From Gonapodya sp. JEL0774 (lineage: Eukaryota), in assembly GCA_027604505.1 (NCBI GenBank), contig JADIIX010000034.1, forward strand, positions 124,001 to 178,243: 54,243 bases of DNA, read 5' to 3'. Position numbers and translations under genes: made by a program. Numbering within the stretch: position 1 is the first letter of the stretch; every line of letters starts with the position of its first letter. Below are positions 1 through 54,243 of this stretch, piece after piece. A model generated the notes under the pieces. It was given only the letters and a program-made list of their open reading frames with translations, was not told where the DNA came from and searched no databases.

Positions 1-3000
1 TCACGTGTGCTGACACTCACCGAGCAGGAGGATGGCCGCAATTAGCGTGGCTCAGAGAGTTTCCGAAGAACGCGGTGAATCCATTGGGGGTACCGTTGGA
101 TATCAGGTTCGGTTTGACGGGATCCCCCCGAACGAGCACGGTTCAATACTGTATTGTACCACTGGGACACTCCTTCGCAAGATGCACGATAGCACCCGTC
201 GCAAAGGCTCCTCTACTGATTTAAATAATGTGCCACTTGATCCATTTGATAGGCTTACTCATCTTATCATTGACGAGGTGCATGAGCGTGATATTCACAT
301 AGTTGAGTGTTCGGAAATGAGTATTTACAAATACTCACGCTAAACCAATGTGTAATTGGTAGGACTTCCTGCTTCTTGCTGCGAAAAGATCATTGATTGC
401 TCGTCAAGCCTCTGGTCTTCGACCTGTCAAGCTGATTCTGATGGTTAGTCGTGCACTGTCCTCGACCTTCCCAACACTTTCTACATTAAATGCCTTTTAG
501 AGTGCAACAATTCACGCAGACTCATTTGCGCGTTATTTCGCGCAGCTGGGTGGGACGCGGACATCTCCTGGCCCCGTGCCGATAGTTGATGTGCCCGGGA
601 GATTGCACGATGTCCAACGCATTTTCCTTGAGGAAATTGTCCTCAAACTGCGGAAGGAGATCACCGAAAAGGATGCACCACAGCTACATTCAATTGAAAC
701 CACTCGATACATTGAGCGGGAGCGTCGGACAGTAGCGAAGGCTTTGGAGACTATACGCGGATCAACAAAAGCCGAATTTATCACAATGGGAACGCGTGCA
801 TCAACTGGACATTATAGTCAGACACGATGGGCAGCCGCAGAGAGTGAATTCGGCATGGACCACATCCCTTATGGATTGATGGCCACCCTGATCGCTCACG
901 TTTGCGCGACGAGAACAGATCATGGTGCTATTATGGTGTTCTTGCCGGGATGGTAAGAGCTATTAGCTCCTTTTAAGTAGCATCGTTGATGATCTCTGGT
1001 ATTCCGTCGAACCTAAGGGAAGAGATCCGCACACTTCCCCAAATGTTGCATACGGACACTTCTCCCATCATATCTGCGCAACAGTTTTCTGACCCTCGCA
1101 GATATCAATTTCACGTTCTACACTCAGCCGTTCCTGTCCGACAACAGCAAGAGATTGTTGACCCACCACGCTTTGGCACCGTCTTTCGGCGTATTATCCT
1201 TTGCACTAATATTGCCGAGACTTCACTCACTGTTCCTGATGTGACTGTGGTAATTGACTCTGTGAAATGTAAAGAAAAGCGCTACGATCCAAACCGTCGC
1301 ATGTCGGATCTCGTCACCACCTGGTGTTCTCACGCCAATGCCATTCAACGCGCTGGCCGAGCGGGTCGTGTGCGGGACGGACTATACTTTGCTATGGCAT
1401 CGAAAGATCGCTTTGAGAATGTGCTTGCGCCTTATCAGGTGCCTGAAATTGCACGATCGGACTTACAAGAGGTGTGCCTTGGTGTGCGAGCACTTGTACC
1501 CACGACGAACGAGAGAAGATCGGAGTCTGTGGCGGAAGTTCTTAGTGGAGCAATGTTGCCACCAGATACGGCAGCGGTACAGCAGGCAATGAGAGCATTG
1601 AGCGCGATTGGAGCAGTGGACGAGAATGAGAATCTTACCTCTCTCGGTAAGTGCCCGGGTGTTGGCGCAATTGAGCTTTCCTCTTCAACTCACGTAGACG
1701 GACAGGATCTGTTCTCTCTGAGCTCCCGGTTGGACCACCATTAGGACTCATGACAATTCTTGGGGTCGCATTCAAGTGCCTAGATCCCATCCTCACGCTC
1801 GCGACCTCCTGCACTGGTAAAGAAGCATTCTTCTACCCCGCGAACCGCAAACAGCAGGTCACGTCGGCCAAACTACACCGCTGGGCGCGTGGTGAAAGAT
1901 CTGATCCACTTCTGTTCCTCAACGTGTGGGACGAGTGGCGAAGGCGCAAACTGGCAGCAGGGGGAATGAATGCAGTGAGGGGAGGAGGATCGACGGACGA
2001 CTCCGGCGCATCGATTTGGCTCGACCCGATACTCATGCGATTTTTGGAGAATGAATTTCTGTCCAAGACTGGTGTTCTGGCAATTGAACGCTCCCGGCTT
2101 CAACTGTATGGGATGCTCGTGCGTGTTGGCTTCATAGAAGAAAGTTCGAACTGGGAGGGAGGACACGTTTGGAAGAGAGGAGACGGATCTCGAGTGTTGG
2201 GTGGGATTGAGCTCAACGTGAACAGTGGGTGCTTGCCGCTTGTGCGTGCCGTGATGTATGCAGGGAGCGCGGCCAATATTGCTCAGAGAACTCGGCAGAA
2301 AGTTTGGAGGACAAGGTCAGATAATACAGAGATGCACCCATCGAGTGTGAATGTGAGTGTGGTAGAGACAGGTAGACTTGCGCAGGATATGGCTGTAGAA
2401 GTGCGGTGGTTTGCGAGCTGGATATTGTAGTGTGAATTCTGCAGAGGGACCCTGGAACGGATCTCCCGCAGTGGTCTAACACGATGATGATTGTGATTTG
2501 CCCATTCAGCATCCTTACACCGAGAATGTTTTCATAGATCGGGAGCTCTCCCTTCCCGACCAGTCACTCAACACTTTTCCTCACGTCAATAACTCCCGCA
2601 TTAACCCTACCGGTGTGGGTACGTGTTGGCACTTTATGGACAAGCTACGTGTCGGATACGTTAGCTTGGTAGGCACAACGCGACTCGACCCCCTGGACCC
2701 GGTGCTATTCGGTGACTGCGTTCTTCAAACTCTGAGAGAAGCTCAAGAATACGAAGGAAAGATGCCTGGTGAAGGTGGAAGGGGCCTCGGAATCGGATCA
2801 GCGTCCCCAGATCTGACCGTGTTGATTGATGGCTGGATGAGGGTGGGAGATTGGAACACTGACGGGGTCAAAGTAGCTTGGGAGGCAAGAAATGCTATGA
2901 GGGAGTGTCTGAGATTTTTTGTGGAGAGAAGACACGGTTTCGCGAAGAAAGTGAAGAAGCGGGAATCCAGTGAACGAACGGCAGATGATAGATCTGGAAT

Positions 3001-3274
3001 CATTAGAGGTGTTGAATATGCATCCAATTTGAGGCGAGGAGCTAAGCTCCCACACGAGGACTCAGACGATGCACCAGAAGGCATCATTGACGGTGAGGTC
3101 CCGACAACGAGCGCGACATGGGACTCAGCCGCCGCGCAACTTGCGGAGTCAGAATTTGTCCTCGTCGAAGAGGTGCTGAGACTCGTAACAAAGAGCCTTT
3201 CTAATGAATTTGGCTACGGGGAAGGTGTTAGGAGTGTTGAAGGGTGGCAGGAGCAGCAGTCTCGGAAAGCGTAA
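1..3274 (+). CDS. DEAH-box RNA helicase (DHX30/DHX36/DHX57-like), multi-exon, 5' part (Walker A) upstream of window
   Basis: Motifs AAISVAQRVSEE, VGYQVRF, YCTTGTLL, DEVHERD, MSAT (split by an intron), VFLPGW, TNIAETSLT, QRAGRAGR, HA2 region, HPSSVN. GT-AG introns (e.g. 2401-2509) join the ORFs in frame. Stop at 3272-3274. Confidence 0.93.
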
Positions 3275-3768
3275 AAGCACACAGTACAGTATGAAGCAAT
3301 TCGAGGTAATCGGCGAAAATGAGGGTCTACTGAGAGTAATTTTTTTTTGTCACAAGTTCATGGGTATTGTAATTCAATGGACTTGTAGATACGTGTGAGA
3401 AAAGAGTTGCGGTGGGCAATCGGGATCATAAAGCGCAGAGCATCATATGTTCGTATCCAACACGGCAACATCAGTAAGAGTCAAACTGACCTTGTGTTGG
3501 ATGTAATGATGACGATAAGCAATTGTAAGTTGCACGATCTAAATTGTTTTTAGTGACGAGGACACATACAACCGGAAAAGATTGCCACAGATGGAATATT
3601 TGAGGCTTGGTCTCCTAATGCGAGTGTTCGTGCTTTGAGGAACCGTCATCCCGCCCCGATATTTGGCAAACATTTCTTTACCAGTATCTCTGTAGCGGGA
3701 CGGATATCGAACTTGTCGAAACAGCACGAACTACGACTGATGCTACTCATTACATTGTTTTTGTAGCC

Positions 3769-3812
3769 GCAAGCTCATTCCGCTTAGCAAGCTCATTCCG
3801 CTTAGCAAGCTT
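3769..3812. repeat. 18-bp tandem repeat (GCAAGCTCATTCCGCTTA x2.4)
   Basis: Direct copies at 3769-3786 and 3787-3804, partial at 3805-3812, upstream of the F-box gene. Confidence 0.9.
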
Positions 3813-3982
3813 AAGAGCGCACCACCAAGAAATGTGTGGCGGAATCTTCGGTTTTATCGTCTTGAAGCACGATAAATAAATTTGCAGTCGCAGCTGCTGC
3901 TTGTGTTCATAGAGGGCCACAGATTGACCTTGACCATTTAACCACACCAAGAACTAACGCTTGCGAAACTGCGAGCGCCGCG

Positions 3983-5418
3983 ATGCTCGCTCGATCGAAC
4001 CTTCAAACATCCGCTCTTTTCTCGACCGATGCCGTGAACGTGCCCGCGAAGTCTCCTCGTCTCCCTCCAGAAGTTTTGGAGGTGATTTTCGCAAATGTGA
4101 ACTCACCGCTTGAGCTTGTTGCATCGTCTCTTGTTTGCAAAGAATGGCGACATACCGTCTTAGCTGAAGAGAGGTTAGTTGCCGTATTGTTTGACATCTT
4201 GAAGAGATTGCAATCATTGAATCGACTGGCTCCCCAACCTCCCGTGGTGGGAAACGTCTTTCGAACCCACAAGTTTGTGGACCAGCGCCTACACCCGATT
4301 CCTGCTCTCATTACCGTCTGACGTTGCTACCAAGTTCCCAAAGTCGCAATCCCTCCCTCCTTCTCACACTACGAAATGCACTGCACGCGCTCTATCTACC
4401 CTCCTCTTTTCATGGTGGTGTTTTAAATGTGGAAAGGAGCCCGAAATTACGTCGTTAGTGCCCAAGAAGTCCATGACTTCCAAATCACAGCACCAACCTT
4501 CACCATCTCATCAACGACGTCGCCCACGACACCTTCCTGTACCTTGGGGCGGCTCTGGCCTCACCGTGATTGGTTCTCACCTTGTGCCCGGACTACCTCC
4601 TCTGCCCCTTGGTGGCCGCCCGGACTTTGGTCAAGACCAGTACTCTACCACAGTGGTCCTGTGGCCCTTCTTCACCCGCATGTGCCTCTACTGTCTCACC
4701 TTACATACCACAACAATGAGACCTCCTGGATTGTCTGCGGTGCATGGCGTGAAAGCCCGCGCCGTCCGCCGTGGTGGTGTCGGTACTCCAAACTTGGAAT
4801 CCGACACAGTATTCTGCCCAGTGCTCGTAATGCCTCGAGTGGGAGGCAAATTTGGATCTGGTGGTGCATTTAATGATGTGGAGTCTTCCACAACTGCCCC
4901 TTTGGAACTTATGCTTTACCTTCGCGGGGGCAAACGTATTCGGAACTCAGAGGCCTCTTCATCTTCCACCATGAGTAGCTCCAATACAGCATCTTCCCCC
5001 CTCGATGACTCCCTTCCCGCAAACTCTCGCGTCCTACGCCGAGCATTCTTCGCCACCATTGTGGAGGCAGAGAAGTCGTGGGTACAATCCTGCGGAACCA
5101 CCTACTTGCGCGAGACAAACGAGAGGAAAGCGAAACGCGCAGCTGAAGTGGCTGAGGCATTGGCGGGTGAGAGTCGTTCTTCTCGCATAACGGAGATATG
5201 TGTATGGCCGCGCGCGCTGATGGTCATCCACCTTCACTGAGACTCCTGCTGCCCCGCCAGCCTCACGAGCCGCGCATCGCCCTGCTCGGTCGTCGATCCC
5301 ACCACCATCCCCGGAACTACCCATCCGACCGGCGCTGCCTCACAAGTTCGGGCAGGTACCAACGTACATTACTGCTCGAAAGACGCAGGCCGGGCTCAAT
5401 CGAGGGCGGCTCGAGTAA
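3983..5418 (+). CDS. F-box domain protein
   Basis: RLPPEVLEVIFANV..ELVASSLVCKEWR F-box. Intron 4174-4273 gives the typical ..EESLW. A second intron near 5168-5260 leads to a stop at about 5418 (3' end less certain). Confidence 0.75.
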
Positions 5419-5940
5419 GGGAGCCGTCGAGGAATGCTTAATCGCGAAATTCGGCGAAGATACCGGAACATATGCAGAGTTGTAGCACGAGTTCTGCCTT
5501 CTCTCTCAACCACGAGAACTACATACTTGCAACCGAAGACAAAGGCGTTGTGGCAAGCAAACCGCAAGCCTTTATTAATTCCCTATACAATGTTTAGCAG
5601 TCAGAGTAATGGATGTAAGCACATGAAGCTACCGACTGGAACTGTTATTCCTTAAAGTTTATTCCATTCGTTTCTTCAACCCGTACTCGGACGGAAACTT
5701 TGTCTTTCATGTGCGATGAGGTCGGACGGGACGTCAGTTCATTGTATATGTCGGAGCTCTCCAGACACCAAGCCAAAACAGGTGATTGGTCGAGGGAGTC
5801 CGATCGCCGATTGGAAACTTTCATGGAACCCAACAGTTTGCGCAATCCATTCAAGATAAAGAAAGGCAAAACTGGCCTTTAATTGTGCCGCCAGCATCGT
5901 GAACTCTTTCCCTCAAAGTTTCCCGAGTTCCCAAGTTCAA

Positions 5941-6942
5941 ATGGCAGCTGCTTTGACCTACATCCTGTCAATTCCCTCCTGGATCTTTCCAGCAGTACCT
6001 CGAAGCCCATCCTCCCCCGATCCCTCTGATTCCTTGAACGTCTCTGATCACCCGTCACGTTCTTCGCTTGCCACGGCGCTCAAGGATGGTACTCATGAGG
6101 AGCATAAGCGTGCGGAGAGAGCGGTTTTCGTTACAAGTGTTTTGAGAGGGGATGTAGATGTGAGGAAGTGGGCGAGGTTCCTGACGATGTTGGCGTCCGT
6201 GTATCGGTGCGTGATTTGATAGTGCTCGGGGTAGAGAGCTCATCTCTTGCTAACGCAGTCGAATTCTTTCACACTTATTTCTCGTTCTATTTTCTCCTCT
6301 GCTTCTCTCTGTTATCACTATGTTAGCTCGCTAGAAGATGCGCTGGAGCAATTTGCACGTCACCCAGCCGTCTCTCCAATCCACTACCCCCGGGAGCTAT
6401 ATCGGCACCCCTCGATCGTTCGGGACTTGACTACCATTTCCCAGCTCGTTCGCCCTCCTTTGACATCTGATGAGCTGCGGAGTCCCGCTGCGGAGAGGTA
6501 TTCCGAACGAATCGACAGGGCCGCCCGGGAAGGCAAGGTGCATCTATTGGCAGCACATGCCTACGTGCGATATTTGGGAGATTTGAGTGGAGGAAGAATG
6601 ATGGGGGCGAGAGTGAAGAAGGGATTGGTTGGCAAGGCGCTGAGAGAGGCTGGAGAGGACGGAGCGACCGGGTTGGAGTTTTTCGAGTTTTCGGAGGTTG
6701 GAGATGTGAAGATATTTAAGGATTCATTCAGGCGAGGCTTGGACGAGATAGGAAATACGCTGAGCTCAGTGGAGTTTGGTGAGTACCCGATCCTCCTGCG
6801 GTAGTCTCGTCTCTAACATGTTCTAACCGCACTCGGCACTCACCGGCAACACGCAACAGCCGAAACGGTTTGCGAAGCTGAGTTATCTTTCAAGCTCAAT
6901 ACCGACATGTTCGAGGAGCTTTCAGGGGACGCGAGCCTGTGA
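5941..6942 (+). CDS. Heme oxygenase (HO/Hmx1 family), 3 exons
   Basis: LKDGTHEEHKRAE (proximal His), HAYVRYLGDLSGG signature, GLEFFEF, last exon EAELSFKLNTDMFEEL, TGA at 6940-6942. Confidence 0.92.
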
Positions 6943-7623
6943 TATTTAGAAACAGCAGACGGCGACATGTCGTTTGGGAGTTCCATTTGAGCAACGGTCG
7001 AGAGTGATTGTATTGCATTAAACCGTTTATTAGAGGGACCTTGCATATCGTCAGATAATGGTGGAATGCCCATGTTCTATGTACATTATAGAAACATTTT
7101 GCTCATATGCATGCAACAAGGTACATAGTGCGATATGGCCACACAAAGCTTCATGATTACCGGATTGCACGGATGAATGTCTTTGTAATATGCAATACAT
7201 TGCAGGAGCGATCTCTCATGCACTGACTCACGGCAGTGACACACATATATCACTATTTTATTAGCAAATCAATCAACAATTATTAGATATCACGACGTTT
7301 CTCCTCCTTTTGGAAGCTGAGAGGCCGTTCTTTGCTTGGTTGGAACCCGAGAAAAAAGGACAAACCGTGGCCCACTTGCCCCACTTGCCCCTATAAAAGC
7401 ACGCATCCACATCCCCAGTCTCCTTTCACCTTTTGCCTTTGCGTTAATCCAACCGAGACCTCGCACCGGATTAAACGTTTCCCTCCGCTCGCCAAGCTCT
7501 CCATTGTTCACGCCTGCCCGAGTAGCCGGAACTGCTCGTGGTTGTTTCCTTCTTGGAGCACATCGCGCCGCCTCCGCTCCATCACCGCCAATTCTCTCTT
7601 TCTCCAACCCGTATTCCGCCAGT

Positions 7624-8457
7624 ATGGCACTCCAATCTCAGTGGGCCGGTCCCGGCCCCGCTCGCGACAATCCTGCTCAACCGCAGTTGAAACCGCTGCG
7701 CACCAGTAGACAGCTCCACTGGCATTCCCCCGACCGGCTTGTGGAGTTATTCACACTCGAAATCTTGCAAACGCTCGGAGCAGGTGAGTTCCATGGGCTT
7801 GGAATCTGTTTCTTGGAATCCCATGCTCACGTCCGACCACTACAATCTCTGCAATCTCAGCGTTCACATTGATACACCTTTCTGCGTGTGCGGTACTGCA
7901 ATCACAACAAGCAGCCTGTTCTCTATCGTTGCGTATCTGCAACGTGGTTCGGCAGCTGGAACATTCGGCACGAGGAAACCTTCTCGAACAGCAGTTCCGT
8001 TCGGAGCGTTATCATCCAAAGGTGCAAGGAAACTTGCGAAACTTGACTCTCATCGAGACAACGATAGGATCTGAGCGCAACCCAAATTTAATATCTCAAG
8101 CAACTGGTGAGTGTTGACACTGGGAAGCCAAACAACAAAGTATGCTCATACATCTTGCATTCCATGTCTTCAGCGATACCTACCTCTGAGTATTCCGGAT
8201 TTGGGAAGTCGTATTCGTCTTCGTCAGATATCGCGTCCGCGACCATACACGTTGCGAACGGGATCCACGAACCACAAGAGTTGCTTTTCCGAAACGACTC
8301 GGGCAGAAATCGAAGCTCTGAGTACAACTTGCAGACTCAGATATCGACGCAGAAGCGACCTGATTACTTGTTCGCGGATATCGACTTGCATCGCCTGTCT
8401 GGATTGAGCTATCTGGACTTGGTACGAGTTGAATATTGTGATAACCTTCTCACTTAA
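7624..8457 (+). CDS. Hypothetical protein, 3 exons, weak F-box-like N-terminus
   Basis: Two GTGAGT...CAG phase-1 introns join ORFs 7336, 7869 and 8107 in frame. No recognised domain. Confidence 0.4.
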
Positions 8458-8946
8458 TCTGAACGACGAGAAGGTGGGAACTACGGTGAGTATCATTTTC
8501 AGCTGATGTTTTTGTGTTTGTTGTGCATTCTCATCTTAGTATGGACACATATTCCGCCAGCCTCCACCTTCTACGACGTTTGGGCTATTTTTTTGCGAAC
8601 TCCTGCATCTGGCTACTCTTTCCTGGCTCTTTCCATATTGTGCGACTTCCTTTTCCGTTGTCTTGAGTCACCAAGACATCCCCTCTTTTCTTTTGTCTTG
8701 AATCACCAAGACATCCCCACTTCGCACGCATCATCCACCTTCTGATATCTGGACGCATCTCCCATTTGCGTCCAGTTCCGCAAGTCCTCTTCCAACGCCA
8801 TCTTAAGCTTTTGTTCTCCATTCGAGTCGAGGCCCGGTTAGGCTACGACACGTTGCTGGAGCCACCCGCAAGACTTTCTATCCTCTCCAACAAGAAGCTA
8901 TTTCCCCTTTCTCCCACTCCCAAGTCATCTGCTCAAACCCTCTGCA

Positions 8947-9741
8947 ATGGCCAACACCTTCTCCGTTGATTCGTTTGACGACAACTTTGAGTCTTTCCTT
9001 CCCTTCTCCTCACTCTCTTCGAAACCTTCCTCGGACCCTTTTTGCACCTTCGATTCCGCAACCATGTTTGACCTTGAGTCTTTCCTGGCGACCGAGTTTG
9101 AGTACATCCCGGAGGCAGAGGTCAAAATTGAGGAGGAAGTGATGTGCGTGGCACCAGCGGCAGTCTGGCACGAGGTGAAGGAAGAGGAACCGGTCTCGTT
9201 CGCGTCGGCCCTGAACATCGTTGAGCCTTCTCCGGACGATCTTGCGGCGGCTCTGGCTGTCCTTGCCCAGGCCGACCCGGAAACTCTTGCCGCGCTCCTC
9301 GCCTTCCCTCCGTCCCCATCCCCGTCTGCCGATTCTCCGTCTTTTCCCTCGCCCTCCCCTTCGGCACCCGCTTCTCCTCCCCCTGTCGCTGACACTCGCA
9401 CACGGCTGAAAATCAAGAGTGTCGAGGACCTCGTGCAGCGCACATGGCTTTGCCCCACCCCCGGTTGTTCGTGGTCCTTTACGCGCAAACACAACCTCCT
9501 CAACCACATGCGGCTGCACAACACTGACCGCGAGATTTCCGTGTGCGAACACCCTGGGTGCGGCAAGGAATTTTCTCGAAAGTACGACTTGGAACGTCAC
9601 GCGAGGGTTCATCTCGGCGTGAAGCCATTTGCGTGCGGGTGTGGTGCATCGTATTCGAGGAAGGACAAGCTCACACAGCACCTGAAGTCGTGTGATGGTG
9701 TGCCGCGGACGGACGTGAAGGGCAAGAAGGGACGGCGATGA
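8947..9741 (+). CDS. C2H2 zinc-finger transcription factor (intronless)
   Basis: CPTPGC..F..KHNLLNHMRLH, CEHPGCGKEF..YDLERHARVH, GVKPFAC linker, third C2HC-type finger, acidic and Pro/Ser-rich N-terminus. Confidence 0.93.
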   Translation: MANTFSVDSFDDNFESFLPFSSLSSKPSSDPFCTFDSATMFDLESFLATEFEYIPEAEVKIEEEVMCVAPAAVWHEVKEEEPVSFASALNIVEPSPDDLAAALAVLAQADPETLAALLAFPPSPSPSADSPSFPSPSPSAPASPPPVADTRTRLKIKSVEDLVQRTWLCPTPGCSWSFTRKHNLLNHMRLHNTDREISVCEHPGCGKEFSRKYDLERHARVHLGVKPFACGCGASYSRKDKLTQHLKSCDGVPRTDVKGKKGRR

Positions 9742-10377
9742 AGAACTGTGTATGGCACGAGTTCGCACGAAGGAGCCAGTAAGATCCACTCGGAACCCGC
9801 GGGCGGGGACCTCCTTCGGAGGTTGGCTGGAGGGCGGCCGCCGATGTTGGCGAAAGTGTGGGCTGGAGGGCGGCCCGGGGAACATTGTTTTGAAGAAGGC
9901 TAGAAAGTTGTCGTTACTTCTCTTCTTTTAATTTGCTTCTCTGGGAGAGCCCGACTGTTGTACCATATTTTTCTGATCATGCATATAAATCCAAGGTCAA
10001 AACCAATTTGGGGTGCAAGTTTTGAGTTGTTCCAAAAGTCCATGTGATTCGAGTGCGATTTCATCAATCAAACGAAGGCCAGCTCCAGCACAGTTTTTGT
10101 TTTACAACATGTCCCCGAACAAACAATCTAGAATGCCTCCTTCCACAGAATGCGCACGCTCTTCCCGACTCCGCATCAAGGAGAAATTGTAGTCGCGCTT
10201 TGCTTTGGCGACTTCTCTGGTGTACACCTTGGGTCAGGGGGATTGGACTGCCCATGACTCCACCTCCATGCACCCATCTACCGAAGTAAAACGTGAGTAT
10301 CAGAGTGCAGTTGTGATGCTCAATCTCTTCACTTGGGTGAAGATGTCCCTGCAATGGGGCGTGCCTTGATGCCGTGA

Positions 10378-10778
10378 GATATGTGATGATTTCGATCCTT
10401 TGGCTGGAAGACATCCCATGGATTATAACTTCGAACAATGGTTTCGCGACTATATTGAGATTCTGATGCGTGGGCAGGCGGGCGTATTCGTGTGGTTGGA
10501 TCGACAATTTCAATGGACAAAGCTAACACATGTTTTCCCCTTCTGTCCCAACGGTCATCACATCTTTCCAATCTTTCCGACAATCTGAAGTCATACTTCA
10601 ACGATTATTTCAAACGGTCTCTCTGAGGGACGAAGCCTTTGGACAATGTGAGTTTAGTTCGCTAGTACCGGAACCGTGTTGCGATGGGCATGCCTCGGAT
10701 ATACGTGATGATTTCGATCCTTTGGCTGGAAGACATCCCATGGATTAAACTTCGATCAATGGTTTCGCGACTATATTG
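10378..10778. repeat. Diverged direct duplication of about 80 bp (10378-10458 and 10700-10778), probable decayed gene
   Basis: GTGATGATTTCGATCCTTTGGCTGGAAGACATCCCATGGATT...GGTTTCGCGACTATATTG occurs twice. The second copy has a 1-nt deletion creating TAA. Confidence 0.8.
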
Positions 10779-11450
10779 TTTTTCTGAGTCAGGAAGGAAT
10801 GCCGTCTTGTTCCAACTGGATGTGCACCTTTCCCACTTTTGGCGCTCATACATACGCATGCTGAACCGTAGGCTTCCGTCTCTTTTGAGTGGGGTCTCAT
10901 ATTCTTGTCACAGAGCCCCAAAATGGTTCTTTTTGATTTGCATTTCAGGTGGGTCGAATGCAGTCTCTACAGGGAGAAGCTCGAACGAGTGCCCGATAAT
11001 TTGGTACATGACTATTACGCACTGTCAACTTGCCATGCTAAAGCGTACAGAATACGAACACTACTTGATGAAGAGACTTCGTTTGAAACTGCATCACATT
11101 CTTCCAGTCCTCTAGAGCTCCTCAAAAGCGATAATTGACTGCATATCACGAAATGTCAACCGTCTTGAAGTGAAACAGATTTTCAGATTTTTGTCTCTCC
11201 GCTCTGGTTTAAGGTTGTGACAGACCCTCGTACATATTAGGTGGCGCGGCAGTTTACCCGTCCGCGGAAAACGTTGCCTTTGCGAAGACCGAACCTTACT
11301 TGCCAATTCATTCCGACAAGAAGCAAATGCCCACCAGAACGCACTCCAATCCATCTAGAACCAAAGGTTAGGACCAGAATCGTGTGGACGTGGCAGCAAT
11401 GGGGTCGTTTCTGCATGTCATCGCTGACACTCTGCCTCCATCACATCACT

Positions 11451-13749
11451 ATGCAACTTACTCCGCCCAAAACCCAGCGTCTCAGGTGAGACTTGTTTTA
11501 CACAACTATTTCAAACACTGATTTAAACACATCAAGGTTGATTTTGCAGTCGTGTGACCAGTGCAGAGCGCGAAAGCATAGATGTGATACGGCATCACCA
11601 CGATGCGGTCGTTGCGTGAAATTCAACACGGAATGCACCTTCACGAGGGAGCAGAAGAAGGTATGTCTCGTGCTGTGTTATTTTCGGATAGAGCGTTTCT
11701 TTCTCGTTTACTTCCTGCATTCCGCTCAAACTCATAACGATGTGAAACCTTCAGCGAGGGCCGCCAAAGGGTACTCGTTCAACGGTTCACGAGAGGCTTC
11801 GCTCATTGGAAGCCCTTGCACGACAACTTGGGGTTGACCCAAAGCACAAGGAGCAATTACAAGCGCTCTTGTCGGCTGCAGGTTATGCTCAGATTGCGAA
11901 GACAGAACCTCAGGATGACACGCCACACCCAACTCTGGAGTTCTCCACCACGATTCCTCCAAATACTTTCTTACCGTCAGTTTTTGACGATGATCCGGCG
12001 TGCATGGCTCTTTGGAACGACAGTTCCCCCCTATCGCCGTCCTCCGACGCTGAGACTGCCATTCAGTTTGCATCATTCGGAAGCACATGCTCTGCAACTG
12101 ATCTCGCCCTTCCCAATTCGCTCGATGAGAACATGCCGTTCCTTGACGCGCATTCTTTAGAGTGTTCTCCTGATGACATCTTGGCAGACCTTGGTGTTGC
12201 TGCGCTTACGCTGCCCTTCGAGACCGTTGAGACATTAACAAAGCCTCAAGTAGTCGACCCATGTACGGCCCTTGTCCTATCAACTCACTCGACCTTCACT
12301 CCTGTTCCCTTCGTCCCCAATCTCATCGAACTCTATGCGACGCATGTACACTACTTTATCCCGATGGTGGACCTCCCTCTCCTTACCACTTCCTGCAACA
12401 CGACGTGGCCTTTTCCAACATCATCCCAGAGTATCGATCTTTCCTTGCTTCTTTCATCAATGTACGCGCTGGCTTGTGCATTTTGTGGACGTTCCGAGGC
12501 CGATTACGCGACGGCAGGTCTCGAGAACTTCTCAAAATGCAAGCAGATACTCGAAATTGCTGCTCGCAAACCCACGCTGAGAGTAGCACAAGCACTTGCC
12601 AACATGTGTTTATACGTGGCGCAATGCACGAGCATGGGAGCCGCCGCTTCGGATATGGTGAGAATACACGCACCGGTCCAACAACGCTCGTTCTCGGGTC
12701 TTCTCATTCGACTCTAATTTTGCACGCTAATAGTACTTGGCACAAGCAATATGTGTGGCTCGACAGTTACGAATGGACCGCCCTGTACGTGGGAGCGAGT
12801 CGGATGCCGTTTTAAGCGAGCGCGTGAACACTTTCTGGTCGCTGTACATGCTGGACAAGTACATAGCGGTATGCAGCACGCCTTTTTTCAGCTTTGAAGA
12901 GGGTCTCATCAAAGACTCTTTTCCTGTGTTTCTGACCTTACAGACTTACTTGGGAAGGATGCCGATGATTCTCGAAGACGAAGCTGACCAAATACAGCAT
13001 CGTGAGTTTTTTTGTCCTTCAACTCCTCCAAAAAAAGTCTCATGGATTATGGATGCTCATTCGCTTCGATTTCCAACACCGTCTGGCGCAGCTCACGATC
13101 ACGAACTCCTTCTCCCCCTCCACATTTCGTTCTCACTTTCCCAAACTCTCCACATACGTCCCGCCACCAGTCCTTGCCACCAAACTGACCGCATCAGGAA
13201 GATACTAGTGGCAGAGCGGGAAAGCGGCAATTTGGCCCGAACAAGCCCTCTAAGAGTGTGTAGGAACGTGCTTTATTGTGTTGCTACACTGAGGGCGGGA
13301 CTTGAGGGAATTGAAGTGGTTAAAAAGTACCTGGTGCCAGCATTGAGTGAAGCGGTGCAAGGTGAGTTCAACGTCTTGCTCGCAATCCTGCGATAGCTGT
13401 GTTCTTTATTGATTGATTTGTGCCACTCCCCCCCCACACACCATAAGGTGCTGACACTGTCGGTTTCATTTCTCTCGGTTCCCCGTTTGCGAACGCAGGC
13501 GTCGTATTCCTCCTCAAGCAGGCACTCGCTGCTGGGATGGTCCATGACAAGGACCTTGTGGCAGGAGTGGCAGCGCTCTCAGGACATGCAGTGAGGTGGA
13601 GGGCGAGCGGATCAGCTGTTAGGGAGTTGGTCGCTGCTTGGGGCGCGAGAGATGTTGGGGGCACGACGTTGAAAGGAGTACCGCCGGAACGCGATGGAGA
13701 ACTTCTAGTGGAAGAAAGAGAGGAAAGCGAGAATGTTCTGGCATCGTGA
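11451..13749 (+). CDS. Zn(II)2Cys6 transcription factor with fungal-specific TF (MHR) domain
   Basis: CDQCRARKHRCDTASPRCGRCVKFNTEC binuclear cluster, KK|RGPPK linker, LYATHVHYFIPMV and ERVNTFWSLYMLDKY MHR motifs, spliced. Confidence 0.9.
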
Positions 13750-14046
13750 TACAGCGGAGGTTCTGGATACGCCCGACACCACATTCCACTAAATTGTCTA
13801 CAGCATCAAGACACGAATTGTGTTCCTTGCGACTCCTTTTGTTTTCTGTATCATAATTCATCATTTGACGAATGTGCACCAAGTATGTCAAAATGCCTGG
13901 AGCGTTTTCCCCGGCGGGACAGTATCAGGCCCTATTATTCATGAATGCTGCACCGGCACCACGAACCACAGAAATGGGTGCCAACGGCAAATCGGACCTC
14001 CTTTTAAATACGGGAAAGTCTTCGTTTCCTTCGAATCCTCTATCGA

Positions 14047-15225
14047 ATGGCGGTGAAGGTCGCGATTGCGGGAAACGGTAGGTGGGAGTTACCTTGGCCT
14101 CCATTTCACCGTAGGCTAAACAGTTCCTTTCTACGGATCAGGTCCCTTCGCCATTACCGTTGCCAAAGCTCTTAACGAGGCGAAGGGCTTTGATGTGACA
14201 ATCGTCGGTAGGAGAGCCAAAGATGTCACTGCACCGGGAACTGTGACAAAGATTGTTCCGGCGTGGGATGTAGATGGACTCGCAGAGGCATTTGCTGGTG
14301 AGATTCGAAACTACTGTAGAAAACCCCTTGAGCACTGGCAGATTCTGAGTCGCTCGCGTTAGGTGCCGACTTCGTTATATCTACACTCAGTTTGATCTCA
14401 ATTACCGATCCGCAATTTGCTGTCATTAAGGCTGCAAAAAATGCGGGTGTGAAAGGAATAACCCTGTCCGAGTATGGCGTTCCGGTTACGGCGTACCCAA
14501 CATCACCACTGGGTGGTTTGAAGCTCCCTGCTAGGGCCTTAGCTCAACAAGTTGGACTTCCGGTAAGGGCACAAATACTTCCCAAATTAAACTTGACACA
14601 GTAAATGCTTTATTGCACGCTTGTAGTGGATCGCCATTATCAATGGAGGCTTCCTAGACAATCCCTTTGGCTCTTTCATTCGTGATGATGAAAATAAAGT
14701 AGCCACCGTTTTCGGCTCTCCTGATGTTAAGCTAAGCCTCACCTCCCGTGAGGTGAGATCTGTTTCGGGTTGACATGCTCTCGTCAGTGTGCAACCTTGT
14801 TCTCATCTAATGTTGACAATCAGGATGTTGCGGCTTACTTGGCGCAGATACTGTTTCGATTCAATGATTTCAAGAATGGTGAAGTGCAGGTCTCGGCGGT
14901 AACCACGACAGTTCGGGAACTAGTCACTAAAATTGGGAAGGTCAAGGGTGAGCTGGTCGACTGCGTGGTCGATTTTTGATCTCCTTTACACAACATCTCA
15001 TACTTCATGTCGTCAAATTCCTAAGGAATTTCTTACAGCATCATTTCTGAACCTCTTGAAGAAACGGAAGCGAAATCAGCCGCAAACAAAGCAGATCGAG
15101 CTCGCTTCTTCGGCACTATAATCGCTAAGGGATTTATGCTCAACAACAACGATGTCAGTAGCCAGTTTCCCTCCGTGCAGCCAAAAGGATTGGACTACTG
15201 GCTTCCAAAGCACTTTGGGGTGTAA
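14047..15225 (+). CDS. NmrA/isoflavone-reductase-like NAD(P)-binding protein, paralogue 1 (6 exons)
   Basis: MAVKVAIAGN|GPFA, GADFVISTL, AAKNAGVK..LSEYG, NGGFLD, SRE|DVA. All introns in phase, stop at 15223-15225. Confidence 0.85.
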
Positions 15226-15854
15226 GCTCATGACGATGAAAATAACTCGGGGTCTCAAGATCCGATTAGTAGTATTGACACCTAGTCATTTATCGTCCGT
15301 TGGCTTCTCTGCATCTGGTGAACCCTGTTCCACGCATATGGGTTATTACATCTGATTGAGTTCGGCGATTGAAAAACACGATAAAGAAATAAATAGGTTC
15401 CGTGCACAATATATATTAATATTTATGCCCATATCGACGTACATTTTTCAAGAGAAATGTGTTTGTCATGCATGACCACAGGCAAGGTCATTCGTGTCAC
15501 TTTTGAAGTGCACATGTGACACATTGAAGAGAGATCAACTGCAGTCAACCAGCGGCGGACATTATCGGTTTCTATATGAAGCTATTGAAATGGGAGTGTA
15601 CCCAGCACCTGCGTGAAAACGGGACTCCGGTGGAGGAAGCTACCGGATGATGAGAGTTCCCGGTCCCACAGCAGGGCGGAGGAATCGGGTAAACATATTT
15701 CGAAAGCGGTTCTGGCGCAATCGTCCAACCCTAATCAGATCTACTCATATCTCACGTAATTCACCGTTACATTTTGTCTTGGGACCAGCAAGATTGAAGA
15801 ACTGGAGTTCCAGCCAATCCTTTTTTCAATTCGTTCTGGTTTCGAATCCACCAA

Positions 15855-17066
15855 ATGCCGAACTTGAAAATCGTCATCGCCGGCAACGGTGAGAGAGCTG
15901 TTTTCATTTCTTCCAGCTGGAATTCATTCGTCACCGTTCTTGTTTTCCTTCGAATCAGGTCCTTTCGCAATCATCGTTGCCCGAGCTCTGATCGAGGCGA
16001 AGGGCTTTGATGTGACAATTGTCGGTAGGAGAGCGAAAGATGTCACTGCACCGGGAACTGTGACAAAGATTGTTCCGGCATGGGATGTTGATGGCCTCGC
16101 AGAGGCATTTGCTGGTAAGTTTGTTGAAATAGTGAAGTCCAGATCACCTCAAACCCTCCATGGCTCTCGCGAAGGCGCGGACTACGTGGTCTCTACCCTC
16201 GGCTTCTCAGCGCTTGGTGATCCTCAGTTTGTTGTTATTAAGGCTGCAAAGAAAGCGGGCGTGAAAGGAATTGCCCTGTCAGAGTACGGCGTTCCAGTTA
16301 CAGCATACCCGACATCGCCACTAGCTGGATTGAAGCTTCCTGCCAGGGCACTGGTCCAGGAAATTGGACTTCCTGTGAGTTGTGGAACCTTTTTTTGTTG
16401 GTCTCTCAGAGTTCGGTTAGACTGAATGTGCAACTTCTCACCGTTCTTTCAGTGGATAGCTCTCATCACCGGAAACTTTCTCGATTATCCCTTCGGCGCT
16501 TTCATTCCAGACGATGAGAAGAAAACAGCCACTGTATTTGGTTCCCCTGACTCCAAGTTAAACCTGACATCCCGCGAGGTGAGCTTTGCGACGGTTGAAG
16601 TTTTGCCTGTCTTACGACTTCTATCTCCACAATTGAGTACGTCTTTACTCTGTGCACATAGGATGCTGGAGCTTACCTCGCTCAAATACTTCCGCGATTC
16701 GATGAGTTTAAAAATGGGGAGGTTCAAGTTTCCGCCGTTACTACCACAGTTCGTGAACTTGTGACCGCGATTGGCAAAGCAAAAGGTGAATTTGGGAAAA
16801 TATTGATCTTCAAGTACCTTGATATGAACATTCACCGTCGCATTTGGCCTTCCTACAAAGGCATCCCGTACAGCATCATTTCGGAACCTTTGGAAGAAAC
16901 TAAGGCGAAATCATCAGCAAACAAGGCAGACCGTTCTCGATTTTTCGGCATTATCATTGCTGAAGGTTTTATGGTCAACGACAGGGACGTCAGCAGCAAG
17001 TTTCCCACTGTGCATCCCAAGGGATTGGACTACTGGATCCCAAAGCTGTTTGGAGCGAAGTCGTGA
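15855..17066 (+). CDS. NmrA/isoflavone-reductase-like protein, paralogue 2 (6 exons)
   Basis: MPNLKIVIAGN|GPFA, AAKKAGVKGIALSEYG, TGNFLDY. Same intron positions as paralogue 1. Confidence 0.87.
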
Positions 17067-17662
17067 GGCTCCCCTGGCTCATTGGAGTATGCTTCGAAAC
17101 ACGATTTATTAATTGAGTTGATGTGTTTTGTAGTTTGTTATGAACTCCTCTGCATAGAGTTAGCGCAGAGGTGCGCACAACTTGACAGTGATGAAACGCA
17201 TCTGTATCAGCAGGTTCTTACTGCTCATCCAAGTGCCGTTTGAAAGTGTACAATGTAACCCTCTGATCGCAGTTTGACGTGTGTACTTGTAACTTCTGGA
17301 ACTCTTGCAAATTAAGACAACAAACCAAGATCTTCGTCCGTTCTCTCTGCAATGCATCGAAGCATCAGTCTGAGGATTGCGGCACTCTGCACTCAACCTA
17401 GACCACGCCATGTACTTCTAGGCGCCGGGGGTACTCGTTGGTTTCTTTCGTGTTGACTGACGGTGGGGCGGACGAATACCAAGGAGTACGTCCTCGAAGA
17501 ACTTTTGAGAGCGAGAACATTTTCTTACATGAATGTATCATCGTTCACTTGGAGACATAAACAGGACAGGTACCAAGATCGGCCCACTGACAAGGATGAA
17601 CCGGCCTGCACCCCACAGCATCAGTCGCTCCACTTTCTCGCACTTTCTCGCAAACAACCGTG

Positions 17663-19526
17663 ATGGCATCACGAGGGGATCCCACGGGTGGTATTTTCGT
17701 AAAGAATGCCCGTGAGTCTCAAATCCGTTTGTGTGTTGGTGCTCCTCAGACATTCCCAACGCGGTTCTTCCGCAGTCGTTCTCGTCACAAATGATCCGTC
17801 TCGCCGCGAGATCCCCAGCGGTGCTCTGATTGCCGAACGAAATGTGATTTTACATGTAGGAACAACCAAGGATCTTGAAATGTCAGTTCTCTCGGGGAGC
17901 AGCCAATACGAGTTCAAAGAGTGATGGTCAAAACATTAGCATCGCTCCGAAGGAGTTCAGAATCATTGACTTGGAAGAGAGGGCTGTGCTGGTTCGTCGC
18001 CAATCATAAATTTATTTTGCAACCTTGGATGTCCGGAACGCCTTTTCCCGCTCCTGCAGCTCCCTGGACTTATTTCGATTCATCATCATATGATGGAGAG
18101 TCTTACTCGTACTTACGGGACAAAAGATGGTCTTCAAACGTTTCCGTGGTTGCAGAAGTTGTTCCCATTGTGGGCGGAAATGACTGGCAAGTAGTATTTT
18201 TTTGACATCAAAGTTCTCAAGACTCCACGATTTTCCACCTTTATAGGAAGGGGGCTTTATGTCGCTACCAAGGTGTGCATTGCAGAGCTGATGTTATCCG
18301 GTGCTACCACAGTTCTCGACCACTGTGTGGGGTTTTGGAATGGTAGGGGCAAAGTTGAATCCTTCACCGCTCAAGCGACTTATTGCTTTCCAACGCATTT
18401 ACACTGTAATGTTGGTCCTCTCCAGACATGAAAGTCGAGCACCAAATTCAAGCAGCGCGTGAAATGCGCGCTCGCTTTCATGTCACCAGAGGAGGTTCTG
18501 ACGTGTTTGATGGTGGCGAAGGCGACGCCTTATGTGAGCAAATGGAAGACATAGCGGAAGACGCACGAAGAGTCGTCAAGGAGCATCATGATGCGCAGAA
18601 GTTTGGAATGCTGAGAGTACTGTTGGGTACAACGGCTGTGTCTTTAGCCAGGTAAGGCCTGGGTCGGCGCAACGATCGGAATCAGTGAAGTTTTTGAGTT
18701 CAAGATCTTCTCCACCAGCCCATCACTATTTCGAAGCTTTGCAGAGATCGCCTCCGCCAACCCTGGCGTGTGCCTGACAACCCATCTGTACGAGACTGCC
18801 GACGAGATGCATGCCTTTCGAGCCTCCCACAACCGCTCTCCACTCGATTTTCTGCTTTCATCGAACCTTGGTGGACCATATTTTGACCAACGCTATATCC
18901 TCGCCCACTGCGTTCACACTCCAATGAACGAGATGAGCCTTTTCTCTCACCATAATCTTTCTGTCGCCCATTGTCCCTCTTCCAACGCCATACTGGGCTC
19001 AGGCATTGCCCCGATCCGGGAATTTTTGGAGCACGGAGTAACCGTGGGGCTGGGAACGGATGGATCCTCGAGCAACGATGGCAACAATTTTCTTGGCGAA
19101 CTCCGCCAGGCTATGCTCTTTCAACGACTCAACGCTGCACTTAAGTCCGCGCCTGGTACCCCACCACCAGACATCAGTTTTTCTGCGCGACAAGCGATTG
19201 AGCTCGCAACCCGGGGATCAGCGGCGGCATTGGGACGAGAAGACGCACTTGGCCAACTCGTGCCCGGTTTTGCCGCTGACATGGTGGCTTTCAGAGTGGA
19301 CGGTCTCACTCATGCTGCGGGAGTGATATGGGATGCTGTCGCGAGTCTCGTTACCAGCGAGCCGGTGCGGTGTTGGTTAAGCATCATAGATGGTGTTGTG
19401 TGCATCGAGCGTGGAGAATTCACAAGCGAGGTAGATGTGGATGTCGCTGTTTTGGTGAAGGAGCACAACGAAATCGCAAGGGTTATGCGGAAGAAGGTGC
19501 AGGACAAGCGTAATCTCCGAGCATAG
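17663..19526 (+). CDS. Metal-dependent amidohydrolase, COG0402 nucleobase/pterin deaminase group (8-oxoguanine deaminase/AtzB-like)
   Basis: Spliced model: IFVKNA|LVLVTNDPSRREI, LPGLISIHHH (HxH), AELMLSGATTVLDH, THLYET (HxxE), AHCVH, HCPSSNAILGSG, GLGTDGSSSND, G.L.PG..AD. Confidence 0.88.
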
Positions 19527-19688
19527 CACGTGCTTTGCAAAATGTTGCGATGATCAATACATAATACGCTCTGACATAGTGTAACAGAAGTATGTATCTC
19601 GAGATTGTACCGGTCAATAGATGGTGTGTAACGACGGACACATCTCCTTGCAGAACAAACAAAGCTTTCCCATCTCAGCCACCGTTAA

Positions 19689-21083
19689 TCACGCTGCTCC
19701 TTTCACTTTGCCCCTCTCCACTACCTCAACATCACCTCCAACCTCCACGACGTCTCCGCAGCCTTCCCCAACCACCGCGTTCATCCCCATGACAGACTTG
19801 TTGGGCTTGCCGAGTATCAAGCCCCTCCGGTATGTCATCAGTGTTCGTAAAGGGTAAGCAACTGTGGAAGCCACGCCGGTGGTGGGGTCGATGGAGGGAA
19901 TGGGACAGCGCGAGCATAATTTGACCCCGTAGAGAGTAACACTGACGGAAGATGAGCGTAATGTGATTTCACGCCACTTATCTTCCTCAAACGGTTCGTC
20001 TGCGTCAACGAGAATGTTGGGTCGATAGCGTCGCGCTTCGTGAGTCACCAAGGAGTCGCCCTTGTCGCCGTTGGCTTTCGAGCCTGAAGTCTCATCAACT
20101 CCACCGAGTTGGGCTATACGGCGCACTGAAGCAGTGGTGAGGACAAGGATGGGAAAGCCGTCGGCAAAAACGGCGTTATCGGTGTGAGTTGGGATTTTTG
20201 GTGGGGGGAATTCGGGATCGAGTGGTCGTACGAAAGATGGGTCCTTCGTTTCGTTCATGTTCAAAAGGCCAGAGAGCAAAAGGGAGAGCATCAGACCAAC
20301 TCTTTGATGGCGTTACTGAATAAAAGGCCGCGAGTGATTCTGTAATCCCATACCTTGACAATTAATCTCACGTTCGCAGACTTGATTTTGGCTGCACCTG
20401 ACTCCGTTTGGGATAAGTACTCCTTGAACCACTGGGCCGCGCTGTCCCCTTCGTCAAAGCCACGGACTGAATCGGACCAGAGGGTGAACGAAACCGGGAT
20501 TTCGGTGTGGATGCTACAGTGTGCATTGGAGACGTGCCAGGGCAAACAAGAGAATATGTCCCCGTCTAGTAGTAAGCACACATCATTACGATCATGTAGT
20601 TGATAGAAACTGGGGCACAAACCTTTCTCTGGGAAACTTCACTCTCAAATCAGTCCTCATCCCCTTTCCACTCACAACCAGCCACCCTCTACTCCCAGAG
20701 TAATCGCGCATTCCGGCATCGGATTCTGACGCTCCGTCTTCGAATTCAAGATGCACGGATAAGGCCACAAGACTATGAAATTCCCGCGCGGTGACAAATC
20801 GAGGAGAGGGAGGAGAATCCGGTTTCTTGGGATCTGATGCGACGACATCCACCAGGACCCAATGACGGTCGAAAGGAAGACCAGTTGGACCGAGACGTGC
20901 CCTCGGCAGGTTTATTCCACCACAGGACTTGATCGGATAAGTGGTGAGCGTTGAGATTTTGCGCTTCATATCGGTCTTCTTCTGAATCTTGCGGGATGAT
21001 TCGAACACTAGCCAAACAGTGATTGCAGAAACTAGTGACAGAGTCCAAAATGAATTGGCGTTTGCGGTCATGAAGGTGGACAT
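19689..21083 (-). CDS. MOSC-domain molybdoprotein (mARC/YcbX-like) with N-terminal hydrophobic anchor, 3 exons
   Basis: YPIKSC, DRHWVLVD, FDEGDSAAQWF, FADGFPILV, RRYRPNILV, PFEEDKW, CSRC (Moco-ligating Cys), GMNAV. Confidence 0.9.
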
Positions 21084-21175
21084 GTCTGTAACAAGACCAC
21101 TCAATATACTACAAAATTCAACCACAGCCCAAGGCACGATTAAGGCCGTTAACGCAATCGCAAAACTCAGGGGTC

Positions 21176-21231
21176 AAATGATTGGGTAATGAAGAGGACC
21201 AAAAAATGATTGGGCAATGAAGAGGACCAAA
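21176..21231. repeat. 28-bp tandem duplication in the divergent MOSC/NmrA-3 intergenic region
   Basis: AAATGATTGGG(T/C)AATGAAGAGGACCAAA x2. Each unit contains ATTGG (reverse CCAAT). Confidence 0.85.
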
Positions 21232-21537
21232 TGAGCCTATAAAACTTCAACGTTCCAAGCGTCCCATGAGGGAAATATGAGCACTGGTGTCCAAGGCAAT
21301 CTACTCCAATTTGGAAGTATGATTCCGCGGTTTGCAAACTACTCTCTTTTGGGATGTTTCCGTTTCGTAAGGTACAGGTACTACTACACCAACCCGGAAG
21401 GGTACTTGATCCACCCTCTCCTTATTCCACGAAACCAACGACGTCCTAATTATGGATTGCGAAATATATAAAGCGCAAACTGAAATGACGTTCATCATCA
21501 ACGACCCCGTGTCTTGTGCTTCGAATACTGCAATCAA

Positions 21538-22772
21538 ATGCCTAACCTGAAAATCGCTCTCGCCGGTAACGGTATGTCGACTGCCTCACTTCAGCGCATT
21601 TTCAGAGCTTCCCCTTTAATCCCAACAGTCTTTATGTTGTGTTAGGTCCTCTTGGCACCATACTCACTAAAGCGTTACTTGACTCCAAGAGCTTTGACGT
21701 GACTGTTGTTGGACGGAAAGCAAAGGAGACCACCATCGCCAACGTTACGACCAAATTCGTCCCCGAATGGAACCTCGATGGGCTCGCAGATGCATTTGCT
21801 GGTGAGTCAGGGAACTACTTTCCGGATTTGATGGTTTTCACAGAAGACTGACTGTCCCCAACAAAGGCGCCGACTACGTGGTATCCGCCCTCGGTATGTC
21901 ATCGCTAGCGAGTCCTCAGTTCGAGATCATTCGGGCAGCCAAGAAAGCTGGAGTAAAAGGGATCGTCCTGTCGGAGTACGGCGCCCCAATTAAAGCGTAC
22001 CCAACGTCGCCACTTGCGGGATTGAAGATACCCGCGAGGGCATTAGCCGAGGAGATCGGACTTCCTGTAAGTTTTTGAACTATTAACATGTTTCGGCAAC
22101 CAAAGTGGACGATCAGAGTTGCTGACCACCAATTGTTGGATTTCACGCATGACCCAAGTGGATTGGGATCATCAACGGATACTTCCTCGATTACCCTTTC
22201 TTCGCCTTCATAGCCGATCAGCAGAAGAAGGAAGCTACAGTGTTCGGCTCCCCTGACGTGAAGCTCAACTTCACATCACGAGAGGTGAGGCGATTTAGAA
22301 TCCAGCACAGCGTCCGTGGACAAATGGTTTGAACTTGTTCTCTCCTCATACTCTGGATATAGGATGTGGGAGCTTATCTGGCCCAAATACTTCCTCGATT
22401 CGACGAGTTTAAAAATGGCGAGGTTCAAGTTTCCGCCGTTACAACGACCGTTCGCGAACTCTTAACAGAGATCGGTAAAGTCCAAGGTGAGCAGCAGAGT
22501 CAATTAAAAAAAAAACCTTCCTGCTGGCCGTATCACTTTTCTAACGGTCGTTCGGTGATCATGCAGGTGTACAGTACGCCCTGAACATCGAATCTCTTGA
22601 GGAAACCAAAGCCAAAGCAGCTGCAAACCCGTCGGACCAAACTCGCTTTTTCGGTATCGTAGTTGCGGAGGGCTTCTTGTTGAACGACAAGGATGTTAGC
22701 AGTCAGTTCCCGTCGGTGAAACCAAGAGGATTCGATTACTGGCTTCCTAAGTTGTATGGGGGAAAGGCATGA
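21538..22772 (+). CDS. NmrA/isoflavone-reductase-like protein, paralogue 3 (6 exons)
   Basis: MPNLKIALAGN|GPLG, AAKKAGVKGIVLSEYG, NGYFLDY. Same exon structure as paralogues 1 and 2. Confidence 0.87.
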
Positions 22773-24869
22773 AGCTCCGGTTGTTTGTAGTTTAGTTTAA
22801 CAATTTAGTCATGGAGAATGGGAACTTGAAGTATTCTTTCGTTTAAATTCAATAAATTCCGACCAGAGAAGAGTTGTTGTCACATCCCAACTCCGCAAAA
22901 TCGCTTGTGGGGCCCTAAGTGCCAATGCAGTCTTAGATTCGATGGTGAGAACGTCCTTGAGCGCCTTTTCAATCAACAGAAGAGTTCTGGAGACAGGGAG
23001 CTTGTCTGGAGCTTCCGATCTTCGAAACTTTTGTGCCATTGCAGGGCCCAACATCCAAAAAGTACTCACTTGCACTCGTCACAGCGCTGCCGAACCAGCG
23101 TTCCTCTGGGCCTGGGACTGGGGAACGCGGTGCCTGGTCCAATCGACCACAGGGGAGGGTGGGCGAGATCGAAGAAGTTGACCTTTCATCGCTTGTCATC
23201 ACACGATTCCTGGGGATCTAACTTCTTCGATTTCGTTGTCTCCGCCCTGGACAGGTTTCCATGCGTGCTTTTCCGCAAAGCGTGAGTTCCGTTCCAATCG
23301 TTTCGAACTTCCCTTGAAAGGGGAAGTTCGATTTCGAGGAACCTCTGTTGTCTCCCTATCAGTGATATATGACTTTTGGGGCATATTTCGGAGGAAGATT
23401 TTTCTCGTTCCCGTGTTGCGTTCTGTCGTCAGTTGCTTTTTATGTTGCTGAGCCAGTCCTCCCTTCACACGCGAAACAGGCACGAATCCGGATCCCAAGT
23501 TGAAGTCATCATGTGGTCCTATAATGAAACTGCGTGCGTGACCAGGAAGACGAGGATCTTCGCGGGATCTTACAGTTTGTTCTATTGTGGGTCACATCCA
23601 CAAATGGGGAGCAGCCTCCTGGAGGAACTTGCACGCTTCGGACAGAGCTTATCGCGTCCGTCACCTTGCAATATATCAGCGCAGGTTGTTCTAGGTACTG
23701 TCATTGCAAGGATTGGATTGGTACTCTCTGCTCCAACAGCAAGGTTGTATTAATTCCACTCAATAATGAGATCTGGAGTCTCTATTACTATTGTGGTCAA
23801 GCCGCTGCACTCCAATGAAATACATGGTTTGATGGTGCAGTTCATATGCTTGTGAACACAGAGTTGCACTGCAGTGCAGACGACATATGAAGACCCCCCC
23901 CAGCAAGGTACCACTGCGCTGGCGGTTTTACCGTAGTACGTTACTGTCTTCCTCGGTTTGCATGGAATAGCAGCATCAACAAGTGGTGAGTGTATCGGAA
24001 ATTGCGCTCAGTTGCGCTGCAGCGATTGAGTTAAATGGGGAAACAAGAGGAAGAGAGCAAAATGGCTCCGTAGCTGCAGTATTCCTATCAGTAGGGTGAT
24101 TGAATAGATGACTGTTATTCGTGGAGAGAAAGTAGTGAGGGTTCGCCCCGGTGACTTGGCTGTGGTTCTTCTGGGAGCCAGTCAGTCATGGTGGGCCTTC
24201 CCCCAGAAGTTTGGAGAGCATAAAGTGGAAGTCCTTTTCAAACGAGCGGCCACCAAATAAAGCAAGGGAGAGCGAAGCGAGGACTAGAGGAACGAGGCAG
24301 CGAGGTGAGAATCGAGTCTCTGCTCTGGTGGCTGGGAGGCAAATGCCTCATAAGAAGGCGAGGGTCGGAGAAAGGCCCAAGATGGTGGCATCGAGCCATC
24401 GATTGCTAGTGCAAAATTGACTCCACGGGACGGAACCGCGCGACGGAGAGCGGAAATCAGTGCCGCAACGGACGAAAAGTTCCGGAAGTCAGTTGGAAAC
24501 CACAAGTCAAGTCAGACTCACTTGTTTGGTAATCCGGCAAGCAAGACATGTGTCCAAAACCTTTCTCAACCAAGATACGAGATTATACCGAAGCTTGAGC
24601 CTCGGTTTGTGTTGGAAGTTTTCGCAGTTTCACATGAGGAACCAGGGTCACGTTCATGCAACCCGACAAGAGAGGTTAGAAAAGGCAGACGAAGTGCCAC
24701 AGATTCGAAGATGGAAAGGAGAACATTTGTTGCGTCGAATTTTGTTCGCCTGGGGTTGTTGGCGATCCGTATCCTCACGATCGGACATCGTTTTTAACTC
24801 TACACCATTTCCATGCCATTTGCTACACAGCATCGCAATTTCATTTTCACCTCTCATTGAGTCCGTGAC

Positions 24870-27800
24870 ATGTCCGCTGGCACTTCGACAACGACGTACA
24901 AACGCACCCAACTGCCGTCTGGCTCCATGGCGCAACCGTCCTCCGCGATTATGCCCGCCCCTCAACCCTCGAACTCGTCTTCCTCGACTGCCGCACCCTC
25001 TAGTGGCCCACCATCCACGACCGCACTCTATTATCGTATGGGGAAACCCGTTGCCATAGTTCCAGGCAGAGGTGTCGACCAGGCCCTCGTTGACGTTGAC
25101 CCGTCCACCGCCGCGAAGCTCCTATCCCAACAGCAGCAATTACTCGCTGGTGGAACACTGGGAGGGTCTTCGATTGGTGGTGCTCAAGGATACGCGTACG
25201 ATGGGAGCCTGCTGCCACCTCAGGCAGGGGGGGTGCCCCGATTTAGGCCCGAATGGGAACGGGACAGGATGGAAAGAGTTGTCGCAATGCCGCCCAGCCC
25301 CGAGGTGAGTTTCACGACCCGGGCCATCCGAGACTTACACGTCTCCTCGGCAGCTAGCGAGTGCAAGAAAGTGGGCTGGACGGGACGAGTATCATTGTTG
25401 GAAGTAAGCAGATTACCGAAGAAAACGCATGAATGGATCTGTCAGAAAGCGAGTTGGACACTCCCTGATCACTGCAACGTCTATATGTGCTGCAAAATGA
25501 GGACGTGACCCTTTTCGATGGTCATCGAATGTGTTGCTGAAAGCCGTTCACTCTCCTCGAAACCCTTAACCAGCCACCAACCCACCACCGTGGCGGGCAA
25601 AAATCGATCCCTTCTGTTGGTGGTTCAACTCTCTCATCGTACGACTGGAACGACTCAGACGAGGAACACGACGACGTTGAGCACCACAACCGTGATCACC
25701 ATCTCCGTGATAACCGCCGCGACCAAGGAGATGCCGCTTCCGGCTCTTCCGGTGGTGACTCCAATCGACACCGAGAGGACATGATGGGACGAACACCATC
25801 TCCATCGGAAGCACCGAGTGAGGAAGATTCCCGGCGGCATCACCATCCTGTCCCACTAGAGTCGTACGAGAATCCTGCTCCTTCTACCGTGCAGTTGGGC
25901 GCCCGGCAATCCGCCGGAAACGGTCCTACTTCGCGTGGCTCCTATGGCCGACCAGGTCCCGCGGAATTCGCCGCCGCACAAGCTGCTCAAGCAGCCCAGG
26001 CCCAGGACCAGTCCTTCCCGGCGGCTCCTCACCCAATCCACGCAGCTGATCACCACTCTGGTGCGCATCACGGTGGCGGACCTGGGATTCCCGGTGGCCA
26101 GCCAATGGCCATGTATGCGTTCCCAGGACAACCAACTCCACCCCCGAGTACTGCTCCTAGTGTAGCCACAGGTGTCGGGGGTGTGGGTGACGGGCACGCT
26201 CCACCGCCGAGGCCGCCTCCTAGTCCCACAGCAAGTGGCGTAAGCAAAAGCTTTAGGCGAAGTTATTCGGCGAGCAGTATCAGGATGATGACAAAGGCGG
26301 AGGTAGGACCGAGCGATTTTTCAAAAGTCAAGATGCTGGGAAAAGGAGATGTCGGAAAGGTGTACTTGGTGGTAAGTAATCGCCGAGAGATGCCGGCGTC
26401 AGTCTACGTGATCCGGGTTGCAGATGTCGTAATAGCAACAGCAACTGAGAAGCTTTCCTTTCCACTCAATCATCGTTTTGTCATTCACAGAAGCGAAAAG
26501 ATACCTCCAAACTGTACGCCATGAAGGTTCTCTCCAAACGCGAAATGATCAAGCGCAACAAGATCAAGCGTGTACTTGCCGAGCAGGAAATTCTCGCCAC
26601 TAGTAACCACCCTTTCATTGTGACTCTGTATCATACCTTTCAGAATGAGGATTATTTGTTCTTTGTGATGGAATACTGTGGGGGAGGCGAATTCTTCAGG
26701 TTCGTCCCTCGTCAAGTTCTGCTTTCGAGTCTCGTACCCCGTAATCGTTTTCTTGAGCACCGGAATTCACATTCGTCTCTAATTGTTCTCCCACACAACT
26801 CAATCTGCGATGTTCTCTATCTGGGATACCTTATCAACAGAACCCTCCAATCAAGACCTGGCAAGTGCCTTCCCGAAGCATCCGCTCAGTTCTACGCAGC
26901 AGAGGTTGTCACCGCTCTCGAGTATCTTCACCTGATGGGCTTTATCTACCGGGATTTAAAACCAGAGAGTGCGTATTATCGGTATTGATACTATAGCCCC
27001 CGAATCTCACTGGTCGACCTTATCATAGATATTCTCCTCCATGCTACTGGTCACATCATGCTGACTGATTTCGACCTTTCCAAGCCCTCGGTGGTTCCAG
27101 GCAGCCCAACCATTGTAAAGTCTGGATCAGCCTTCAGCAGGCTCCTCGATTCTCTGACGCAAACTAGCATTGATACCAAGAGTTGCACGAACATCAGGAC
27201 AAACAGTTTCGTGGGGACGGAGGGTGGGTTGTCTTTGATTGTTTGGTGATCCGGGAGCATCATTGCGACTCGATCATAATGTTCACTTCTGTGTTACAGA
27301 ATACATTGCCCCAGAGGTGATCAAAGGGTCTGGTCACACTAGTGCAGTAGATTGGTGGACTTTGGGTATTCTTATATATGAGATGCTGGTATGTGCGATA
27401 AGTGTCCTTGTACTTTCCTCGGATTCACTGTCATCGCCCATGCTCCGACACTCTTCGAATTCCAAACAGTATGGCACGACTCCATTCAAAGGCGCTAATA
27501 GGAACGCCACTTTCCACAGCATCCTAAACAATGAGGTGAACTTCCCAGAGCAACCAGAGGTGTCGACGTACGCCAAAAGTATTGTGAAGAAGGTGAGTCA
27601 AATGATTGGAGATGGACGTCGAATTATGGTGCAAATACCAAATGCTCACATCCACTCATCTTTTTTTGGGATTGTTTCCCTTGTTGGCTCGGTATCAAAT
27701 CTGTATTCTGTTGTTCAATCTGTGACCAGCTCCTTCATAAAGACGAACGGAAGCGCTTGGGCTCCAAAGCTGGTGCCTCCGATGTGAAGGGTCATCCATT

Positions 27801-28128
27801 CTTTCGCAACACGGTGTGGGCGCTCCTGCGCCACCAACGGCCACCCATTGTGCCACGCATGAGAGATCAAGCCGACACTTCCAACTTCCGGTTTCTACGA
27901 GAAAGCGAGAGTTTAGATTTGGAAGGCTCATCGAACACGGGTGTCAACGTTAATGGAGGTGGCCAGGTTGCGCAAGATGGAGGAAGACGAGGGAGGAAGG
28001 GACCTGAGAAGGATCCCTTCTCGGACTTTGACTCGGGTAAGTATTTCTCTTCAGTTGCGAGAGTATTCAATGTGGTGAAACTTGTTCCCCTAGTCACTAT
28101 GCATCGGGAAGGCAACGATTATCGCTAA
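24870..28128 (+). CDS. AGC Ser/Thr kinase, Fpk1/Kin82/Nrc-2 family
   Basis: [68 protein letters not shown] (DFD instead of DFG), [15 protein letters not shown]-terminal [10 protein letters not shown], long low-complexity N-terminus. Confidence 0.93.
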
Positions 28129-28407
28129 TTACATTTTTGTTTTGACCCCTACTTTGATGAATGTCGGGTCTTGTAGTATCATATAGTGGGTGTGCCGTAT
28201 GTAAGCATGTGCGAACAAAATCGCTTGGTGACAGTCAAAAAAAGTGGTTGGGCTGGTTTGGTCTGTTTCCTGAGACACACCTGATCGATCGATACCTGAT
28301 GGAGGAGGGGGACGCCCATCTTTCCAAGACTCGGGAGAAGTCGCGCATGAAGTTGGGCCTTTCCCATCACCGTTAACGATACATTAAGTTCCATCGTAAT
28401 CCGTTCC

Positions 28408-29883
28408 ATGAGTGGTGTTCTTCCAACTTACGACGAGTGGGAGCATCCTTACCAAATGGCGGGAGCTGAAGTTCTCGGAAGCTTGATCGAGATGGTGATT
28501 TGTGGAATGGTGAATACAGCGTCCGCACTACAGGAAATGCGGTGTATATGCCTGCGTGGACAATCGGATCCACATTCATTCTTTGACTAGGGTGCTATCA
28601 CGAATTCCTTCGTTACCCTGTACTTCATTGATAAAATGAGACAAGATCGCAAAAAGAACAAGTATCACCGGGTTGACTTGCAGACCATCATCGCATCAAC
28701 TTGCATTTCAGTGAGTTTCCGGCCGCGCGGGAAATCAGTCTTCCAGCTGAGCCTGATATCTTACCCACAGGCTGACATGGTGTCCTTGCTAGTTCGATTC
28801 TTTGTCAAGGGCTTTATTTTGTTTCGAGGAGGGCCTCCTGTTGTAAGTGGGCTGGAATGTCAACTTCTGGCACTCAGCTCCGTCATACCCTGGGGTGGAA
28901 CGATACTTGGTTATGCACAACTTGCCCTTGAGCGGTACGATGCTCTTTACTTATCCAATAGCACTGTGAGTTTGCGAGAAGAGACATCTTCCGAACTCAG
29001 ATTGACTTGCCAGGGACTTAGGTCATCCTCACAGAAGCAGAACGCGCAAGCAGAGGTTACCTCGGAATGTCCCGCAAAACAGCTATTTCGGTACTTATCG
29101 GAGGTTATTGCATCTCTCTCGTGATGGGAACTTGCTATCTCGTACGTGGTTGTAAGTCCCTTGTTCCGCGTTTCTACCCCAAAGAGATTTTTTGCACCCA
29201 TCTCTGTTTGATCCAGACGTCCTGTCACCTGGGGGCTTGACTTGTCAATTTAGGTTGTAAGTTCATGCAAGCAACATGGCGTGAGCTAGTGTACGAATTC
29301 TGAAACATATCTGCACTTTACTATTCAAGCTGGAGTTCCACATACATTGACATCATCTACACAACAGTGACATTGATGGGCGTACTTGGAGCTATCGCAG
29401 CCATTGCCTTCAGTGCCGCAGAGATTGTTGTTCAAGCACGTGCACCTGACCGTTTGGATGACAAACTTCCCAGCGTTATGAAGTTGGATCCGAACGCTGG
29501 ACGGCCCCCGCGCAATAAAATCGCAGAAATGCATCTTGCCACGACATGGAAACGAATTTCTATATGCTACATAATGTGAGTGCGTGCATTGCTTGTGCTG
29601 GTTATTTTCACGCAATTTTCCTTTTCAAGTTTTTGGGCGCCAGAGGTATGCGTAATGATGACAGAAGCTTTCACACGGGCACCTGTTGGTCCCGAAGTCT
29701 CACGCTTCAGTTTTATGATGGTCAAATGGTGAACCTTCTCTTGCAAGCGAAATCTCACTGTCAGCTTGTTACTAACTCTCAATTAATAGCATGGGGATCG
29801 TCCAACCGCTTCTGGTACTCTACGATCCAGGGCTGTTTTTATCAGAAGACGCAATAATAGAGAGAACATATTTGGGCCAATAG
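28408..29883 (+). CDS. Class A (rhodopsin-like) GPCR with Lys at the retinal-binding position, opsin-like, 8 exons, 341 aa
   Basis: Exons 28408-28509, 28591-28710, 28771-28965, 29022-29151, 29217-29256, 29330-29575, 29630-29728, 29790-29883 sum to 1026 nt with no internal stop and all introns GT-AG. Motifs: TM1 GAITN, TM2 ADM, C3.25 exactly 25 residues before the R of ALERY, ECL2 YVLSPGGLTC, TM6 FWAP, TM7 K-C-M-G-I-V-Q-P. Confidence 0.85.
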
Positions 29884-30079
29884 GGTTGGGTTGGTTGCAT
29901 TCACTATCGCTGGTGTTGGGCGACGGGGCGGAAAAACAGACTGCGCGTTGGTACACCACTTACTTCTATTTCTTTGAGAGAGTATAAATTATTTACGTGC
30001 AGGGAATCGAAAAACGACGTGTACAACTTGTTTGCTCATGCGCAGACTCCTCAAAGATTATGCTCCACAGTATTGTCTG

Positions 30080-32213
30080 TCAAGGTCCCGACTGGCTAGC
30101 CATACTAGCCAATGTTCCCAACGTGCCAATCACTGCAATCACTCCGCCACACACCAGACACATCCATGCCGTCGCAATTTCCCACGATTTAGCTGGCAAA
30201 GTAGGGTCGCCGACGCCCAAAGTCGGGGACTCCCACGGACCCCCATACCGAAACAGCTTCAAAAACACCGCAGAAGGAAAAATCACCGACAACGATACGG
30301 AAAGAGCGGATCCCATGAGAGACAGAACGGTTGCCAATCCAGGGAGCAACAGAGCCGCAATCAGACATGTCAGGGAGAGAAATGTACGGATAGTCGGGCG
30401 GATGAAGATCAATGCAAGCCCAGTGCTTCGAGAAAGGTGATAAGAAGAAGGGAGCCCAAGCTCAGCAGTGAGGAGAGGAGTAGTTTCTATTGGGTCATCG
30501 ACGACGGGGACGAAGGGCTCCGCTGTATGAAGGTTGCCGTTGAGGGTATCCTCAGCGCTTTCGGAGACTTGTTCACTTTGGTTATCTTCTTTGACACGCT
30601 CAATCTTGACATTTTGCTGGAGTATCCGATGCCTTATCGCCGTTTCCATGGGCATCGCCATAGCGTCAATGAGGAGGGCAAATTTGGTGAGCGGAAGGGC
30701 AACCTGTTATTACCCATCACACCAAAATATAAGCGGAAGAGAGTCAAAGGGAGTAATCAGTCGTAAGTGGATGGTGAAGTTGACAAACCAGCAAGAACAC
30801 AACTGCCTTGTTTAGCCAGAGTATGAGTGGCGGGGAGGGAAGAGCTGAGAGGTTGTCCGTAATCTGTATCGGCGATCAATATGAAAATGCGTACATGTGA
30901 CTGAGCGAAATTTCCCAACCCCAAGTATGTAATGGGAAAGCGTAGCGCCTCCACCCACCACTTCCGCAACCCCATCGCCGAACTCAAGGTACCCAAAAGC
31001 AGATACAACAACGTACAAGCCTGCTACAGCGTAGAAGGAGGTGTTGAGCACACGTGGGAAGGTAAGCGATCGTTGACTGGTGGAGAGGTAGATTGTTGGG
31101 TGGACTTGGAGAAGGATAAAAGTGTGGGGATTCCGATCCCACTGCATTCATATGATCTCCTAGCTCACCAGCGTGCCCACTCAGACAACTTGCGAACACT
31201 CCCCAACACAAAATGGGTGCCAAGGACCATCCTCCTGGGGGTAACAGACTCGTATCGGCGGGATCCCAGATGGAGCCAGGTGAAGACGGACGCACCAAGC
31301 CGCAGAGTACAATAGTGGCAACGAGGGATATGGAAGAGAATATACCGAGGAGAGACGTATGGGAGAGGTGGTGGGTGGAGAGGAACTAGAAATGTGGTGG
31401 ACGGGTCCTTGTTGGATCCCTGGTTACCTCCGTATCATGCAAAGAAGCAGCTTACCGTGGTCAGCCACATGACTATGAACACTGCGCCTTTGCATGCTGC
31501 CTGTGACAAAGCTAATCCCGCTCCTGCCACCAGGATCCTCAAATTGAGTGCTGCAACCATGAGAACGGCACAATCCGCCCCCCACAACTCCAAGGTGACC
31601 AAGACGGCCGCCAACGCACGACCCGGTACTCCAAACGCCATTCCACCAAGGTCCGCAAACGATATTGGAGAAAAGGATGATATATTGTACTCGAGACATC
31701 GAACGGTAAGCTGGGCAGTCCGGAGGAAAACAGCGTGGATGACAGAAAATGAAACAGTAGCGAGGAGCCACCCAGATTGATGAAGGGAGTAAGGGAGGGA
31801 AAGGAAGCCCAGCTATGCCGGCAACCATACAGTTCAAGAGTGGAAACGAAACGGTTTTATAGATGGATGTCCTCAGTGTTCTCAGGGTCAACTTACTCCT
31901 ACAATGAGGTTGACTGGATGTTTGTTCATTAGGATATTAGGCGATTGTAACAATGAACGAGGTGAGCGGAGCCACGTCAAGGGCATGAACCAAGCGTTCA
32001 CCACTCACCGATATTGAAAGTAGACTGCCTAAATGTGCTTTTGCCCTGTGGAAACTGAGCTTTCAAAGAGTCTGCAGAATCTGCGGCATCTGAGCACGTT
32101 CATTCATTTCAGCACGAATACCACCGAAACTCATTCAGATTGAGAGCCTCACCATCATCAGCAGTTCCAGTTACATCATTTCTGTTTATTTCAGGCGACG
32201 GAAGAGCTGACAT
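30080..32213 (-). CDS. Amino-acid transporter (Aa_trans/AAAP, Avt1-like vacuolar type)
   Basis: Spliced QGKSTFRQSTFNI|VNLIVG|LGFLSLPY..SGW, SFADLG.MAFG, LSGHA|VHPTIY, GYLEFG, VLSLMGS..SVIFPSAVFLK, multiple TM segments. Confidence 0.85.
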
Positions 32214-34697
32214 GGAGGCAGATGTGCAATAAGATGGCTTTCCACCGCGGAAGGAGAATATCGCCGGCTCGAGACGGCCCAGCCACGAAAAAAATGTGGA
32301 AAGGAAAAGAAAAAGAAGTGACGGCGTTCTGAAAACGCTGGGACTTGGGATTTGGACTGGATGTCAGGGTCCTAATGTATTTAGTAGTGGATCGATGGAC
32401 ACCCCGATCAACAAAAATATTAAACTTGGCGAACATGCTCTTTCTCCTCATGGGGCTGTATCCATTGTTTTGGACGTCAGAACATCATTGTCCTGCTACA
32501 GGTGGGGAGCAAATTGTTCGGCCTTATGACGGCGGAACGGAACACGATCATTATGAAAAGGTTCAACAGTTATCGTCACATTTCCGACGCAATAAAGTTC
32601 TCGGCGCTTAGAGTGAGAGGTGCTTATCACGTTTCCCATTCTACATACGCGCGTGTGGAGTGGCAAACAACACTCAATAGAATCCATACGAGCCGCGACA
32701 GCAAACAATTTATGTAACCGCGCAGGAACGGACTTGGTTTTACAGGCGACGGCACTCCCTGTTCGCGTTACATGTAAAATATCGTCGTCATCGCTCTCAT
32801 TTTGGCGATGACTCTAAAGAGTGGAAGTCCACAATTAGTTATTCCCAGAAAATTCCTGGGATGTCGAAGAAACAGAGACTTGGCGCTCCTTACTACATCG
32901 CCCTTGCTCTTGCTCATAGCGCGATTTCTCTCCTGTAGAATCACAACCGCGGAGTCACAAGCAAGAACACGTTGCATCCCGCCGGCGGCTGACAGGACTG
33001 GTAAAAGGCAACAATATGAGATGTGTACTGCTTTTTACCAGATTTATGTCATAGCAGGGGTTTCCTCAGGGTGCGAAGAAGTGTAAAATCGGATCTCGTG
33101 TCTCGTGCTCGCATGCCGCAAATTTCCTAGGTAGATCTTAAGGAAAGTAAGTCGGCGATTCAGATAGAGATAGGTGCATTTATGTCGGGGCACAAAGAAA
33201 GGGATCAGAGTGGTACTGGAGCCTCGTCGGAAGAGCTTCACGACGAGTTCACCTCCTGAGGCAGGGAACCGGCCTCAGAGTCTCCTGTGGACAGAATGAC
33301 CAAAGAAATAGTAGCAACGATTGGTGGACATTCCACTGGTCCACTGATAGCGCTCACCTTAAAGACCATTAGCAACAAGCAAGCCTTGTCCTTTGCTGCT
33401 GTGCAAAATGTTACAAGGTCCATTCCGCTCTGGAATCAACTTCAAACCCTTGTTCCGGAAGCAAGAAACGGCAGATAGTGGCTGTGGGAATCACAGACGA
33501 GGTGATGGAAGTGACTGTCAAGAGCTCACCGACGCTTGTCAAACTTTCCGAAGAGCATTGAGAATGAGTACGTTATGTAAAGTCTTACCTCCCATTCCTA
33601 ATTTCATCGTCTCCCATGACCTGGGTTGTTCAGTTTTCGGCGGTGGAAATCCAATGGAGCTTGGGTACAAGGGGCCGAGATGCCCTCGATCACAGTGCAC
33701 CCTTGTATAACACCAGCATACCTCGCTGCTCTGAAATCGGTGGCAATTATGATGAACAATTCCTTTAAAGTCGATGCCCGTCTGATGGGCGACAGTGTTG
33801 AGCTGGCAGGCAAAGAAGAGGCCCAGAGTGGATAATTAGCTCAGACGGCAACTTCCCGTTGTAAATGTGGCGATCAATACCGGTTTTGGTGCGATTACAT
33901 CCCTCTTCATGGCGAGCCTGCCCTCATCGGCCTCAATGTCCTTGGCAAATGACGTCTGGCTCAATCCTGAAACCCAAATCTCCGAACTTTGAGGAGGCGA
34001 CATATATAGATATATAGCGCAAAGTTGACGACCTCAGATACAGCAGGCAGACGGCGTTGTGAGACTAGAACACGTAGTGTTGAAGATAATCTCTATGTTC
34101 CCTTGTGCACAACAATCAACGGCTACGGGATCAAAGAGGTAAAGTCAATCATATTGGCATCGCAGATGGTGCGTGCTGCAAGAGTCCACCTGAAAACTGT
34201 TGCGGAGATCTGCAGGCAGCTTTGGGAACTCGAGACGGCGTACAGTTAACTGTGAATCAGTAACAGGAGTACATCAGTGAAATCCGGATCGCTGGACAGA
34301 ATACGGGTCCAACTCCACGCATTAATTGGTGCACCAAGCGTCGCCATACACACACTACGTGCTCACTTCATTCCACATACTGCCTTCCTACGAGAACTGC
34401 AATGGGACCTCCGGCAACGTACTTAGGTGGTGGAAGTGTGAGGAAATGACACCACGTTCACGGCAGCCCTATCGTCGTCTGCGGTACCTCCGGGGCAGAA
34501 GGTACACTGGCTCGGAGGGGTAGCACACCCTCGTGCCGGTGATGCGGGCGTCTTGTGGGCCACTGCCGCTGGTCCCAGTCACGGTCATGGTGGCACCGCT
34601 CCACACAATGTGTGTGTTGACGTCACAGTCGACCTTGATGAGTTGTGCAAGGCAGGGCAATGGTCACGTGGAGAAAATCAGTGGCAGATTCCATGTG

Positions 34698-36400
34698 ATT
34701 GTATCTAATTGTGGTGGATCCTTTTCGGTGATCTTCTTACGCAGTTTGAGAAAAATTTCGGCGAGGAAAATGCTTGGATATCCTGCAGTCTCTCGGGCAC
34801 ATCAACTATCGGCACGGGGCCGGGAGACGTACGCGTCCTACCCAGCTAAGCGAAATAACGCGCAAACGAGTCTGCATGAATTGTTGCGCTCTAAAAGGCA
34901 TTTAATATAGAAAGTGTTGGGAAGGTTGAGGACGGTGAACCAAGAAGTCCTACCAGTTGCACAGTGGTTCAGCGTGAGAATTTGTGAATACTCATTTCCG
35001 AGCACTCAACTATGTGAATATCACGCTCATGCACCTCGTCGATGATAAGATGAGTAAGCCTATTAAATGGATCAAGTGGCACGTTATTTAAATCAGTAGA
35101 GGAGACTTTGCGACGGAGCGATCGTGCTTCTCGTCCCAGTGGCACAATACAGTATTGAACTGTGCTCTTTGGGGGGGGATCCGCTCAAACCGAACCTGAT
35201 ATCCAACGGTACAGCCAATGGATTCACCGCATTCTTCAGAAACTCTCCGAGCCACGCTAATTGCGGCGATCTTCCTGCTCGGTGAGTGTCAGCACACGCG
35301 AGATGCGAGATAGAAACATAAGGTAACACTCACCGGGGTGGAGTTACCACAATGTTACATCGCGCCCTTTCTCCATCACGAATGTGTGTATCCAGAATCA
35401 TTTGAGGTACTTGCGTTGTCTGACGGGTTGTTGTTGATCTTCAAGGGTTATACATGACCTCAGCTGCTGAGCTTAAAAATACACGACTCAATTTGCCACT
35501 TCCTGCGTCGCCAACAGTAAAAAGCATCATCCTCAAACGCTCTGATTTTGATCGAAGATTTGTGGCTTGATCAGTTGACGGGGTTAGGGATTGAGATGTG
35601 TCTGATGTTACAACAACAAACGAAGTAACCAGCCGAGCATCCTGGCTTCCATGACCGTGAACGCGTGTCCGAGTTGCAGAGAAGGTAGAGAAAATATTGT
35701 TTTCAGAGGATTTGAAAGCCTCCGAGTAGAGCTGCATAACCCCCTCATCCCAACGGGAGTGAGGAGGCGACTTTCTGGGTGACGATCCACCGTGATTAGC
35801 ACTTGAATCTCGTGTATGAAGTCTCCAGAATGGCCGACTTTCGCCGGATGGAGGCAAAGTTCCCTGTTTTGGCGAATGTCCAACGGACGGCCGAACTGAC
35901 GTCATTCGCAAGTCTTGGCTTTCATGGCTATGCTGCCGTGTCCGCCCATCAAGGAAAGTGCCAGAGGGCGACACTGGGGCGAGTCTCCCCGAAGAATGGG
36001 ACCCGTCAGACGGTCGTTCAGGTGATGGAGGTGGCCAGACTCCTCCACCATCCCCGGAATCCTGTCTTCCAAAGAGTTTCTCTCACGTTCCAGTCGAAGA
36101 ATTGCTGCCACGCCTGCTCGTAAAACCCCTGGTCTTGTTGAGCGTTGTCCTTGACGAAACCAACTCCAGCATCCCTAGCGCTTTGTGAAAGCTTGGAGTC
36201 CTTATCTGAGCGTCAAGGCTGTGACCTTCCGACCTGTGAAACGCGAGTCTTTCCCTGTTTCTATTGAAGCAAGAATCCATGCAGGGCTTAACCAGTCATC
36301 GTGTGTTCTACGCTCGCGATTATCAGACTTCACGCTGACACCAAACTACCACATCATAAGAGTAGCTAACCTCGTGAGTTCCGTTGGTGGTGTAAGGGCA
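34698..36400 (-). pseudogene. Inverted, truncated and disabled duplicate of the 5' half of the DEAH helicase gene
   Basis: 34698-35298 is the reverse complement of window ~3-690, introns included. It has an ~80-nt deletion, CAG>TAG at 34846-34848 and frameshifts. It continues with TTQVPQMILD and GDAGSGK (Walker A). The upstream boundary is approximate. Confidence 0.85.
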
Positions 36401-36810
36401 AGATGAAGGTTTTGTTAATCTACGTTTTGTGCTTACTGCACAGGGGCAATGACCACAACCCAGGAACGCAAAACAATTCTCGCTGTCTATGTGAGTTTTT
36501 TGGATTGACATACAATAGCACGTAGCTTGAACCCAAGCCTGTCTGCAAGACTACTGGGAGGTGGATGTTTGTTTAGTTTCTACATAAAGCAGATGCTCTC
36601 TCGGATTTGTGTGGTGTTTTGGGGGACATCTGTGCCTCCAAGCCCCCTGTTCCCCACAACGGAAAACGTCAAAGTTTTGTGTTCAGATATTTCACTACGA
36701 AGTCCCTAAGCCATCGGAAAACAGACATCGAGCGCGTGTATCGCCCCCCTGATAGCTACCGTCCAACTCATACCAGTTTCTTGGAGGGCAGTTCTTCCGA
36801 AGTGGTCCTG

Positions 36811-39402
36811 ATGACTGAGCACAGTGAATATCCCGAGACGGAGTCGCAACCCATGGAAGCCCAGCAAGATCAGCCTACAAAGAGGAAGAGAGGAAGGCCT
36901 AGGAAGCAAGTTCTTCCTGATGATGGTTGGTTTGGAGCCTTGGGCCTGGTTCTATCGGTGTGGTGTCTGAGCTCATGAGTATCCTCACCCCGTCAATCCC
37001 TCACACACACATAATCACAGCGATTGCAGCGCTTCTCGCTTCTCTACCTGAAAAGTATGCTTAAGCTGCATGAAGTTTCATGGTTCCCGACGGTCCTTCA
37101 AGACACGTGTTACTTTCTTCCTCCACCCTTTAATTCCATAATCCTTGCAGCATTGTTACCCGATCTCAAACGCAGCCAACCTCCATTCCTGAAAGTGTCG
37201 CCACCGGTGAGAAAGCCGATACTCGGCGACCATTGCAGCGCAAAACTGCCTCTTCCGGGAAGTGTCTGCGAGAAAGTGATGCAACCCAAGGGAATGAGAG
37301 TGTCACGGATAATTGGGACCATTTACATCGTGAGTTATGAGCTCCGTATTTGTGGATGCCAACAGCACATCTAACTTGCCACGGGATTTCACACCAACCT
37401 TGACCAAGAACCTGGGAGAAACCTCCATACTCCCAAAGTCTCAGAACCCACCGTTTGCACCTCCCCATCCTCATCTCTCGTCCCTAGCAAGCGCCGCTAT
37501 AGTAGTCCATCACTTTGCATGATGGACTCTGCTGCCAAACTGCAACCCGCTCATCAGCGCTCGCACACAAATGGTGGCATTCCATTGCCGAGTAACTTAA
37601 AGGTCGCCCGGCCAGACTATCGTCCAATTTTCTCGGATTTCACCGACTTGGATTTGTCCACGATATGGTCGGAGACGTTCACCCGGTTAAGGTTGGGAGA
37701 ACAGGGCAAAGAACTCTTCACTGCCAGCGGAAATAGTCCCCGACTCGATGGTTCCAACCCACAATGGGGAGTCATGAATCCCCAGCCTAATCTTCGGCCT
37801 TTTGTCGACAAACATCTCGGCAACATATTTTTGGAATATTTCCAAGCAACACTCGCTATATTCCATGCACCTACATTCATTGAAAGACTTGCGAACAAGC
37901 CGCCTGCGTTCCTCCATGCCGTCTACGCTTTCGCCGCCCGACATACGGGAAATACCATACTTGCAGATAGCTACTTTGATTTGGCCCGCCGCGAAGTGCA
38001 ATCTCGCATCTTTGAACACCGGCCGGACCTCACCCTCGTGCAAACGCTCGTCGTCATGGTTTTCGACACTATCACCAACGGCTCATTTGGAAATGGATTG
38101 GACGATATGTGGACGTCCATGTGCGTTTCGATGGCGACACAACTGAAACTTTCGCAGGTGTCGCGCTGGGAGAATGGAATGGGCAAGGGTGTCAATGCAA
38201 ACGTGCTCTGGAGGGAGGAGGAGGAGAGGAGAAGAACTTTTTGGGCTATTTACTTTTTGGATGGGTAGGTGTCAATGTGTTCCTGTGTCAGGTTTCTTGT
38301 TTTCGGAAGGTTTCTGAACTCACACGAACACCTTTAAGGTACATTGGCTTTCTTCAACAACGCCCGCCGTACATTGATGAAGCGACAATCACGATTCCTT
38401 TACCGTAAGTTCGACAATTCAAAGTGGTCTCGCGCTCTTTGCCCCTAACATTCACAAATGTCGTGAATTCATCCAGATGCGACGATTTCCATTGGTACAA
38501 GGCCGACCCTGAACCTATCCCGTCCACTTTCAGTCTGCCACCATTCGAACATATCCCTCAAATAACATCGTGCCGGCTCTTCTCGGCGGTTGTAGTTTTC
38601 GTGTACTTCATGAACAGAGTCAACCGTTTCGTCATGGGGGATCACGGCGATGGTGAGTGTGATCGGTTCAAACCCGATCAAGTTACGTTGGTTCGTTTGA
38701 GAGTTTCTAGTTGACCGCTCTAACGTGGAATACAATTCAACCTCACCAGGGCCAACTATCGAGCGCGACTTTCGAATCTGGTACGATCTTGATCCCGACG
38801 TTTTTCCCACGTCTTCACCGTCGGGAGTTGTGAGCACCAAACCCTCGCATCAGAGCATATCTATTGACACTCTCCGCGTCTCTTTCGGAACATTGGTATG
38901 CTACCACCAGTGCCGCGCTGTCCTCTTTTCTAAACTCGCACCAGAGCTTGTGACACGAGAGGCGCTCGCTATCCTTGCCGAGATGAGGCACTTATTATCC
39001 GATCCAAACGTCGGCTCAGGGTGTATTCCTCGGGCTTTTGGCTCTGACTCGATTAGCTCGCAGAAACATCCCTTTTCACTCCCACTCAATCCATTCCCCA
39101 GTGCCGTCTCTATCGGTTGGGACTTCGATGCTCGATTTCCCTTTTTCTGCAACGGTCTTGTGTTTGCAGTCGACCACTTGGCCCAGGTGCGAAGCATTTC
39201 GGAGTCTATGGAGGATCTTCAACTCGTGTTAGATGTGGCGGACGGACTTTCCAGCAAGGGTTGGGGAATGGCCAAAGTTGCCTCTCGGCACCTTACAGCG
39301 ATAGGATTTGAATGCTTCTCGCGGAGTGGAGCCGCCAAGCAGAAGCAGGAAACGGCGGACGAGTGGCTTGATTCGTACATGGCGGGAGGGATTGTAACAT
39401 GA
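36811..39402 (+). CDS. Fungal-specific TF (MHR) domain protein with N-terminal AT-hook-like motif and no Zn2Cys6 cluster
   Basis: KRKRGRPRK in exon 1. Phase-consistent introns lead to YFQATLAIFHAPTF, LHAVYAFAA, LVQTLV, EEERRRTFWAIYFLD, RPPYID, IPLP|CDD. Confidence 0.8.
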
Positions 39403-40111
39403 GCGGGGTATGGCGGCCAACTAACTGTATTCTGGAGAGTGAGAGTGTGATGTGCCATAAGTTTTTACGCCGGCCGTGGATGTTCATTTCCCGATGTATT
39501 TTCTTTGATTGGGGTTGTGTTTTTCATAAGTGACTTCACTCTGTATTTGTAGTCCAATGTATGCCGATTTGCTAATTGAACTTTTCGGGGACTTTTCAAT
39601 CATGCCAAGTTCAAATGGCTGGGTATCAGTAGAGCGGACAATCCAATACCGAGGTAAGAGGACTAACGCTTTACACCAGTGACCCATTCAAAGGGAGAGC
39701 ATATCCGTTTCCTATTCTCCGTAGGAAAGCCACTGCCATCGCGTCAGTTCCTCTCACAGATCTCCTGGTCTTTACAATTTACTGACAACTCGATGCGACT
39801 GCGGAATTTCTATCTTGATTCACGGCGGATTTCCCTGACAGATCACTGTGGTCCAGGCTGTGCAGGGAAAATCGGCAAGATGGGCGAAGATGGGTTCAGC
39901 TCATCACGTAACCATCGACTCTCACTCTTTGGTTCAATCAAGGAAGCTGTAAACGAAGGCATCACTCTGCTTTTAAAAGCAATCGTTGCTGACAAGAGGC
40001 GGCAGCGAATCTCGTGTGGATTACAAACTTATCAAAGGTGTCTTCTCCCGTCGTGCGGAACACCCTGCCCAACGAAGATTCCATTAGTAGTCGCATCCCA
40101 ACCATCTTGTC

Positions 40112-42440
40112 ATGCAAGCGCTGACAAATGAGACAAATGCGGATGAACCCTCCAGCATTCTTCCTTTACCAGGCACTGGGGATGATGGTTCCGTGGCGCA
40201 ATACGAGAACCGAACGTACCAACTTGAAGTGCGAGCTGTCGTCATGCTCGGACTTGTTATAATGGCCGTGAACCTCGCTCAATTCATGAAGAAGAAAAAG
40301 TTTCATTGTAAGTCTACAATCGCCTCGGGACCCTCTGCTGTGCATCCATCCCATCATGGTTTGACCCGGGACGCACTTTTAGACGTATCCGAATCCTCAG
40401 CGTACATGATCATTGGATTCCTTATTGCGCTATTGTGGACCCACGTGATTGCGCCACTTGTGGACGGGGACCGGGATGCAACATCTGGACTCAATAAAGT
40501 CATGCAACTAAGCTCCACTTTCTTCTACATGGTGCTCCTACCCCCAATCGTTTTCGAGGTTAGCTGGGTCGTGTATGATATAATATGTGGTGTTGCCTGT
40601 CCATTGATACACGGATCCACATGACTAGGGTGGCTACAACCTTCGAAGAATGACTTTCTACAAAAATTTTGGGACCATTCTCTCTCTCGCTTTTGTCGGG
40701 GGTCTTTACTCTACCTGCATCATTTGCGTGATTCTCTACGTCTTAGGGGGAATGGTCGCCCCAAACATTACCGTCACCGACTGCCTAGTATTCGGCGCTC
40801 TCATTTCCTCCACAGATCCTGTAACAGTGCTGTCTCTCCTACCGGCGAACCTGGATCAGCGCGTGTACATGCTCATTTTTGGCGAGAGCGCTCTCAATGA
40901 CGCGGTCGCGGTCATTCTTTTCCGCTTCTTCACAAATATGAGCGACCCAGATACATCTCTTGGGTTTGATAGTATCATGTGGAGTATTGTGAGCAGTGTA
41001 TTGGTGTTCTTCGGGTCTCTTGGTGTTGGTCTGGGTACGTTGTGGCCTGTTGGTCCTGCTTGAGTGGATATACCGAGAACGGCACGATCCACTTACCCGC
41101 GGCCTTCCATTCGTTTCTCTGCCAGGACTTGCTCTTGTGTACGCTCTTCTGACCAAGCACGCAAAAATGCCCGACGGACCCATTTACGAGTCAGTCATGT
41201 TCATCACCTTCGCGTACGCTTCCTACATCAGCGCCGAGGTGCTTGACCTCACGGGTATCATCAGCGTATTTTTTTGCGGACTTGGAATGTCCCACTATGC
41301 TTACAACAATGTCAACGAGGTGACACTGCTGAGTACCAAAGTGAGTGAGAAACGTTCGAACACACGCGCTCAACCTTGCAATCCACCAACAAACCAACGA
41401 TGGAATTTCGAGGTTATCTTAAGGGTTCTTTCCATGATTTGCGAGATTTTTATATTTCTGTACCTTGGAATGGGTCTGGTGGCTTTCGGTCCTCAACAAA
41501 CCACCTATAACATCCCATTCATTGCCATATGCATTGCAGCGTTACTGCTCGGACGCACGCACGTTTTCTGGATTTGCATGGGGCATAATTTAATTCACAA
41601 AGATGTACGTCAATTGGTTTTGGAAAAGTGGTTTACTTTATTTTCGCCTTGTGTCACTCATTGAAATCCCCACCGGTGGAAAACAGAACCCGATCCCCTT
41701 CGTGCATCAAGTCCTCATGTGGTTCTCTGGTCTCCGTGGAGCTGTTGCGTTTGCGCTCGCAGTTCAGTTCCTCGAGTATCCATCCTTCTCCCTTGAGTCC
41801 CGCCATCTCATCTTTGGCACGGGAGTAGTGGTGATTTCGTTCACCGTCATCGTGATCGGCGGCTTGACTCCTCTCGTGCTGAAACTCCTGCGGATTGGTG
41901 AGCATTCCAATTTGCACGGAGGTGGAGGCGCTGCTGCGGAGGGGGAGGAGGAATATGAGATGCTCGGAGAGATCGAGAGGGAGAACTCGCAGGCAGAGCT
42001 CCAAGGTAGCGGTGCGATCATGTCATGGCTCTGGCAACTGGATAACACGTGAGAATAAATCTTGTGCGCACATTCTCAAATCCCACCTTTCCAACTGACA
42101 CATTTCGGGTCTTAGGTATTTCAAACCCTTCTTCTCATCCGCGGAACGACACCTTCAATTCATGAAAGAAGGGAGCAATGTGCAAGATGTTCTGCATGCT
42201 CCGGCAGTCATGCGAGGCGAAGATGACGGATTCTTCAAGGATGACGAGAATGTCAGTCGGTCCCAACATGTCTTGAGCCCTTCCTCACCGTCTAAAGCCA
42301 TGCTGAAGGCTGAAGAGGGACTCGCCAGCGTAGCGCAGATAGAAGTTGGTGATGCTGAAGGTGTGCAAAAGAGCAACAATATCCGGAAAGGTTTGACGAG
42401 CGACAAGGACTGGTTAGGCGAGGACAGTGATGAGGACTGA
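40112..42440 (+). CDS. NHX1: Na+(K+)/H+ exchanger, CPA1 family, endosomal/vacuolar Nhx1-like
   Basis: FFYMVLLPPIVFE|GGY, FGALISSTDPVTVL, IFGESALNDAVAV, GIISVFFCG, WFSGLRGAVAFAL. Confidence 0.9.
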
Positions 42441-42787
42441 ACACAACAATTTTCCGATTGAGAAAGAGAGTGTAAGAGAGAAGAATAGCTTCTCGTAAAT
42501 ATGATAAATCCAAGCGGAAACAATGGACATATTTAACTCGGAGGAGACTCTAGATTGCTTCCCAAAACCAGAGTACTTGATTACGAACCAAATATTTGGT
42601 GGGTGGCGCCAACACATGTTGGTCTCAAAAACAGCATTGGAAGATTCCAATTGATCACATATGAGGTTCAGAGTACCTGAATGTCATAACAACTGACCCT
42701 GAAGAAAATGTTCCGGGGTGATCCGAACGCATTCTGACCTGTGAGGTTGTTCGTAGCATCACCGGACATCTAAATGATACAAATGCA

Positions 42788-43843
42788 TCAGCGCCGGTAA
42801 CTATCATTCTGCGTCATCCGTTCGAGTTCCGCCACCCTTGCACGCCACGCCCGATTTTCCATCTGAAGCCCCGCAATTTGATCGTCTTTCGCCCTCAGTG
42901 TCTGCTCAAGGTCAGCGATTCGACGATGAAAATCTTCGTTCTCCTTTGAAATGGGCAATGTGGGAGGATCCAGACCACGTTTGGAAGGTGAATTCGGAGA
43001 AAGTGAGTGCGGACGAGCTGCCGGTGGGAGACAGTGGGAGGGCTGTGCGTCTTCCGCATTCGTTAAATTTGAGGAAGGAACTGATGCATTCAGAGACGGA
43101 GAGCTGGTCTTGCATTGTTCCATCTCCGAAGACAATGGAGTTTCCCCGGTTAGTACCGTCCAAATATCAGGCCTAGGCGGAACATGATATCCCCATCGAT
43201 TTACTCCGTCCACCAACTTTCTCGCAACATGAAGGGTCTCCTTCGTCAAAGGTGCACCATGCTCAACCAAAACTTTCACCACTTCTGTGTTCGGAGAGAG
43301 TTCAACAGAACGTCCAACTGCTTGCCCATTCGTAAGTTTGACATGGCCACCGAGATGATTCATTGTCCTCGTGCCAGATTCCAAAGCAAAATCAAGAGCA
43401 GAAGGCAACATCCAATATGAGCTCTGGTGCCATCGACTCTTTGTCCAGTTTATGAGTGTCCACGATAAACGCTCCTCGGGGATCTTCCATTGAACGGGCA
43501 TGGATGGGTCTGCACCTGAACAAAACACAAATAAGTTAAGGTCTCTGATTCCAGTCATCTTCCGCAGCCGTTCATTTGAACGAAGACCGCGGACATTACC
43601 AGCTTGCAGCAACTCCTTCACGATTGCCCCATTACCCATCGATACAGCCACCACAAGAGCACTCTCCACCTCTTGCGTGTCGCTCCGCTCCGCGTTCGAT
43701 GTCAGATGAACCGAAAACGTCACCTTCTTCCTGCCATTGGGATTTGCACCAGACGCGAGAGCTATTCGTACTTTATCAACCTGTCCTGCCTCGATCGCAT
43801 CAATGAGGCACTCATTTGAATGCTCAAATGGGTCCACAGACAT
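42788..43843 (-). CDS. Ankyrin-repeat protein with C-terminal coiled coil
   Basis: LIDAIEAGQVDKVRIALASGANPN, SALVVAVSMGNGAIVKELLQAG|ADP, VVKVLVEHGA, C-terminal heptads. Includes one in-frame intron. Confidence 0.8.
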   Translation of the reverse strand: MSVDPFEHSNECLIDAIEAGQVDKVRIALASGANPNGRKKVTFSVHLTSNAERSDTQEVESALVVAVSMGNGAIVKELLQAGNVRGLRSNERLRKMTGIRDLNLFVFCSGADPSMPVQWKIPEERLSWTLINWTKSRWHQSSYWMLPSALDFALESGTRTMNHLGGHVKLTNGQAVGRSVELSPNTEVVKVLVEHGAPLTKETLHVARKLVDGVNRWGYHVPPRPDIWTVLTGETPLSSEMEQCKTSSPSLNASVPSSNLTNAEDAQPSHCLPPAARPHSLSPNSPSKRGLDPPTLPISKENEDFHRRIADLEQTLRAKDDQIAGLQMENRAWRARVAELERMTQNDSYRR

Positions 43844-43976
43844 ACGCTCAAATACTTTTAGCGAGAGTCACTGCACAGGGGACTTTATATGTACGTTGTC
43901 GTCAGGAATGAAAATAATTATAACTGCAGGAGCACAATCACCACTCTGAAATGATGACTCTCACCACGGGTGTCTC

Positions 43977-44006
43977 AACTTAGTGGGGTTTAACTTAGTG
44001 GGGTTT
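43977..44006. repeat. 15-bp tandem duplication (AACTTAGTGGGGTTT x2) in the divergent ankyrin/SDR intergenic region
   Basis: Exact direct repeat. Confidence 0.9.
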
Positions 44007-44244
44007 GCTCGAAAACATTGCAGATGAGAGTCATCTCCAGATTTGACATGACCTTGACTTCTAACGCTGTTGGCATCATCACATGTAGCCATTCCTTCCA
44101 TATTTGCTTTCAAATTCAGATTTGTACCACGGATTTGTAAACGGTATTCCACATGTGAGAACGTCCTCTACGACTGTGTTGGTGCCGCGGCTAAATGTTT
44201 TCGGGCCGAGAGGACCGAAACATCAATTCAATACATTTTCTCCA

Positions 44245-46345
44245 ATGGCGTCGTCTGGTCAACATCCAGATGTAAACCCATCGGGAAAAGTCGCTCTCAT
44301 TCTTGGTGTGTAAGATGCCGGCCTCCCAGTACACAGATTTTCATCTGGGAAGCACTCGACAGCAAACAGGAATCCTGACATGATTTTGCTCTGCATACAG
44401 GCGCCAATGGTATCACTGGCACATACCTTATCGAGCTACTACTTGCGAGCTCGGTGTCAGATTGGTCTCGCATCATCGGGGTTTCCCGTAAGCCTCCGAA
44501 TACGTGAGCGCACCTGAATTGCAGATTGCAGTTTATGAACAGACAATTACGTTACTAAATGCAATTGTTGTCTCAGGGAATGGCTTTTGCATGATCTTGG
44601 GCTCTCTCCGGGAGAAAGTTCTCAGGTGACACAAGGGAAGGGTCGACTGTCCTGGATCTGTGCCGATTTCCTGGAAGAGGATGTAGAATCTTTGACCAAA
44701 AAGTTCAAAGAAGGCGGGGCTCGTGACGCAACGCATATCTTTTTTGGAGCATGTCAGTAAACTGAGCCTTAACATCTTACACTGGGGACCAGTAACACCG
44801 ATTGGCCGATAATTTGCTTACAGACATCTTGATTGATGGGACAGGAGGTCCAAAAGAGTTTGTAGCGAATGCAACGATGTTCGAGCGTTCCATCCGAGCA
44901 GCCATTGGTGCGGCTGGAAAGAATGTTCGGCGTGTGCTCCTGCAGGTGAGGGAGTGTGTGTTCGAGACGATGAGGAGATAATTCCCATATTTTTGATTCA
45001 TTACAGATAGGTGCCAAATGGTACGGACCCCATACGGCGAAGTAAGACATCTCGTTGCGGTGCTTGTTTTAAGTAAGCAGCATCCAACTCACGTTGAACG
45101 TAGGTCTCTACCTGTTCCCCTCCGCGAGTCCATGAGCCCCGACGAGAAAGGAGCATCATTCTACATACCCCAACAAAACTTTTTGCGCGAATATTGTATT
45201 GAATGCCGAGCCAGAGGATTGAATTGGGATTGTGAGTCGGACCATCGTTTCGTTCTCTGTGGATACTGTCTAAACTAGAGATGGGTTCGGATTGCCGTAG
45301 GGGTTACAACTGTTCCATATGTGGTATGGGGATTTACAAGGGCTTCGTATCAAAGTTTAGGTGCGTTTTTACATTGCAGGACCAGTGAAATGGGGTCTCC
45401 AACAGTACGCAAACCATTTCCTGCTCCAACATATAACACCGAAGCTACTACTCTTGGTATTTATGGTACGATCATAATTTTCCCAAAAGCTCACGCTGGA
45501 ATGATTTTAATGGATAACTCGCGGTACAGCCGCAATTCAAAGCCACATTGGTGAACCGCTTCATTTCGTTGGCAACAATAATCGCTGGCTCGGAGCTGAT
45601 GATGCAATCTGTGCCGAGCTCCTTGCAAAGTTTAACGTCTGGGCTATTACTACTCAGAAGTGCGCCGGCGAAATATTTAATGGTGAGTCTGTAGAAGTCT
45701 GTTTCAGGAAGTGTGAGACAGGATTTTCATCGAGCTCAATCAGTTTCAAACGCGGATGTGTTTACATGGGAGAATCTGTGGCAAATCTACGTCAAATACT
45801 TTGACTGCAAACCTCCAGCTACATGTGAGTCCGCATTCCCCACGCATCGTTCCCAGAATTATGCAACCCAAGATCTCGCACCCTTCAGTGAATCGACGTC
45901 TACGCACCCAAAATTACTCGCTTGAGAATGCATTTGCATCAACTCCCGCAAAGCCAGGAAAGGGATCAGCATTGTGGCGTGATATCGCTCGCAAGTACAA
46001 TGTTGACCCCAGGGCAGAGGAATACGCTACCTGGTGGTAAGTCAATACTCCTCCCTGTGCGCCATTCGAAGCTCATCTTAGTACCTCTATGCTGACATTC
46101 AGGTTTGGTGACTTTTCGCTTCGGGGTAGCAGATTGATTCTCATGTACGTGGATCCTCCGGCGTATCTTTGATCGTACACACGGACCCTTCTCATGACAC
46201 CTATTTCAGGTCGATGACAAAGGCAAGGAAGTTTGGCTGGACCGGATACGTTGATACCGAGGAAATGGTGATAAGAATATTGGACAAAATGAAGCGCGCA
46301 AAAGTCATTCCCGGACACCATGGCAGTCCACTTCCCAAGATATGA
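44245..46345 (+). CDS. Short-chain dehydrogenase/reductase, PRISE (progesterone 5-beta-reductase)/SirQ-like, many small exons
   Basis: VALILG|ANGITG, IIGVSRKPP, VLLQ|IGAKWYG, P.RES, FYIPQQ, GEIFN, FTWENLW, SMTKARKFGWTGYVDT..VIP, stop at 46343-46345. Confidence 0.82.
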
Positions 46346-46545
46346 AGCTCATTGTAAGATACAATAATTTTCCTATGGAATCTGTTTCAGGAGCCTTGCT
46401 TTCTTGTCTCCTCTTCAATTGAAGGTGCGGGGGTCCCTCGGATCACCTCTCAGCGAACCACGTGCAAAACCCACAGTTCTGAATTTCATTATAATCAAAA
46501 TCATAGACGGAAAAGTACATCGCTCTGTCGGACGGGGGCACAACG

Positions 46546-47996
46546 TTACAGTGCAGGTGCACGGAAACCGTTCTTCAACTCTCTCAACTTCGCCATGCTC
46601 CCAACAATATCACCTGGTTTAGCTCCAACTTTCTCCATAACCTCTGGCACAGTACACCTGACAAAAGGATTTAGAAGATACTCCTCAGAAATGGTGGATG
46701 GGACAGTAACTTGGTTGGGGTTTGCTTTGATGCTTTCAAGGCGGGCAAGGATGGCTGAGTTCGTGGGCTCAATGTGGCGGGCGAAAAGGAGATTTGATTT
46801 TGTGTACTCGTGACTGTGAATTTTGAGATTTACAGGAACCGAAACAGTCAGGGAATAAGAACAATTACAGTAGTAATATCAGAGATTCAAGTTGAGCACA
46901 CATACTGAATCGCTGCAATTCCATAGAGCGCGAAGCATCAACTCACCCACACCACACTTTGGTCTCAGCCGGCAGCTTTCCGAGTGTTTCGGTCAAGTTT
47001 TTGACCATCTCCGCCGCGGTGCCCTCGAAAAACTTGCCGCAGCCTCCGATGAAAAGGGTATCACCGGTGAAAACAGCCTTTTCACCATCTTCTCCAACGA
47101 CATAATAGCAAATGTGACCGCTAGTGTGGCAAGGGGTGTGCAGCGCTGTGACGGTGAGCGAGCCAACTTTGAAGGTGTCGTTGTGCGCGACGGTGTTGGT
47201 CATGGCAGGGATACGGTCATCAGAGCCGTATATCGCAACACCAGGGATGAGAATTGCCAGCTTTTCGTTACCACCGGCGTGATCGTAGTGGTGATGTGCT
47301 ACACGTGATTGGGGCAATCAACGAATTTGCGGGTTAAGAAGGTCAGGAGAAGATAGGAAAATCCACTAGCCACGTTTGACACATTAAGAACTCCGAAAGA
47401 ATCCAGTGTTTTGGGCGGGCCTGCTTCTCCAAACTTTGTTTCGGAGGTCCAACAGATCGTTTCCGACATTTCATCTTGGCTGGCCAACAGTTACAATACA
47501 GATGTACGGGTCGCCGTTTGTTATCAGGTTGGAAGCCCCGTCAGAGGAGCTCTCTGGTCGTTCGGTGATATGCTGCTAGAATGTGCAAAACTTGTCCGAA
47601 CTCACTGGTTAGTCCAATAGAGGCCTTGACTCCCTCCTTATCTGCCACTGCGATCAGCTTTTCAGGTTGGACGGGATCGACAAAGGCTGTGGTGTTGGTC
47701 TTCTCGTCAACAAGGACATATGCTGTTCAAGTGATCCCAAGCAGGATGAGACGGCACCTCCAGAAAAACGATTCGAGATGCTGATTGCGCCTCTTACCAT
47801 AGTTGTCGTCAAGGCAGGGAACAGGAATAACCTGAAATCGCGATGCTGGAATTGAGTTGATCCACTCAAACAGCCGAACTTCCCGACTCACCTTCATTGG
47901 AGATACTGAAGAAGTTGAGAAAGCACGTTTGTACAATACCAATAAGCTGGAAAGGGGCGAGACACAGGGTTTGAGCGATACTAGGATGCGTTGCAT
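46546..47996 (-). CDS. Hydroxyacylglutathione hydrolase (glyoxalase II) with putative mitochondrial presequence
   Basis: [77 protein letters not shown]. Confidence 0.92.
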
Positions 47997-48358
47997 TCAC
48001 AACTTGGCACCCACTGATCAAATGCACCTGCCATTTCTGCCTCGATGCCGGCAGTGGATCCGCTCAACAAATACTCATGTACGACTCCGATACAAAACAG
48101 CTATGGCATATGACCTAATCCTGTCAGAATGACTTATCGAATTATGATGCTAGTTACTCCGCTTAGCATTAAAATGCATGTGGATAACCCGCCGTTTTTG
48201 TTAGTTTCTCCCACAAAGATGACATTGTGTCAACAAGTTTGGGAGAACAGCTTCTTGGGCAACCAGAAACTCGGCTTTTCTCCAGTTGGTGGGTGGCACG
48301 GGGCTCGAGGAAAAGATGTCTCGGTAACGAACTCCCGCAATCTCGCGAAACAGAAACC

Positions 48359-51300
48359 ATGAGCGCTATTTCTACAGCAGCTCGAGCGGGAACCGTGCCT
48401 CGCTCTTCTCATGCCTTACGCTTGCTGCCGGCGCTTGGAATCGCTTCTGCTCATACTCCTGTATTGACCCGCAATGATGCCCTTTCTGTCCCGCGCCAGT
48501 CAGCGACTGTGCAGCGAAGATGGAAGTCTCAAGCTACAACGTGAGCATCTTGTAGAATCATTCCATCGGAAAGGACGTTTCGCTGTCCCGGGATCACATA
48601 AACCGGACTAAGGTGACGTCGGAACTTGTTTGGCCAGCTGGCACTCTTGAAACCAGCGAGAGTGTTCAGGAGGGCTCTAGAGGAGACTCCTTAGCCACTG
48701 TCTTCGGCTTGCGTCAGGTGAACCCGTATTTGGACCTGTACCACTTCTTCTGACTCACGCGAATCTGGACAAGGCCCTTGAGCGAGCGTGGAAGGCACTT
48801 CTAATAGGATAGGTGATGCGTTTTCGGATTTATGTTATAGAATATTCGGCTTGAATGGATTGCATTTCCTATCATACCGGATTCACGGATGGAAGGACCT
48901 TTGCGACCTGCCTAGAAAGTGCTGACTTCACTTTGGAGACACTCTCTGCGCACCCTGTTTGCTCCCCCACACGTTCTAAAATGCGTTGACTTACACCCTG
49001 TACAAATTTTGTCCTCAGCCCGCCCACCACCGTCACTCCCACCCGCTCTTCATCTACCGCTACGGTCCCACTTCCCACCACTTCAGCTCCTTTAACCTCC
49101 CCCGCTCTTGATGACTCCTTTGTTGGTATGACTGGTGGAGAAATCGTTCATGACATGCTCCGCCGTTTGGGTGTCCGCACAGTATTTGGGTACCCTGGTG
49201 GTGCGATTTTGCCGGTGTACGATGCGATTTATGAAAGCCCGCATTTCCAATTTATCTTACCGAGGCACGAGCAGGGAGGTGGACATATGGCGGAAGGATA
49301 TGCACGAGCTACGTAAGTTCGTAAGCACAGTTTGCCATTATAGGTCACTACAACGTCTCGCAACTGTCACTTCCGGCTCTTTGTCTTCTTATCGCGACAG
49401 GGGAGAGGTCGGAGTCGTCCTTGTAACGTCTGGTCCTGGTGCTACAAACGTTGTGACGGCGATGCAGGATGCCCTTTCGGATGGAACACCCATGGTTGTC
49501 CTTTGTGGCCAGGTCCCAACTACAGCTGTGGGAACCGATGCTTTCCAGGAAGCGGACGTTGTCGGCATTTCTCGCTCGTGTACCAAATGGAATGTCATGG
49601 TGAAAGATATTTCGGAGCTTCCCCGCCGGATCAACGAGGCGTTTTACATCGCGACGCAAGGACGTCCTGGCCCGGTCCTTGTTGACTTACCGAAGGATGT
49701 GACAGCCGCTACTCTTAGGAAGCCCATCGCCGGCGGTATCGACGTCGCCATACCTCAAATCCGCCCGCTGACCCCAGCCCCTCAGCACAGCAGCGCCTTT
49801 TCCGCTGTGGTGCAACGATCAGCCCAGCTCATCAACAGCGCCAAGAGACCCATCATTTATGCTGGTCAAGGAATCCTTTCCACCCCGGAAGGACCGAAAC
49901 TGCTCAGAGAGTTTGCTGAGCGAGCCAACATTCCCGTCACTACTACTTTACAGGGACTGGGTGGATTCGACGAGTTGCACCCCCTGAGTTTACACATGTT
50001 GGGAATGCACGGTGCAGCCTACGCGAATCTGGCTATGCAGACGGCAGATTTGATCATTGCGATGGGTGCACGATTCGACGATCGCGTGACTGGGAATTTG
50101 AAAAGTAAATTTTGTAGTGGAATGCCCCTCTTGACGGTCTTATACCTCCCACGTGGGTCATGCTGATCGGTTCTATTCCATCTCCGCCAGAATTTGCCCC
50201 TGCTGCCAAAGCTGCTGCGAAGGAAGGTCGCGGTGGTATTATTCATTTTGAAATCATGCCTAAGAATATCAACAAGGTCGTTATTGCCACCGAGGCCATC
50301 GAAGGAGATGTGGTTACCAACTTGGGGATCATGTTGCCTCTCGTGAAGCGCGCAGAGAGGACGGAATGGTTTGACATGTTGGCGCAGTGGAAGACGAAGT
50401 ATCCGTTTTATTACCAAAAGAGTGCACCGGGTGAGAAGTTGAAGCCACAGGAAGTTCTGGAAGAGGTGGGCGCCTTTATGCAAGCCGTTCAAGGCGTTCC
50501 GATTTCCTTACCACGGTGCGGGTTCAATTTTTCTACGAAGCTGGAAAGACAGATCAAAGACATGAAAGAAAATGTGATCATCTCGACCGGTGTGGGTCAG
50601 CACCAGATGTGGGCCGCCCAGTTCCTACGGTGAGCCATTACGACGGTATTTGTCCTTGTGCATGTGCGAACTTGATATATCCACGACAATCAAATACGTC
50701 GAAGATGGCGCCAACCTCGCTCCTGGGTTTCTTCGGGCGGTCTTGGCACAATGGGGTACGGTCTCCCGGCTGCGATCGGCGCAAAGGTGGCATGCCCCGA
50801 GAAAATAGTCATTGATATTGACGGCGACGCCAGCTTCTCCATGACCGGCATGGAGCTGATGACTGCGCGACAATACAATATCGGTGTAAAGGTTTTGTTG
50901 CTCAATAATGACTTCCAGGGTGAGTCTCATTACTGGCTGTTCTAGTTGAGTGTTTTCTGTGCGTAATCTGGCCGTTTCCCTTCCCAGGAATGGTAAAACA
51001 GTGGCAAGATTTGTTTTACGAGCAACGGTACTCTGGTACGCAAATGACCAACCCCGATTTTGTCAAATTTGCTGAAGTGAGTCGACCGGTTTGTTTTTGG
51101 CTCCACTTACGGTTGAAGACACTGTCCCTATCGTTGCTCCACCCAAAAATTCTTCAACCAGTCTATGAATTGCAAAGGTCTCCGTGTTTCCACGCGAGAG
51201 GAGCTTCCATCAGTCATTGCAGAGTTTTTGGCAACAAATGAGCCAGTTTTGTTGGATGCTGTTGTGGAGAAGAACGAGCATGTCTTCCCCATGATGCCGG

Positions 51301-51383
51301 CAGGGAAGGCACTCCACGAGATGGAACTTGGACTGCTGAAGCTGGACGAACCAAGATTGCATGAATGGATGGGATCTGCATGA
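48359..51383 (+). CDS. ILV2: Acetolactate synthase catalytic subunit, mitochondrial
   Basis: [86 protein letters not shown] (ThDP motif), MVKQWQ. Long first intron at about 48541-49018. Confidence 0.96.
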
Positions 51384-51798
51384 ACAGCTATCTTACAACT
51401 ATTGGATAGGCATGAAAAAGTTAATTCCCTATCCGTTCTGCTTCTATGTACACTTGAGATGGGAATTGAACTCCATTTGAAAGCAGCGAAACCCACTTCC
51501 GTTTGTGTTGAGGTACACAACCAGGGATTTTGAAAGAAGCCTGAGGTCCTCAGCCCAGAGAAGGTCCAAAGTCTCAGAATCTGAGGTGCCTCTGACCGGA
51601 ATTCGAACAGTCTTGGTGCGGCAGAGTGTTGTATGACCTTGATATTCTTCCGTCTGTCACGGAGGGAACCTACTTCGGTTTGATAGTTTCCGCTTCGTTC
51701 AACGAGGAATTGATTTCGGGACGCTATATGCCGAACGCTCTGTGAAAGTGCGAGCGACAGTCGGTTAGCTATGCCCGATTGGATTTAACATTATGTGG

Positions 51799-51942
51799 TG
51801 TAACCGTGACGGTTCCGTGGGTCTGGACGTAGTCTCGAGTACTCGTATGTATATTGCTAGTGTCTCTAGTACATGTGGGTATTTACACTAGTCTGTGGCC
51901 ACCCAGTGGGCCAGATGTCATGGGTACACAACACTCCCCTCT
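51799..51942 (-). mobile_element. Putative short 3' LTR (135 bp, TGT...ACA) with adjacent polypurine tract
   Basis: TGTAAC at 51799 to ACAACA at 51933, followed immediately by CTCCCCTCT, which reads AGAGGGGAG|TGTTG on the minus strand (PPT-LTR junction). Confidence 0.55.
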
Positions 51943-52029
51943 GTTGCAATAAGTGTCCAAGTAGTCCGTTGAATAATAACCCTCAAGGATCTGAGAAATG
52001 TCCAAAAATTCTGTAATCGCCTTCAATCA

Positions 52030-54243
52030 GAGTTCCCGGGGAGAGAGAGGTCCGGAAACAAAGGGAAAAGCACGCCGGGGTTGGCTGCGGTAAAACCTTT
52101 GTCCCGCTATCCTCTCTATTGCATGAATCTTTTATCCGACCCAAAAAGTTCTTTTCCCCGACCCTTGGCGCACCTTTTTTCTGACCCTGTTCAGCCAAAA
52201 TATTTCTTTATTCTGCCCCCGGGTGTCTTTAATCTGACCCCGGGTGTCTTCTTCCTGACCCTGAGTGTCTTCTTTCTGACGCGGCTAAATAATGACTTTA
52301 TTCCGACCCAGTGCTGATCGACTTTTTCCCGACCCTTGGAAACACCTGTTTCCTGACCCCCGCGAATACTATTTTCTGACGAACTTTGAGCACTGTCTCC
52401 AGCTATGTCTCTATCCTGCCCGGAACCTCCGTACTCTACTTTGACAGGCCAGGAGCACGGGAAAGAGTCTCCAACGCTGTCAGCCAACAGAGTAAGTGGA
52501 ATTTGCTGGATTTACTGACCCTCACAATGTTTTCCATGTGAAACTCCCAATACAAAACTCAACATTTGTAGCATCCTACATTACAGACAGTACACCACTG
52601 ATAATGTGAAACTATACTAGAATTGTATTCGTAAAATCACACTTCTCTTTTGTTTCTAAGGCACGAGTCAATAATTCAGAGGGTGAATCTACTGTCTACA
52701 CTCAGCATGCGCCTTCAGTGATGCAGTACAGCACATTGGCGTAGTTTCGTGTCCTATTTATCACACCATGTGCAAACCTTGGCGTTGGTGAGGGCTGGTG
52801 GACACTTGGATTTTGGTGAATGCTGCGTTAAGCGTTTTGAGCGTGTATTCCCCAAAACCGCACCTTCCTAGGCCCAGAGCTGCCCCTTCCCTACAACATT
52901 GGGCTCACTTCAAGACTTGGGTTAATATATATTGCGCTTGATGCTTCCCAGCAGGCGTGATAATGTGGCAGTTAGCTACGAGCGCAGGTGACAGGAAGGG
53001 AGTCTGGGGTGGGGGTGTTACGCAAACGCATTCCATTGATGCAGGTGGCCCTAAAGATAGAGGCCTTCATTACATTGCAAGAATGGGGTTTCACAATCCG
53101 CAGTCCCTGTTTTCATTAAAATCCTGAGCGGATGCACCTGAAGACACAACTTGCACGCTGAGCACCATATCACCACTCATGGGAGACCGCCTCATGCTCA
53201 TTCTGCGAGCTGCCATCAGACCCAGGATCACGTCTGCGTTTCATTTTGCCTGCTGCTACTCAAAGCTCTAGGTCGTAAGTGTTCCAGAGGCAACAGCCCT
53301 ATGTCAGTCTTCACGCCCGAACTGATTCCCAGAAAGCGCTTGTATTTCCGATTAAGTAAGGAGTTTGATGTCAAATTTGGTATGTGAATCTCTGTGATTT
53401 GACGTTGGAATCCTGACTGATTGTGCGTGATGTCGTACAGGCTGATGGATCACGGAACTCGAACACACCAAAATGTTCTGAAACATGCAACCGCTTAGGG
53501 CGGAATACATGCCGTCTGCATGTTAGTGCATGAAAATTATTCCAGCTTGAAGATATTGCTCAAGGAGCAAGAAGGAGCAAGCTGCTCCGTTCCACAACAG
53601 AACGCACGACCAATAATACTGAATTTTGGGAATATTGCTTACTGAAGTTGTAGTAACAGACGTTTTGGACAAACAAAGTTTTCATTTGGGTGCGGCAAGC
53701 CAGCCTTGTGCGCGAAGACCACAGTTCTCCTTCACCACCGAGAGACTGGACTCTCCTGGTCGATTCGGGGAACCACCCAAATTAATGTATTTCACAGGAA
53801 GCGCAATAAAGGGTTATTGGATCACAATGTGCTCAAAGTAATTTGATTCTTCAGTTTGCCACAGGATGAGTACATGGACATTAAGATCAATTTGTGAAAG
53901 GCAATGCAAAAATTACAACTTCAGAATCCAAATGATATCACTAGTATTGGAATTGGCCTAGACAATGGTAGAATGAACCAGGATGTAAGTGAGCATTACA
54001 GGTTACAAACCATTCAACTCCATAATTTAAGAATATCATGTCATTCATAGGTGGATAAGAAAGAATTTGACGACAATTTTGTTTATGTTATTACCAGCTC
54101 AGATACCTTGATGTCAGCAATTCTGAATGGGCGTATATCAATCTTCCTTGACTGCTCTCATCGTCACAAGAATGAGAATAATGCTCCAATGACATTATTA
54201 TACACCTTGGATGTTCAAAATGGTGGTGGATTTCCCATTGCTG
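52030..54243 (+). mobile_element. Mutator-like (MULE) DNA transposon, left part, intron-containing transposase running off the window
   Basis: Exon 54051-54243 reads ISIFLDCSHRHKNENNAPMTLLYTLDVQNGGGFPIA, resembling the MULE first catalytic Asp region. AT-rich composition and repeat-rich subterminal region. Left boundary approximate. Confidence 0.65.
52134..52382. repeat. Array of C(T/C)GACCC motifs including a 21-bp tandem (52213-52283, x3.4), probable transposon subterminal repeats
   Basis: CTGCCCCCGGGTGTCTTTAAT / CTGACCCCGGGTGTCTTCTTC / CTGACCCTGAGTGTCTTCTTT, plus a duplicated TTTCCC(C)GACCCTTGG..CACCT..TCTGACCC block. Confidence 0.85.

Follow-up and report, generated by a model that had tools for sequence, protein, structure and literature searches.

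Are there retinal-binding class A receptors outside animals? The question is raised by a split gene at positions 28408–29883 (+ strand) of a 54,243-nucleotide stretch of the Gonapodya sp. JEL0774 genome, referred to here as the window. An earlier sequence-only reading had described a hidden eight-exon frame at this locus and named it an animal-type opsin candidate. We rebuilt this frame from its coordinates and confirmed it: the eight exons join to 1026 nt, encoding 341 residues plus a stop codon with 0 internal stops. All seven introns are GT-AG and span 54–81 nt, and the product contains seven hydrophobic segments, the last of which (TM7) spans the exon 7/8 junction. The parts of the gene are as follows.

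28408..28509, + strand: exon 1, residues 1–34; N-terminus and first half of TM1, including five residues beyond the public model that the paralog matches
28591..28710, + strand: exon 2, residues 35–74; N1.50 (N39), ICL1 and the start of TM2
28771..28965, + strand: exon 3, residues 75–139; D2.50 (D76), R83 (2.57), K87 (2.61), C3.25 (C104), L107 (3.28), W115 (3.36) and ERY (128–130)
29022..29151, + strand: exon 4, residues 140–182; ICL2 and TM4 (without W4.50)
29217..29256, + strand: exon 5, residues 183–195; ECL2 with Y183, S186 (the bovine 181 position) and C192
29330..29575, + strand: exon 6, residues 196–277; TM5, ICL3 and first half of TM6, with E262 at 6.30
29576..29629, + strand: predicted intron 6, 54 nt, GTGAGT donor and AAG acceptor; absent from the public model
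29630..29728, + strand: exon 7, residues 278–310; W6.48, P6.50, E283 (6.51), ECL3 and TM7 up to K310
29724..29726, + strand: K310 codon AAA; counted without gaps from P317, the residue occupies 7.43, where bovine rhodopsin has K296
29729..29789, + strand: predicted intron 7, 61 nt, GTGAAC donor, CTAAC branch site at -18 and TAG acceptor
29790..29883, + strand: exon 8, residues 311–341 plus stop; Q316-P317 (7.49–7.50), V320 (7.53) and F327 (helix 8)

When exons 2–3 were used as a protein query, we identified a single match, HDU93_005893 of Gonapodya sp. JEL0774, a monoblepharid and thus an aquatic fungus that forms zoospores. This public model spans 273 residues (P0001), and its introns 2–5 and intron-1 acceptor are identical to those of the eight-exon model. 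The public intron-1 donor lies 15 nt earlier; the later donor is backed by the paralog HDU93_001929, which aligns without gaps over the five added residues and raises the local score from 91 to 124. The public model ends at the TGA starting intron 6, just past exon 6, and contains neither W6.48 nor TM7 nor the lysine. Because it ends before TM7, the gene is invisible to protein surveys. Introns 5 and 6 (ending at 29329 and 29629) both finish in AAG rather than YAG, and this acceptor may be why the gene predictor overlooked intron 6. A weaker donor lies 3 nt upstream of the intron-5 donor (window 29254–29329); its use would shorten ECL2 by one residue and place a Trp four residues after the ECL2 Cys, as in several fungal relatives, leaving the lysine unaffected. 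No second copy of the receptor gene was found within the window.

The surroundings of the gene were also inspected. A protein kinase (Pkinase) gene at about 25541–28040 (+) ends a few hundred bases upstream of the receptor; its motifs presumably place it near the Nrc-2/Fpk1 group, which we take to be related to phototropin kinases. No LOV or PAS domain was found in the three flanking frames scanned. An amino-acid transporter gene (Aa_trans, 30080–31812, -) converges on the receptor 3′ end, and a heme oxygenase frame (6235–6804, +) lies 22 kb from the receptor. Across window positions 501–52000, Pfam identified ordinary genes: a DEAH-type helicase, an F-box protein, C2H2 and two fungal transcription factors, NmrA-like, amidohydrolase, MOSC, Na/H exchanger and ankyrin proteins, a metallo-beta-lactamase-fold hydrolase and a TPP enzyme.

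The residue spacings of the 341-residue product agree with those of class A receptors. On recounting, C104 (3.25) precedes R129 of ERY by 25 residues, Y183 precedes the ECL2 cysteine C192 by nine, and TM6 carries W280-x-P282, which supplies W6.48 and P6.50, all as the sequence-only reading had stated. K310 is located seven residues before P317 and 30 after W280, which corresponds to 7.43 by a gap-free count that depends on predicted intron 7; on the predicted splice model, the lysine had therefore been assigned correctly. The marks of class A membership are present (N39, D76, E128-R129-Y130, W280, P282, P317 and the seven hydrophobic segments), and C104 and C192 are in register for the C3.25–ECL2 disulfide pair. 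W4.50 and NPxxY are absent, as TM4 has no Trp and TM7 reads Q316-P317-x-x-V320. Since fungal members are reported with NPxxx in the accessible part of PMC3251606, these absences lower the canonical status of the receptor, not its fold. Together these observations support a gene that encodes, on the predicted model, a class A GPCR with a lysine at 7.43. A microbial (type 1) rhodopsin was considered and rejected, given the lack of a Bac_rhodopsin Pfam match and the presence of ERY and the disulfide pair; the distinction from type 1 rhodopsins drawn earlier is borne out by the class A motifs, the lack of a Pfam match and the lack of a type 1 entry among the Foldseek and Atlas matches listed.

Introns 6 and 7 lie outside the public model and no RNA run is listed, so that the predicted junctions rest on class A register. 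Splice enumeration 3′ of exon 6 produced 5012 models, 172 of them valid, which were scored on five class A register marks; these marks were picked with the model and the family already in view, and hence the register tests were not blind. At least four of the five marks were reached by one of the 172 valid models, namely the eight-exon model, with 5/5. This uniquely register-restoring splice model puts the lysine seven residues before P7.50. When all DNA after exon 6 was resampled, none of 60 runs reached two marks; with exon 7 kept and the rest resampled, four marks were reached in 10/60 runs and five in 0/60. Independently of these marks, a gap-free count back across intron 6 places a glutamate (E262) at 6.30, the usual ionic-lock partner.

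Language-model and fold searches pointed to class A GPCRs in general, whereas sequence searches recovered no relative besides the paralog. Against 1.84 billion representatives, phmmer returned three matches, comprising the receptor itself, its paralog and P0003, a repeat protein sharing one short loop word that was dropped as spurious. Protein searches by word index recovered nothing beyond the gene product, to which a profile added the paralog. Pfam, 7tm_1 included, gave 0 matches for eight exon-based queries, for the 273-residue fragment and for the paralog (P0002), and the PDB sequence search gave 0 matches for the 273-residue fragment and, with a profile, one irrelevant match (E 0.37). No opsin appeared in the phmmer search, in the PDB search or among the Atlas matches listed, negatives that have limited bearing on membership of the opsin clade as the receptor is too divergent to match any class A receptor by sequence. 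In the ESM Atlas, the TM1–TM6 fragment gave a first match at 0.94 and 7tm_1 clusters, the best 10 family matches all falling in one clan and none of the 10 listed being an opsin-named cluster; exon 7 alone (32 residues) gave no informative match. A two-sequence AlphaFold model restricted to TM1–TM6 reached a pLDDT of 41.5. With this model, all 50 Foldseek matches listed were class A receptors (E 0.013–0.097, none ≤ 0.001), rhodopsin being one of the 50, at rank 27. VIA-align of the same model gave a best Z of 8.3 (rmsd 9.1, 228 residues aligned) to Ste2; the 10 matches with at least 180 aligned residues were all GPCRs, and no opsin was among the matches listed. The single-sequence model (pLDDT 40.1, TM1–TM6) gave no meaningful fold match. 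Metagenome scans confirmed 0/276 and 0/594 pattern matches, and a viral scan 0/5. The language-model search with TM1–TM6 and the Foldseek search with its low-confidence model point to class A GPCRs and not specifically to opsins.

The sequence-only reading had cited an opsin-like receptor of Spizellomyces as precedent. According to the accessible part of PMC5410147 (Ahrendt 2017), the SPPG_00350T0L model was built after adding one cytosine to the genome, and no other type 2 rhodopsin of fungi was said to carry the lysine. Supplement 7 of that paper, read by eye, contains a JGI model of the unedited genome that splices a 65-nt GT-AG phase-2 intron in TM7; this model has Ile at 7.43 and a 6.48–7.50 distance of 37. 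In the edited SPPG_00350T0L this distance grows to 58, and the codon of K320 comes from the last bases of the 65-nt intron. K320 requires both the inserted base and read-through of this intron. As judged from these sequences, K320 is likely an artefact of a wrongly retained intron and not a true K296, and the precedent probably fails. This interpretation agrees with a 2025 survey (PMC12716839), whose available portion reports no K296 or E181 in aligned holomycotan receptors (three representatives); the same portion reports no K296 in aligned choanoflagellate rhodopsin-family receptors. A 2022 paper, starting from the SPPG protein as a query, credited the ancestor of fungi with a type II rhodopsin for green light. 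With the sole published case in fungi likely explained by an intron left in by mistake, the JEL0774 receptor is worth testing.

We mapped the pocket residues by gap-free count, with geometry taken from the sequence; both structure models are below pLDDT 42 and stop short of TM7. The bovine-rhodopsin numbering of these positions is in part our assumption and in part drawn from PMC10060157. The equivalents are R83 for 90, K87 for 94, L107 for 113, W115 for 121, S186 for 181, E283 for 268, R303 for 289, F306 for 292 and K310 for 296. Accordingly, we identified no acidic counterion at 113, 181, 94 or 292, where L107, S186, K87 and F306 are located, and because none of these is acidic the usual visible-light pigment is unlikely. 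The retinal-pocket residues Gly121, Tyr268 and Ala292 (positions per the accessible part of PMC10060157) are also absent, W115, E283 and F306 being found instead.

Based on this pocket, whose Leu, Ser, Trp, Glu and Phe at 113, 181, 121, 268 and 292 are unlike those around retinal, we propose with a probability of roughly 55% that the receptor belongs to the rhodopsin family of zoosporic fungi and senses a chemical, an anionic lipid or other small anion, and not light. K310 (7.43), R83 (2.57), K87 (2.61) and R303 (7.36) would together form the lining of a single basic sub-pocket enclosed by TM2, TM3 and TM7, and in the empty state E283 (6.51) would likely form a salt bridge with K310. A carboxylate or phosphate ligand is expected to displace this bridge and shift W280 (6.48), whereupon the R129–E262 ionic lock would break and the G-protein site open. 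The retained ERY, E6.30, W6.48 and helix-8 Phe would relay ligand binding to the G protein, and Lys7.43 would represent a lineage-specific gain. Neither Arg2.57 nor Glu6.51 needs retinal, since Arg2.57 occurs in SPPG_00350, whose unedited model has Ile at 7.43, and Glu6.51 in the lysine-less SPPG_03814. Also in favour, the congener G. prolifera has one of three carotenoid-pathway enzymes and a truncated CyclOp. Against the chemoreceptor stand PMC4608122, according to which no class A receptors other than opsins have Lys7.43, and PMC9368030, where it is taken as the opsin-defining residue. Basic residues at 90 and 94 without a counterion are moreover a known UV-opsin signature in the accessible literature, which yielded no ligand for any member of the fungal family, and no GPCR was matched by sequence in Pfam or the PDB.

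This signature underlies the strongest alternative, possible but doubtful in our view, in which a UV retinal pigment arose within the fungal class A family and carries an unprotonated Schiff base on K310, absorbing at about 360–400 nm. R83, K87 and the missing counterion would keep the Schiff base neutral; light isomerisation would move W280 and activate the G protein, with E283 as a possible photoproduct counterion. K310 occupies 7.43 in gap-free register, the paralog is basic at both TM2 positions (Arg/Arg), and W6.48, P6.50, ERY, E6.30, the disulfide pair and the helix-8 Phe are retained. Precedents for such tuning, as given in accessible parts of the sources, include Lys90, which gives arthropod opsins UV sensitivity (K90E shifts Rh7 from 350 to 450 nm), Platynereis c-opsin1, shifted from 383 to 491 nm by K94T, and a counterion-free coral opsin that absorbs at 395 nm. 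Other sources record a carotenoid oxygenase retained in G. prolifera and, in another chytrid, a 400 nm phototaxis peak without a known receptor (PMC5410147). Lysines engineered in helix 2 can carry retinal too, according to a review, so that K87 is another candidate attachment site. However, the bulky Trp (3.36) and Phe (7.39) would leave retinal little room, judging from the positions given in PMC10060157. The lysine is seen in one sequence only, Arg at 2.57 is also present in a lysine-less relative, the TM2 register is a gap-free count, and no report of Gonapodya phototaxis stood among the titles listed by our literature search. The retinal light sensor proposed earlier would most plausibly be of this UV, unprotonated kind; that proposal had overlooked both missing counterions and the residues at 3.36, 6.51 and 7.39, which are unlike those of a retinal pocket. 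An independent gain of the opsin lysine in a fungal receptor that became a UV-sensing, G-protein-coupled retinal pigment tuned at 90/94 strikes us as unlikely; if true, animals would for the first time not be the only holders of a genuine type-2-like photopigment, and the gene would take the place of the probably artefactual Spizellomyces example.

It is improbable that introns 6 and 7 are spliced otherwise, in which case either the public 273-residue protein would be the product or the gene would be a decaying copy, with the lysine incidental. The public models of both paralogs do end at this point, intron 6 has an AAG acceptor, and the intron 7 donor matches the consensus at two of four positions. 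The product also has no W4.50, Val at 7.53 and, compared with the available family sequences, Ser at 7.35 where 9/12 have Asp. Yet only one splice model attains 5/5 register with controls at 0/60, E6.30 remains in register across intron 6, and 341 codons run without stop or frameshift.

We consider it very improbable that the gene is a true animal-opsin orthologue, retained from the animal–fungal ancestor or transferred from an animal and with K296 by descent. Lys at 7.43 and a Tyr nine residues before the ECL2 Cys speak for it. Against it, the ECL2 spacing is common to lysine-less fungal members and the 6.48–7.50 distance is the fungal 37 in the sequences available, phmmer against 1.84 billion representatives found no opsin, the clusters of PMC3251606 separate fungal from animal members, and neither the flanking genes nor the intron sizes are unusual for a fungus.

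In sum, the class A assignment, the gene model and Lys7.43 of the original opsin proposal hold, but opsin identity does not follow from them, since the closest folds and clusters belong to class A receptors in general, the motifs are those of a lysine-less fungal family, and the pocket residues are not those of retinal binding. We do not file the receptor as an opsin because, the single-residue criterion aside, counterion and pocket residues disagree and the searches did not place it among opsins. The gene is real and, given the predicted splicing, its lysine is read correctly; as far as sequence can tell, a chemical sensor is more likely than a light sensor. Our literature search, which covered openly accessible papers, listed nothing on this gene or on type 2 opsins in Gonapodya; none of the papers listed casts doubt on the Spizellomyces lysine, and this lysine-bearing variant was not found in print. 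Should K310 bind retinal, class A receptors either gained the Schiff-base lysine twice or had it before animals existed. Should it not, Lys7.43 would be insufficient by itself to define an opsin, and type 2 opsins in fungi would lose their support. The gene corrects a cited precedent and bears on the origin of animal-type photopigments.

Compared with known systems, the receptor shares Lys7.43, basic residues at 90 and 94 and the lack of an acid at 113 with UV-sensitive animal opsins (arthropod UV opsins and Rh7 with Lys90, Platynereis c-opsin1 with Lys94 and the counterion-free coral AtCnidop3a, as described in accessible parts of the sources). It differs from them in lacking detectable sequence similarity as well as Glu181, Gly121, Tyr268, Ala292 and NPxxY. 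SPPG_00350 is of the same receptor family, has Arg at 2.57 and carries in TM7 a phase-2 intron whose position agrees to within one codon with that in the JEL0774 gene; it has Asp at 3.28 where the JEL0774 receptor has Leu, and the JEL0774 lysine sits, on predicted splicing, in an exon of unedited sequence.

The only real homologue found (phmmer, E 1.6e-25) is the paralog HDU93_001929 (KAJ3342543.1), on another contig of JEL0774. The two have the same TM3 motif, Trp at 3.36 and basic residues at 2.57 and 2.61 (Arg/Arg in the paralog), and exon 3 is the best-conserved portion. The intron 2 position is common to both, and the intron 6 position apparently so. The paralog has Asn at 2.50, and its public model reads through intron 2, misses the ECL2 exon and ends before TM7 and 7.43.

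The zoosporic-fungal Rhodopsin family was compared by eye, not by computed alignment, using SPPG_00350 and 12 sequences from the accessible part of PMC3251606 (Dataset S1), to which the following counts refer. The JEL0774 receptor differs from these members in Lys7.43 (0/12), the position being occupied by S, S, S, Y, V, Y, C, Y, Y, H, V and A, and in lacking W4.50, Asp7.35 (present in 9/12) and Asn7.49; its TM1–TM6 fragment is also too divergent for 7tm_1. It has in common with them a 6.48–7.50 distance of 37 (10/12), a Glu ten residues after 6.48 (5/12) and Cys-Gln at 3.25–3.26 (8/12). The W-x-P-E of TM6 is also found in SPPG_03814 and the TM7 motif G-I-V-[N/Q]-P-L in SPPG_02538. ERY, the TM2 Asp (D2.50), the two Cys of the C3.25–ECL2 disulfide, the ECL2 motif, the TM7 Pro, an aromatic residue at 7.50+10 and the family register were all recognised. 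On these likenesses, fungal class 15 is the most likely home of the receptor among class A GPCRs; PMC12842992 by Liu and co-workers (2025) gives 984 sequences for this class, two of them in G. prolifera.
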